Shown: positions 1-52,704, counted from the first letter of the stretch. The stretch: DNA of 52,704 nucleotides from Pseudomonadota bacterium (GCA_043805375.1 JAZDIA010000099.1:1-52704), one strand, 5' to 3'. Notes: a model not told the origin generated them from the sequence alone. Numbers and translations: made by a program.

Positions 1-11
1 TCGATGCGTTT

Positions 12-671
12 ATGGTAAAGGCGGCCGGCCTGTCCAAAGTCGTGCCGAACGGCGCTAGCCAGCTTGCTATTCTGCATGAGATCGACCTGGCGGTCATGGC
101 GGGCGAGGCGGTGGCCATTGTCGGCGCTTCGGGTTCGGGCAAGTCCACGCTGCTGGGCCTGCTCGCCGGGCTGGATACGCCCAGCGCCGGCCGCGTGCAT
201 CTCGACGGGGTGGACCTGTTCGCGCTGGACGAGGATGGCCGCGCGGCGCTGCGCGGCAAACTGCTCGGCTTCGTGTTCCAGTCGTTCCAGTTGCTGCCGG
301 CGCTGAACGCGCTGGAGAACGTGATGCTGCCGCTGGAGTTAGCCGGCACAGCCGGCGCGGCGCAGCTCGCAACGGCGATGATCGAGCGCGTCGGCCTGGG
401 CGAGCGGCTCGGCCACTATCCGAAAACCCTCTCCGGCGGGGAGCAGCAGCGCGTCGCGCTGGCGCGCGCTTTCGTCATGCAACCCAAGCTGCTGCTTGCC
501 GACGAGCCCACCGGGAATCTCGATCCGGCCACCGGCGCCGGCATTATCGATCTGATGTTTGCGCTCAACGCCGCGGCCGGCACCACGCTGGTGCTAGTGA
601 CGCACGACGACGCGATCGCGTGCCGCTGCCAGCGCCAGATACGGCTCCATGGCGGGCGCATCGTCGCATGA
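12..671 (+). CDS. ybbA: ABC transporter ATP-binding protein (YbbA/LolD-like). The frame is open to the window edge, so the true start may lie upstream.
   Basis: Walker A GASGSGKST, signature LSGGEQQR, Walker B LLLADEPT, H-loop VTHD. Followed by a large duplicated FtsX-type permease, as in ybbA-ybbP. Confidence 0.85.
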   Translation: MVKAAGLSKVVPNGASQLAILHEIDLAVMAGEAVAIVGASGSGKSTLLGLLAGLDTPSAGRVHLDGVDLFALDEDGRAALRGKLLGFVFQSFQLLPALNALENVMLPLELAGTAGAAQLATAMIERVGLGERLGHYPKTLSGGEQQRVALARAFVMQPKLLLADEPTGNLDPATGAGIIDLMFALNAAAGTTLVLVTHDDAIACRCQRQIRLHGGRIVA

Positions 672-740
672 GGATTGATCTTCAGAAGCCAAATCAGCGA
701 ACTGGAACCAAATGGCTGCGCCCGCTCGTGCATTCCTTAT

Positions 741-790
741 CTCCTGATTTTGCGCGTTGCGAAAAAACCCGCAACGCGCAAAATCAGGAG
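741..790. repeat. Perfect 21-bp inverted repeat (hairpin), intercistronic between ybbA and ybbP. A shorter relative lies at 34620-34647.
   Basis: CTCCTGATTTTGCGCGTTGCG (741-761), loop AAAAAACC (762-769), CGCAACGCGCAAAATCAGGAG (770-790); checked base by base. Confidence 0.9.
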
Positions 791-855
791 ACGGATGAAA
801 ACCCAGGAGCACCGAGTTCTTTCGTCGATTGTGTCAACACCTTGAGCCGGATGCA

Positions 856-3348
856 ATGAATATCAACTTGCCCCTGCCGCTGAAAATGCTGCTGCGCGAC
901 GCTCGCGCAGGCGAACTACGCATCCTGGCGCTGGCTCTGGTCATTGCCGTTGCCAGCGTCACCAGTGTCGCCTTCTTCGCCGACCGCGTGTGGCAGGCGC
1001 TCACGCGCGAGGCCAACCAGATGCTGGGCGCAGACGTGTTGCTGGTGTCCGATCATCCTTTCGCGCCGGACTTGCGCGACGAAATCGCGAAACGTGGGCT
1101 CGATCGCGCCGACGGCGTGAGCTTCGTCAGCATGGCGCGCGCGGGCCAGGCAACGCAGCTCGCGGGGGTCAAGGCGGTGAGCGCGGGCTACCCCCTGCGC
1201 GGCAAGCTGCGCATCGCCCCGCGCCTGAATGCCGAGGATGCCGAAACCGACGCCATCCCGCCGCCGGGGTCGGTATGGCTGGACGAACGCCTGAGCGCGG
1301 CGCTCGGCGTCGAGACAGGGCAGCAAATCGAACTTGGCAATTCGCGCTTCACCGTGGGCGCAGTGCTGACTCTGGAGCCCGATCGCGGCGTGAGCTTTTT
1401 CAATATCGCGCCGCGCCTGCTGATGCGCGTGGACGATCTCGCGGCCACCGGGCTGATCCAGACCGGCAGCCGCGCGCATTATCAGCTCTACGTCGCCGGC
1501 GAGCGCGCCGCCACCGAAGCCTTTGATCGCTGGGCCAAGCCCAGGCTCGGTCCGGGGCAGCGCATCGAAAGCCTGGGCAACGCCCGCCCGGAAGTGCGCG
1601 CCGGGCTGGACCGCGCGCAGCAATTCCTCGGCCTCTCGGCCATGCTGGCGGTGATTCTGGCCGCTGTCGCCATCGCCTTGTCCACGCGCCGCTATACCCA
1701 GCGCCATCTGGACGGCTATGCGGTGATGCGCTGCTTCGGCGCGCTGCAGCGGCGGTTGTTTGCCTTGTTTGGCTGGGAATTCGTGCTTCTGGGTCTCGCG
1801 GCGTGCGCCATGGGCTGCGTGCTCGGCTTCGCCGGTCAGAACGTGATCGCGCTTTGGTTGACCGACTTCGTCGCGTCATCCCTGCCGCAGCCCGGGTTCT
1901 ATCCGGTGCTGCAGGGATTTGCCGCGGGACTTCTGCTGCTGCTCGGCTTCGCGCTGCCGCCGCTGCTGCAGCTGAAGAACGTGCCGGCGATACGCGTCAT
2001 CCGGCGCGAGGTCGGCGCGCCCAGGCAAAGCGCGCTTGCCGGCTACGCGCTCGGGCTGGCCGCGCTGGCGGCGTTGCTGCTGTGGCAGGCGGGCGAACTC
2101 AAACTCGGCGCTACCGTGTTCGGCGGCTTTGCCGCGGCGTTCCTGTTGTTCTGGCTGGCGAGCCTGGGCGCTTTGCGCCTGTTCGCTGCCCTCGGTCGTT
2201 CGGGCAGCGTGTCCTGGCGCTATGGCCTCGCGAATCTGCGCCGGCGCAGCCGCGCCAACGCAGTGCAGATCGTCGCGCTGGCCCTGGGCCTGACGGTGAT
2301 GTTGTTGCTGACTTTCATCCGCGGCGACCTGCTGGAATCCTGGCGCACCAAGCTGCCGCAGGATGCGCCCAACCGCTTCGTCGTCAACATCCAGCCGGAG
2401 CAGGTGCGGCCGCTGGCGCAGTTCCTGGCGCAGAACCAGATCGATGCGCCTTCGACCTTTCCCATGGTGCGGGCGCGGCTGACCGCGATCAACGGCCGCG
2501 CGGTCAGCGCATCCGATTACGCCGACGAGCGCGCCAAGCGCCAGATCGACCGCGAATTCAACTTGAGCTTCATGCAACACATTCCGCCCGGAAACCAGGT
2601 TACCGACGGGCACTGGTTCACGCGCGACGATTTCGCGCAAGGCTCGGTCTCGATCGAGGTCTGGATCGCCGAGCGCCTCGGGATCAAGCTCGGCGACCGC
2701 TTGAGTTTCGCCGGTGGCGGGGTCAGCGTCACCGTGCCGGTGTCAAGCGTGCGCAAGCTCGCCTGGGACTCGATGCGGCCGAATTTCTTTTTCGTCACCA
2801 CGCCGGGGGCGCTGGCGGATTTTCCGCTGAGCTACATGACCACCTTTCGTCTAACGGGCGCGGACGCCTTGTTCACGACCCGCCTGACGCAGGCGTTTCC
2901 GAACCTCACCGTGATCGACGTCAGCGCCGTCATGCGCCAGGTCAACGGCGTGCTCGACCAGGTGATCCGCGCAGTGCAGTTCGTGTTCCTGTTCGCGCTG
3001 GTTGCGGGCGTGCTGGTGCTGTACGCGGCGCTGCTCTCCACCCAGGACGAGCGGTTGCAGGAGGCGGCGCTGATGCGCGCTTTGGGGGCCAGCCGCGCGC
3101 AAGTTGTGGGCGCGCAGCGCGCCGAGTTTCTCGCTTTGGGACTGGTGGCGGGAGTGCTCGCCTCGGCCGGGGCCACGGCGATCGGCTACGTGCTCGCCGA
3201 GCGCGTGTTCCATTTCCCGTGGCAGTTCAACACGGCGATCTGGCTTGCCGGGCCGCTGGCGGGACTCGGCTGCGTGGCGCTCAACGCCTGGCTGGGCGGG
3301 CGCGCCGCGCTGAATCATCCGCCGATGCTGGCGTTGCGTGAAGCCTGA
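856..3348 (+). CDS. ybbP: ABC transporter permease, duplicated FtsX/MacB-type (YbbP-like)
   Basis: Long ORF with two blocks of hydrophobic helices separated by large soluble regions. The ATG at 856 (MNINLPLPLKMLLRD) is preferred over the ORF-track start at 829. Confidence 0.8.
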   Translation: MNINLPLPLKMLLRDARAGELRILALALVIAVASVTSVAFFADRVWQALTREANQMLGADVLLVSDHPFAPDLRDEIAKRGLDRADGVSFVSMARAGQATQLAGVKAVSAGYPLRGKLRIAPRLNAEDAETDAIPPPGSVWLDERLSAALGVETGQQIELGNSRFTVGAVLTLEPDRGVSFFNIAPRLLMRVDDLAATGLIQTGSRAHYQLYVAGERAATEAFDRWAKPRLGPGQRIESLGNARPEVRAGLDRAQQFLGLSAMLAVILAAVAIALSTRRYTQRHLDGYAVMRCFGALQRRLFALFGWEFVLLGLAACAMGCVLGFAGQNVIALWLTDFVASSLPQPGFYPVLQGFAAGLLLLLGFALPPLLQLKNVPAIRVIRREVGAPRQSALAGYALGLAALAALLLWQAGELKLGATVFGGFAAAFLLFWLASLGALRLFAALGRSGSVSWRYGLANLRRRSRANAVQIVALALGLTVMLLLTFIRGDLLESWRTKLPQDAPNRFVVNIQPEQVRPLAQFLAQNQIDAPSTFPMVRARLTAINGRAVSASDYADERAKRQIDREFNLSFMQHIPPGNQVTDGHWFTRDDFAQGSVSIEVWIAERLGIKLGDRLSFAGGGVSVTVPVSSVRKLAWDSMRPNFFFVTTPGALADFPLSYMTTFRLTGADALFTTRLTQAFPNLTVIDVSAVMRQVNGVLDQVIRAVQFVFLFALVAGVLVLYAALLSTQDERLQEAALMRALGASRAQVVGAQRAEFLALGLVAGVLASAGATAIGYVLAERVFHFPWQFNTAIWLAGPLAGLGCVALNAWLGGRAALNHPPMLALREA

Positions 3349-3394
3349 CGAGCGATGAACTGAAGCCCTGCCAGGCTTTGCTATACTTTGGCCC

Positions 3395-4648
3395 ATGCTG
3401 GAACTCCTCATCGTTCTCTCCGTTCTGCTGCTCCTCGCAGCGGGCTGGCTCGCCTGGCGCATGGCCGCCGTGAGCCGCAAGTTGGAGGAATTGCCCGCGG
3501 GCATGGCGCAGGGCCTGGAAGAGAAGCACCGCGCCATGCTCACCGACTTGCATGGCGGCCTGACGCAGCAGGGCGACCGTCTGGGTACGAACTTCAGCGA
3601 GTCCTCCGAGCGCCTGCGCGGCACGCTTGCCGAGGAACTCAAGCAGACCCGGGACACCCTGCACGCGCTGAAACTCAGCCTGTCCGAGAATCTCGGGGAG
3701 AGCCGAGAGGCCATGATCAAGCAATTGGCTGCGACGACCGAGCAATTGAACGCCAAGATCGACCAGCGCCTGGAGCAGATATCCGGCAAGGTCAGCGAGC
3801 GCCTGGACGAGGGCTTCAAGAAGACCAACGAGACTTTCGTCAACGTGATGCAGCGCCTTGCGACCATCGACGAGGCGCAGAAGAAAATCGACAGCCTCAC
3901 CGGCAGCGTGGTCAGCCTGCAGGAACTGCTCGGCGACAAGAAGTCGCGCGGCGCTTTCGGCGAAGTGCAGCTCGAGGCGCTGGTGCGCAACGTCATGCCC
4001 TCGGGCGCGTTCGAGATGCAGTACACGCTCTCGAACGGCACGCGCGTCGATTGCGTGCTGAAGCTGCCCGATCCGACCGGTTTGGTGGCGGTCGATTCCA
4101 AGTTCCCGCTGGAGAACTACCACCGCATGTTCGAGGCCGGCGTGAACGAGGCGGACCGCAGCCTGGCGCAGAAGGCGTTCCGCTCCGATATCAAGAAGCA
4201 CGTCGACGCCATTGCGTCCAAGTACATCATCGCCAACGAGACCTCCGACGGCGCGGTGATGTTCGTGCCGGCCGAGGCCGTGTTCGCCGAGATCCACGCC
4301 TATCATGCCGAGGTGGTGGAGTACGCGAACGCGAGGCGCGTATGGATCGTTTCTCCGACCACCTTGATGGCGGTGCTGAACACCGCGCGCGCAGTGTTGA
4401 AGGACGTGGAGACACGCAAGCAGATCCACGTGATCAAGGAGTCGCTCTCGCGCCTCGCGGTCGAGTTCGTCCGTTTCGACGAGCGCATGAAAAAGCTCGC
4501 CGACCACATCCGCCAGGCCAACGAGGACGTGGAGAAAATCCAGGTCACCGGCGGCAAGATCACGCAGCAGTTCCAACGCATCGAAGCGGCGGAGATCGAT
4601 GACAAACCAGCGGTCGCCAGTGTGGTGAGGCTGGCCGACAATCCGTAA
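3395..4648 (+). CDS. rmuC: DNA recombination protein RmuC
   Basis: N-terminal TM helix, long coiled-coil-like region, then a nuclease-like core (VDCVLKLPDPTGLVAVDSKFPLENY) typical of RmuC. Confidence 0.85.
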   Translation: MLELLIVLSVLLLLAAGWLAWRMAAVSRKLEELPAGMAQGLEEKHRAMLTDLHGGLTQQGDRLGTNFSESSERLRGTLAEELKQTRDTLHALKLSLSENLGESREAMIKQLAATTEQLNAKIDQRLEQISGKVSERLDEGFKKTNETFVNVMQRLATIDEAQKKIDSLTGSVVSLQELLGDKKSRGAFGEVQLEALVRNVMPSGAFEMQYTLSNGTRVDCVLKLPDPTGLVAVDSKFPLENYHRMFEAGVNEADRSLAQKAFRSDIKKHVDAIASKYIIANETSDGAVMFVPAEAVFAEIHAYHAEVVEYANARRVWIVSPTTLMAVLNTARAVLKDVETRKQIHVIKESLSRLAVEFVRFDERMKKLADHIRQANEDVEKIQVTGGKITQQFQRIEAAEIDDKPAVASVVRLADNP

Positions 4649-4662
4649 GGAAGGAAACAACC

Positions 4663-5757
4663 ATGAAAGACTCGCTGCTCAATATTCGCGCACTGCGCGT
4701 GCGGCCGGTGGCCGTGCCGATGCGCCTGCCGTTGCAGACCAGCACCGGTGCCGTCAGCGTGGCGCCGCTGGTACTGATCGACCTGCAGACCACGGCCGGC
4801 ATCACCGGTCGCTCCTATCTGTTCGCCGTCGGCGTGTCGAACCTGAAGCCGATCGTCGCGCTGGTCGAGGCGATGGGCGAAATGCTGAGTGGCGACCCGG
4901 TGGCGCCCTTCGAGATCGAGCGCAAGCTGCGCCGCAAGTACACCTTGCTCGGCGTGCACAACATCGTGCTGTTTGCAATGGCGGGGATCGACATGGCCGC
5001 CTGGGACGCATATGCACAGTCGCTCAATCAACCGCTGGTCAAGGTGCTCGGCGGTACGCCGCGGCCGGTGCGCGCCTACAATTCCAAGGGCCTGGGCATC
5101 ATGCCGTTGAAACCGCTGGCGAAGGAAGCCGACAAACTGGTGAAGGAGGGCTTCTCCGCGGTCAAGCTGCGCCTCGGCCGGTGCGATCCGCAGGATGATC
5201 TGGCCGCGCTGCGCGCGGTAAAGAAGGCGATCGGGCCGGACGTGACGCTGATGTGCGATTTCAATCAGGCGCTCACGGTGAATGAGGCGATCCTGCGCGG
5301 TCGCATGCTCGACGACGAAGGCGGACTGCACTGGATCGAGGAGCCCACGCGGGCCGACGATTTCGAAGGCAACGGTCGCATTGCCGACGCGCTCGATACG
5401 CCGGTGCAGATCGGCGAGAATTTCATGGGTCCGGAGCAGATGGCACAGGCGCTTGCCGCGGCCGCATGCGATTACGTCATGCCGGATGCGCAGCGCATCG
5501 GCGGGGTCACCGGCTGGATGCGCGCCGCGGCTCTCGCGCAGGGAGCCGGTCTGGAAATGTCTTCGCACCTGTTCCCGGAGGTAAGTTGTCACCTGCTCGC
5601 GGTCACGCCGACCTGTCACTGGCTGGAGTACGTCGACTGGGCCGAGCCGATCCTTGCTGAACCGCTGGTGGTGAAAGACAGCCATGTTCTGATTCCCGCA
5701 GTACCCGGCACCGGCATACGCTGGGACGAGAAGGCGGTAAAGCGATACCTGGCTTGA
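4663..5757 (+). CDS. Enolase-superfamily enzyme (mandelate racemase/muconate lactonizing family)
   Basis: 364 aa. FSAVKLRLG, MCDFNQA, HWIEEP and MPDAQRIGG resemble the MR/MLE barrel motifs. Substrate not inferable. Confidence 0.8.
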   Translation: MKDSLLNIRALRVRPVAVPMRLPLQTSTGAVSVAPLVLIDLQTTAGITGRSYLFAVGVSNLKPIVALVEAMGEMLSGDPVAPFEIERKLRRKYTLLGVHNIVLFAMAGIDMAAWDAYAQSLNQPLVKVLGGTPRPVRAYNSKGLGIMPLKPLAKEADKLVKEGFSAVKLRLGRCDPQDDLAALRAVKKAIGPDVTLMCDFNQALTVNEAILRGRMLDDEGGLHWIEEPTRADDFEGNGRIADALDTPVQIGENFMGPEQMAQALAAAACDYVMPDAQRIGGVTGWMRAAALAQGAGLEMSSHLFPEVSCHLLAVTPTCHWLEYVDWAEPILAEPLVVKDSHVLIPAVPGTGIRWDEKAVKRYLA

Positions 5758-5932
5758 TTGCGGCCTGGATTTGTCCTGTTTTCTCAGGCGACAAGAAATC
5801 GCGCGGCGAAGCTCCCGCTCATCGCCGACCTCTGACGACTGCGGCGTCGAAGCGTCGGCTGAGTCCGCGTCCGCTGCCAGACTCGTGACGCGCCGCTCAG
5901 GCTTCATCGGCCTCTCGGCGGGAGTTTCTTTG

Positions 5933-5957
5933 TGTGTATAATTCACCTATATACACA
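5933..5957 (+). promoter_or_regulatory. Candidate vapBC promoter/operator: 8-bp inverted repeat overlapping a TATAAT box
   Basis: TGTGTATA (5933-5940) and TATACACA (5950-5957) separated by 9 nt. TATAAT at 5937-5942, about 35 nt upstream of the vapB ATG. Confidence 0.45.
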
Positions 5958-5974
5958 TATTGGTCGAGGCCGCC

Positions 5975-6259
5975 ATGCAAACCACCCGCGTATTCACCAA
6001 CGGCAACAGCCAGGCTGTGCGTCTGCCCAAGGAGTTCCGGTTCGCCAGCAGTGAAGTCTTCATCCGTAAGGATATGGCGACCGGCGACGTCGTGCTATCG
6101 GCCCGGGCGCCTTCGGGCTCATGGGCCGATTTCTTCGCCCTGCGCGCCAAGACTCGCGTCCCCGGAGAGTTCCTTTCCGATCGGCCTCTGAATGAAATCA
6201 AGCCAGCGCGAGATCCCTTCGCCGGCGCGCACGCGGTCAAGCCGCCGCGCAGGAAATAG
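5975..6259 (+). CDS. vapB: Type II antitoxin VapB (AbrB/SpoVT-fold)
   Basis: MQTTRVFTNGNSQAVRLPKEFRF swapped-hairpin motif. GAGG 6 nt before the ATG at 5975. A PIN toxin starts 7 nt downstream. Confidence 0.8.
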   Translation: MQTTRVFTNGNSQAVRLPKEFRFASSEVFIRKDMATGDVVLSARAPSGSWADFFALRAKTRVPGEFLSDRPLNEIKPARDPFAGAHAVKPPRRK

Positions 6260-6265
6260 CACGCC

Positions 6266-6682
6266 ATGCTCTATCTCCTGGACACCGACACCTGCAGCTA
6301 CGCCATTCGTTACGCTAGCGCCACGCTCGACGCGCGGCTGGCGGCGGCCAAAGCAGGCTCGCTCGCGGTTTCGGCCGTGACCCGCGCCGAACTCATTTTC
6401 GGCCTGGAAAAGCGCGGCAATCCGCGCGCCCTGTCGCGGCGGGTGCACGGATTCCTCGACCGTGTCACGGTCGTGTCCTGGGATGCGGCGGCAGCCGATC
6501 ACTTCGCGGAATTGCGGGCAAAGCTGGAACGCGATGGCACGCCCATCGGTGTTTTCGACACCATGATCGCGGGTCACGCGCTGGCGCTCAAAGCCACGCT
6601 GGTCACCAACAACCGCAAACATTTTCAAAAAGTGAAGGCGCTCAAGGTCGAGAACTGGGTCGAGGAAACACCGCGTGTCTGA
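6266..6682 (+). CDS. vapC: Type II toxin VapC (PIN-domain ribonuclease)
   Basis: MLYLLDTDTCSY N-terminus with the conserved acidic residue, later IAGHALA...LVTNN; 138 aa. Confidence 0.85.
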   Translation: MLYLLDTDTCSYAIRYASATLDARLAAAKAGSLAVSAVTRAELIFGLEKRGNPRALSRRVHGFLDRVTVVSWDAAAADHFAELRAKLERDGTPIGVFDTMIAGHALALKATLVTNNRKHFQKVKALKVENWVEETPRV

Positions 6683-6808
6683 CCCTGATGGTTTTGAGAA
6701 ACAGGCTGCGGACAACGTGGTGCGCCTCACGGACGAACGCAAATCTTAGCCCGGCTTTCGGCAGGCAAATCGGCTGTAGAACCAATAGGGGCGCTGGTGG
6801 CAGGGCGA

Positions 6809-7291
6809 TCAGGCAGTGTGAATCGCCAGCGCAATCAGCCGCGTCACCACCAACCGCGAATACTCCGCAGCGCCGTCATGGCTGCTTTCGCGTGGGCCGG
6901 CGACGTTTAGGGTTGCAATTTTGTTGGTCATGACAAACTCACTTGCCTTGACCGCAATTTCCTCCGGCGTCAGCGTGTCGCCGTCCACAACCAGCACGGG
7001 TTTCCGCAACTGCTCGCAATAGCGGACCGTCCTTTCAGTGCCGCCGCTCAATTCGCCGAAGTGAATCACCAGCGTGCCGTCCGAGTCCATAACGTTTTGT
7101 TTGGTTCGTTGCTGGTATCCGGCGCCGGGAAGTTCGGTCAGCGGATAGTGCGGGGGAATTGCGCCGCCCTCTGCCATCCGGCCTTCCGGGCACCAACCGG
7201 CGCAAGGGAAGCCGGCGGCGAGGGCCGCGTCGAGCGCGCCGCGGTCTACACCGGTTTGACCGCCGGAAACGATGCGCGCGAGCGTGATCAC
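6809..7291 (-). CDS. SLOG-superfamily protein of the 'putative molybdenum carrier' / YpsA-like type
   Basis: N-terminal IVSGGQTGVDRGALDAALAAG motif and about 160 aa length. Family assignment is from memory. Confidence 0.65.
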   Translation of the reverse strand: MITLARIVSGGQTGVDRGALDAALAAGFPCAGWCPEGRMAEGGAIPPHYPLTELPGAGYQQRTKQNVMDSDGTLVIHFGELSGGTERTVRYCEQLRKPVLVVDGDTLTPEEIAVKASEFVMTNKIATLNVAGPRESSHDGAAEYSRLVVTRLIALAIHTA

Positions 7292-7465
7292 AATTTGTCC
7301 ATCGTGTCCGTATTCTGAATTGTGCTAGCCTAGTCGCGTATTCGCAATCGCCCGTGAAAATATTATTTCAGGATCGATGCTGATGGCGACTCGCGGACGT
7401 ATCCCAAATTCACCCCGTGCGAGCCTTTGCGGACTCCTGATTCATGGATCTGGTGGGAGGGAATT

Positions 7466-7542
7466 TGGTAGGCGCGATTGGACTCGAACCAACGACCCCC
7501 ACCATGTCAAGGTGATGCTCTAACCAGCTGAGCTACGCGCCT
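7466..7542 (-). tRNA. tRNA-Val (anticodon GAC), CCA encoded
   Basis: The reverse complement folds as a cloverleaf: acceptor AGGCGCG/CGCGCCT, D stem GCTC/GAGC, anticodon loop TTGACAT, T loop TTCGAGT, 3' ACCA. Close to E. coli tRNA-Val(GAC). Confidence 0.95.
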
Positions 7543-7554
7543 AAATGCACGCGC

Positions 7555-7583
7555 ATTCTAGCCCAAAGCAGGTAGTGGCACAA
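7555..7583 (-). promoter_or_regulatory. Candidate sigma70 promoter for tRNA-Val
   Basis: On the minus strand: TTGTGC, 17 nt, TAGAAT, then a GC-rich discriminator (GCGCG) 12 nt before the tRNA 5' end. Confidence 0.5.
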
Positions 7584-7661
7584 ACCGTGCCCCGGATTCT
7601 GACTCTTTTCGCCAGAGCACGGGATTTGAAACCCCGGCTCCAGAACTTGTTCAAGTACCGC

Positions 7662-8045
7662 CTACCCGCCCCAAGCCCGCGATTTCGAATCGTAATGATA
7701 GGGCTTGGACTTGAACAACACGTCCTCGCAGGTGAGCGTGTATTCCGCCCCGGCCGGCTTGTAAGCGTAGGCTAGGCCGTTGGGACATTTGGCGAGCGCC
7801 GGCAGATATTTTGGCACGAGTTTCTCCAGCACATCGGGCAAGCCGCCGGTTTCGCGTTTGTAGCTCGACAGCGCGTTGACAATGGCGCCGCCACGTCCTT
7901 CCACCATGCTCGCATTCTGCTGTCCACCGGTATAAAAATCCAACGCAACGTAAGCGCAGACGAGTATCACGACCAATACCGCCATCGAGATTACCCGCGC
8001 CGATCCGGCCGCGGACGTGAACCGCTTAAACTCTTTCATCGTCAC
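7662..8045 (-). CDS. Hypothetical membrane-anchored small protein
   Basis: 127-aa ORF with one N-terminal hydrophobic helix (VISMAVLVVILVCAYVAL). No recognisable domain. Confidence 0.5.
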   Translation of the reverse strand: MTMKEFKRFTSAAGSARVISMAVLVVILVCAYVALDFYTGGQQNASMVEGRGGAIVNALSSYKRETGGLPDVLEKLVPKYLPALAKCPNGLAYAYKPAGAEYTLTCEDVLFKSKPYHYDSKSRAWGG

Positions 8046-8083
8046 TCCCCTTCTATGCTGGAAATAACCTATTTCCTACAAGC

Positions 8084-9745
8084 TTAACGCAGACTCAGCA
8101 TTTCCGCTGCATGTTTGCGCGTGGTGGCGGTAATCTCGGTACCGCCGAGCATGCGCGCCAATTCCTCGACGCGCGCTTTCTGGTCGAGCACCGAGACCAT
8201 GGTCTTAAGGCCGCCCTCGGTGCCGGATTTGCTCACCGACCATTGCCGGTCGGCCTGGGCAGCCATCTGCGGCAGATGCGTCACGCACAGCACCTGGCGC
8301 TCGCGCCCCAGGATCTTGAGTTGGCGGCCGACGATCTCGGCCACGCCGCCGCCGATGCCGGCGTCGACCTCGTCGAAAATCAAAGTCGGCACTACCGCCG
8401 CCTTGCTGGTTATGACCTGGATGGCAAGACTGATGCGCGACAGTTCGCCGCCGGAAGCCACCCTGGCGAGCGCTCGCGGCTCCACCCCCGGATTGGCCGC
8501 GACCAGAAACTCGACCATCTCCACGCCGTGCACCCCGCCTTCAGGCGGATAGGGATTGAGCGCCACCTCGAACTTGCCTCCTGCCATTGCGAGTTGTTGC
8601 ATCGCCTGCGTGACCTCCTTGCCGAGCTTGGCGGCGGCCTTTTTCCTACCCGCGCCGAGCTTGGCCGCCAGGTCGAAGTAGCTTGCGCGCGCCTTTTGCT
8701 CTTCCCTCAACAGGGCCTCCGGATTGGAGGCAATCTCAAGCTCGGCCAGGCGCGTTTGCTGTTGCCGCAGGTGTTCCGGCAGTTCCTGCGGCGCGAGGCG
8801 GAACTTGCGCGCGCTGCCGTGGATCGCCTCCATGCGCGCCTCCACCGCTGCGAGCCGCTGCGGATCCAGTTCGACGCGATCGGCGTAATGGCGCAGCGCA
8901 TAGGCCGCCTCCTGCACCTGCGCTTCGCCCGAGCGGATCAGCTCGATCGCCTCGCTCAGGCGCGCATCATAGCCGAGCAAGGCCTCCAGCCGCGCGCGCC
9001 CCCCCGAAAGCAGCGGCAGGCAGGCCGCATCGGCCTCGGACAGGGTCTCGATCGCCGCGTGCACGCCCTCGATCAGTCCGACCGCATGCGCGAGACGGGT
9101 GTGCTCCGCCTGCACCGCGTCCCATTCTTCCGGCTGCAGTGCCAACTGCTCGAGTTCGCGCACCTGCCATTGCAACTGCTCGCGTTCGGCATCGCGCTGC
9201 GCCGCATGGGTCTCGTACTCGGCGCGCGCCTGCGCCAGCTTCTGCCATTGTCGATAAGCCGCCGCGACCTCGGCCGCCAGTGGCGCGAGACCGGCGTGTG
9301 CATCCAGCAGTACACGCTGAGCGTCGGGCTTGAGCAGGGACTGGTGCGCGTGCTGGCCATGGATATCGAGCAGCCATTCACCTGCTTCGCGCAACTGGCT
9401 CTGAGTGGCCGGCCGGCCGTTCACGAAAGCGCGCGAGCGCCCGTTCTTGTCGATTACCCGGCGCAGCAGGACCGAGCCGGGATCGCCCTCGAGCTCGGCC
9501 ACGCGCAACCAGCGGACGAGCTCGGGCAGCGGCTCGATATCGAACTCGGCGCTGATGTCCGCGCGCTCGCAGCCGGCGCGCACCACGCCGGCGTCGCCGC
9601 GCTCGCCCAAGGCCAGTGCCAGGGCATCGATAAGGATGGACTTGCCGGCGCCGGTCTCACCCGTGAGCACGGTAAAGCCCGGGTAAAACTCGAGTTCGAG
9701 CGAATCGACGATGACGAAGTCGCGGATGCTGAGTGTCCGCAGCAT
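8084..9745 (-). CDS. recN: DNA repair protein RecN
   Basis: MLRTLSIRDFVIVDSLELEF, Walker A GETGAGKS, long coiled coil, C-terminal SGGELSR...LIFDEVD. The ATG at 9745 is chosen; the ORF-track extension to 9943 overlaps nadK. Confidence 0.9.
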   Translation of the reverse strand: MLRTLSIRDFVIVDSLELEFYPGFTVLTGETGAGKSILIDALALALGERGDAGVVRAGCERADISAEFDIEPLPELVRWLRVAELEGDPGSVLLRRVIDKNGRSRAFVNGRPATQSQLREAGEWLLDIHGQHAHQSLLKPDAQRVLLDAHAGLAPLAAEVAAAYRQWQKLAQARAEYETHAAQRDAEREQLQWQVRELEQLALQPEEWDAVQAEHTRLAHAVGLIEGVHAAIETLSEADAACLPLLSGGRARLEALLGYDARLSEAIELIRSGEAQVQEAAYALRHYADRVELDPQRLAAVEARMEAIHGSARKFRLAPQELPEHLRQQQTRLAELEIASNPEALLREEQKARASYFDLAAKLGAGRKKAAAKLGKEVTQAMQQLAMAGGKFEVALNPYPPEGGVHGVEMVEFLVAANPGVEPRALARVASGGELSRISLAIQVITSKAAVVPTLIFDEVDAGIGGGVAEIVGRQLKILGRERQVLCVTHLPQMAAQADRQWSVSKSGTEGGLKTMVSVLDQKARVEELARMLGGTEITATTRKHAAEMLSLR

Positions 9746-9747
9746 GT

Positions 9748-10620
9748 TTACATTTCGCTCCAGTGCAGCTTCTCGCGCAGCATGGCGTAGTAGCTGTACC
9801 CGGGCGGATGGACAAAGCGGATCGAATGCGCCGCGCGGCGCACGATCACCTTGTCGTCGGCAACCAGCTCGGAATGCGGCTGGCTGTCGAAATACAGGCG
9901 CGCGCCGACGGCGCGCTGTTTGATGGTAATCTCGATCACACACTGGTCGCTTACGGTAATCGGGCGGTTGGACAGCGTGTGCGGACAGACCGGGACCAGG
10001 GCGATACCCGGCACATTGGGCTGCAGGATCGGTCCATTGGATGAAAGCGCATATGCGGTGGAGCCGGTAGGGGTGGCGACGATGATGCCGTCGGAGCGCA
10101 AGTCATAGACGAACTGGCCGTCGATGTGCACCAAAAACTCGATCATGCGGCCGGTTGCGCCCTTGTTGACGACGATATCATTGAGCGCCTGGGTACGGAA
10201 AATCACCTTCTCGCCGCGCAGCACACGGGCCTCGAGCATGGTGCGCTCTTCGATGGTGTACTGTCCGGAGAGCAGTTGATCGATGGTTTCCCGCATCGGC
10301 GAGAAAGCGATGTCGGTCATGAAGCCCAGGCGCCCCTGGTTGACACCGACCAGGGGCACCCCGTGGGCGGCCAGGTGACGCGCGGCCGAGAGCATGCTAC
10401 CGTCGCCACCCAGCACCACCGCGAGGTCGGCCTGGGCGCCGATGGCGGCGTAATCGCCAATGGAAAAGCCATTCCTGCCGATATTGGCTGCGGTTTCTTT
10501 TTCGATCAGCACGGCGCAGCCGCGTTGCTGCAACAGGGTCGCCAAACCGAGGAGCGACTCGGCGATTTCGGCGGTATTGTAGCGGCCGATCACGGCGACT
10601 GTTTTGAAAGCGGGTTGCAT
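9748..10620 (-). CDS. nadK: NAD kinase
   Basis: GGDGSML, NxGxLGFMT and PTGSTAYALSSNGPI motifs. The start at 10620 (MQPAFKTVAVIG) gives about 290 aa. Confidence 0.9.
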   Translation of the reverse strand: MQPAFKTVAVIGRYNTAEIAESLLGLATLLQQRGCAVLIEKETAANIGRNGFSIGDYAAIGAQADLAVVLGGDGSMLSAARHLAAHGVPLVGVNQGRLGFMTDIAFSPMRETIDQLLSGQYTIEERTMLEARVLRGEKVIFRTQALNDIVVNKGATGRMIEFLVHIDGQFVYDLRSDGIIVATPTGSTAYALSSNGPILQPNVPGIALVPVCPHTLSNRPITVSDQCVIEITIKQRAVGARLYFDSQPHSELVADDKVIVRRAAHSIRFVHPPGYSYYAMLREKLHWSEM

Positions 10621-10623
10621 CAC

Positions 10624-10652
10624 GTTGAAATTAAACCACATCGCCCCCATCT
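10624..10652 (+). promoter_or_regulatory. sigma32 (RpoH)-type heat-shock promoter upstream of hrcA
   Basis: GTTGAAA (10624-10630), 14 nt, CCCCATCT (10645-10652), versus the consensus CTTGAAA-N13-15-CCCCATNT. Confidence 0.65.
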
Positions 10653-10693
10653 CGTGTTGATGGAGACGCGGAAATTTTGGGTAGAATGCGAGC

Positions 10694-11713
10694 ATGCTTG
10701 ACCGTCGCGCCAAGATCCTGCTCAAAACCCTGGTGGAACGCTACATCGCCGAAGGCCAGCCGGTGGGCTCGCGCGCGCTGTCGCGCTATTCCGGCCTGGA
10801 CCTGTCGCCCGCGACCATCCGCAACATCATGTCGGATCTGGAGGAACTGGGCTTCATCTCCAGTCCCCACACCTCTGCCGGGCGCATACCCACGCCGCGC
10901 GGTTATCGCATTTTCGTCGACACCCTGCTCACCATCAAACCGCTGGAGCGGGTTGAAATGAGCCAGATTGAAGGCAATTTGCATCCGGACAATCCGCAGC
11001 GCCTGATCAGTTCGGCCTCGCACTTGCTGTCGCAGCTATCCCATTTTGCCGGTGTCGTGGCCTCGCCACGGCGCAACAGTGCCGCCTTCCGCCACCTCGA
11101 ATTTCTCGCCCTTTCGGAAAAGCGCATCCTGCTCATCATCGTCACCCCGGACGGAAACGTGCAGAACCGGATTCTGTTCACTGAAAAAACCTATAAGCGG
11201 GCACAGCTCACGATGGCGGCGAATTTCCTCAACCAGAACTATGCCGGGCTTACCTTCGACGACATCCGGCCGCGCGTGCAGCAGGAATTGAAGCAATTGC
11301 ACCAGGATATGACCTCGCTTTTGACCGCCGCGCTGGAAGCGGGCGACCAGGCCTTGAACGAGAACACCGAGAATTACGTCATCTCGGGCGAAAAAAACCT
11401 GCTCGATTCGACCGACCTCGCCTCCAACATGGCGCGACTGCGGGAATTGTTCGAGCTGTTCGAGAAGAAAACCATGTTCGTGCAGATCCTCGACATGAGC
11501 ACGCGCGCGCAAGGCGTGCAGATTTTCATCGGCGGCGAATCCGGTGCCTCGTTGCTGGACGAGTGCAGCGTGGTCACCGCCCCCTACACCGTGGATGGCC
11601 AAGTGGTCGGCACCGTGGGCGTGATCGGCCCGACGCGAATGGCCTACGAACGCGTGATTCCCATTGTCGACATTACCGCGAAGCTGCTCTCGAGCGCGCT
11701 TTCCAACAACTAA
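10694..11713 (+). CDS. hrcA: Heat-inducible transcription repressor HrcA
   Basis: [29 protein letters not shown] winged-helix N-terminus; 339 aa. Confidence 0.9.
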
Positions 11714-11734
11714 CCCTCTCTGCGCCAACTGCTC

Positions 11735-12826
11735 ATGTCTTTCCTGCCCGAACCGCCCTACGCGCACGGCACGCCGGCGCGCACTGCGATCTTGCTCGTC
11801 AACCAGGGCACGCCCGAAGCGCCGACGCGCGCGGCGGTGCGCCGCTATTTGAAGGAATTTCTCTCCGATCCGCGCGTGGTCGAAATCCCCAGGCCGCTGT
11901 GGTGGCCGATCCTGAACGGCATCATCCTCAACCTGCGGCCGGCCAAATCGGCGGCAAAATACGCGTGGATTTGGGGCCAGGACGGCTCGCCGCTCAAGCT
12001 GCACACGGAGCGCCAGGCAAAGCTGCTGCGCGGCTATTTGGGTGCGCAGGGTCACTCCACGCTGCTGGTGGACTATGCCATGCGCTACGGCAATCCTTCG
12101 ATCCAATCGGTACTCGCGCGCTTGAAGGAGCAGCGCTGCGAGCGCATTCTCATCCTGCCGCTTTACCCGCAATACGCTGCCAGCACCACGGCAACCGCGC
12201 TCGATGCAGTGTCCGCTTTTTTCCGGCGGACGCGCAATATTCCAGAGCTGCGCATGGTCAAGCACTTTCACGACCACCCCGCCTACATAGCGGCGCTGGC
12301 CGAGGGTGTACGCAAGCATTGGGCGCAACATGGCAAGCCGGACAAGCTGCTGATGAGTTTTCACGGCCTGCCGCGCTACACCTTGGAGCGCGGCGATCCT
12401 TACCACTGCGAATGCCGGAAGACTGCGCGCCTCCTGGCCGAAGCGCTGGCGCTGGCGCCGGAACAATACCAGCTTAGCTTCCAGTCGCGCTTCGGCCGTG
12501 CCGAGTGGCTCCAGCCCTATACCGCAGCGACGCTGGCGCGTTGGGGCAATGAGGGCGTGCGCCGGGTCGATGTGGTCTGCCCGGGCTTCGTCGCCGACTG
12601 CCTGGAGACGCTGGAAGAAATCGGCATGGAGGGCAAGGCCGAGTTCCTCCAGGCAGGCGGCAGGGAATTCCACGCCATCCCCTGCCTCAATGAAAACGAC
12701 GCCTGGATCCAGGCGCTGGCGCAAATCGCATTGGAGCAGGTGCAGGGCTGGGGCGGTACCGACGCTGGTCCCGAAGACCTGGATGAATCGCGCCGGCGCG
12801 CGCTTGCCCTGGGCGCGCGGCTCTAG
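11735..12826 (+). CDS. hemH: Ferrochelatase
   Basis: [19 protein letters not shown] and SFHGLP motifs; 363 aa. Confidence 0.9.
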
Positions 12827-12904
12827 GCAGATTCGAGCTTTGCGGCTCGTGGTGACTGAGTGCGTCCCGCGCATGAGCGCGCCAACTCAGCGCCCGGATT
12901 CCCC

Positions 12905-12932
12905 CTTGAAATGCCTCGACTTGTCCCCATCT
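12905..12932 (+). promoter_or_regulatory. sigma32-type heat-shock promoter upstream of grpE
   Basis: CCCCCTTGAAA (CTTGAAA at 12905-12911), 13 nt, CCCCATCT (12925-12932). Confidence 0.75.
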
Positions 12933-12966
12933 GTCCAAAGGTCATTAGAAAAGGCAGAGATTAGCG

Positions 12967-13536
12967 ATGGCGGATCAAGAACCTAACGACTCCGAGGCTG
13001 CGCAGGCCGCGCTCGGCGAAGACGCGGCTACCGCTGAAGGCGAGACCGGTGCCGGGCCGAAACTTGAAGCTGCGCCCAGTGTGGAGGAGAAACTGCGCCG
13101 GGCCGAGCAAAAAGCCCAGGAGCATCTTGACTCCTGGCTACGCGCCAAAGCCGAGACCGAAAATCTGCGCAAGCGCGCCCAGGCCGATATCGCCAGCGCG
13201 CACAAGTATGCCGTGGAAAACCTGGCCGAAGCGCTGTTGCCGGTCCGTGACAGCCTGGAGGCCGCGCTGGCGATCGAAAATGCCACACCGGAGAACCTGA
13301 AAAGCGGAGTAGAACTGACTTTGAGGCAGCTCGATGCCGTGTTCGAAAAAGCGAACCTCAGGGAAATCAATCCGGTCAACGAAAAATTCGACCCGCACAG
13401 GCATCAGGCGATGACCGTGGTGTCCCGCCCGGGCGAGCCCAACCAGGTGGTGAACGTGATGCAGAAAGGCTACCTGCTGCACGAACGCCTCATCCGCCCG
13501 GCACTGGTGACGGTTTCAAAGGCAATAGACGCTTGA
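12967..13536 (+). CDS. grpE: Nucleotide exchange factor GrpE
   Basis: Acidic N-terminus, coiled coil, FDPHRHQAM and GYLLHERLIRPALV motifs. Confidence 0.9.
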   Translation: MADQEPNDSEAAQAALGEDAATAEGETGAGPKLEAAPSVEEKLRRAEQKAQEHLDSWLRAKAETENLRKRAQADIASAHKYAVENLAEALLPVRDSLEAALAIENATPENLKSGVELTLRQLDAVFEKANLREINPVNEKFDPHRHQAMTVVSRPGEPNQVVNVMQKGYLLHERLIRPALVTVSKAIDA

Positions 13537-13559
13537 AGACCAGGGAATCAACCCCACAT
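13532..13559 (+). promoter_or_regulatory. sigma32-type promoter upstream of dnaK, overlapping the grpE stop codon
   Basis: CTTGAAG (13532-13538), 13 nt, CCCCACAT (13552-13559). Confidence 0.55.
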
Positions 13560-13596
13560 TCCTGTCAAGCTCCTTTCACTCATCGAGGAACACAAA

Positions 13597-15537
13597 ATGG
13601 CTAAGATCATCGGCATCGACCTGGGAACAACCAACTCCTGCGTCGCCATCATAGAAGGCGGCCAGACCAAGGTCATCGAGAATTCAGAGGGCGCGCGCAC
13701 CACGCCGTCGATCGTCGCCTACCAGGACGACGGCGAGATTTTGTGTGGCGCATCGGCCAAGCGCCAGGCGGTGACCAACGCCAAGAACACCCTGTACGCG
13801 GTCAAGCGCCTGATCGGCCGCCGCTTCGCGGAAAAAGAGGTGCAGAAGGATCTCGACCTGATGCCGTACAAGATAGTCAAACATGACAATGACGACGCCT
13901 GGGTCGAAGTACGGGGCAAGAAAATCGCCCCGCAGGAAATATCGGCCCAGGTGCTGCTGAAAATGAAAAAAACCGCCGAGGACTACCTCGGCGAACCGGT
14001 GACCGAGGCGGTGATTACGGTCCCGGCGTACTTCAACGACAGCCAGCGCCAGGCGACCAAGGATGCCGGTCGCATCGCCGGTCTCGAGGTAAAACGCATC
14101 ATCAACGAACCGACCGCCGCGGCGCTTGCCTTCGGCGTGGACAAGCAGGGCGGCGACCGCAAGATAGCGGTCTATGACCTGGGCGGCGGCACCTTCGACA
14201 TCTCGATCATCGAGATTGCCGATGTCGAAGGCGAGAAACAGTTCGAAGTGCTCTCCACCAACGGCGACACTTTCCTCGGCGGCGAGGACTTCGACCAACG
14301 CATCATGGATTACCTGTGCGACGAGTTCAAGCGCGACCAGGGCATAGATCTGAGGAAAGACGTGCTCGCGCTGCAGCGCCTGAAGGAAGCGTCGGAGAAA
14401 GCCAAGATCGAACTCTCGTCCTCGCAGCAGACCGAGATCAACCTGGCCTATATCACCGCCGACGCGAGCGGACCCAAGCACCTGTCGATCAAGCTCACCC
14501 GGGCCAAGCTGGAGAGCCTGGTCGATGAACTGATCGAAAAGACCGTGTCGCCGTGCCTGACCGCAATCAAGGATTCCGGCATCAAGGTATCCGACATCAG
14601 CGACGTGATCCTCGTGGGCGGCATGACGCGCATGCCGAAAGTGCAGGACAAGGTGAAGGAGATTTTCGGCAAGGAACCGCGCAAGGACGTGAACCCGGAC
14701 GAGGCGGTGGCGGCGGGTGCGGCGATCCAGGCTTCGGTGCTCTCGGGCGACAGAAAAGACGTGCTGCTGCTCGACGTCACGCCGCTGTCGCTAGGCATCG
14801 AGACGCTTGGCGGCGTGATGACCAAACTCATCCAGAAGAACACCACCATTCCGACCAAGGCGCAGCAGGTTTTCTCCACTGCCGACGACAACCAGACTGC
14901 GGTGACCATACATGTGCTGCAGGGAGAGCGCGACATCGCTTCCGGCAACAAGAGCCTGGGTCAGTTCAACCTCACCGACATCCCGCCGGCGCCGCGCGGG
15001 CTGCCGCAGATCGAAGTTGCTTTCGACATCGACGCCAACGGCATCCTGCATGTGTCGGCCAAGGACAAAGCCACCGGCAAGGAGAACAAAATCAAGATCC
15101 AGGCCTCGAGCGGTTTGAACGAGGCGGAAATCCAGAAGATGGTCAAAGACGCCGAGGCCCACGCCGAAGAGGACAAGAAGGTGCTGGAACTGGTGAACGC
15201 GCGCAATCAGTGCGAGGCTCTGGTGCACTCGGTCAAGAAGTCGCTCACCGAATACGGTGACAAGCTGGAAGCGGGCGAGAAAGAAAAGATAGAGGCGGCC
15301 ATCAAGGCGGCCGAAGCCGCGCTCAAGTCCGAGGACAAGGCGGCGATCGACGCCAAATCGCACACCCTGGCGCAGGCAGCGCAGAAGCTGGGCGAGAAAA
15401 TGTACGCCGACGCCCAGGCCGCCGACGCCCACGCCGCCGGTGAGAAGGCGGCGCCGGGCGGCAATAGCGAGGCCAAGGCGGACGAAGGCGAAGTGGTCGA
15501 TGCCGAATACACCGAGGTCAAGGACGGCAAGAAATAA
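13597..15537 (+). CDS. dnaK: Molecular chaperone DnaK (Hsp70)
   Basis: [36 protein letters not shown]; 646 aa. Confidence 0.98.
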
Positions 15538-15559
15538 AGCGTGAGGGGCAAGGCGGTGA

Positions 15560-15590
15560 GGGGCGAGGAATGATAACCGCGCCCCTTTTG
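15560..15590 (+). terminator. Hairpin plus T-tract in the dnaK-dnaJ spacer (partial terminator or attenuator)
   Basis: GGGGCGAGG (15560-15568), loop AATGATAA, CCGCGCCCC (15577-15585) with one mismatch, then TTTTG. Confidence 0.5.
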
Positions 15591-15633
15591 TCGTTGCCTC
15601 CTCACTCCTAATCCCTCACTCCTCACGCAATTC

Positions 15634-16761
15634 ATGGCGAAGCGAGACTACTACGAAATCCTGGGCGTCAATCGCGACGCGGAAAACGACGCGATCAAGA
15701 AAGCTTACCGCAAGCTCGCGATGAAACACCATCCGGATCGCAATCCGGAGGACAAGAGCAAAGGCGCGGAGGAGAAGTTCAAGGAGGCAAAGGAAGCCTA
15801 CGAGATACTCTCCGACGCCGACAAGCGCGCCGCCTATGATCGCTACGGTCACGCGGGCGTCGATCCGTCAGCGGCGGCCGGCGCGCACGGCGCCGGGTTC
15901 TCCAACTTCGCCGACGCCTTCGGCGACATCTTCGGCGACATTTTCGGCCAGGCGCGCGGCGGCCGGTCGAATGTCTATCGCGGCGCCGATCTGCGCTACA
16001 ACCTCGAGATCTCGCTGGAGGCGGCGGCGCACGGGGCTGAAACCAAAATCCGCATTCCGACGATGGATGAATGCACGACCTGCAACGGCTCCGGGGCGAA
16101 GCCCGGTACACAACCGAAGATGTGCCCCACCTGCAATGGCCAGGGCCAGGTGCGCATGCAGCAGGGATTTTTCTCCATCCAGCAGGCCTGCCCCAAATGC
16201 CACGGCACCGGCAAGATCATATCTGACCCCTGCGCCAGCTGTCAGGGCGCCGGACGCATCAAGCAGCACAAGACGCTGTCGGTCAAAATCCCGGCGGGCG
16301 TGGACGAGGGCGACCGCATCCGCTTGAGCGGCGAGGGCGAGGCCGGCGTCAACGGCGGGCCGCCGGGCGACCTGTACGTGCAGCTGCACCTGAAACCGCA
16401 TGCGGTGTTCCAGCGCCAACACGACGACCTGCACTGCGAAATGCCGATCAGCTTCAGCATTGCCGCGCTCGGCGGCGAGATCGAAATTCCGACGCTCTCG
16501 GGCTCCGCCAGAATCAAGATTCCGGCCGAAACCCAGAGCGGCAAGATTTTTCGGCTGCGCGGCAAAGGCATCAAGGGCGTGCGCAGCCATGCCCACGGCG
16601 ACCTGCTATGCCATTTGGTCGTCGAAACCCCGATCAACCTTACCGAGCGGCAGAAAGAACTCCTGAGCGAGTTGGAAGCGATCAACAAGAAGGACGCCGA
16701 GCGCCACAACCCGCGGGCGAAATCCTGGATGGACAAGGTGAAAGAATTTTTTGCTGAATAG
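15634..16761 (+). CDS. dnaJ: Co-chaperone DnaJ
   Basis: J domain with HPDRN, G/F-rich linker, four CxxCxGxG zinc-finger repeats; 375 aa. Confidence 0.97.
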
Positions 16762-16807
16762 CAAAGAATTCGATATGCGCGGCGACTTAAATCGCGCCCC
16801 CGTTGTG

Positions 16808-17145
16808 GCAGAGTTGCGCTTGTTGCGCGGACGAGAAACCGTCCGCGCGGATCGCCGATCTTGTATAGAACCCCCGCACTGCCCTTGTTTTTATCCATAA
16901 CCGTGTTTTCTTTACGGATGTGCTTTTCATCCGTAAAGAAAACACGGTTGGCGCGCGCGAGCGCGCAATGTTCGCTAGCCGACATCGGCGGACGTCGGAG
17001 GATACATCGAGCAATGGCGCTGGAACTTGCGCGGACGGCGACCCGTCCGCGCGTTGTCTTTATTCTTATCCATAACCGTGTCCACGGTTGGCGCGCGCAG
17101 CGCGCAAGTCCGCCGATGGAACTAAGACGCCGTATATAACGCCGC
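16808..17145 (+). repeat. Composite multi-hairpin repeat, locus A: one full unit plus one collapsed unit in tandem, between the convergent dnaJ and cysS
   Basis: Shares modules and linkers with 26317-26551 and 40537-40740. 21-bp perfect stem at 16899-16919/16929-16949. The second unit has hairpins at 17029-17052 and 17074-17089. Confidence 0.85.
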
Positions 17146-17152
17146 GTAAAAC

Positions 17153-18556
17153 TCAAGCCCGCCGCCAGGTCGTGCCTTGCGGCGTATCCTCGAGCACGAC
17201 GCCGGCATCGAGCAGCTCGCGCCTGATGCGGTCGGCCTCGGCGTAGTTCCTGCCCTTCTTGGCGGCGGCGCGTTCCTGAATCAGGGCGGCAATCCGTTCG
17301 GGAAAATAGGCGTCGGGCGCGGCGGCTGCGCCCGCGAGGCGAACTCCTGCATCCTGCGGCCTTTGCAAGAACTCCGTCGCATCCCTTTGCAACAGTCCCA
17401 GCACGCCGCCTAAGGCGCGCAGCAGGACAGCCTTGCTGCCGTTCGCCGACTTGTTGACTTCATTCGCCAGTTCGAACAGCACGGCGACCGCCTCCGGCGT
17501 ATTGAAGTCGTCATCCATTGCCGTGCGAAAGCGCGCCGCGTACGCATCGCTCCAGTCGATCGCGCCCGCGGCAAGCGGCGCGCGCTTGAGCGCCGTGTAC
17601 AGCCGCGCAAGCGCATGCTTCGCGTCGTCCAGATGCTGGTCGGAGTAGTTGAGCGCGCTGCGGTAATGCGCGCGCAGGATGAAAAAACGCACTACCTCGG
17701 CATCGTGTTGTTTCAGCACCTCGCGGATGGTGAAGAAATTGCCGAGCGACTTGGACATCTTTTCGTCCTCGGCGCGCACAAAACCGTTGTGCATCCAGTA
17801 ATTCACGAAAACGTCGCCGTGCGCGCCCTCCGACTGCGCGATTTCGTTCTCGTGGTGGGGGAACTGCAAGTCCTGGCCGCCGCCATGAATATCGAAATGC
17901 GCACCGAGCAGTTCGCTCGACATGACCGAGCACTCGATGTGCCAGCCGGGGCGGCCCTCGCCCCAGGGTGACGCCCAGGCGGGCTCGCCTTCCTTGGCCC
18001 GCTTCCACAGGACGAAGTCGAGCGGGTCGTGCTTGCTCGGATCCGTTTCGACGCGCTCGCCCGCGCGCAATTCGTCCAGGGTCTTGCCCGAAAGCCTGCC
18101 GTAGCCGGGAAACTTGCGCACCGAGTAGTTGATGTCGCCGCTCGCCGCCTGATACGCCAGGCCGTTGCCCTGCAGCACTTTGATCATATCCAGCATGCCG
18201 CCGATGTATTGCGTCGCGCGCGGCTCATGATCGGGTTTCTGCACCCCCAGGGCCGCAGCATCCTCGTCCATATAGCCGATGAAACGCCGCGTCAGCTCGC
18301 CTATGGTTTCGCCGTTCTCGAGCGCGCGGCGGATGATCTTGTCGTCGACGTCGGTGATGTTGCGTGCGTAAGTGACTTCAAATCCGGTGGCGCGCAGCCA
18401 GCGCTGCACCATGTCGAACACCACCAAGACGCGCGCATGGCCCAGGTGGCAGTAATCGTAGACGGTCATGCCGCATACGTACATGCGCACCCTGCCCGGC
18501 TCAATCGGGACAAAATTCTGCTTGCGCCGGGCAAGGGTGTTGTATATTTTCAGCAT
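17153..18556 (-). CDS. cysS: Cysteine--tRNA ligase
   Basis: [21 protein letters not shown] (HIGH) and KMSKS motifs. The ATG at 18556 is preferred over the TTG at 18562. Confidence 0.95.
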
Positions 18557-18710
18557 GCGCAAAAAGCGGCCAGGATGCGGTTGGCTGCGCCGCGTTTTCC
18601 GCGTGAAGGCAGCGCCACGACCGAAACTTTGACAGCGCCTCTATTGTGGATATTCCGGTGTTGTTGTTACAATGCAAAGTTATCTAATTGGCATAGGAAA
18701 TTATATCATA

Positions 18711-19727
18711 ATGCACCCGTTCCTTCGCCGCACCGCAGTCGCGCTCAGCCTCGTTTTGGCTGCCGCTGCCGTCCAAGCCGACGAGCTGCAGGACATCAAT
18801 CGCATGATGCGCGAGGGCCAGTTGCCCCAGTCCCTGGAACGTATCGACAAATTTCTGGCCGGCAAGCCGCGCGACGCGCAGGGGCGGTTCTTGAAGGGCC
18901 TGATCCTGACCGAGATGAACCGACCGGCCGAAGCGATCCAGGTGTTCGCGAAGCTGTCCGAGGACTACCCCGAACTGCCGGAGCCATACAACAACCTGGC
19001 CGTTCTGTATGCTTCGCAGGGCCAGTACGAGAAGGCCAGGACCGCATTGGAAAGCTCAATCCGCACGCATCCGAGCTACGCCACCGCGCATGAGAACCTG
19101 GGCGACATCTATGCCAAGCTCGCCAGCCAGGCCTACGACAAGGCGCTGCAGCTTGATTCCTCCAATACCGGCGCCAAGACTAAGCTGGCCATGATAGGCG
19201 AACTGATAGGCGGCGGAACGCGCGCTGCCCGCGCGCCTGCGCGCCCGGAAGCGGTCAAGACGGCGGAGGCGGCCCCGGACAAGGCAGCCGATGCCGCCAA
19301 GGCCAGCGTGGTCGCGGGCGCGGCCAAATCAGGCGCCGAACCCAAGTCGTCCGAGCCAGCGGCCAGGGCCAGTGGCGGCCCGAGCGCGGAAACCGACGAA
19401 CTGATCAGCACCGTGCATGCCTGGGCCAGCGCCTGGGCCGAGAAAGACGTGACCGGCTACCTCGCGCATTACGCCGAGGACTTCAAGACGCCCAAGGGCG
19501 AGGCGCGCGGCGACTGGGAAAAAGCGCGGCAGCAGCGCATCAGCGCGCCGAAGAAAATCGAAGTCGCAATCGAGTCGCCCAAGGTCAGCATCAGCGGCGA
19601 CAACGCCGCGAGCGTGAGCTTCCGCCAGATTTATCGTTCCGACGTGATCAAGGCCTCGGGCACCAAAACGCTGGTCATGGTCAAGAGCAATGGGAAATGG
19701 CTAATACGTGAAGAACGGGTCAATTAA
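18711..19727 (+). CDS. Exported TPR-repeat protein with a C-terminal domain of about 110 aa shared with the next gene
   Basis: Signal peptide MHPFLRRTAVALSLVLAAAAVQA, TPR-like repeats, Ala/Pro-rich linker, then a C-terminal W..W...YL.HY...F...W module. Confidence 0.75.
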   Translation: MHPFLRRTAVALSLVLAAAAVQADELQDINRMMREGQLPQSLERIDKFLAGKPRDAQGRFLKGLILTEMNRPAEAIQVFAKLSEDYPELPEPYNNLAVLYASQGQYEKARTALESSIRTHPSYATAHENLGDIYAKLASQAYDKALQLDSSNTGAKTKLAMIGELIGGGTRAARAPARPEAVKTAEAAPDKAADAAKASVVAGAAKSGAEPKSSEPAARASGGPSAETDELISTVHAWASAWAEKDVTGYLAHYAEDFKTPKGEARGDWEKARQQRISAPKKIEVAIESPKVSISGDNAASVSFRQIYRSDVIKASGTKTLVMVKSNGKWLIREERVN

Positions 19728-19730
19728 CTG

Positions 19731-20924
19731 ATGCAATTGCGGCGCGGATTCTCGAACATACTGCTCGCCGGAGCCCTGTGCCTTGGCAGTGTTTTCTTCC
19801 TTTCCCCTGCCCCCGCCCAAGCGGACCAAAGCACCGACGAACTGCTGGGCAAGGCATTCGAGGAAATCGAGAACAACCGCCTCGATCAGGCGCTCAATCA
19901 CATTGAAGCGCTGCTTCGGGCCAAACCCAATTTCCGCCTGGCGTACCTGATCAAAGGCGACCTGCTGCTGGCCCGAGGCCGTGCGCTCAGGACGTTCGGC
20001 AATGCCCCCCAAGGGGCGCGCGAGAGCCTCGATGGACTGCGCGCCGAAGCGCTGGCGCGCCTGCATGCCTACCGCGATCGCCCGTCGCAGGACCGGGTAC
20101 CGCGCTATCTGATGCAACTGCGCGCGGACCAACGCTACGCCATCGTTGTGGACAACGAGCGCGCGCGCCTGTACCTGTACCAGAACGAGAATGGCCGGCC
20201 GCGCTTCGTCGCCGATTACTACATCAGCACCGGCAAGCGCAGCGGCGAGAAAACGCGCGAAGGCGACGAAAAAACGCCCGTGGGCGTGTACCACGTTACC
20301 GCCAGTCTGCCGCGAAACAAGCTCTCCGATTTCTACGGCAGCGGCGCGTTCCCCATCAGCTACCCCAACGAATTGGACAAGCGCCATGGCAGGAACGGCT
20401 ATGGCATTTGGCTGCACGGCACACCCAGCGATACCTACAGCCGCGCGCCGCGCGCCAGCAACGGCTGCGTGGTGCTCGCCAACGCGGATCTGGACGCATT
20501 GTCCAAGAAGCTGCAAATCGGACTCACGCCGGTGATCATCAGCGAGCAAGTCGAATGGCTGTCGCTGGATGACTGGCACGCCGAGCGCAATGCGTTCAAA
20601 TCCGAAATAGAGCGCTGGCGCAGCGACTGGGAAAGCCTCGACACCGAGCGCTACCTGACCCACTACTCGAAGAAATTCTCCACCGAGCGCGAGAACTTCT
20701 CCGACTGGGCGCGGCACAAGCGCCAGGTCAACAGCGGCAAGACCTGGATCAAGCTGAACCTTTCCAATTTCAGCATGTTCCGCGATCCCGGCGAGGACGA
20801 GCTGGTCGTGGTGACCTTCGACCAGGATTACCGCTCGAGCAACCTGTCCGATACCGTGAAGAAGCGTCAATACTGGACCAAGGAAGGCAACAAGTGGCGG
20901 ATCATTTACGAGGGTGCGGCGTAA
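19731..20924 (+). CDS. L,D-transpeptidase family protein (YkuD domain) with the same C-terminal module
   Basis: Signal peptide; catalytic region GIWLHGTP...SNGCVVL; C-terminal ERYLTHYSKKF...GNKWRIIYE. Confidence 0.8.
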   Translation: MQLRRGFSNILLAGALCLGSVFFLSPAPAQADQSTDELLGKAFEEIENNRLDQALNHIEALLRAKPNFRLAYLIKGDLLLARGRALRTFGNAPQGARESLDGLRAEALARLHAYRDRPSQDRVPRYLMQLRADQRYAIVVDNERARLYLYQNENGRPRFVADYYISTGKRSGEKTREGDEKTPVGVYHVTASLPRNKLSDFYGSGAFPISYPNELDKRHGRNGYGIWLHGTPSDTYSRAPRASNGCVVLANADLDALSKKLQIGLTPVIISEQVEWLSLDDWHAERNAFKSEIERWRSDWESLDTERYLTHYSKKFSTERENFSDWARHKRQVNSGKTWIKLNLSNFSMFRDPGEDELVVVTFDQDYRSSNLSDTVKKRQYWTKEGNKWRIIYEGAA

Positions 20925-20993
20925 TTTAAGTGAAGACCAGCGCCGGCGCCATGCAAGCGGTAGCCCTCATTTCAGAAAAATGGCGAGCGCATC

Positions 20994-21485
20994 ATGGTCA
21001 AACTGCATACCAACCACGGCACCATCACCCTGGAACTGGACGCCGCCGAGGCGCCCAAGACGGTGGAGAATTTTCTGTCTTATGTGAAGAGCGGCCACTA
21101 CGACAACACCGTGTTTCACCGCGTCATCAACGGTTTCATGATCCAGGGCGGCGGTTTCGAACCTGGCATGCGGCAAAAGCCGACGCAGGCACAGGTCGAG
21201 AACGAGGCGCATAACGGCCTCAAGAACGAGCGCTACACGGTGGCCATGGCGCGCACCTCCGACCCGCATTCGGCCAGCGCCCAATTTTTCGTCAACGTCA
21301 AGGACAACAGCTTCCTTGACCACAGCGCGCCGACGCCGCAGGGCTGGGGTTATTGCGTGTTCGGCAAAGTGGTCGAAGGCATGGATGTGGTGGACAAGAT
21401 CAAGGGCGTGAAGACTGTCAGCCGCGGCGGCCATCAGGATGTGCCCAGCGAAGACGTGATATTGGAACGCGCAGAACTGACGTAA
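20994..21485 (+). CDS. ppiB: Peptidyl-prolyl cis-trans isomerase B (cyclophilin type)
   Basis: [15 protein letters not shown]...[19 protein letters not shown]; near-collinear with E. coli PpiB. Confidence 0.95.
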
Positions 21486-21575
21486 GGCGGAGCGCAAAAT
21501 GCAGAATGCAGGTTCAAACGGCACCGCCGCTCCGCGATTTCGGTTTCGTGTTCTGCCACCTACCCCCAAGCCCTT

Positions 21576-22301
21576 TTGACCACCCTCTTCATCTCCGACC
21601 TGCACCTTTGCTCCAGCCGGCCGGGGATCAACCGAATTTTTTTCGGTTTTCTCGAGCGCGAGGCGCGCAGCGCCAATGCGCTCTACATCCTCGGTGACCT
21701 GTTCGAGTACTGGGCCGGCGATGACGACCTGGTCGATCCGTTCAACGCCGCGGTCGCCACCGCCCTCGCCCGGCTCGCCGGCAGTGGCGTCCCGATCTAC
21801 TTGATGCACGGCAACCGCGATTTTGTCATCGGCGAGACTTTCGCGCGTGCCGGCGGGGTGAAGCTACTGCCAGATCCCGCCTTGCTGAACCTGCACGGAC
21901 AGAGCGTCCTGCTCTTGCACGGCGACACCCTGTGCACGCTGGACCAGGAATACCAGGCGTTCCGGCGCGAGGCGCGCAGCGACACTTGGATACGCAATCT
22001 GCTTCGCCAGCCCTTGGGCGAACGCAAAGCGGCGATCGAAGCGCTGCGCCGCCAAAGCGAGCAGGAAAAACGCAGTAAGCCGTCCGAGATCATGGATGTC
22101 GCGCCGGCCGAAGTCGAAGCGATGCTGCGCCGTTACCGCTATCCGCGGATGATCCACGGCCATACCCACCGCCCCGCGCGTCATGTGCACACCGTCGACG
22201 GCCACGCCTGTGAGCGCTGGGTGCTGGCCGACTGGTATCAGGCCGGCAGCTATCTTGCCTGCGACGAATCAGGCTGCCACCAAGTCCAACTTCCCGCCTA
22301 A
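21576..22301 (+). CDS. lpxH: UDP-2,3-diacylglucosamine diphosphatase LpxH (TTG start)
   Basis: LFISDLHL, GDLFEYW, HGNRDF and GHTHRP metallophosphoesterase motifs. Confidence 0.9.
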   Translation: MTTLFISDLHLCSSRPGINRIFFGFLEREARSANALYILGDLFEYWAGDDDLVDPFNAAVATALARLAGSGVPIYLMHGNRDFVIGETFARAGGVKLLPDPALLNLHGQSVLLLHGDTLCTLDQEYQAFRREARSDTWIRNLLRQPLGERKAAIEALRRQSEQEKRSKPSEIMDVAPAEVEAMLRRYRYPRMIHGHTHRPARHVHTVDGHACERWVLADWYQAGSYLACDESGCHQVQLPA

Positions 22302-22355
22302 ACCTCAAGCCGGAAGCAAACACAGAGCGCAGCGCGCAGGCGTCAAATTCCAGAA

Positions 22356-23879
22356 CTAATCCGTCTCCACCAGTCCGAGGTCCAACTGGGTGCTTTCCTC
22401 GTCATCGGAGAATTCCCCACGGGCGCAGTTGCGGTGGTTCTCCACGCTATCGAGGTATTCGCGCGTGACGTCGCCGGTGATGTAATTGCCGTCGAAGCAG
22501 GAGGTTTCAAATTCCGCGAGCCGCGGGTTGGCCTCGCGCACCGCGGCTTTAAGCGCATCCAGATCCTGGTAGATGAGTGCGTCGGCGCCGATTTCACGCG
22601 CGATTTCCTCATGGCTGCGGCCATTGGCGATCAGTTCCTGGCGCGTGGGCATGTCGATGCCGTAGACGTTGGGATAGCGCACCGGCGGCGCGGCCGAGGC
22701 GAAGAACACCCGGTTGGCGCCGGACTCGCGCGCCATCATCACGATTTCGCGGCTGGTGGTGCCGCGCACGATGGAATCGTCGACCAGCAGCACGTTCTTG
22801 CGCTTGAATTCCATCGCTATCGCGTTCAGCTTTTGCCGCACCGATTTCTTGCGCTCCCTCTGGCCGGGCATGATGAAGGTGCGGCCAATGTAGCGGTTCT
22901 TGACGAAGCCTTCGCGGTAAGACAAGCCCAGATTCAAGGCGAGTTGCATCGCGCTGGGGCGGCTGGAATCGGGAATCGGGATCACCACGTCGATATCCAG
23001 ATGCGCGTACTGGGTCCTGATCTTCGCCGCCAACTGCTCGCCCATGTGCAGCCGCGTCTCGTAGACAGACACCCCGTCCATGAGCGAGTCCGGGCGCGCA
23101 AGGTAGACATACTCGAAAATGCAGGGGTTGAGCGAACTCCTGCCGGCGCACTGGCGGCTGTAGAAATTGCCGTCCTCGTCGATAAACACGGCCTCGCCCG
23201 GCATAACGTCGCGTACGATCTGGAAACCCAGGGTGTCTAAGGCCACCGATTCCGACGCCACCAGGTATTCGTAACCGCTGCCCCTGTCGATGCGGCCGAT
23301 CACCAGCGGCCTGATGCCGTAAGGGTCGCGGAAAGCGAGCAGACCGTAGCCGGCGATCATCGCCACCACGGCGTACGCGCCGCGGCAGCGCCGGTGCACG
23401 TTGGCCCCCGCGGTAAAGATAATCTGGGGATCGAGCTTGTAATTGGTCGAAGCCTCCTGCAACTCGTGCGCCAGCACGTTCAGCAGCACTTCGGAATCCG
23501 AGTTGGTGTTGATATGGCGCAGGTCCTGACGGAACATTTCCTGTTTCAGGCTCTCCGAATTGGTAAGGTTGCCGTTGTGGCCGAGCACGATCCCGAACGG
23601 CGAGTTGACGTAAAACGGTTGCGATTCGGCAGCGCTCGAAGGCGAGCCCGCGGTAGGATAACGGCAGTGGGCGATGCCCATGTTGCCCATCAGGGCGCGC
23701 ATGTTGCGGGTGTGAAATACGTCGCGCACCAGCCCCCCGCCTTTGTGCATGTGGAAGGTCTGCCCCTCGGACGTGGCGATGCCCGCCGCGTCCTGCCCGC
23801 GATGCTGCAGCACCAGCAGCCCGTCGTAGAGCAACTGGTTCACCGGAGTCCTAGCCACTACACCGAGAATTCCGCACAT
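22356..23879 (-). CDS. purF: Amidophosphoribosyltransferase
   Basis: MCGILGVV N-terminal nucleophile Cys; PRTase loop [14 protein letters not shown]. The ORF-track extension to 23954 is rejected. Confidence 0.95.
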
Positions 23880-23883
23880 GGTG

Positions 23884-24372
23884 TCACCTGTAACGGATGC
23901 GCTGCGCCAAATCTTTCGGTAGCGCCGGCTTGGCTGCCAGCACCGCGGTTTCAACCGGGCCGGAAAGCACCGCCTCGCGCCAGAAAGGCTCCTTCGGCAG
24001 GCTGGTCAACCCGGCCAGCATCACCCCGACAAACACGATCAGCGCGCCGCGCACGAACCCGAACAAGGCGCCGACGGCGCGGTCGGTGAATCCCAGGCCT
24101 GCGACGCGAAACAGCTTCGCCAACAGCAGTCCGGCCAATCCCGACAGGAGCAACACACCGAGGAAAATCACCAGGTAGGCAATGACCGCCCTCAGCACCG
24201 GCGACAACGCCGCCGGCAGCCACTGCGCCAATTCCTGCGCGAACAGCCCTGACAGGATCAGTGCCGCCGCCCACCCCGCCAGCGCGGTGATTTCCCTCAC
24301 CACGCCCCGAAATACCGCCAACAGCACCGACAGGGCGATGATGGCGATCACGGCATAATCAAACCATGTCAT
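23884..24372 (-). CDS. cvpA: Colicin V production protein CvpA
   Basis: 162-aa polytopic membrane protein directly upstream of purF, the conserved cvpA-purF pair. Confidence 0.85.
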
Positions 24373-25013
24373 CGGCTCGCGACAGCGCCCGGCTTGAGTC
24401 CCATCGCCTCCAGCTTGGCGCGCGTCTTCTCCGCAGCTTCCCTGCTGGCAAAAGGCCCGGCGCGCACGCGCGTCAATTCGCCCTTGCCGGTCTTCACCGG
24501 TTCAGTATAAGACTTTACCCCGGCCGCAGAAAGCCTCGACCGCAGCTGATGCACGTTTTTCGCATCGGAAAACGCATCGAGCGTCACTACCCAGGTCTGG
24601 TCGCCGAGCGCAGCCTGTGCCCGCCCCTGTTCGGTTTTTTCGGCAGGCAGCGCCTGCGCCTTGGCGGCCTTGGCCGCCGGCTCCCGTTCCGACTTGGCCG
24701 GGGATGTCTCCGACTTGGCCGGGGACGTCTCCGTCTTGGCCGGGGGCGGTCCGGCGTTGACGGGCGGGATCTCGGCTTTTTTCTCGGTCGCCGGCGCGGC
24801 AGGCATCTGCGGCGCGGGCGGTACGACGCGGGTGGCAAAACCGCTCGATTCCTGCCTTGGGATCTGCACCTCGAGCGACGGGCCGGCGGGGCCAGGCTCC
24901 TTGTCCAGGACCAGAGGCAGAATGATGACGACGAAAGTCACCAGGGCGATCGCGCCGACCAGGCGGCGCCGGGCTCGCCGTTTCAGCTGCAGGGCTTCTT
25001 CGCTTTCCGCCAT
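24369..25013 (-). CDS. SPOR domain-containing protein (DedD-like)
   Basis: N-terminal TM helix, Pro/Ala/Lys-rich linker with heptad repeats, C-terminal SPOR-like fold (WVVTLDAFSDAKNV...RVRAGPFASREAAE). Confidence 0.8.
   Translation of the reverse strand: MAESEEALQLKRRARRRLVGAIALVTFVVIILPLVLDKEPGPAGPSLEVQIPRQESSGFATRVVPPAPQMPAAPATEKKAEIPPVNAGPPPAKTETSPAKSETSPAKSEREPAAKAAKAQALPAEKTEQGRAQAALGDQTWVVTLDAFSDAKNVHQLRSRLSAAGVKSYTEPVKTGKGELTRVRAGPFASREAAEKTRAKLEAMGLKPGAVASR
24691..24746. repeat. 21-bp in-frame tandem repeat (about 2.6 copies) inside the SPOR gene linker
   Basis: GACTTGGCCGGGGATGTCTCC / GACTTGGCCGGGGACGTCTCC / GTCTTGGCCGGGGG. Encodes the ...TSPAKSE TSPAKSE... heptads. Confidence 0.85.
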
Positions 25014-26291
25014 CTACGCCTTCGGTGACTCCCGCGCAGCGAGAACGTCTGCAACGGTATGAAAGGATCCAAACACCACAATTCTATCATTATCGGCAGC
25101 CTCGTTGCAGGCAGCCGCATAGGCAAGCGCCGGACTTTCGAACTCGCGCACCGCGTACACGCCGGCCTGCCGCAGCGCCTGCGCCAGCTCCGCTGCCCGG
25201 GCACCGCGCGGCGGCGGCAGGGAGCAGACCAACCACTGATCCACGTGCTGCGCGAGCAAGCTCACTACGCCGGCAATGTCCTTGTCGCGCAACATGCCGA
25301 ATACCGCCCAGGTAGCCGAGCAAGGACCCATGTCGAACAGGTTGTCCGCCAGGACTGCGGCCGCGTGCGGGTTGTGTCCGACGTCGAGCACCACTGCCGG
25401 CCGTCCCGGCAGCACCTGAAAGCGTCCGGGCAACCCGACCTCGGCTAATCCACGTCGTAGTTGCTCGATTGAGAGCGGCAGCCACTGCTGCAGCATATCC
25501 AGGGCCGCGAGCGCCGCATTCGCATTTTGCATCTGGACCCTGCCGCGCAGCGCCGGGTAGACGAGGCCGGATTTCCTGCCTGCCGGCCCCCAGAACAACC
25601 ACTGATCGGGCTCGACCTCGCAGCCGAATTCCAGCCCGATGCGCAGCAGCCGCGCGCCTATTGCCTGCGCGTGCGCCAGCACCGACGCCGGCGGCGCAGG
25701 ATCGGCCAGCACCGCCGGTTTGCCGGCGCGGAAAATGCCGGCCTTCTCATAGCCGATAGCCTCGCGCGTGGCGCCAAGATAATCCATGTGGTCCAGGCCG
25801 ATGCTGGTGACGATGGCGCAGTCGGCGTCAAAGGCATTCACCGCGTCCAGGCGTCCGCCCATGCCTACTTCCAGCACCAGCACGTCGACGGCGCTGCGCA
25901 GGAACAGATCCACTGCGGCGAGCGTGCCGAACTCGAAATAAGTCAGGCGCGTGTTCCCGGCCTTTTCCGTTCTGGCCGCCTCGACCCGCGCGAATGCGCA
26001 AGCGAGCATCGCATCATCGGCCTCCTTTCCAGCGATGCGCACGCGCTCGTTGTAGCGCAGCAGATGCGGCGAGGTATAGAGGCCGACGCGATAGCCCGCC
26101 GCCGAGAGCATGGCTTCCAGCATGGCGCAGGTCGAGCCTTTGCCATTGGTGCCGGCAACGGTGATGACCGGAACCGCGGGCCGAAGGCCCATCGCGGCGC
26201 GCACGCGCTCGACCCGCTCCAGTCCGAGGGCGATGGCCTGCGGATGCTGCTGCTCGATGTAGGCGAGCCAGCCGGCGAGATCTTTAGGCAC
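25014..26291 (-). CDS. folC: Bifunctional folylpolyglutamate synthase / dihydrofolate synthase (GTG start)
   Basis: WLAYIEQQHPQAIALGLERV, P-loop VAGTNGKGST; 425 aa. Confidence 0.9.
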   Translation of the reverse strand: MPKDLAGWLAYIEQQHPQAIALGLERVERVRAAMGLRPAVPVITVAGTNGKGSTCAMLEAMLSAAGYRVGLYTSPHLLRYNERVRIAGKEADDAMLACAFARVEAARTEKAGNTRLTYFEFGTLAAVDLFLRSAVDVLVLEVGMGGRLDAVNAFDADCAIVTSIGLDHMDYLGATREAIGYEKAGIFRAGKPAVLADPAPPASVLAHAQAIGARLLRIGLEFGCEVEPDQWLFWGPAGRKSGLVYPALRGRVQMQNANAALAALDMLQQWLPLSIEQLRRGLAEVGLPGRFQVLPGRPAVVLDVGHNPHAAAVLADNLFDMGPCSATWAVFGMLRDKDIAGVVSLLAQHVDQWLVCSLPPPRGARAAELAQALRQAGVYAVREFESPALAYAAACNEAADNDRIVVFGSFHTVADVLAARESPKA

Positions 26292-26316
26292 TTACGAATC
26301 TAGCGTTGACATAATT

Positions 26317-26551
26317 GGAATTGCGATGTTGCGCGGACGAGAAACCGTCCGCGCGGATCGCCGATTGCGCACGGACGAAAAGACGTCCGTACGCAATCGG
26401 CGATCTTGTATAAAAACAACCCCAAGCCGTTGTTGCCATAACCGTGATTTTGGTACGGATGCGCGTTTCGTCCGTACCAAAATCACGGTTGGCGCGCGTA
26501 GCGCGCAATGCCTGTTACTCGCATGCGACAGTACTTAGGATGCCGTATATA
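26317..26551 (+). repeat. Composite multi-hairpin repeat, locus B (most complete copy), between accD and folC
   Basis: Hairpins at 26331-26354 (9 bp), 26356-26405 (22 bp, 1 mismatch), 26415-26434 (6 bp), 26440-26490 (20 bp perfect) and 26489-26508 (GC palindrome). Homologous to loci A and C. Confidence 0.9.
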
Positions 26552-26557
26552 GTGTGC

Positions 26558-27427
26558 TCAGGCGTGCTCCGGAGCGACGCGCATCAGCAGCGTAATCAAC
26601 TGCGCCAGCCGGTCGCGCATCTGGCGCCGGTCGACGATCATGTCGATGGCGCCCTTCTCCAGCAGAAACTCGGCGCGCTGGAAGCCTTCAGGCAGTTTCT
26701 CCCGCACGGTCTGCTCGATCACGCGCGGACCGGCAAAGCCGATCAGCGCGCGCGGCTCGGCGATGATCACATCGCCCTGCATGGCGAAACTCGCCGACAC
26801 GCCGCCCATAGTGGGATCGGTAAGCACCGAAATGAATGGGAGCTTGCGCGCCGCGAGTTGGGTCAGCACCGCCGTAGTCTTCGCCATTTGCATCAGCGAC
26901 AACAGTCCCTCCTGCATGCGTGCGCCGCCGGTGGCAGTGAAGCAGACGAAGGGCAGGTTCTGCTCCACGCACACGTGCACGCCGCGCACGAAACGCTCGC
27001 CCACCACCGAGCCCATCGATCCGCCCATGAACTCGAACTCGAACACTGCCGCCACCAGCGGGACGTTCTTGATTGCGCCCTGTATCACTACCAAGGCGTC
27101 AGTCTCGCCGGTTTGGCGTTGCGCATCTTCGAGGCGGTCGGAATAGCGCTTGCTGTCCTTGAACTTGAGGGCGTCCAGCGGCAATACCTCGGCGCCGATC
27201 TCGAAACGGCCCTCGGCGTCGAGCAGCATGTCGATGCGCGCGCGCGCCGACAGGCGATTGTGATAGCCGCACTTGGGACAGACGTTGAGGTTTGTTTCCA
27301 GTTCGCTGGCATAAAGCACCGCGCCGCAGGACTCGCATTTGATCCACACCCCTTCCGGCACCGCACGCCTGCCCGGTCCGATGGATCGCTTGATCTTGGG
27401 CGGCAGCAGTTTCTGCAACCAGTTCAT
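26558..27427 (-). CDS. accD: Acetyl-CoA carboxylase carboxyltransferase subunit beta
   Basis: [13 protein letters not shown], zinc ribbon CESCGAVLY...CPKCGYH. The start at 27427 overlaps the trpA stop (ATGA). Confidence 0.95.
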
Positions 27428-28224
27428 GTTGCGTCTAGCGCGTCCCGAATGTCCCGCATGAAATTGCCCGCGCGCAGGATCTGCTCGCCCGCGGAAGCAG
27501 CTTCCATGCGCTCGATAATGGCGCTGCCGATAATCACCGCATCGGCAAACTTCGCCACCGCCTTGGCCGTGGCCGCGTCGCGGATACCGAACCCGACGCC
27601 CACCGGCAGCTTGGTCTGGCGGCGGATGCGGGGAATTTTCTCGGCCACCTCGGTCAGATCCAGATGCCCGGCCCCGGTGACACCCTTGAGCGAAACGTAG
27701 TAGAGATAGCCGCTGGCCAGCTTGGCCACTTGAGCCATGCGCGCATCGCTCGAGGTCGGCGCGAGCAGAAAGATCAGGTCCATGCCATGGCTGCGCACCA
27801 GGCCGGCGAAGGATGCGCATTCCTCCGGGGGATAATCGACCACCAGCACGCCGTCCACGCCGGCTTGTTGCGCCTCCTCGACGAAGCGATCGGCGCCCAT
27901 CGACTCGATCGGATTGGCATACCCCATCAGCACAACCGGCGTGGCCTGATTGAGCGCGCGAAATTCACGCACAAAAGCGAGCACCCGGTCGAGACTCACG
28001 CTGTGCTTCAAGGCGCGATCACTGGAACGTTGGATCACCGGGCCGTCGGCCATGGGGTCGGAGAACGGCACGCCCAACTCGATCACGTCCGCGCCCGCCT
28101 TGACCAGTGCATGCATCAGCGGCACGGTCATGCCGGGCTCGGGATCGCCCGCGGTAACGAAAGGAATCAGCGCCTTCTTGCGGTTCTTGGCAAGTCGCTC
28201 GAACGTGGCCTGGATGCGTGACAT
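27424..28224 (-). CDS. trpA: Tryptophan synthase alpha chain
   Basis: [45 protein letters not shown]; 266 aa. Confidence 0.95.
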
Positions 28225-28231
28225 TAGGATT

Positions 28232-29029
28232 TCACGGTACGGAAGAAAGATCTGCCACTTTACCGTTCACGCCTTTCATGCCGGTCACGCTCTCGGCAAC
28301 GCGTTTTTCGACGATGGCGAAATAGTCCGGATTGATCTCGAAGCCGACGAAGCCGCGTCCGTGCCTGGCCGCAGCCACGGCCGAAGTGCCGCTGCCCATG
28401 AAGGGATCGAGCACGGTGCCGCCTTTAGGGCAGCTTGCCAGCACCATGCGCTCGACGATTTCCAGCGGCTTTTGCGTCGGATGGTTCTCCCGCTCGCCGT
28501 GCTGGCGGTGCAGGCGCGACGCGCTCCAGACGTCCTTCGGGTTGTAGCCGACTTCCAGCCACTTCTTGCCGACGAAAATGGAGCGCGTGCGCGCCTTCTT
28601 GGTCTCGGCGTCATAAGGGATGCGCACCGCGTCGACGTCGAAGTAGTAGTCGCGTGATTTGACGAAAAAACCGATATTGTCGTGCACCGACGAGAATTTG
28701 CGCGTGCTGCCTCCCATGCTCGGCACCCGGCGGTCCCAAATGATCTCGTTCACCATGGCAAGGCGTGTCTTCAGATGGCTGAAGACTTCCGGACTGTGCT
28801 GCCAGGTGAGAAATACGTACAGGCTGCCGTTCGCTTTCAGCTTCGGCACCACCGCGTCTATCCAGCGCCGGCTCCAGGCGAGGTATTCGTCTGCGCCGAG
28901 GCGGTCCGAATCGTTGCCGTAGTCCTTGCCCAGGCCATAGGGCGGATCGGCGATGACCAGATCCACGGACGCATCGCCCAAGCGTTCAATCCCCGCCAGG
29001 GCATCCTCGTTGTAGAGCAGCGCCGTCAT
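28232..29029 (-). CDS. Orphan site-specific DNA methyltransferase, beta-class (DPPY before FxGxG); probably N6-adenine, N4-cytosine not excluded
   Basis: Motif [11 protein letters not shown] near the N-terminus, motif [12 protein letters not shown] near the C-terminus. 7-nt gaps to trpB and trpA. No endonuclease gene nearby. Confidence 0.85.
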
Positions 29030-29036
29030 CAGCGGT

Positions 29037-30236
29037 TCAGAACTGGATGCCGGACTTCTCGGCGACGGTGTGCATGTCCTTGTCGCCGCGGCCGGACAAA
29101 TTCACCAGCAGGATCTTGTCTTTCGCCATGCCCGGCGCGATTTTCGCCGCCTGCGCCAGCGCGTGGCTCGATTCCAGCGCCGGGATGATGCCCTCGTAGT
29201 GGCACAGGTCGTGAAACGCCTTGAGCGCCTCGTCGTCGGTAATGGTAGTGTACTCGGCGCGGCCGCTGTCCTTGAGCCAGGCATGCTCCGGCCCCACGCC
29301 GGGATAATCCAGACCGGCCGAAATCGAATGCGTCTCGGTGATCTGCCCGTGTTCGTCCTGCAACAGATAGGTACGGTTGCCGTGCAGCACCCCGGGGCGA
29401 CCTGCGGTCAAAGAGGCCGCGTGTTTGCCGCTTGCGAGACCGAGGCCCGCCGCCTCCACACCGATCAGGCGCACGCCGTCAAACGGGATATAGGAGTAAA
29501 AAATGCCCATCGCGTTCGAGCCGCCGCCGACGCACGCGATCACCGCGTCGGGCTGGCGCCCGGCGAGTTCCGGCATCTGCTGCAGACATTCCTCGCCGAT
29601 CACCGACTGGAAATCGCGCACCATCATCGGATACGGGTGGGGCCCGGCAACCGTGCCGATGATGTAATAGGTGTTGTGGATATTGGTGACCCAGTCGCGC
29701 ATGGCTTCATTCAGCGCGTCCTTCAACGTCTTCGAGCCCGATTCCACCGCAACCACGCTGGCGCCGAGGATTTTCATGCGCTGCACATTGGCCGCCTGGC
29801 GCCGGATGTCCTCCGAGCCCATGTACACCACGCATTCCAGGCCGTAGCGGGCCGCTACCGTAGCCGACGCCACGCCGTGCATGCCGGCGCCCGTCTCGGC
29901 GATGATACGCGGTTTGCCCATGCGCCTTGCCAGCATGGCTTGCCCAATGGTGTTGTTGATCTTGTGGGCGCCGGTATGGTTGAGGTCTTCGCGCTTGAGG
30001 TAGATCTGTGCACCGCCGAGCAGGTCCGACCAGCGCTTGCAGTGATAGACGGGACTCGGGCGGCCGACGTAGTGCTTGAGGTCGTAACGGAACTCGGCCA
30101 TGAATTCCGGATCGCAGCGGTATTTTTCGTACGCGAGTCCGAGTTCCTCGAGCGCCGGAATCAGGGTTTCGGCAACAAATATGCCGCCGTAAGGCCCGAA
30201 ATGTCCATGGCTGTCCGGCAGGTCATGCATCTTCAT
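29037..30236 (-). CDS. trpB: Tryptophan synthase beta chain (start at 30236 or 30230)
   Basis: [26 protein letters not shown] (PLP lysine), GGGSNAMG. The ORF-track extension to 30350 is rejected. Confidence 0.95.
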
Positions 30237-30852
30237 TCCTGACTCCCGCAATGAAAGCCGCCATTTTCGCGGCGTCCTTGACGCCTTTGGCCGTTTCCAC
30301 GCCGCTGGACACATCCACGGCCCAAGGCCTGACTTGACGCACGGCCGCACCCACGTTGTCCGGCCTGAGCCCGCCCGAGAGTATGACCGGCCGCGCCAGA
30401 TCGCGCGGGATCAGCTTCCAGTCGAACGATTCGCCCGTGCCGCCGTAAAGCCGGTCATGGTACGCGTCCAACAACCAGCCTTGGGCACCATGATAGGGCA
30501 ATAAGCATTGTATCAAATCCGTATCTGCTCGTACTCGCGCCGCCTTGATGTAGGGCAGGCCGAACCGGCCACAGAATTCGGGCGCTTCAGCGCCGTGAAA
30601 TTGCAGCAGGTTGAGCGAACAGGCACGCAGCGCCGACTCCACTTGTTCAGGCGCCGGATCGACAAACAGCCCGACGATCGTTACGAATGGCGCAACCGCC
30701 GCGACTATTGCCCGCGCCTGCGCGAAGCCGATGCTGCGCGGGCTGGGCGCGTAGAACACCAGGCCGATCGCGTCAGCGCCTAACTCCACCGCAATGCGCG
30801 CATCCTCTACCTGGGTGATGCCGCAGATCTTGATTCGGGTCCTCACGCCCAT
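30223..30852 (-). CDS. trpF: Phosphoribosylanthranilate isomerase
   Basis: [33 protein letters not shown]. The start at 30852 gives 209 aa. Confidence 0.9.
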
Positions 30853-31640
30853 TCCTGCCCCGGGTGAAAAATAAGCTTGGGTGCAAACGCGGGCAGCTTC
30901 CATCCGGGTGCATATTCCACGGCCGCAAGATAGAGACCGTCCGGGGAAAACGTGGGCGCCGCCTGACTCCGGTCGCGGCTCGCCAAGACCTCGGCGAACC
31001 AGCCGGGAGGATGCTTCCCCTTGCCCACGCATACGAGACAGCCGACAATATTTCGCACCATGTGATGCAAGAAACCATTGGCGGTGAACTCGAAACTGAA
31101 ATGAGCGCCGCGTTGCTCTATCGCCCAACTGCGCAACGCGCGCACCGGACTCTTCGCCTGGCATTCGCTCGAGCGAAAAGCGCTGAAATCGTGCTCGCCC
31201 GCAAGACAAGCCGCGGCGGCGCGCATCGCAGTCGGATCCAGCGGCAGATGGAACCAACCCACCCGGCCGTGGTGCAGCGCCGGCCGCACCGAATAGTTGT
31301 AGAGCACATAGCGGTAAGTGCGGGACACGGCCGAATAGCGCGCATGAAAATCATCGGCCACGGGCACGGCCCATTGCACCGCGACGGCCGGCGGCAGCAG
31401 CGCGTTGACACCGCGCACCCACGCCGATTCCGGGCGCACCGCTGCAGTCTCAAAATGCGCCACCTGCGCCAGGGCGTGCACTCCGGCATCGGTGCGACCG
31501 GCCGCGGCCAGACGAACAGGCCCGCCGGCGATGGACGCAAGCGCGCGCTCCAGGTGATCTTGCACGGTATCGCCGCAAGGCTGCGATTGCCAGCCGTGGT
31601 GGCGACTGCCGTCGTACTCGATGCCGAGCGCAATTTTCAT
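30843..31640 (-). CDS. truA: tRNA pseudouridine(38-40) synthase TruA
   Basis: [29 protein letters not shown] catalytic Asp motif; 265 aa. Confidence 0.95.
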
Positions 31641-31644
31641 GGTT

Positions 31645-31679
31645 CGATAAAAACAAAACCCCGGGCGAACCCCGGGGTT
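31645..31679 (-). terminator. Rho-independent terminator downstream of fimV
   Basis: 9-bp GC-rich stem AACCCCGGG (31657-31665) / CCCGGGGTT (31671-31679), 5-nt loop. On the minus strand it is followed by TTGTTTTTAT. Confidence 0.7.
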
Positions 31680-31698
31680 GGTCTAGATTTACGCAGCG

Positions 31699-34425
31699 TC
31701 AGTCCTGGGCCGAGAGCATGGTCTGCGCTTGTTGCTGCTGGGCCGCGTCGCCCTCGTTCAGCACTTCCTTTAGGAGTTCGCGCGCCCCGTCCTTGTCGCC
31801 CATCTCCTGGTAGGCTTTGGCCAGGTCGAGCTTGGTTGCCACCTCCTGCCAGCGTGCATCAGCGGGTGCGGCTTCGGCGCCCGGTGCGCCCAGATCCAGA
31901 CTGATCGAGGACAGGTCAATCGGCGCTGCCGGCGCTTCTTCCTTTTGCGTTTGAAGACTCACGTTGAAATCGAAATCGATACCACCGCCGCCCTCGGCGG
32001 ATCCGGCCGGCGCGGTTGGCGCTGCCGGCGCTTCTTGCTTCTGCGCCGGAAGATCCAGGTTGAAATCGAAATCGATGCCATCGCTGCCTTCGGCGGGTCC
32101 GGCCGACGCCGCCGCAGTGACGATCGGAAGCTCGCCGGGCGCGTGCGCCTGCTCGGTTTTCGCCGCGTCGCCGGCCGCGGGCAGTTCGAAATCAAAATCT
32201 ACGGACGCGGCCGCCTCAGGGACCCCGAGCGCCTGGGCGTCCAGGCTCGGCGTGCCGCCGGCAGCGACTTCGGGAGGTTTCTCGCCGCCGCCCAGATCGA
32301 GATCGAGATCGAAACCGAGATCGGCCGTGACATCGGTAGCGGGTGCAGTCCCACTATCGGGTGCAATACCGGGCTGCGCGCCGGCTTCAGCAGGTGAGCT
32401 CAAACCCAGATCAAAATCCAAACCAGCGAACGCGGCCGGCTCCTGCACGCCAGCATCCAGCCCAATAGCCGGCGCCGCCGCAGCGGCGACTTCAGCGGCG
32501 GAAAGAACCTGGGTATCGGTGGCGCGAGGAGTTTCGCCCGCTGCAGTCTTGCCGCCATAGAGCGGATTTTTGGGGTCAAGTTGCAAGCCCAAAGCGACCG
32601 CTTTTCCCCACTCGGTCCCGGCGCCGCCAGTGGCGGCCTGGAGTTCGACCGCTACGGCTTCGAATGCCTTGGCATCCTTGCGGCCGGCGTAGATTTCCAG
32701 CAATTTAATGCGAATTGCCTGTCGCGAAGGATCCTTCGCCAGCGCCTCCTTGAGAATTTCCTCTGCCTGTGCGTCGCGGCCGTACGCCATGTAGACATCG
32801 GCTTCTGCAATCGGATCGACTTCCCCGGTGTCGATAGCCACTGCTGCCCCGCCCCGGCTGAAATCGCCTTGGATTTCGACGGGACCGGTATCGACCCTGT
32901 CGCGGCCAGAAGCGCCAAACACGGAGTCGGTCGCCAGACCCGGCGCTCCCATTACGCCGCTCTCGGTTTTCTGCAAGGTCTTCTTGCGCCGCCAGGCGTA
33001 ATAACCATAACCGCCGAACAAGAGCAGCAGAAAACCGCCGCCGCCGTAAAGGGCCAGTTCGTTACCGAGAATTTCGTCGACCAAACCGGGCTCCGGTGGA
33101 GGCGGTGGAGGCGTCACAACCTTGGACGCCGCTTTAGGCGCTGGCTTGGCGGGCTCGCCGGCTCTAGCGGGTTCGCCTGCCTTAGCAACAACGGTGGCCT
33201 TGGCAAGCTCAGGCGCCTTCGCCGCAGCCGCATCTTTGGCCACTTCCGGCGCCTTCGCCGGTTCTGCGACTTTGGCCGCGCCCGCCTTGGCGGCTTGCTG
33301 TTGCAATAGGGCCCCAGACTGGCTTTTCAGCTCGAGCAGCTTCTGCAATTCCTGCACGTTCTTCTCTAGCATCGCGATGCGCTCATTCGCATCTTTGATC
33401 GCTTTGTCCTTGGCGAACAAGTCTTCCCGCAGCCCCTGCGCGCTACGGCTTGCGCCGGGCTTGCCCGGCTCTTCCGCCTTGGAAAGCCTAAGCTGGTCTC
33501 CGGTATCCATTGCCACCGCGGGTTTGTCTTCGACCTTCGCGGTGATCTTGCCGCTCGCGCTCCGGCGGAGCGAATCGGCTCGTTCCGGCGCAGCCGCAAC
33601 CGCCGCAGCCAGGTTGCGGCGGTATTCGTTGAAATCGGCAACTTGCGCGATCAGCAAGCGCGTCGCCTCGGACTGGTCTACCGATGCCGCCGCGTCCTTG
33701 TCTGGAATATTGAGAATTTTGCCGGCACGCAGGCGGTTCATGTTGTTGCCGTCGAATGCGTCGGTATTGCTGCGATACAGTGCCAGCAGCATTTGCTGCA
33801 AGCTGACGTCATACGATCTATTGGCGTTGGCAATCTTTACCAGCGTATCGCCGCGCTTCACTTGGTAGGTGCTGGCAGCCTTGGGTGCCGCGGGCTCAAG
33901 CGGCTTGTCCATGCCCGGCACGCGGGGGCGCAATTCTGGTTGCTTCGGCACCTCAACGGACATGATCACCGGCGCTGCACTCTCCGCCGGCGCGGCCACC
34001 GCGGGTGCCGGCTGGGGCGGTTTGTATTCGGGAGGGTCGAGCAGGAAGGTATACTCACGCACGAGCCGGCCGCCAGCCCAGTCCAGTTGCACCAACAGAT
34101 CGAGGAACGGTTCGTTCATCGGCTGCGCCGAACTGAGGACTATGACATGACGGTCCTCGCCGCGCTGCTCGAGGCTGAATCTGACCGACAGCAGCGCGCC
34201 GCTGTACTCGATGTTGGCTTGCCGAAACGCCTCTGCAGATGGCAGTTGCACGCTGAGGCTGTCCGCTTCACCCTTTTGCATCGAGACCAATTCGATCTCA
34301 GCGTTCAAGGGTTGTCCCAAGCCGGAAAACACAGTCAGCTTACCGAGCCCCGCAGCAACCGCTAGTGACGGCAGCAATAGAAATGCCAGGGCCACCGCAG
34401 TTGTTTTTATGACGGATTTACCCAC
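31699..34425 (-). CDS. fimV: FimV-like peptidoglycan-binding motility/scaffold protein (GTG start)
   Basis: Signal peptide, LysM-like segment (YQVKRGDTLVKIANA...), mid TM helix, acidic DFDF-repeat region, C-terminal TPR-like motif (LDLAKAYQEMGDKDGARELLKEV). Confidence 0.8.
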   Translation of the reverse strand: MGKSVIKTTAVALAFLLLPSLAVAAGLGKLTVFSGLGQPLNAEIELVSMQKGEADSLSVQLPSAEAFRQANIEYSGALLSVRFSLEQRGEDRHVIVLSSAQPMNEPFLDLLVQLDWAGGRLVREYTFLLDPPEYKPPQPAPAVAAPAESAAPVIMSVEVPKQPELRPRVPGMDKPLEPAAPKAASTYQVKRGDTLVKIANANRSYDVSLQQMLLALYRSNTDAFDGNNMNRLRAGKILNIPDKDAAASVDQSEATRLLIAQVADFNEYRRNLAAAVAAAPERADSLRRSASGKITAKVEDKPAVAMDTGDQLRLSKAEEPGKPGASRSAQGLREDLFAKDKAIKDANERIAMLEKNVQELQKLLELKSQSGALLQQQAAKAGAAKVAEPAKAPEVAKDAAAAKAPELAKATVVAKAGEPARAGEPAKPAPKAASKVVTPPPPPPEPGLVDEILGNELALYGGGGFLLLLFGGYGYYAWRRKKTLQKTESGVMGAPGLATDSVFGASGRDRVDTGPVEIQGDFSRGGAAVAIDTGEVDPIAEADVYMAYGRDAQAEEILKEALAKDPSRQAIRIKLLEIYAGRKDAKAFEAVAVELQAATGGAGTEWGKAVALGLQLDPKNPLYGGKTAAGETPRATDTQVLSAAEVAAAAAPAIGLDAGVQEPAAFAGLDFDLGLSSPAEAGAQPGIAPDSGTAPATDVTADLGFDLDLDLGGGEKPPEVAAGGTPSLDAQALGVPEAAASVDFDFELPAAGDAAKTEQAHAPGELPIVTAAASAGPAEGSDGIDFDFNLDLPAQKQEAPAAPTAPAGSAEGGGGIDFDFNVSLQTQKEEAPAAPIDLSSISLDLGAPGAEAAPADARWQEVATKLDLAKAYQEMGDKDGARELLKEVLNEGDAAQQQQAQTMLSAQD
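31923..32110. repeat. 96-bp in-frame tandem duplication in the acidic C-terminal part of fimV, plus shorter degenerate relatives upstream
   Basis: GCGCTGCCGGCGCTTCTT...GTTGAAATCGAAATCGAT recurs with period 96 (31923 and 32019). Encodes the GIDFDFN... 32-aa repeats. Confidence 0.85.
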
Positions 34426-34619
34426 CTTCCACCCCTGAAGACGTTTTGTGGACTAACTAAATTAACATCATAGCCTTAGCCTTGCAAGCTAATCTTTCTT
34501 GTCATGAAAGCGCTTCAAGCCGGGTATTTTTCGTCAAAAACTCCGACTTAACCGGTTGCTCACGAATCAAGCGGTGGCGCCATTGGCGAAGAATCTCGAT
34601 TCTGTTGGGTTTCCATAGG

Positions 34620-34647
34620 TCTCCCGATTTTCAAAAAAATCGCGAGA
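34620..34647. repeat. Short hairpin related to the 741-790 element, with the inner stem missing; about 50 nt downstream of asd
   Basis: TCTCCCGATTTT / AAAATCGCGAGA (12 bp, 1 mismatch), loop CAAA. Flanks (TTCC.TA...TCTCC.GATTTT and GAGA..ACGGATG) match the 731-800 region. Confidence 0.7.
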
Positions 34648-34695
34648 TGACGGATGCATAAGCGAGCGAGCGTGTTTGCTTCCGGCTAGCCCGGC

Positions 34696-35862
34696 TTAGG
34701 CTTCTGCCCCCGTCCCCGTTTCCGCCGTTTGCATTTTCGGCGCCGCCGCAATCGCTTTCTCGTCCCGCAAGATGCGCAACATGCGCCGCAGAGGTTCGGC
34801 CGCTCCCCACAGCAACTGATCGCCGACGGTGAACGCGGACAGGTACTCTCCGCCCATATTGAGCTTGCGCAGCCGGCCTACCGGCACGCTCAGGCTGCCG
34901 GTCACGGCGGCAGGGCTAAGTTCGCGTATGCTGGCCTCGCGCTTGTTCGGGATTACCTTCACCCAGTCATTGGCGGACGCGAGGATGGACTCGATCTCGG
35001 CCAGCGGCAGGTCGCGCGTAAGCTTGATGGTGAGCGCCTGGCTGTGGCAGCGCATGGCGCCGATGCGCACGCACAGGCCGTCGATGGGAATCGGCCGGTT
35101 CTCGCGGCCGAGGATCTTGTTGCCTTCGGCCTGGCCCTTCCACTCCTCGCGGCTCTGGCCGTTCTCCATTTCCTTGTCGATCCAGGGAATCAGGCTGCCG
35201 GCGAGCGCCACCCCGAAATGCTCCCTCGGCAGCGCGTCGCTGCGCAGGGTTTCCGCCACCCGGCGATCGATCTCCAGAATCGCAGATGCAGGATCGGCGA
35301 GCAGCGGGCCGGCCGAGGCGTGCGCTGCGCCCATCTGCGCGATCAGCTCGCGCATGTTCTGCGCGCCGGCGCCGGAAGCCGCTTGGTAGGTCATGGCGCT
35401 CATCCACTCGATCAGCCCTTCCCTGAACAGGCCATGCAGCGCCATCAGCATCAGGCTGACGGTGCAGTTGCCACCGATGTAATTTTTCACGCCGCGCGCT
35501 AGCGCGTCCTCGATGACCTGCAGGTTCACCGGATCGAGAATGATGACTGCGTCATTTTTCATGCGCAATGCGGAAGCGGCGTCGATCCAGTAGCCGTCCC
35601 AGCCGGCCGCGCGCAGCTTAGGAAAGGTCTCATTGGTGTAATCGCCCCCCTGGCAGGTGACGATCACGTCCATCCGCTTCAAATCGGCGATAGATGACGC
35701 ATCCTTCAGCGGTTCCTTGCTCTCGCCGGGTCCCTTGCCGCCGACATTGGACGTAGTGAAAAACACCGTGTCAATAAGCGCGAAATCGTTTTCCGCGCGC
35801 ATGCGATCCATCAGTACCGAGCCCACCATGCCGCGCCAGCCTACAAAGCCCACTTTCTTCAT
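34696..35862 (-). CDS. asd: Aspartate-semialdehyde dehydrogenase
   Basis: [25 protein letters not shown] active-site Cys. Short Ala-rich C-terminal extension. Confidence 0.95.
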
Positions 35863-35978
35863 GACAATCTTCCTGACATGAACAATGCAATTCTAAACCT
35901 TTGCGCATGAGAGATGGAAGCAAGGTGGTGAAAAATCGGCACCTGCCCTGTGGTTCCCTCCGCCTCCTTCTTTTCGAA

Positions 35979-37043
35979 TCACAACGCCGCCACCACTGCG
36001 TCGCCCATCTGCGCGGTGCCGACCCGTTCGGTCCCCGGCCGATGGATATCCGCCGTTCGCAGCCCGCGCGCCAATACTTTGGTGACCGCATCTTCGATGC
36101 GCTTGGCCGCCTGGTCCTGGTTGAAACTGTAGCGCAGCATCATCGCCGCCGACAGTATGGTTGCCAGGGGATTTGCCAGGTTCTTGCCGGCGATGTCCGG
36201 CGCCGAGCCGTGGATCGGCTCGTACAGCCCTTTGTTGTTTGCATCGAGCGATGCCGAGGGCAGCATGCCGATCGAGCCGGTGAGCATGGAGGCTTCGTCG
36301 GAGAGGATGTCGCCGAACATATTGCCGGTGACGATGACGTCGAACTGCTTCGGATCGCGCAGCAGCTGCATCGCCGCGTTGTCAACATACATGTGCGACA
36401 GTTCCACGCCGGGGTATTCCTTCGCCACCTCGATGACGACCTCGCGCCACAGCTGCGAGGTCTCGAGCACGTTGCACTTGTCCACCGAGCACAGCTTTTT
36501 CGAACGCTTCATCGCCGCGCGAAATCCCGCGTGCGCGATGCGCCGGATCTCGGATTCGCTATAGCGCATGGTGTCGAAACCCTCGCGCTCGCCGTTCGCG
36601 AGCGTGCGCAGGCCGCGCGGCTGGCCGAAATAAATATCGCCGGTAAGTTCGCGCAGGATCAGGATATCCATCCCCGATACCACCTCGGGGCGCAAGGTCG
36701 ATGCCCCTACCAGTTCCGGGAACACCTTGGCCGGGCGCAGATTGGCGAACAGGCCCAGCTCCTTGCGCAAGCCCAGAATGGCCTGCTCCGGGCGCTTGGC
36801 CCGAGGCAGGGTGTCGTACTGCCAGCCACCCACGGCGCCAAACAGAATCGCATCGGCTTCACGCGCGAGCTTCAGCGTAGCCGCAGGCAGGGGATCGCCG
36901 GCCGCGTCATACGCGGCGCCGCCCACCGGCGCTTCTTCCATTTCCAGCTCGAGGCCATCCTTGGCGAGCGCGCGCAGCACCTTCACCGCCTGCGCCACGA
37001 TTTCCGTCCCTATCCCGTCACCGGGGAGCACTGCTATTTTCAT
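35979..37043 (-). CDS. leuB: 3-isopropylmalate dehydrogenase
   Basis: [42 protein letters not shown]. Confidence 0.95.
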
Positions 37044-37066
37044 TTATTCACCCTGAAAGACATTTG

Positions 37067-37708
37067 TCAGCCGAACAGCCATGGCTGCTCGATGCGGCGG
37101 CGCGCCTCGAACGCGCGGATCTTGTCGGCGTGGCGCAGCGACAACCCGATGTCGTCGAAGCCGTTCAACAGGCAGTGCTTTCGGTGTGCATCGACGTCGA
37201 ACGCAATCGGCGTTACTCCATCGGGCGCGATGACGACCTGGCGCGGGAGGTCGATGGTCAGCTTGTAGCCGGGAAAGGCGTTGACCTCGTTGAACAGATG
37301 ATCGACGCGCAGTTCCGACAGCACGATAGGCAGCAAGCCGTTCTTGAAGCAGTTATTGAAAAAAATATCCGCGTAGGACGGCGCGATGATGGCGCGAAAG
37401 CCGTAATCCGCGAGCGCCCAGGGCGCATGCTCGCGGCTCGAGCCGCAGCCGAAATTCTTGCGCGCAAGCAATATGGTCGCACCCCTGTAGCGCGGCTGAT
37501 TGAGTACGAAATCCTGGTTGAGCGGACGGCTTGCGTTATCCATGCCGGGTTCGCCCACGTCCAGGTAACGCCAGGCGTCGAACAGGTTGGGGCCGAATCC
37601 GGAGCGCTGGATCGACTTCAGGAACTGCTTCGGGATGATCGCGTCGGTATCGACATTGGCACGGTCCAGCGGTGCCACGAGCCCGTTCAGTAGAGTAAAT
37701 TTTTCCAT
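37067..37708 (-). CDS. leuD: 3-isopropylmalate dehydratase small subunit
   Basis: [44 protein letters not shown]. The start at 37708 lies 5 nt after the leuC stop. Confidence 0.93.
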
Positions 37709-37712
37709 GCTC

Positions 37713-39119
37713 TCAGCGCCAGTTGCGTACGTCGACAAAATGCCCGGCGATCGCGGCCGCCGCGGCTGTTTCCGGACTGACCAGGTGGGTGCGGCCGCCT
37801 GCGCCCTGGCGGCCCTCGAAATTGCGGTTGGAAGTCGAAGCGCAGCGCTCGCCCGGTTCGAGGCGGTCGGCGTTCATCGCCAGGCACATCGAGCAACCCG
37901 GCTCGCGCCACTCGAAACCCGACTCCCTGAACACGCGATCCAGCCCCTCCCGCTCGGCCTGAGCCTTCACCAGGCCCGAGCCCGGCACCACCAGGGCGAG
38001 GCGGATGTTGGCGGCGATGCGCTTGCCGCGCACCATCGCCGCCGCGGCGCGCAAATCCTCGATGCGCGAGTTGGTGCAGGAACCGATGAACACCTTGTCC
38101 AGGCGTATGTCCTCGATGCGCATGTTGGGTTTCAGGTCCATGTAGATGAGCGCCCGCTCCATGCCCTCGCGCCGGGTCGCGTCCTTCTCCTTGTCCGGAT
38201 CGGGCACGCGCTCATCCACCGCCACCACCATCTCCGGCGACGTGCCCCAGGTGACCTGTGGCCTGATGTCGCGCGCGTCCAACCGCACCACGCGGTCGAA
38301 CTGCGCGCCCTCGTCGGATGCAAGCGTGCGCCAATAGGCCACGGCGCGGTTCCAGTTTTCGCCGGTCGGGGCAAACGGCCGTCCCTTGAGATAAGCGACG
38401 GTGATATCGTCCACCGCCACCATACCGGCGCGGGCACCGGCCTCGATCGCCATGTTGCACACGGTCATGCGCCCTTCCATGCTCAGGGCGCGGATGCTGC
38501 CGCCGGCAAACTCGACAGCGCAGCCTGTTCCGCCGGCGGTACCGATTCTGCCGATGATGTCAAGGGCGACGTCCTTGGCCGTGACCCCGCGCGCGAGCGC
38601 CCCGTCCACCGTGACCAGCATGTTCTGCATTTTCTTTTGCACCAGGCACTGGGTCGCGAGCACGTGCTCGACCTCCGAGGTACCGATGCCGTGCGCAAGG
38701 CAGGCGAAGGCGCCGTGGGTGCTGGTATGCGAATCGCCGCACACCACCGTCATGCCCGGCAGCGTCGCGCCCTGCTCCGGGCCGATTACGTGCACGATGC
38801 CCTGGCGCCGGTCGAGAAAAGGAAAGTAAGCCTTCGCGCCGTATTCGCGGATATTCGCGTCCAGGGTTTCGACCTGCAGGCGCGAGATCGGGTCCTTGAT
38901 GCCCTCGTTCCAGTCGGTCGTAGGCGTGTTGTGATCGGCAGTCGCCACGATCGAATCGATGCGCCAGGGCTTGCGCCCGGCGAGCCGCAGGCCTTCGAAT
39001 GCCTGCGGGCTGGTGACTTCGTGCAGCAGATGGCGGTCGATATAGAGCAGCGCCGTGCCGTCGTCCTCGACATGGACCACATGGCTCGCCCAAAGCTTGT
39101 CGTACAGGGTCTGCGGCAT
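37713..39119 (-). CDS. leuC: 3-isopropylmalate dehydratase large subunit
   Basis: [15 protein letters not shown], aconitase-family Fe-S ligand regions ([21 protein letters not shown]). Confidence 0.95.
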
Positions 39120-39299
39120 GAGCAGGATCGGTTGCAGAAAGGAGTCGAATTATGCCACAGAAAACATCGGTTTGGAGCAGGGAATCGAGCACAAATGCGG
39201 GCCCGGCAGCGGCTCAACTGCGCAGCGTGACCAAACCGGATCGAAGCGGACTCGAAGGCCCAATCCACTGCCGCGGCAGGCGCCGGCAGGCGCGACACG

Positions 39300-40460
39300 C
39301 TAGATGCGCGCGGGGCGCACTTTCCATTGCAGCAGGCCGTACCCCGTCAGCGCTGCAAGCGATGCGGCGCTGAACGTCCAGGCCGGGCCGATACTGTCCC
39401 AGCCCAGGCCCGCGAGCGCGCTGCCCAGCACCCCGCCGGCGCCGAAAGACACCGACAGATAAATCGCCTGCCCACGCACTTGATGCGCGCCCTTGAACCA
39501 GCGGTGTATCGCCGTCACCGCCGCGGCGTGATATGCGCCGAAACTCAGGCCGTGCAACAACTGCGCCGCGAACAGCACCAGCGCCGAATCCACGCCCCAG
39601 CCGATCATGAGAAAGCGCGCCACCGTGGCGGCGAAACAAAACAGCAGGATGTCCGAAATCGAATAGCGCCGCATCATCGCCGGCATCAGCAGGAACACGA
39701 TAATTTCGGCGATCACCCCGAGGCTCCACATCCAGCCCACCGCCGCCTTGCTGTAGCCGTGATCGACGAGGTAGATCGAGTAAAACGCATACTGCGGTCC
39801 GTGCGCCAGGACCATCAGGAAACACGCGCCGAGCAGCGCGGCGACCTCGGGCCGGCGCAGTATCGTCCACACCGGTTCGGCCCCGGCGCGGCTGCTGCCT
39901 GCATGCACATCGGGCACGGCGAGCGCACACAACCAGCTGAGCGCATAAGTCGCGAGCACCATCCACAACAGGCTCGCCACCGGCAGCGCGTCGAGCGCAT
40001 AGCCGACCAGCGTGACCGTGACGATGAAGCCGATCGAGCCCCACAGGCGTATCGAACCGTAGCGGCTGGTCGCCCCGCGCAGGTGCGCGAGCGTCAGCGA
40101 CTCGGCGAGCGGCACAGGAGCGCTGGTGAAAAAGCCGATGACAAGCAGCAGCGCCAACATTCCCCAGAACGTGTCGATGAAGAAAAAACCGCCGAAGCAC
40201 GTTCCCCCGACCGCCAGCGTAATGTTGATGATGCGCGCGCGCTTGTCGGTCCGATCGGCGACCCAGCCCCAGAAGTTCGGGCCCGCCACCCGCATCAGTT
40301 GCCCCACCGAGAGCAGCAAGCCGATCTGCGCTGCGGCCAGGCCGAGCGAAGCCAGATACAGGCTGAAATATGGCGCCGCGGCGCCGACCTGGGCGAAGTA
40401 GGCGAAATAGAAGGCGGAGAGGCGCCAATAGGGAACGGCCTGCAAGGGCGGCGGGGACAA
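39300..40460 (-). CDS. MFS transporter (resembles the HcaT/phenylpropionate-permease-type subfamily)
   Basis: 386 aa with about 12 hydrophobic helices. This frame is chosen over two overlapping Arg/Ala-rich alternate-frame ORFs. Confidence 0.7.
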   Translation of the reverse strand: MSPPPLQAVPYWRLSAFYFAYFAQVGAAAPYFSLYLASLGLAAAQIGLLLSVGQLMRVAGPNFWGWVADRTDKRARIINITLAVGGTCFGGFFFIDTFWGMLALLLVIGFFTSAPVPLAESLTLAHLRGATSRYGSIRLWGSIGFIVTVTLVGYALDALPVASLLWMVLATYALSWLCALAVPDVHAGSSRAGAEPVWTILRRPEVAALLGACFLMVLAHGPQYAFYSIYLVDHGYSKAAVGWMWSLGVIAEIIVFLLMPAMMRRYSISDILLFCFAATVARFLMIGWGVDSALVLFAAQLLHGLSFGAYHAAAVTAIHRWFKGAHQVRGQAIYLSVSFGAGGVLGSALAGLGWDSIGPAWTFSAASLAALTGYGLLQWKVRPARI

Positions 40461-40536
40461 AATGAGAATCTCGGCTGCGGCAGCGCAAAGCTCAAACGTT
40501 CATTCTACATGGCGCAGCGCAAGCGCCACCTTTCTG

Positions 40537-40740
40537 CAGAGTTGCTATGTTGCACGAACGAGAAGCCGTCTGTACGCAATCGGCGATCTCGTACAAAACC
40601 ACCACGCCGTGTTTGGTGTTAACCATAACCGTGTTTTCTGAACGGATGCGCTTTTCATCCGTTCGGAAAACACGGTTGGCGCGCGCAGCGCGCAAACCCG
40701 CTGCCGACAAACGACGGTAATTCAAGCGCCGTATACGCCG
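40537..40740 (+). repeat. Composite multi-hairpin repeat, locus C, in a divergent intergenic region
   Basis: 21-bp stem at 40628-40648/40658-40678 (one G.T), then TTGGCGCGCGCAGCGCGCAA and the terminal GCCGTATA. Same orientation as loci A and B. Confidence 0.85.
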
Positions 40741-40878
40741 TGATCCGGGATGCCACCATGCAAGTCGCGCTGAATCTCCACACGCTGCCTACCGCCTAAG
40801 ATACACTGCCGCAATTTCGCGCCCTGCGGCACCGCAGTTCGCATTGCATCGAGCACATTCAAGCATCCGATCCCGCCC

Positions 40879-43851
40879 ATGCTCAAACAACTGCGCTCAC
40901 GCGGCACGCTGTTCCTGCTGTTCACCTTGTCCGGGTTCGCCGGGCTGATCTACGAATCGATCTGGAGCCATTACCTCAAGCTGTTCCTGGGGCATGCGGC
41001 CTACGCGCAGACCCTGGTGCTGGCGATATTCATGGGCGGCATGGCCCTGGGTTCCTGGCTGTGCAGCCGCTTCTCCGCGGGCTGGAAAAACCTGCTCGTC
41101 GGCTACGCGCTTACCGAAGCCGTCATCGGCGCCTGCGCGCTCGCGTTTCACCCGCTGTTCGTCGCAGCGACCAACGCGGCTTTCGACTCCGTCCTGCCTG
41201 TGCTCGGATCCGAATTCGCGGCCACTGGCTTCAAGTGGTCCCTGGGCACGGTGCTGATCCTGCCGCAGTCAATTTTGCTCGGCATGACCTTTCCGCTGAT
41301 GAGCGGCGGGCTCATCCGCCGTCATCCGGATGCGCCGGGCGCGACGCTTGCCATGCTTTATTTCACGAACAGCCTGGGCGCTGCGATCGGCGTGCTGGCA
41401 AGCGGCTTTTTCATGATCGAAAAACTGGGCTTGCCCGGCACCATACAGGCAGCCGGCATGATGAATCTGACGCTGGCGGCGGCGGTATGGCTGATCGCGC
41501 GCGGTGCCGAGCCCCCCGCCGCCGTCCCGCTCGGCATAGATCAAGACGCAGACCGCGGCTATTTCAGGATGCTGCTCGCCGCCGCCCTTTTGACCGGTGC
41601 CGCCTCCTTCATCTACGAAATCGGCTGGATCAGGATGCTCAGCCTGGTGCTGGGCGCTTCCACCCATTCGTTCGAACTGATGCTCTCGGCCTTTATCTTG
41701 GGCCTCGCCTGCGGTGGCTATTGGGTGAAGCGCCGCATCGAGAGCACTTCTGACCCGACGCGCCTGCTCGGCGTGGTGCAGGTGGCGATGGGGCTGCTCG
41801 CGCTCGCGACGCTGCCGCTTTACGGCGCCATGTTCGACGCCATGGCAGGAATAATGAAAGGCTTGGCGCGCACCGAAACCGGCTACGCGCTCTACCACGT
41901 TTCCAGCCACGCCATCGCGCTCGCCATCATGTTCCCGGCCACCTTCTGCGCCGGCATGACCCTGCCGCTCATCACCTATGCCCTGCTGCGCCGCGGCTAC
42001 GGCGAAAAAAGCATAGGCGCGGTCTACGCCGCCAATACCCTGGGCGCGATCCTGGGCGTGTTCGCCGCCGCGCACCTGGGACTGCCACTCTTGGGCCTGA
42101 AGAACCTGATCGCGGCGGGCGCGGCGATCGACACGGTGCTTGGCGTGTACTTGCTGTGGCGCGTCGCCCCAAGCAAGTTAGCCCCGACGCTGGCCGGCGG
42201 CGTGGTCGCGCTGGCGTTGGCGCTCGCCTTTGGCCCAATGCAGTTCGACGTTCACCGCATGGTGTCGGGCGTGTTTCGCCACGGCACCATTTTCACCGCG
42301 GCCGACATCAAGCCGCTCTATTACAAGGACGGCAAGACCGCCACCGTCAGCCTGGTGGAATTTGCGGAAGGCACCAGCATCCGCACCAACGCCAAATCCG
42401 ACGGCGCGATCAACCTGAAGCCAGGCGCGCGCATCTCGGACGAAATCACCATGGTGCTCACGGCAGTGCTGCCGCTGGCGGTAAAGCCCGAAGCGAAGAA
42501 CGCCGCCATCATCGGCATGGGCACCGGACTCACGGTGCATACCATGCTCGCCAATTCGAAAATGGAAACCGTCGAAACCATCGAGATCGAGCCCGCCATG
42601 GTGGAGGCGGCACGCGGCTTCAATGCGCGCAATGCCAACGCCTACGCCGATCCGCGCAGCCACATCCGCATCGACGATGCCAAGACCTTCTTCTCCACCC
42701 ACAACGGAAGATACGACATCATCATCTCCGAGCCTTCCAACCCTTGGGTGAGCGGTGTTTCCAATTTGTTTTCGAACGAGTTCTACCATTTGGTGCGCCG
42801 CTACCTCAAGCCAGGCGGCGTGCTGGTGCAGTGGTTCCAGTTGTATGAAACCGACGTCAGCCTGGTGGCTTCCGTGCTGCGCGCGCTGGGCGACAACTTT
42901 CCCGATTACGCCATCTACGCCTCCTCCGACAACGACCTGCTGATCGTCGCCGGCGATGTCGCCACGCTGGCGCAGCCGCTCGCCGACGTGTTCCGCGAGC
43001 CCGGTCTGGCGCAGGAACTACGTACGGTGCATCTGCAAAGTCTGGCTGACCTGCAGATACGCAAGATCGCCACCCGCGCCAGCATTCACCCGCTGGTGCG
43101 AAGCTTTGCGGTGCCTGCAAACTCGGACTACTACCCCTATCTCGACCTGAACGCAGCGCGCTACCGTTTCCTGCAGCAAAGCGCCGGCGACGTTGCCGCC
43201 TTGAACGCGGCCAGCGTACCGGTGATCCCCATGCTGGAGGGCAACAACACGCTGCCGCAGGTGTCGCTGGACGGTGCCGACTACTTCAACCGCATCGAGC
43301 AGATACGCCGCGCGCAATACATCCGTGACACTTATCTCAAACCGAATCCGCCCGAGCCGATGGCGATGCCGCGCGCGCTGCAAAAGGACCTGGAACTCGC
43401 GAGCCTGCGCGCGCTCGACTGCTGGGATCCGTCACGGCACGACGTCTGGCTGCACTCCCTGTTCCAGGTGGCGGTCGTGGTCAACCCTTTCCTTGCGCCC
43501 GAGGAAACCGGGGCAATATGGAAGCGATTCGAAACCACGGGCTGCTACGGCTCGCTGCCGCAGGCATACAAACTGTGGATCGCGTTATTCAAGGCGGTCG
43601 GCGCAAGAGACGGCGCCGCTATGGCCAAGCTCGCCGAGCAGCTGTTTGCCAAACCGAGCGACCTGCCGTCGGAGAGCCGGCCCTATTTGCTAACGGCAGC
43701 GATGACCGGCTATCTCGCCCAGAACAAACCTCACGAAGCCTTGCAAGCCTGGGCGCGCTACTCGCCGCAGATTTCGAGCGTTGAACGCTCGCAGCTCATG
43801 CTGCGACTGCTCTACGCCAAGGCGAGCGGCGGCAAGCCGCCGCCGAACTAG
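40879..43851 (+). CDS. Fused polytopic membrane domain / spermidine synthase-like (SAM-MTase fold) protein with an extra C-terminal region of about 270 aa
   Basis: About 480 aa of repeated TM helices, then IIGMGTGLT...IEIEPAMV...IISEPSNPW...GGVLVQW (spermidine-synthase-like motifs), then a helical tail. 990 aa. Confidence 0.75.
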   Translation: MLKQLRSRGTLFLLFTLSGFAGLIYESIWSHYLKLFLGHAAYAQTLVLAIFMGGMALGSWLCSRFSAGWKNLLVGYALTEAVIGACALAFHPLFVAATNAAFDSVLPVLGSEFAATGFKWSLGTVLILPQSILLGMTFPLMSGGLIRRHPDAPGATLAMLYFTNSLGAAIGVLASGFFMIEKLGLPGTIQAAGMMNLTLAAAVWLIARGAEPPAAVPLGIDQDADRGYFRMLLAAALLTGAASFIYEIGWIRMLSLVLGASTHSFELMLSAFILGLACGGYWVKRRIESTSDPTRLLGVVQVAMGLLALATLPLYGAMFDAMAGIMKGLARTETGYALYHVSSHAIALAIMFPATFCAGMTLPLITYALLRRGYGEKSIGAVYAANTLGAILGVFAAAHLGLPLLGLKNLIAAGAAIDTVLGVYLLWRVAPSKLAPTLAGGVVALALALAFGPMQFDVHRMVSGVFRHGTIFTAADIKPLYYKDGKTATVSLVEFAEGTSIRTNAKSDGAINLKPGARISDEITMVLTAVLPLAVKPEAKNAAIIGMGTGLTVHTMLANSKMETVETIEIEPAMVEAARGFNARNANAYADPRSHIRIDDAKTFFSTHNGRYDIIISEPSNPWVSGVSNLFSNEFYHLVRRYLKPGGVLVQWFQLYETDVSLVASVLRALGDNFPDYAIYASSDNDLLIVAGDVATLAQPLADVFREPGLAQELRTVHLQSLADLQIRKIATRASIHPLVRSFAVPANSDYYPYLDLNAARYRFLQQSAGDVAALNAASVPVIPMLEGNNTLPQVSLDGADYFNRIEQIRRAQYIRDTYLKPNPPEPMAMPRALQKDLELASLRALDCWDPSRHDVWLHSLFQVAVVVNPFLAPEETGAIWKRFETTGCYGSLPQAYKLWIALFKAVGARDGAAMAKLAEQLFAKPSDLPSESRPYLLTAAMTGYLAQNKPHEALQAWARYSPQISSVERSQLMLRLLYAKASGGKPPPN

Positions 43852-43856
43852 GCGTC

Positions 43857-45020
43857 CTAAGCTTCGTCAGCGTCTGGATTGTCGACCGGCTTCGCCGCGT
43901 ACTTCGCCGCGATCCCCGGGTCGGACACGCGCGCTGCGATTGCCGGCGTCGCTACTTTCACGTCGGCGTTCTGCGCGCGGTGCCGCAATGCATGATCCGC
44001 GAGCACCAGCGCCAGCATCGCCTCCGCGATCGGCGTGGAGCGAATGCCGACGCAGGGGTCGTGGCGGCCGTGGGTCTCCACGGTTACCGCTTCGCCTTTC
44101 TTGTTGATCGAGCGGCGCGCGAGGCGGATGCTGGAGGTAGGCTTGATGGCGAGGTTCACCACCAGGTCCTGGCCGGTGGAAATCCCGCCCAGGATGCCGC
44201 CGGCGTTGTTGGACAGGAAGCCCTCGGGCGTGAGCTCATCCGAATGCTCGCTGCCCTTTTGTTCGACCGCGGTGAAGCCCGCGCCGATTTCGACGCCCTT
44301 CACCGCGTTGATGCCCATCATGGCATAGGCGATGTCGGCGTCGAGCCGGTCGTACACCGGCTCGCCCCAGCCCACCGGCACGCCTGCCGCGACGACGGTG
44401 ATTCTCGCGCCGCAGGAATCCCCGCTCTTGCGCAGCGCGTCCATGTACGCTTCCAGCGCTGCCACCGCCGACAGGTCCGCCACGAAGAATGGATTTTGAT
44501 CAACCGCGCTCCAGTCCTTGAGCGCGACTTTGTTCGACCCGAGCTGCGACAAATAGCCGCGCACCGTGATGCCATACCTTTGTTGCAACCACTTCTTCGC
44601 AATCGCGCCCGCGGCAACGCGCACCAGGGTCTCGCGCGCCGAGGCCCGCCCGCCGCCGCGATAGTCGCGGATGCCATACTTCTGCCAATAGGTGTAGTCG
44701 GCATGGCCCGGGCGGAAGGTCTCGGCGATGTTGCCGTAGTCCTTGCTCTTCTGGTCCTCGTTGCGAACCAGAAAACCGATGGCGGTGCCGGTGGTCCTGC
44801 CCTCGAACACGCCGGAGAGAATTTCGACACGGTCGTCCTCGCGCCGCTGCGTCACATGGCGCGAAGTGCCGGGCTTCCTGCGGTCGAGTTCCTGCTGGAT
44901 GTCGGCTTCGGAGAGCTCAAGCCCCGGCGGGCAGCCGTCCACGACGCCGCCGTAGGCGGGGCCGTGCGACTCGCCAAACGATGTGACGCAGAACAGTTTT
45001 CCCAGAGTGTTGCCAGACAT
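43857..45020 (-). CDS. aroC: Chorismate synthase
   Basis: [29 protein letters not shown]. About 20-aa C-terminal extension. Confidence 0.95.
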
Positions 45021-45084
45021 GATTTCACTCGCGGATTTGCTGCGGCGAGTTTAACATATCCTTCTCGCCCACCCACCGAACGCC

Positions 45085-45270
45085 ATGGCAGACAACGATC
45101 CGAAGAAACTCAAAGGCCCTGGCGGCCTGACACTGCGCCGGATCCACGAGCAGGTGAAGCGAAGCGTCGAGCGCGACCGCCAGGCGCAGGTCACGCAGAA
45201 CAAGCTGGCGCAGCCGCAGAGTCGCTGGCAGCGCTTCGCGCGCTACGTCTGGGACCGCAAACGGCCGTAG
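45085..45270 (+). CDS. Hypothetical small basic protein (61 aa)
   Basis: ATG-initiated ORF in an otherwise empty gap, with host-like G/C-rich third codon positions. No obvious SD, no recognisable domain. Confidence 0.35.
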   Translation: MADNDPKKLKGPGGLTLRRIHEQVKRSVERDRQAQVTQNKLAQPQSRWQRFARYVWDRKRP

Positions 45271-45339
45271 CGATCAGGCACGAGGAGAAGAATCTGCCTG
45301 CGCCGAATATCGCCTCCGGCTGCCCCGCGGTTGGTCCGA

Positions 45340-46620
45340 CTAGCTGGATTTTTCGAAGAACCAGCGCGTCTCGAATATCCGCGCCGCCAGGCGCTTGCCG
45401 CCCGCGCGCAGGCTGCGTTTCAGCACGAAGTCGAACAACAGCGGATTGTGCTCGCGCAGGCCCTTGAGGAGCGGCGCCGCGCTTTTTTCGATGTAGCCCA
45501 GTTCCACCAGGTAGTCCACCGAGTAAAGCGGGAACACGCCCGGCAGCGGATAGTCCGAGCCGTTCAGCAGGCGCGCATGCCAGTCTTCGCGCTCGATCAC
45601 GCGACCGAGTACCGGCCAGGCGCGCGCGGTCTGCGTCATGGCGGAGATGTCGCCGTAGAGCTTGCCGGCATAGCGCGGCTCGTCCATCAGCCGCGCGAAC
45701 AATTCGAAACTGCGGATCGCCGCGCCGTTCGCGCCGCGGTCGGTATCGCGGTCCTGCCCCATGGAAGCGCAATGCGCCACCACCACGCGCACGCCGTGAT
45801 CGAGCGCGCGCCGCAGGCGCAGCGGATTGCCCAGTTCCTGCGCATCCGTCCCCGGCAGCGCGCGCTCCAGGCCCGCGTGCGTGATCAGCGGCAGGTCGAG
45901 CCGCGCGAGCGCCGCGTAGAAGCGATCGCACCGTTTCGATGCCGGGTCGATGCCCATCGTCGAAGGCAGCCACTTCACCGCGCGCGCACCCTCGCCTGCC
46001 GCCGCATCCAGTCGCTCGACGCAGTCGCGGCGATACGGGTGCACCGAGGCGGCCCATTCGAAGGTTTGCGCATGGCGCTCGGCCACTTCGGCGGCGTAGC
46101 GGTTGGGGACGTAGAGGCTGGTTCGTTCCCACGACACCTCGCCCGCCTCGGTCACGCTCGCGTCGAAAGCGAGCAGCAGCAGCTTCGCTCCTGGGCGCAT
46201 GTCGCCGACCAGCTTGCGCATGCGCTCGACATAGCCTTGGTCCACCCGCCCCGGCACATCGCGCACGCAGCCCGCATTCATGAAAATGAGGCGCCGCGCG
46301 TACGCGATCGGATCGAGCACGCGCTCCATTGCCGGATTGAGAGTGATGCCGCTGCCCGAATCGCCGCTGCCCGCCAGGTGGCAGTGGCCGTCCCACATCT
46401 TGCCCGGGTCGATGCCGTCCCAGGCGGCGCGCACCAGTTCGTGCCGGGCGAGCGCTTCGGGCAGGGCGCCGCGGCACGGATTGATGAAGCCCTGCTCCGG
46501 CCAATAGCGCCAGGCGGCGAGCCCGCCCGCGCCAAGGCAAGCACCGGCGCCGGCGGCGAGAAATTTTCGGCGGGTAATTGTCAGAGCAGCGCGGCTACGT
46601 TGGCGAATTCTTGATGTCAC
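45340..46620 (-). CDS. Tat-exported metal-dependent amidohydrolase-fold protein (GTG start)
   Basis: Twin-arginine signal TRRKFLAAGAGA. HxH metal motif (WDGHCHL) and later His/Asp residues. 426 aa. Confidence 0.7.
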   Translation of the reverse strand: MTSRIRQRSRAALTITRRKFLAAGAGACLGAGGLAAWRYWPEQGFINPCRGALPEALARHELVRAAWDGIDPGKMWDGHCHLAGSGDSGSGITLNPAMERVLDPIAYARRLIFMNAGCVRDVPGRVDQGYVERMRKLVGDMRPGAKLLLLAFDASVTEAGEVSWERTSLYVPNRYAAEVAERHAQTFEWAASVHPYRRDCVERLDAAAGEGARAVKWLPSTMGIDPASKRCDRFYAALARLDLPLITHAGLERALPGTDAQELGNPLRLRRALDHGVRVVVAHCASMGQDRDTDRGANGAAIRSFELFARLMDEPRYAGKLYGDISAMTQTARAWPVLGRVIEREDWHARLLNGSDYPLPGVFPLYSVDYLVELGYIEKSAAPLLKGLREHNPLLFDFVLKRSLRAGGKRLAARIFETRWFFEKSS

Positions 46621-46802
46621 TCTCGATCATGCGATTCTCGAACGCCTGCTCCTCCGGAGCGATGGAGAGTAGCAGCTCACCTCCTATGCCGAGAATGTCC
46701 CGAAACCGCATGTTGTCGTCCCTCGAATAAGGCGAATCACAGTCTAGACCAAGCCGCAGACGCCTGCCAGTCGGCATCGCTCGACTTGCACGAAAACAGG
46801 GG

Positions 46803-47081
46803 CTATTTCGCCGACCGGTTTACCAGCGCGATCCCCGCGGCCACCAGCAGCGCGGCGCCGATGAAAGCCGCGCTGAGCGGTTCGGCGAGGAAGATCACGC
46901 CGAACAGCGGCGTCAGAAACGAGAACACCGCCAGCCTGCCGGCGAGATAGCGCGTCAGCAACCAGAACCACGCGAGGTAACTGGCGAAGGCGACGATCAC
47001 GGCCTGATAGGCGAGACACGCGAGCACCGTTGGCGTGAGCGCGAACACGCCCGGCTCGCCAGCGGCAAGCGACGCGAGTGG
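46803..47081 (-). pseudogene. 3' remnant of a DMT/EamA-family transporter gene; roughly the last third only
   Basis: Encodes ...PLASLAAGEPGVFALTPTVLACLAYQAVIVAFASYLAWFWLL...PLFGVIFLAEPLS...AAGIALV, i.e. the last helices of an EamA repeat. In-frame TAG at 47082-47084; no upstream helices. Confidence 0.6.
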
Positions 47082-47135
47082 CTATTCGAAATCTGAAACT
47101 CGCCGAATTCCCGCGCCCCGGTCGGCCGGTGCGGA

Positions 47136-47963
47136 TTAGTCCTCGGCCAGCCCCAAGTGCGCGCCGATCGGCTGCGCCGGGTAATGGAACGCGATCGGCC
47201 CTTCGGGCTCGGCGTGGATGAACTGGTGCACTACCGGATTGTCGGAAGCGAGCATCGCGTCCGGCGAGCCCTCGCCGAGGACCACGCCGTCCGCGATGAC
47301 ATACAGATAGTCGACCAGCTTGAGCGACTCGCTCACGTCGTAGGTGACGATGATCGAGGTGGTGCCCAGGGCGTCGTTCAGGCGGCGGATCAGGTCGGCA
47401 ATGACGTTGAGCGAAATCGGGTCCAGGCCCGCGAACGGCTCGTCGTACATCGCCAGCATCGGGTCGTGCACGATGGCGCGCGCGAGCGCGACGCGGCGCG
47501 CCATGCCGCCGGAGAGCTCGCTCGGCATGAAATCCCGCGCGCCGCGCAGTCCGACCACGTGCAGCTTCATCAAAATGAGGGAGCGAATCAACTCTTCCGG
47601 CAGGTCGGAATTTTCGCGCAGCGGAAACGCGATGTTCTCGTATACCGACAAGTCGGTGAACAGCCCTCCCGCCTGGAACATCATGCCCATCTTGCGTCGC
47701 AGCCGGTAGAGGCTGTCGGTGTCGAGCTCGTGCACCAGTTCGCCCGCGACCCGGACGGTGCCTTGCGCCGGCTTGTCCTGCCCGCCGATCAGCCGCAGCA
47801 AGGTGGACTTGCCGCAGCCGCTCGCCCCCAGGATGGCGACAACCTTGCCGCGTGGAATCTTGAGGCTGAGGCCCTTCAAGATTTCGCGTTCGCCGTAATT
47901 GAACCTGACGTCGGTGATTTCGACCAAGTTATCGGAGGAGGGATTCATCAAAGGGGGAGGCAT
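47136..47963 (-). CDS. mlaF: MlaF-like ABC transporter ATP-binding protein, with no cognate permease gene downstream
   Basis: Collinear with E. coli MlaF as recalled (GASGCGKSTLLRLIGGQ, LSGGMARRVALARA, YDEPFAGLDP, C-terminal ...FHYP tail). Confidence 0.75.
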   Translation of the reverse strand: MPPPLMNPSSDNLVEITDVRFNYGEREILKGLSLKIPRGKVVAILGASGCGKSTLLRLIGGQDKPAQGTVRVAGELVHELDTDSLYRLRRKMGMMFQAGGLFTDLSVYENIAFPLRENSDLPEELIRSLILMKLHVVGLRGARDFMPSELSGGMARRVALARAIVHDPMLAMYDEPFAGLDPISLNVIADLIRRLNDALGTTSIIVTYDVSESLKLVDYLYVIADGVVLGEGSPDAMLASDNPVVHQFIHAEPEGPIAFHYPAQPIGAHLGLAED

Positions 47964-48093
47964 CGGCGACGGTCTTGCCGCGATTTTACACGGCTTCCCG
48001 GCGGCATGAACCCCGGCGTGGGCCCGGGGGCGCAGGCGCCGGCCTGCGGACGGCGCCGTATCGCGTATAGTCCGACTTTAACAGGAGGCGGAG

Positions 48094-48654
48094 ATGGACA
48101 GGCGCGACTGGCTCAGAGCGTTGACGGTGGCGCCCCTGGCGCTGCTCACCGGGTCGTGGCCGGCGCGATCCGCGTTTGCAAAAGGAGAAAAGGACGTGGA
48201 AGAACTGCAGAAGAACTGGAGGACTCTGCTCGCCGAAGGCGCGGACGTGGCGAGCGACACGGAGCTACTGGAACTGTCCAAGGAGGAATGGAAAAAACGC
48301 CTTTCGCCGCAGGGGTACGACGTGCTGCGGAAGGACTGCACCGAGCGTGCCGGATCGAGCGCGCTCGACCGCGAGAAGTGCCCAGGCGTGTTCGTGTGCG
48401 CGGGCTGCGGCCTGCCGCTGTTCACCTCGGCCATGAAATTCGACAGCGGCACCGGCTGGCCCAGTTTTTTCACCACCATTCCCGGCGCGATCGGCACCCG
48501 CCGCGATTTCAAGCTGATTTTCCCGCGCACCGAGTACCACTGCGCGCGCTGCGAAGGGCACCAGGGCCATCGGTTCGACGACGGCCCGGAGCCGACCGGG
48601 CTGCACTATTGCAACAACGGCGTGGCGCTGCGCTTCATTCCCAAGACCGGCTGA
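48094..48654 (+). CDS. msrB: Peptide-methionine (R)-S-oxide reductase MsrB with a Tat-like signal peptide
   Basis: MDRRDWLRAL...SAFA signal. CAGCGLPLF...GWPSF...CARCEGHQGHRFDDGP SelR motifs. AGGAGG SD. Confidence 0.9.
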   Translation: MDRRDWLRALTVAPLALLTGSWPARSAFAKGEKDVEELQKNWRTLLAEGADVASDTELLELSKEEWKKRLSPQGYDVLRKDCTERAGSSALDREKCPGVFVCAGCGLPLFTSAMKFDSGTGWPSFFTTIPGAIGTRRDFKLIFPRTEYHCARCEGHQGHRFDDGPEPTGLHYCNNGVALRFIPKTG

Positions 48655-48674
48655 GCCTGGCTGCAGCCCGGCGC

Positions 48675-49709
48675 ATGGATACCAACCAAGGCACGCCCTA
48701 CGCCGGACTCACGCCCGATTGCGTGCTCGATGCGCTCGACAGCATAGGACTGCGCGCCGACGGCCGCCTGCTGGGCCTGAACAGCTACGAAAACCGGGTG
48801 TATCAGATCTGGCTCGAGGAACAGCCCGGTCTGACATCGGGTCCGGGCCTGGCGCCCGCCGTGGTGGTGGCTAAGTTCTACCGCCCCGGGCGCTGGAGCG
48901 ATGCCCAGATACTGGAAGAGCACGGCTTCGTGCGCGAACTCGCCGAGCGCGAGCTTCCGGTGGTCTCCCCGCTCGCGCAAGACGGGCGCACCCTGCACCA
49001 ATTCGGCGGCTATCGCTTCGCCGTGTATGCGAAGCGCGGCGGCCGCGCGCCCGAGCTCGAAGACCGCGACACCCTGGAATGGATGGGCCGTTTCATCGGC
49101 CGCATCCACGCGGTCGGCGCGCTCGCGCCTTTCCTGGCGCGCCCGGCGCTCGACCTGACGAGCTTCGGCACGGAGCCGCGCGACTACCTACTCGCCCACG
49201 GATTCATTCCCCCCGATCTGGCTGCGGCTTGGACCAGCGTGGTGGCGCAGGCGCTAGCAGGCGTGAGCCGTTGTTACGAGCGCGCATGTGCGGTGAAAAA
49301 CCTAAGGCTGCACGGCGACTGCCACGCCGGCAATGTGCTCTGGACCGACAGCGCCGAGGTGCACGGCCCGCATTTCGTCGACTTCGACGATGCGCGCATG
49401 GGACCGGCGGTGCAGGACCTGTGGATGCTGCTCTCGGGCGAGCGTGCCGCCATGGCGCGCCAACTGGCCGACGTGCTTGCCGGCTACGATGATTTTCACG
49501 AATTCGATGCGCGCGAGCTGCACCTGGTGGAAGCCTTGCGCACGCTGCGCCTGGTCCATTATTCCGCCTGGATTGCCCGGCGCTGGGACGACCCCGCCTT
49601 CCCCGCGGCCTTCCCCTGGTTCAACACCCAGCGCTACTGGCAGGACCGGATCCTGGAATTGCGCGAGCAGATCGCGCTGATGGACGAGCCGCCGCTGTGG
49701 CTGGCCTGA
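48675..49709 (+). CDS. srkA: Stress-response Ser/Thr kinase SrkA (YihE/RdoA)
   Basis: LNSYENRVYQI, KFYRPGRWS, LHGDCHAGNVLW, FVDFDDARMGPAVQDLWML; collinear with E. coli YihE as recalled. Only the last 345 codons of track ORF 47157..49709. Confidence 0.9.
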   Translation: MDTNQGTPYAGLTPDCVLDALDSIGLRADGRLLGLNSYENRVYQIWLEEQPGLTSGPGLAPAVVVAKFYRPGRWSDAQILEEHGFVRELAERELPVVSPLAQDGRTLHQFGGYRFAVYAKRGGRAPELEDRDTLEWMGRFIGRIHAVGALAPFLARPALDLTSFGTEPRDYLLAHGFIPPDLAAAWTSVVAQALAGVSRCYERACAVKNLRLHGDCHAGNVLWTDSAEVHGPHFVDFDDARMGPAVQDLWMLLSGERAAMARQLADVLAGYDDFHEFDARELHLVEALRTLRLVHYSAWIARRWDDPAFPAAFPWFNTQRYWQDRILELREQIALMDEPPLWLA

Positions 49710-49776
49710 GTAAGGCGAAATATAGTCTACTAACTACAGATATGTCAGTTAATAGCCTAACAATAGCCTATATAGC

Positions 49777-49808
49777 TTGACAAACCAAGCAACATAGACT
49801 ATTAGTCT
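49777..49808 (+). promoter_or_regulatory. Candidate hipBA promoter with an overlapping palindromic operator
   Basis: TTGACA (49777-49782), 17 nt, TATTAG (49800-49805). Palindrome AGACTA-T-TAGTCT at 49796-49808. Surrounded by iterated (A/T)ATAG(C/T/A)CTA motifs across 49721-49849. Confidence 0.5.
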
Positions 49809-49848
49809 CTTACAAATGAATTTACGCTTAACGGTCTAATAATAGCCC

Positions 49849-50175
49849 ATGGGCCTTCGGCACCTCACCAACACGGAAATCTCACTGCGCCTTGCGCGGG
49901 CGATTCATGCCTGGCGGGTCTCGCCGGAGGGTGCCGGTATATCGCAGGTGGATTTGGCGCGCAAGAGTGGCATCGGCCTGACGCCGCTCAAGCGCTTCGA
50001 AAAGACGGGTGCCATCACGTTGCGGAACCTGGTGGCCCTGCTGCGCGCGCTCGATTTGCTGGACGGGCTGGAAACCCTTATTCCGGAACCTGGCACTCCA
50101 GGACCGCTCGCACTGCTCAAGGCTGAGCGGACAAAAGGCCAGCGCGTGCGCGCGCCGCGCACCTCAGCCGGCTGA
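49849..50175 (+). CDS. hipB: HipB-type XRE-family HTH antitoxin
   Basis: HTH segment ISQVDLARKSGIGLTPLKRFE. The stop lies 2 nt before the hipA ATG. Confidence 0.75.
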   Translation: MGLRHLTNTEISLRLARAIHAWRVSPEGAGISQVDLARKSGIGLTPLKRFEKTGAITLRNLVALLRALDLLDGLETLIPEPGTPGPLALLKAERTKGQRVRAPRTSAG

Positions 50176-50177
50176 GC

Positions 50178-51464
50178 ATGACCACCGTGACTGAAGTCAA
50201 AGTCGTCGAGGTGTGCATGTGGGGTGAATCAGTCGGGGCTGTAGCACCCCTGCGGGGAAAGCCTGGTTTCTACGAGTTCCAATATACGCCCGCCTTCGTG
50301 AAATCCGGCTTGGAACTGTCGCCCCTTCGGATGAAGCTGATGGCTAAGAAACGCTTCAGCTTCCCGGCGCTGAATCAAGAGACTTTCCGCGGGCTACCCG
50401 GCCTCTTGGCCGACGCCCTGCCAGACAAGTTCGGCAACGCACTCATCGACGAATACCTAACCCGTCACGGCACAAAAGCGGAGGACATCACAACGATGCA
50501 ACGCCTGCTGTATGTAGGCCGTCGCGCGATGGGCGCGCTCGAGTTCGAGCCGGCTGCCGCGCAAACGCGCAGCCCCGCCGTGGTTGTTCCTCTCGATATG
50601 GCGCATCTCGTGGAGGATGCGCGCCGCGCTCTGCGCGGAGAATTCAACAAAATTGCCCAGGACATCATGGATGTTGGCAGTTCGGCCGGCGGCGCGCGCG
50701 CCAAGGCCGTCATCGGCTGGAACCGGGATACCAATGAAGTTGTATCCGGGCAGTTTGACTTACCGGAGCGCTACGAGCACTGGCTGTTGAAGTTCGATGT
50801 CGGGGTTGACGGTGCCTTAGGCTACTCGGCCGGCTTCGGCCGCATCGAATATGCGCACTCCCTCATGGCCACGGAGGCCGGTGTCGAAATGAGCGAGTGT
50901 CGGCTCCTCGATGAGAACGGTCGTGCCCACTTCATGACCAAGCGCTTCGACCGGCGCGGGAACCACAAGGTGCATGTACAGACCTTATGCGGCCTGGCGC
51001 ATTTGGATTTCAATTCGCCCTACGTCCATGGCTACGAGCAGTACCTGAGAACGGTACTTGACTTGAAGCTCGGCGCGCCAGCCCTTGAGCAAGCGTGGCT
51101 TCGCTGTGCCTTCAATGTCGCGGTCGCGAACTGTGACGACCACACCAAGAATCTCGCATTCCTGCTGGATGACTCAGGGACTTGGAGCCTCGCGCCAGCT
51201 TACGACGCCTGCTTCGCCCACAACCCGGCCGCCGGAAGATGGACCCGGCAGCATCAGATGCTGGTTGGCGCCAAGGCGTGGGATATCACCGCCACCGACC
51301 TTGTGGCGCTAGCCAATAAGTTCGATGTCCGGCAACCGGATGCATTGCTCAAACGCGTTGCCGATGCCGTGGCCCGCTGGCCGGAATTTGCCCGCATGAC
51401 CGGCGTTCCGCAGGAGGAGACTGAGCGCATCGCGTCATATCATCCCGTCTGGGCGAAGGGGTGA
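50178..51464 (+). CDS. hipA: HipA-family Ser/Thr kinase toxin
   Basis: HipA N-terminal coupling region (LSPLRM..., LPGLLADALPDKFG), SSAGGARAK P-loop-like motif, catalytic CDDHTKNLAFLL. 428 aa. Confidence 0.85.
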   Translation: MTTVTEVKVVEVCMWGESVGAVAPLRGKPGFYEFQYTPAFVKSGLELSPLRMKLMAKKRFSFPALNQETFRGLPGLLADALPDKFGNALIDEYLTRHGTKAEDITTMQRLLYVGRRAMGALEFEPAAAQTRSPAVVVPLDMAHLVEDARRALRGEFNKIAQDIMDVGSSAGGARAKAVIGWNRDTNEVVSGQFDLPERYEHWLLKFDVGVDGALGYSAGFGRIEYAHSLMATEAGVEMSECRLLDENGRAHFMTKRFDRRGNHKVHVQTLCGLAHLDFNSPYVHGYEQYLRTVLDLKLGAPALEQAWLRCAFNVAVANCDDHTKNLAFLLDDSGTWSLAPAYDACFAHNPAAGRWTRQHQMLVGAKAWDITATDLVALANKFDVRQPDALLKRVADAVARWPEFARMTGVPQEETERIASYHPVWAKG

Positions 51465-51559
51465 CCTGGCGCCGACCAGGTTTCCCCTTGGGTCTGTCCG
51501 CGAATAGTGTTGGTTTTGCTTTGCACAACCACCATCATTGTGACTTCGCGCGGCGAGAC

Positions 51560-52375
51560 ACCAGGCGTGTGCGCGATCGCTCGGGCGAGGCGTTGCGGTT
51601 TCGCTCCTCGCTGGTGCCACGCTACGTGCGCCGATCCAGGAGCCTGGATGCCGTGCTGCCGTGGCCGTACTTGAAGGGCGTATCTACTGGGAACATGAGT
51701 GAAGCGTTGGCGGCGCTGGTGGGCAAGGAGGCCACGGGGCTGTCGGCAACGGTGGTCTCCCGGCTCAAAGCGCGCTGGGTAGGCGAATACGATGCTTGGA
51801 AGCGCCACTCTCTGGCCAAGGAGCGCTGGGTGTACCTGTGGGCTGACGGCATCTACTCGGGAATCCGGGCCGAGGAGGAACGGCTGTGCCTGCTGGTGGT
51901 GATCGGGGTGAATGAGCGGGGCCGGAAGCGGTTTCTCGCGATTCCCAAGTCGCTGCAGGCGAAGGCCAAATCGATGCTGCACGAGATTTGGATGGCCGAA
52001 ACCCGAACTGCTGCCCATACGGCGTTTGATCGGTTCACCGAGAATTTCCAAGCGAAGTACCCCAAGGCTACCGAATGCTTGGTGAAGGACCGCAAGAGTC
52101 TGCTTGCATTCTACGATTTTCCTGCCGAGCATTGGGCTCATATCCGCACCACCAACCCGATTTTGAGTCGACCTTCGCCACCGTCAGACATCGCACCGAT
52201 CAGACCAAGGGCTGTGCATCACGCGCAACATTGATCGCGCTGGTCTATAAGCTTGGAATGAGCGCGCAGACGAGCTGGCAGCGGCTGCGCGGATTCCGCC
52301 TGCTCGGCGAAGTCCTCGCGGGGGTGAAATTCGTTGACGGTGTGCATGCGCGGCCGCGCACGCACACCGAAAAGA
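51560..52375 (+). mobile_element. Degraded IS256/Mutator-family transposase gene: 5'-truncated, internally deleted, frameshifted, no intact 3' end
   Basis: RVRDRSGEALRFRSSLVPRYVRRSRSLDAVLPWPYLKGVSTG...WVYLWADGIY...LLVVIGV then a jump to LQAKAKSMLHEIWMAE...FYDFPAEHWAHIRTTNPI. Frame switch in the T-run at 52161-52164, then ESTFATVRHRT...GVKFVDGV. Confidence 0.8.
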
Positions 52376-52386
52376 GCATTCAGCAG

Positions 52387-52485
52387 GTCGCCGGCATGGA
52401 ACGCAACCACCTGCTGCTCCAGCAAGTCGAGCAGACGGGCAAAATGCCTGTGCTCGGCATACCACAGGGCAATCGAATCAGACAT
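52387..52485 (-). pseudogene. 5' stub (about 33 codons) of a hemerythrin-like (HHE cation-binding) gene, truncated at the IS remnant
   Basis: MSDSIALWYAEHRHFARLLDLLEQQVVAFHAGD resembles the N-terminus of hemerythrin-domain proteins. Beyond it the frame reads the antisense of the transposase remnant. Confidence 0.5.
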
Positions 52486-52704
52486 GCGACCTCCGACGAG
52501 ATATCAGAAAAGGGAAGCGGGCTAACCGAACTTAGCGGATTCGCGTTCCATTTTGGATTATCGCGCAGTGTAACCCGTTGTTTTGTCTAAGCGCGAGGGC
52601 GGCGAATCGCGCAGAAGTGGCTGTAGTGAAGACCTTACCTCTGGCGTGCGGCGGATTTGTGCGGATAATCGAGTGCCAAGATGTTTCTGCGCGCCACCAC
52701 TCGC

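Follow-up and report, generated by a model that had tools for sequence, protein, structure and literature searches.

A hairpin with compensated stem changes is one module of a miniature repeat element in uncultured groundwater Burkholderiales

Three hairpins in a 52,704-nt stretch of DNA from a Pseudomonadota bacterium (the window) raise the question of what keeps the two arms of a long stem complementary while the stem itself changes from copy to copy. The first-pass annotation, made from the sequence of the window, had proposed that the differences among the three copies (A, B, and C) are mirrored between the arms, and each left-arm change is indeed complemented in the right arm. The positions given there for copies A and B are exact, and those given for copy C were one base too high (Table 1). 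The arms of copy A are 22 nt long and 100% complementary, the stem of copy B has 20 Watson-Crick pairs and a T.G pair adjoining the loop, and copy C has a single T.G pair at stem position 13. The stem variant of copy B is also present in its orthologous copy at another locus (L066). The pattern that defines the hairpin, AACCGTGNTTTNNNNACGGA, has 6 matches against 0.05 expected by chance. The hairpin, which we call HP3, has a fourth copy in the window that had been overlooked. This short HP3 lies in the second of two tandemly arrayed units and is directly followed by the same GC-rich flank as the long copies. All three long copies are intergenic between genes confirmed by Pfam: copy A lies between the stops of dnaJ (+) and cysS (-), copy B is flanked by the stop of accD and the start of folC, with both genes on the minus strand, and copy C is flanked by two gene starts, those of an MFS transporter gene (-) and of a spermidine-synthase-like gene (+). 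Because the three sites are intergenic, the ORF-track peptides that the first-pass annotation had compared are irrelevant; they are no real products, and a coding explanation of the hairpins is ruled out.

Table 1. Repeat elements and hairpins in the window, with scores of the covariance model of HP3 and HP4
Feature	Position	Strand	Description	Covariance model (bits)
Element A	16774-17136	+	Two-unit array with both termini	
Element A, first unit			5' TIR 16774-16796, HP1 16825-16848, HP3, HP4 16950-16968, then linker	
HP3 copy A	16899-16949	+	22-bp stem, 7-nt loop, AACCGTGTTTTCTTTACGGATG / CATCCGTAAAGAAAACACGGTT	98.6
Element A, second unit			HP1 17029-17052, short HP3, HP4 17090-17107, 3' TIR 17120-17136	
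Short HP3	17074-17089	+	Basal 7 bp only, AACCGTG-TC-CACGGTT; inner 37 nt absent	48.1 (17066-17109)
Element B	26316-26549	+	Without 5' TIR; HP1 26331-26354, HP2 26356-26405	
HP2 of element B	26356-26405	+	22-bp, GATCGCCGATTGCGCACGGACG-AAAAGA-CGTCCGTACGCAATCGGCGATC; apex homologous to HP3, inverted	
Element B, right part			Box GATCTTGTATAAAA 26402-26415, HP3, HP4 26491-26508, 3' terminal module 26533-26549	
HP3 copy B	26440-26490	+	Stem variant A...TGGT / ACCA...T	93.9
Element C	40511-40735	+	5' limit approximate; single HP1/HP2-like hairpin 40552-40575	
Element C, right part			Box 40585-40598, HP3, HP4 40678-40695, 3' terminal module 40719-40735	
HP3 copy C	40627-40677	+	Stem variant CTGA / TCGG, one T.G	101.5

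Further copies were collected from one genome per species with a pattern that covers the right flank only (CACGGTTGGCGCGCG N1-4 GCGCGCAA), so that the search imposed nothing on the left arm or on the inner part of the right arm. The scan found at least 115 loci, and those listed all belong to metagenome-assembled genomes (MAGs) of uncultured Burkholderiales or Betaproteobacteria from groundwater, lakes, and soils. Among the matches listed, which number 127, 123 have sufficient upstream sequence; 110 of these 123 copies contain the long hairpin, with a perfect 21-bp stem in 58 and one mismatch in 37, and in about 13 the long hairpin is lost or damaged. Loss or truncation in these copies and in the short HP3 fits the instability of palindromes. 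In the alignment of the 110 copies, 97.9% of the stem cells are paired; shuffling gives 90.6%, and sliding the partner column gives 34-42%. Two-sided changes are found at 11 of the 22 pairs and involve 180 cells, compared with 47.6 cells after shuffling. None of 500 shuffles equals any of the pairing measures, a significance that is overstated because the copies are a mixture of paralogues and orthologues and are non-independent. RNAalifold, a check suggested in the first-pass annotation and run independently of these statistics, recovers the same helix from the 110 copies together with a short GC hairpin (HP4).

The variation in the stem clusters at positions 8, 12, 13, 15, and 16, counted from the base, and the basal 7 bp seemed invariant in part because of the search pattern. 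The copies found with a covariance model built from the alignment are free of that constraint; in these copies the basal 7 bp also covary, the variants being AACCTTG/CAAGGTT, AACCGCG/CGCGGTT, AACCCTG/CAGGGTT, AACCGGG/CCCGGTT, AACCATG/CATGGTT, and AACCGTA/TACGGTT. Comparing arm with arm and copy with copy, as had also been suggested, gives a mismatch of 0.57 per 14 positions within a copy and of 3.0-3.1 between copies, indicating that the arms of one copy co-evolve. Covariation at freely varying positions requires base pairing and not identical half-sites, and we therefore ruled out that the hairpin is read as the operator of a dimeric protein.

The most direct record of how the stem changes comes from 23 pairs of loci in different MAGs whose flanking genes are 76-94% identical and which, because they share these flanking genes, are taken as orthologous insertions. 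At these loci, 31 stem pairs have changed on both sides with Watson-Crick pairing in both states (21 transition-type and 10 transversion-type changes), counts that include non-independent events because the locus pairs overlap phylogenetically. Independently changing arms would give about 5 two-sided pair changes, few of them pairing. One-sided changes number 21, and their unpaired states are G.T or T.G in 15 cases, C.A in 3, and others in 3. The per-site divergence is 21% in the loop and 12.9% in the stem. The change from T:A to A:T at stem position 10 is seen once, in L084 compared with its ortholog L022; stem variants with a single occurrence cannot have come from another sampled copy. A 1-nt insertion is mirrored in both arms in L032 and L081. 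In L114 (6835-6913), the apex and loop of HP3 are inverted, GGATAAGAAACGCATCC being the reverse complement of the common GGATGCGCTTCTTATCC at 16 of 17 positions, and the loop is in the normal orientation in the orthologous copy in L055 (1779-1857). The double changes at orthologous loci, the covariation in 110 copies, the agreement of arms within a copy, and the intergenic sites support the constraint first proposed for this hairpin, which acts at the level of pairing and not of coding.

The element of which HP3 forms a module is a non-coding miniature repeat that occurs in many copies in uncultured groundwater Burkholderiales and was previously undescribed. The first-pass annotation had recognized the paired stem changes correctly, and it had not seen the enclosing element, its second long hairpin (HP2), or its repetition across the clade. 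A complete single unit is about 270-280 bp long, starts with TATACGYGGCGACTTRAATCGCG, and ends with ATTTAAGACGCCGTATA. The ends are imperfect terminal inverted repeats (TIRs) of about 25 bp, TATACG...CGTATA; aligning the consensus built from 20 5' ends with the reverse-complemented 29 3' ends leaves two small gaps and gives agreement at 22 of about 26 aligned positions. The 13 elements in which both ends were found are 235-440 bp long. TA precedes TACG in 9 of these 13 elements and follows CGTA in 12, and at the sites compared the empty site has diverged too far or the filled copy has been truncated; the TA flanks may represent a target duplication or may just belong to the inverted repeat. 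Within the 3' terminal module, at 26525-26553 of the window, lies an outward-facing promoter-like site (GCGACA, 17-nt spacer, TATAGT; 9/12), which in element B is directed into the antisense strand of accD. Common variant forms of the element are tandem arrays, in which the units are joined by a conserved linker, and truncated units.

The modules of a unit are arranged in the order HP1, HP2, spacer, HP3, and HP4, so that HP2 is in the left half of the element and HP3 is in the right half. HP1 is a 9-bp GC hairpin, HP2 is a 22-bp hairpin (GATCGYCGATTGCGCRCGGATG-AAAAGCA-CATCCGYGCGCAATCGRCGATC), and HP4 has the form GGCGCGCG-NN-GCGCGC. Compensated variation is also plentiful in HP2, as seen in 58 copies. 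In apex and loop, HP2 is the reverse complement of HP3. Each long hairpin, read on its own strand, has a motif in its 5' flank (TTTTATCCAT for HP3 and TTTTATACAA for HP2) and is followed by a GC hairpin, so that each half-element reads TTTTAT(C/A)CA(T/A), 22-bp hairpin, short GC hairpin, and terminus, with the own-strand apex of the 22-bp hairpin being G-Y-R-CGGATG / YGCTTTT / CATCCG-Y-R-C. The covariance model of HP3 and HP4 matches the opposite strand of HP1 and HP2 with 50-70 bits (59.6 bits on the minus strand of the window at 26327-26413), which shows that the element is a large imperfect inverted duplication of one half-element. In the window, the 5' flank of HP3 (16889-16898, 26434-26439, and 40617-40626) has the conserved motif TTATCCAT(A). 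This motif is identical at 8 of 9 positions to the DnaA-box consensus, TTATCCACA, and its HP2 counterpart, TTATACAAG, is a poorer match to that consensus.

The mismatched states in the two hairpins have a polarity. HP3 has an overall excess of G.T over A.C on the plus strand (40 versus 12). At positions 15/16, the plus strand of HP3 has 24 G.T or T.G and 3 C.A, and that of HP2 has 30 A.C or C.A and 2 G.T; these opposite counts mean that the wobble is always on the hairpin's own strand. Outside positions 15/16, the asymmetry is not significant (16 versus 9 in HP3 and 21 versus 20 in HP2), and the polarity could therefore have been inherited as a fixed property of the apex, in which case it would not signal strand-specific selection still in progress. 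Where host transcription runs antisense to the element, the mismatched states remain G.T on the element's plus strand (15:2), which corresponds to A.C in the RNA. The first-pass annotation had noted that the exceptional G.T pair of copy C would be legal in RNA. As a hint of RNA, this pair loses its force with a polarity that is concentrated at two stem positions, reversed in HP2, and independent of the direction of host transcription, and we dropped wobble polarity as proof of an RNA since the 40:12 excess comes almost wholly from positions 15/16.

The family is dispersed in intergenic spacers of an uncultured Burkholderiales clade, with 4 copies in the 52.7 kb of the window. Among the matches listed, both neighbors could be classified for 87 copies, and 33 of these lie in convergent spacers, 49 in co-directional spacers, and 5 in divergent spacers; 82 of the 87 are downstream of at least one gene end. 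In the co-directional contexts, 20 copies are sense and 29 are antisense to transcription. The element thus avoids promoter-side (divergent) spacers and has no orientation preference relative to transcription. Across loci, its orientation is weakly associated with GC skew (74 versus 53, p about 0.02, from non-independent loci). In the window, GC skew is negative in 9 of the 10 5-kb bins, and all four copies have the same orientation, on the C-rich strand. A search of plasmids and viral contigs for the element gave no match.

Insertion of the element is polymorphic. The dnaJ-cysS spacer that holds element A is empty and about 35 nt long in L117 (2268-2310), the closest relative at this site among the matches listed (DnaJ 91% identical), and in a more distant relative, L121 (3613-3900), the element is inserted there the other way round and its HP3 has decayed. 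The same spacer in L120 (2974-3110) contains an unrelated palindromic repeat (GTCATTCCGAGCGCAGCGAGGAATCTGC...). Another orthologous site is filled in L005 and empty in L068 and L047. The junctions are truncated or diverged in the comparisons of L005 with L068 and L047 and of L016 with L097, and the empty site of L117 is diverged at the junction. Other spacers of the window also differ from their counterparts. The spacer at 20925-20964 is 39 nt long, and at this place L057 (4069-4841) has an extra cyclophilin-like gene and a copy of the element. At 740-791 there is a perfect 22-bp hairpin (TCTCCTGATTTTGCGCGTTGCG / CGCAACGCGCAAAATCAGGAGA) with an 8-nt loop that is unique in the window and the loci compared, and the orthologous spacer in L051 holds a two-unit array of the repeat element instead. 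The window also contains two 92-nt direct repeats (31922-32013 and 32018-32109; 96 nt from start to start and 85% identical) inside a likely ORF (31774-32397).

The element is classified as a new family within the MITE/REP-like kind. It has TIRs and is small, non-coding, multi-copy, and insertion-polymorphic (empty, filled, and in the opposite orientation), as is characteristic of MITEs. With Correia/NEMIS, RUP, and ERIC MITEs it shares a small, non-coding, intergenic nature, TIRs of about 25 bp that start with TATA..., and TA ends, and Correia-type MITEs likewise have many copies, filled and empty orthologous sites, and transcripts in which long stem-loops are predicted; Correia elements, moreover, reside in Neisseria, another betaproteobacterium (PMC2229807). 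However, the element is larger than Correia-type MITEs (about 275 bp versus 100-170 bp) and GC-rich instead of AT-rich, its long hairpins are internal local palindromes and do not arise from TIR-TIR pairing, and its internal units form tandem duplications. No match in sequence to Correia/NEMIS, RUP, or ERIC was detected. No cognate IS was identified within the window and the at least 115 loci, where no TIR pair is more than 450 bp apart. The resemblance to REP, BIME, and REPIN sequences lies in polar imperfect palindromes, inverted pairs, mosaic clusters, location at gene 3' ends, and persistence at orthologous positions. As in the inverted doublets of REPINs, the two hairpins have a common apex in inverted orientation, and the covariance model of one matches the opposite strand of the other. 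Unlike REP and REPIN sequences, the element lacks a GTAG guide tetranucleotide (GTAG is sporadic and confined to the HP4 loop) and has TIRs, TA flanks, and 22-bp stems. We rejected attC sites as a further candidate: CCATAAC and GTTGGCG fit neither RYYYAAC nor GTTRRRY, there is no pairing beyond AACCGTG/CACGGTT, and the copies are dispersed between housekeeping genes and not in cassette arrays. A known RNA family was ruled out by Rfam searches in both modes, which gave only tRNA-Val at gathering thresholds and only sub-threshold, miRNA-like hairpin noise in E-value mode.

The identity of the element is secure, and the way in which its stems are kept paired we infer from the pattern of changes. 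We lean, with slightly more belief than doubt, toward a requirement that each long hairpin folds back as a single strand on its own strand, most likely as DNA in the manner of REP or IS200-type ends and in preference to RNA. The constraint would then be that one strand can fold back on itself, whatever the sequence of the stem; the apex, loop, and 5' flank motif would be read as sequence, and the stem would only have to pair. Mutations in the stem would either be lost or be matched on the opposite arm, in some cases by a second mutation through G.T intermediates and in others at once, by template switching between the arms, and the paired copies would persist. Selection for an intrastrand fold of defined polarity, as at REP or IS200-type ends that are recognized as folded single-stranded DNA (PMC8266576), accounts for the points that template switching leaves open, and we therefore favor a combination of the two. 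The reason for the pairing constraint we likewise infer, given that a DDE-type MITE with TIRs would need no internal hairpins. Decayed or lost hairpins, as in L121 and in about 13 of the 123 copies among the matches listed, count against this reading. No mobilizing enzyme was found in the 0.85 Mb of the window and the at least 115 loci, in a search that was neither sensitive nor genome-wide.

Mutation without any selected fold would be an alternative source of the paired stems. Quasipalindrome correction by template switching can keep stems paired neutrally, since a single intrastrand or interstrand event during replication either undoes a mutation in an arm or transfers it to the opposite arm. 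Copying between the arms of quasipalindromes is an established mutational process in E. coli (PMC7202029), and template switching has been put forward as an origin of compensatory changes in hairpins (PMC8794818). One-step double changes, mirrored indels, and loop inversion are features of this process (PMC8794818, PMC7202029), and all have counterparts here: the inverted loop of L114 beside the normal loop of its ortholog L055 is a signature of template switching (PMC8794818), the 1-nt insertions of L032 and L081 are mirrored, and the 10 transversion-type changes among the 31 in-place double changes lack a wobble intermediate. However, quasipalindrome correction is a mutational process and not an element family, and it leaves unexplained why the apex, loop, and flank motif are conserved and why the G.T polarity depends on orientation. 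More than 100 copies from more than 10 MAG species hardly vary in the apex, the loop, the 5' motif TTTTATNCAN, or most stem positions, while at orthologous sites the loops diverge by 21%. Strand-symmetric mutation with blind correction would also give equal numbers of the one-sided states, whereas 15 are G.T or T.G and 3 are C.A, and the polarity at positions 15/16 flips with the orientation of the hairpin. We thus consider purely neutral correction unlikely, although template switching may well be a source of the double changes without being the whole explanation. Hairpin-templated repair, the rival that the first-pass annotation had raised against its own proposal, gains some support from the L114 inversion and leaves the G.T excess and the conserved apex unexplained.

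Two further readings place the fold in an RNA or assign it to a known transposase. A perfect stem of at least 20 bp is a plausible RNase III substrate, and pairing could be selected in RNA if the 22-bp hairpin, transcribed with adjacent mRNAs or from the element itself, were a cis-acting 3'-end stabilizer or an RNase III site of the kind known from REP and Correia elements. The location of 82 of the 87 classified copies downstream of a gene end, a fold z-score of about -10 on both strands, and the tolerance of G.T states are consistent with such a role, for which Correia elements offer a precedent as RNase III sites (PMC2229807), and divergent transcription of the two halves out of the central spacer (TGTATAAAA / TGGATAAAA) would in principle agree with the reversed polarity, but no convincing promoter is present. 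Several observations make this role improbable in our view: co-directional copies are antisense as well as sense (29 and 20), antisense contexts keep G.T on the plus strand of the element at 15:2, a single read-through RNA cannot explain both HP2 and HP3 because their polarities are opposite, and Rfam has no family above noise. The hairpins themselves were ruled out as terminators or sigma-70 promoters, since no T-run follows the stem on either strand and their -10-like motifs have no T at position 6 and no -35 element. The alternative that HP2 and HP3 are classical REPs, moved by a single-copy RAYT as a BIME- or REPIN-like doublet, finds support in the two inverted hairpins with a common core, the tandem arrays and singlet remnants, the copies at gene 3' ends, and a polarity specific to each hairpin's own strand. 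Bertels and Rainey described compensatory changes as "common" in REPINs (PMC3116915), and REP is recognized by RAYT as strand-specific, folded ssDNA (PMC8266576). However, the flanks of HP2 and HP3 have no conserved GTAG on the 5' side, TIRs of about 25 bp and TA flanks are absent from REP and REPINs, the 22-bp stems exceed those of typical REPs, and no RayT-like ORF was found in the window and the at least 115 loci. A tblastn search with E. coli RayT, a single distant query, against these 0.85 Mb (about 1-2% of each genome) gave nothing better than E = 0.5. A classical REP/REPIN system is therefore very unlikely, and own-strand fold-back, most likely of DNA, remains the reading that we prefer.

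Structure-preserving change of stems is well documented in bacterial palindromic repeats, and the result for this hairpin is thus solid and unsurprising. What it adds for uncultured groundwater Burkholderiales is a repeat family with its anatomy, comprising TIRs, two inverted long hairpins, and two GC hairpins; in annotation, the elements should be masked, and neither ORFs nor novel sRNAs should be called on them. The family also provides an unusually clean natural data set on the pairing of long palindromes, in which over 100 paralogous copies and about 20 pairs of orthologs show in-place compensation, wobble intermediates, mirrored indels, and one loop inversion. It can be used to weigh selection for the fold against template-switch correction and involves no new kind of biology. 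A more speculative possibility, which we regard as doubtful, is that the two inverted hairpins are substrates of an unrecognized single-strand-specific system, either a non-RAYT HUH or tyrosine enzyme with a guide motif different from GTAG or a pair of divergent small RNAs arising at the center of the element, as suggested by the own-strand TTTTATNCAN before each hairpin and by G.T on that strand only. If true, such a system would make the family a new REP-like class and not an ordinary DDE-mobilized MITE.

Follow-up and report, generated by a model that had tools for sequence, protein, structure and literature searches.

A conserved hairpin-repeat copy between accD and folC belongs to a previously unnamed family of mosaic MITE-like elements in uncultured Burkholderiales

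The stretch of DNA analyzed here (the window: 52,704 nucleotides, GCA_043805375.1 JAZDIA010000099.1:1-52704) is an ordinary housekeeping region that contains recN, dnaK, dnaJ, cysS, ppiB, purF, cvpA, dedD, folC, accD, trpA and fimV. Its sole Rfam match at the gathering threshold is a tRNA gene on the minus strand (7469-7542). Two tandem 96-nt repeats at 31922-32109, ~85% identical, lie inside a 908-aa ORF (31699-34425, minus strand) and are probably an ordinary repetitive acidic linker in a protein with a FimV N-terminal domain. Our gene calls for accD and folC agree with an earlier note on this DNA, which described the two genes as co-oriented and separated by an element that is almost wholly self-complementary. 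The locus and the element within it, which we call copy B, are laid out as follows.

25014-26291, minus strand: folC ORF, with a GTG start at 26291 and a TAA immediately upstream.
26292-26315, minus strand: non-repeat spacer from the element to the folC GTG, ending in the mRNA sense with ...CCAATTATGTCAACGCTAGATTCGTAA and then GTG, and kept among the alleles that carry the element.
26316-26330, plus strand: truncated head of copy B, GGAATTGCGATGTT, which covers HMM positions 36-49 and has no left terminal module before it.
26331-26339/26346-26354, plus strand: H1, 9 bp, GCGCGGACG-AGAAAC-CGTCCGCGC, a family-invariant sequence.
26356-26377/26384-26405, plus strand: H2, 22 bp, 95% complementarity, with one C.A mismatch that becomes G.U in the accD-folC mRNA sense.
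26406-26435, plus strand: linker CTTGTATAAAA and a variable small hairpin (26415-26420/26429-26434, AACAAC/GTTGTT), the least conserved module.
26436-26492, plus strand: H3, with a stem at 26440-26459/26471-26490 of 20 perfect pairs (100%).
26489-26508, plus strand: H4, TTGGCGCGCG-TA-GCGCGCAA, invariant in 81/81 core copies and the right end of the recently copied core.
26509-26551, plus strand: terminal tail of copy B, ...GCATGCGACAGTACTTAGGATGCCGTATATA, which repeats in inverted form the left terminal module found in full copies.
26558, minus strand: stop of accD, with trpA upstream of accD.

The four hairpins and the small hairpin of the earlier note were all confirmed, the small one by direct reading of the sequence and the others with a repeat finder. 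H3 is built from CCATAACCGTG, a copy-specific stem ATTTTGGT, the apex ACGGATG...CGTCCGT, the opposite stem ACCAAAAT and CACGGTTGG; its stem interior serves as a copy-specific "barcode" that is common to all orthologous copies. In the mRNA sense, RNA of the 281-nt spacer has a minimum free energy of -137.3 kcal/mol (z = -10.2), and plus-strand DNA has one of -83.7 kcal/mol (z = -9.9); 0/200 shuffles fold as well in either form. We likewise found no conserved ORF in the repeat unit. A promoter scan of the accD-folC region gave one weak plus-strand promoter-like match, and the folC GTG start (window 26288-26300) has no visible Shine-Dalgarno sequence.

Two further copies lie in the window. The same module order had been placed near 16808-17145 and 40537-40740 on the plus strand, and our searches found it there, at 16775-17144 and 40547-40735. 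Their parts are listed below.

16774-17138, plus strand: copy A, a two-unit head-to-tail array between the convergent dnaJ and cysS genes.
16774-16798, plus strand: left terminal module of copy A.
16825-16848, plus strand: H1 of copy A.
16850-16860, plus strand: collapsed H2 of copy A.
16895-16951, plus strand: H3 of copy A.
16948-16968, plus strand: H4 of copy A.
16969-17026, plus strand: inter-unit linker of copy A.
17027-17053, plus strand: H1b, which opens the second unit of copy A.
17070-17091, plus strand: collapsed H3 of the second unit.
17088-17107, plus strand: H4 of the second unit.
Ending at 17138, plus strand: tail of copy A, with the end GCCGTATATA.
40504-40735, plus strand: copy C, with a divergent MFS transporter gene on one side and a spermidine-synthase-like gene on the other.
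40550-40579, plus strand: H1/H2 fusion hairpin of copy C, whose left module is degenerate.
40623-40679, plus strand: H3 of copy C.
40676-40695, plus strand: H4 of copy C.
Ending at 40735, plus strand: tail of copy C, with the end GCCGTATA.

Copy B had been taken for the most complete of the three, which does not hold, because it is missing the left module of about 35 nt that copy A has at 16774-16798. Read on the minus strand, copies A and B do start near a stop codon, as the earlier note observed, but at about 14 nt for copy A and 6 nt for copy B (from the end of its tail to the accD stop) rather than 7-8 nt. The collapsed hairpins keep only the base of the stem (GATCGCCGATC in copy A and CCATAACCGTGtcCACGGTTGG in its second unit). 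They are deletion derivatives, and a shortened accD-folC allele described below (L159) was made by the same process. Elsewhere in the window, between an L,D-transpeptidase-like gene and ppiB, 69 nt at 20925-20993 hold a remnant, ACCAGCGCCGGCGCC, of a lost gene. At the same junction the related MAG SCTX (L057:4050-4846) has a copy of the family and an extra signal-peptide cyclophilin paralogue, so the remnant points to a deletion in the window's lineage.

The repeat is far more numerous than three copies. We searched one genome per GTDB species for an exact 23-base core motif, CACGGTTGGCGCGCG-N1-4-GCGCGCAA, and found it in at least 115 genome blocks from 21 uncultured MAGs. Among the matches listed, the carrier MAGs are labelled Burkholderiales, Betaproteobacteria or Proteobacteria and come from groundwater, soil and lakes. 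The motif also occurs on L069 (CAYNVY010000027.1), in a MAG labelled "uncultured Enterobacteriaceae"; this contig is probably mis-binned or mislabelled. An iterated nhmmer profile, run over 0.85 Mb of fetched DNA that is enriched for the repeat, returned 198 non-redundant matches with a consensus of 275 nt. They fall into at least 142 clusters, where the earlier note had counted a family of three, and orientation and distance to stop codons were recorded for them. With three sites in 52.7 kb, the density of the window would extrapolate to on the order of 200 sites per genome.

The full unit consists of an optional left terminal module, H1, H2, the variable small hairpin, H3, H4 and a tail. The left module (about 35 nt, TATACGYGGCGACTTAAATCGCGCC..GTTGTTGCAGAGTTGCGATG) lies upstream of H1 and is an inverted repeat of the tail, GCATGCGACGGCATTTAAGACGCCGTATATA. 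H1, H2 and H3 share the apex CGGAYG-loop-CRTCCG with a loop of N6-8, which therefore occurs three times per unit, with the H3 apex inverted: the H2 apex is the reverse complement of that of H3. H4 is followed either by the terminal tail or by a conserved linker that leads into the next unit and so produces head-to-tail arrays. All units of a cluster are on one strand in 141/142 clusters. The consensus unit folds with -149.5 kcal/mol. The fixed order of H1, H2, linker, H3 and H4, the inverted H3 apex, the conserved linkers and the dedicated inter-unit linker are what defines a BIME. No known element was recovered by any of our comparisons: Rfam gave only the tRNA and chance miRNA-like hairpins (gathering scores for the window, E up to 10 for the spacer), blastn with the spacer found no match among PLSDB plasmids, the core motif had 0 matches in IMG/VR viral contigs, and a full-text literature search for four motif strings returned unrelated primers only. 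We conclude with high confidence that the element is a member of a non-coding family of interspersed, mosaic, MITE-like repeats, not named before, in an uncultured Burkholderiales clade, and that the accD-folC spacer is an ancient, conserved copy of it with a truncated 5' end.

The family is strictly intergenic, with 0/142 clusters overlapping a gene call, and it is enriched where the flanking genes converge. Among the 114 clusters that have two flanking genes, 40 (35%) lie between convergent genes, compared to 90/645 (14%) in the background; divergent flanks are found for 6 (5%, against 77/645 or 12%) and tandem flanks for 68 (60%, against 74%). The element end nearest the upstream gene lies a median of 10-14 nt after its stop codon. 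In the tandem clusters, the plus strand of the element is antisense to the genes in 42 and sense in 26. Neighboring clusters are co-oriented 13 times and opposed 11 times, which indicates no replication-strand bias. The shared plus orientation of the three copies in the window, correctly described in the earlier note, is thus a coincidence. All of the genes bracketed by copies are housekeeping genes.

Comparison of accD-folC junctions shows how copy B came to its place. Scanning metagenomes with FolC yielded about 50 loci with 75-89% FolC identity. At 14 of them the spacer is empty, 18-30 nt long and mutually homologous (TGA-CTTCATTGGCGTTCCGAT-TTG). Ten have a single element in a spacer of 273-283 nt, one (L124) has a two-unit array with an intact left module in 575 nt, and one (L159) has an internally deleted element in 147 nt. 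Because close relatives hold either the empty spacer or the same element, the element is an insertion, as the earlier note supposed when it described accD and folC as otherwise adjacent genes split by it. All filled alleles carry the H3 barcode ATTTTGG and the same tail, and we therefore assign them to a single insertion event. In L124, the equivalent of 26292-26315 falls outside the terminal module of the element. Two of the contigs with a filled allele, Ga0080064_1000014 and Ga0082335_1000016, are 0.6-0.7 Mb long. The start of folC differs between the allele classes, being mostly GTG-ACA-AGA-GAT in filled and TTG-CCT-AAA-GAT in empty alleles.

In a neighbor-joining tree of accD and folC, filled and empty alleles interleave. 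Since the empty spacers are homologous to each other, this pattern suggests exchange of alleles by recombination rather than repeated precise excision. One locus, L123, has an empty accD-folC site, yet another family copy lies 4 kb away. A second clean pair of filled and empty sites is provided by L005:4228-4505 compared to L047 and L068, where both boundaries of the insert coincide exactly with the terminal modules. At about 16 further loci, accD and folC are separated by unrelated, hairpin-rich sequence of 104-185 nt (L119, L127, L130, L136, L137, L138, L144-L146, L150, L152-L155, L171 and L180). Examples are GCGCAAAGAAA...TTCTTTGCGC in L119 and L130 and GGACGCAGA...TCTGCGTCC in L137, L150 and L154, and some of these inserts include H4-like GCGCGC-N-GCGCGC motifs. 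Palindromic repeats of different kinds seem to have landed at this junction again and again. Contig L066 starts inside the accD-side copy (1-178), and L125, L126, L135, L141 and L151 end near folC; evidently the repeat breaks short-read assemblies, several contigs beginning or ending inside the element or at this junction.

The pairing of the hairpins is maintained across the family. We aligned 81 core copies (alignment A1) and predicted 55 pairs with RNAalifold. Compensatory double changes occur in 29/55 pairs, compared to 12.3 +/- 1.8 in shuffled alignments and 7-15 in slid controls. Alignment cells with a change on both sides number 268, compared to 72 shuffled and 12-24 slid, and 97.7% of cells form a standard pair, compared to 92.3% shuffled and 24-46% slid. 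For each of these three measures, 0/500 shuffles scored as high. The covariation is confined to H2 and H3, whereas H1 and H4 are invariant. The ratio of G.T to A.C mismatches does not depend on which strand is the mRNA (odds ratio 1.03, p = 1.0), and selection on a single RNA strand has thus left no signature. Such symmetric pairing is expected of DNA hairpins, of RNA hairpins in both orientations or of template-switch correction, which can maintain pairing in quasi-palindromes.

At accD-folC, the element itself is conserved. Over eight orthologous filled alleles, mean pairwise identity is 90.7% for the element, compared to 89.0% for all sites and 75.5% for third positions of accD, and 83.3% and 68.5%, respectively, for folC. 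Within the whole spacer, paired columns average 90.7% and unpaired columns 87.5%. The copy evolves about three times more slowly than neighboring synonymous sites, and the difference between 90.7% in the element and 75.5% at accD third positions indicates purifying selection. We considered hitch-hiking, by a recent sweep or recombination, as a source of the high identity; it is excluded by accD third-position identity, which stays flat, each 50-codon window as far as the stop giving 0.74-0.77. Compensatory changes can also be seen in place: L148 has a C-G to G-C replacement in H2, and L120 and L118 have T-A and C-G at a pair that in the window copy reads G.U in the mRNA sense, the intermediate between the two. 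Strong conservation is not a general property of other sites. At 15 other orthologous sites the element is 0.65-0.86 identical (0.76-0.86 where the alignment is clean), below flanks at 0.82-0.92 and no higher than the baseline of ~0.80 between random paralogous family members, and we therefore claim it for the accD-folC copy only.

Taken together, these results lead us to favor, with a probability of about 0.6, the view that the accD-folC spacer holds an old copy of a high-copy, non-coding, clade-confined family of the BIME/MITE kind, whose hairpins are under selection and play a stem-loop role in the transcript. The family spread into short intergenic spacers just after stop codons. One insertion separated accD and folC, otherwise 18-30 nt apart, and this copy has then been inherited and, it seems, exchanged as an allele; copies decay through deletions that span hairpins. 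The hairpins are probably selected as intrastrand nucleic-acid structures that could work in either orientation. REP/BIME elements form stable stem-loops at transcript 3' ends and between cistrons, and the likeliest role here would be similar: stable stem-loops in the accD-folC transcript may block 3'-5' decay of the upstream message, and they may also separate the accD and folC cistrons as E. coli REP/BIME do. Weighing against a role of the RNA are the equal mismatch frequencies for the two strands and the absence of terminator-like sites from 26150-26700. Past spread would have relied on a putative trans-acting enzyme that recognizes hairpins. The hairpins might conceivably also have a role at the DNA level or be constrained by the mobilizing enzyme.

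The nearest rival, which we consider a tentative possibility, is that the elements are of the REPIN/REP type: the CGGAYG hairpins would be REP units, cleaved and copied as single-stranded DNA by a single-copy RAYT, a Y1/HUH transposase, encoded elsewhere in the genome, and their conservation would reflect recognition by this enzyme. The earlier note had raised a REPIN/BIME-like mobile repeat, and much of that proposal stands, since the family is a high-copy intergenic mosaic with presence/absence polymorphism and near-identical pairs. REPINs are strictly extragenic, present in high copy number and vertically persistent at orthologous sites (PMC3116915; bioRxiv 10.1101/2021.07.10.451892). Our family behaves in the same way. 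Each unit contains the same apex hairpin three times, one of them inverted, and its pairing is kept with no transcribed-strand bias, as expected for DNA hairpins. A further point in favor comes from the recently copied unit. Copies within a MAG are ~81% identical and hence old, but two near-identical within-MAG pairs (96.7% and 98.3%) have unrelated flanks, and one of them also has a tandem duplicate. The identity in these pairs spans ~ATGTTGCGCGG in H1 to GCGCGCAA at the end of H4 and excludes the outer termini, so that the recently copied unit begins and ends in hairpins. It may be the H1-H4 core, bounded by the 8-nt inverted sequences TTGCGCGC/GCGCGCAA; alternatively, the pairs may reflect gene conversion between existing copies.

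What weakens the REPIN/REP model is the anatomy of the hairpins and the outcome of a search for the enzyme, whose gene is usually flanked by the repeats in such systems. The hairpins have no conserved GTAG at their 5' foot, and H3 has GTAC or GTGC inside its stem, where it covaries. The apices of H2 and H3 are mutually inverted, yet each hairpin folds on itself and their outer stems are unrelated, so they do not pair as a REPIN doublet. The RAYT gene suggested for a search did not turn up: a regular expression for HUH...Y-x3-NP matched 0 ORFs in six frames of about 0.85 Mb of DNA enriched for the repeat, and the repeat-bracketed genes in this DNA are all housekeeping genes with no transposase among them. 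Neighboring copies are also not co-oriented.

A classical DDE-type MITE, which would be a deletion derivative of an insertion sequence mobilized through its TATACG...CGTATA ends with TA/TATA duplication and is now mostly dead and neutral, appears rather unlikely. Some features expected of a MITE are present, namely presence/absence polymorphism at orthologous sites, a length of 275 nt and no conserved ORF, and the ~81% identity of copies within a genome fits an old element. The left module and right tail are inverted repeats, with a matching C-to-T change at both element ends in L113. Both ends carry TATA, and the insertion in L005 is bounded exactly by the terminal modules. The outer ~19 positions are complementary in roughly half to all of 8-24 scorable full copies, depending on position, and long-range pairing of the termini is moderately supported over these ~19 nt and poorly further in. 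However, among the 142 clusters we found 27 left and 23 right termini, the left module is carried by only about a third of copies, and in the two recent copy pairs the shared sequence stops short of both termini. Beyond the terminal TATA, the empty sites and 14 full copies gave no direct repeat (the empty site reads CATTAT/GAAG, compared to CATTATAC...GGTATATAAGAAG when filled), and none of the termini found belonged to an element with TATACG ends that encloses an ORF. The accD-folC copy, three times slower than synonymous sites, is hence not neutral. All terminus motifs found lie within repeat clusters, except L067:151-175 and L110:4227-4249, the latter a contig-end tail. In L067 (146-180), a left module, TATACGTGGCGATTCGGATCGCTCC, fills on its own the 35-nt gap that separates two convergent genes. 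The rest of the element is absent there, and this module is either a relic of a former copy or a small hairpin module in its own right.

We also entertain, as a doubtful extension, a "hairpin cassette" that is retained by the host, is independent of orientation and is read by a dedicated protein, either a new REP-associated enzyme or a structure-specific binder. Jointly with this, the protein would read the invariant H1, H4 and CGGAYG apex, and purifying selection would maintain the cassette for some function in the cell, for instance the insulation or stabilization of neighboring cistrons like accD and folC. Were this so, the family would represent a REPIN-like symbiosis of Betaproteobacteria whose multi-hairpin architecture would be new.

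E. coli BIMEs have been proposed as sites for DNA-binding proteins, and by analogy H1, H4 and the other hairpins could be putative binding or cruciform sites for a nucleoid, gyrase-like or other DNA-binding protein. This would suit the invariance of H1 and H4, which have no covariation, the conservation of unpaired linkers (87.5%) and the independence of orientation and transcribed strand. We nonetheless think it improbable: inspection of the AT-rich linker by eye revealed no IHF-type consensus, neither a binding protein nor a consensus site was identified, and the preference for positions after stops and between convergent genes fits insertion tolerance or transcript function equally well.

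The earlier note's second proposal, a structured intercistronic RNA or terminator, is not favored across the family, given the mixed orientation (42 antisense, 26 sense), the absence of a G.U bias and 0 terminator-like sites (a hairpin followed by a T/U run) on either strand of 26150-26700. A dedicated cis-regulatory RNA specific to accD/folC (a riboswitch, attenuator or terminator) would explain the very stable structure in the mRNA sense, the G.U at the sole H2 mismatch and the conservation of the entire spacer among filled alleles, but it is essentially ruled out by the family census, which places the same unit beside unrelated genes in every orientation, and it is further opposed by the many close relatives whose accD-folC junction has no element, the absence of an Rfam match and the absence of a hairpin followed by a U tract.

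Among the known systems that come close are the E. coli REP/BIME, which are extragenic, multicopy, mosaic palindromes in arrays that lie after stops or between convergent genes and show compensatory stem changes. The family, too, is extragenic, multicopy and arrayed, and its short palindromic unit occurs in both orientations. As in REP/BIME, conserved linkers join the units in fixed order, copies lie behind stop codons or where genes converge, and compensatory change keeps the stems paired. It differs in having no sequence homology, no GTAG, a much larger unit (five hairpins in ~275 nt, two of them with 20-22-bp stems) and arrays of whole units placed head to tail, and no RAYT was found in 0.85 Mb. 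The REPIN-RAYT systems of Pseudomonas and Enterobacteria resemble it in long vertical persistence, orthologous positions shared between species and rare recent duplicates, but a REPIN is two inverted REPs that form one hairpin, whereas here each hairpin is self-contained.

Comparable small, non-coding, MITE-like repeats with inverted ends are Correia (nemis) in Neisseria, ERIC/IRU in enterobacteria and BOX in S. pneumoniae. Our family is likewise small and non-coding, with inverted ends, and like theirs its transcripts can fold into long structures. Correia ends, which have an association with TA, begin TATAG..., and the ends here also begin with TATA. BOX is built of modules, the internal ones varying in number, and ERIC has size variants that arise through internal insertions and deletions. 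Unlike these three, to which it has no sequence similarity, the family conserves its inner hairpins and not its termini, which are optional.

The family opens no new category of element. With its 275-nt model, intergenic regions can be masked and annotated by the hundreds in these genomes. The family also explains breaks of MAG contigs at intergenic sites in the clade and is a lineage marker for an uncultured groundwater and soil clade of Burkholderiales. The accD-folC copy provides a clear example of a non-coding repeat copy evolving three times more slowly than neighboring synonymous sites, and the natural contrast between filled and empty alleles could be used to test how an array of REP/BIME-like hairpins affects operon expression.
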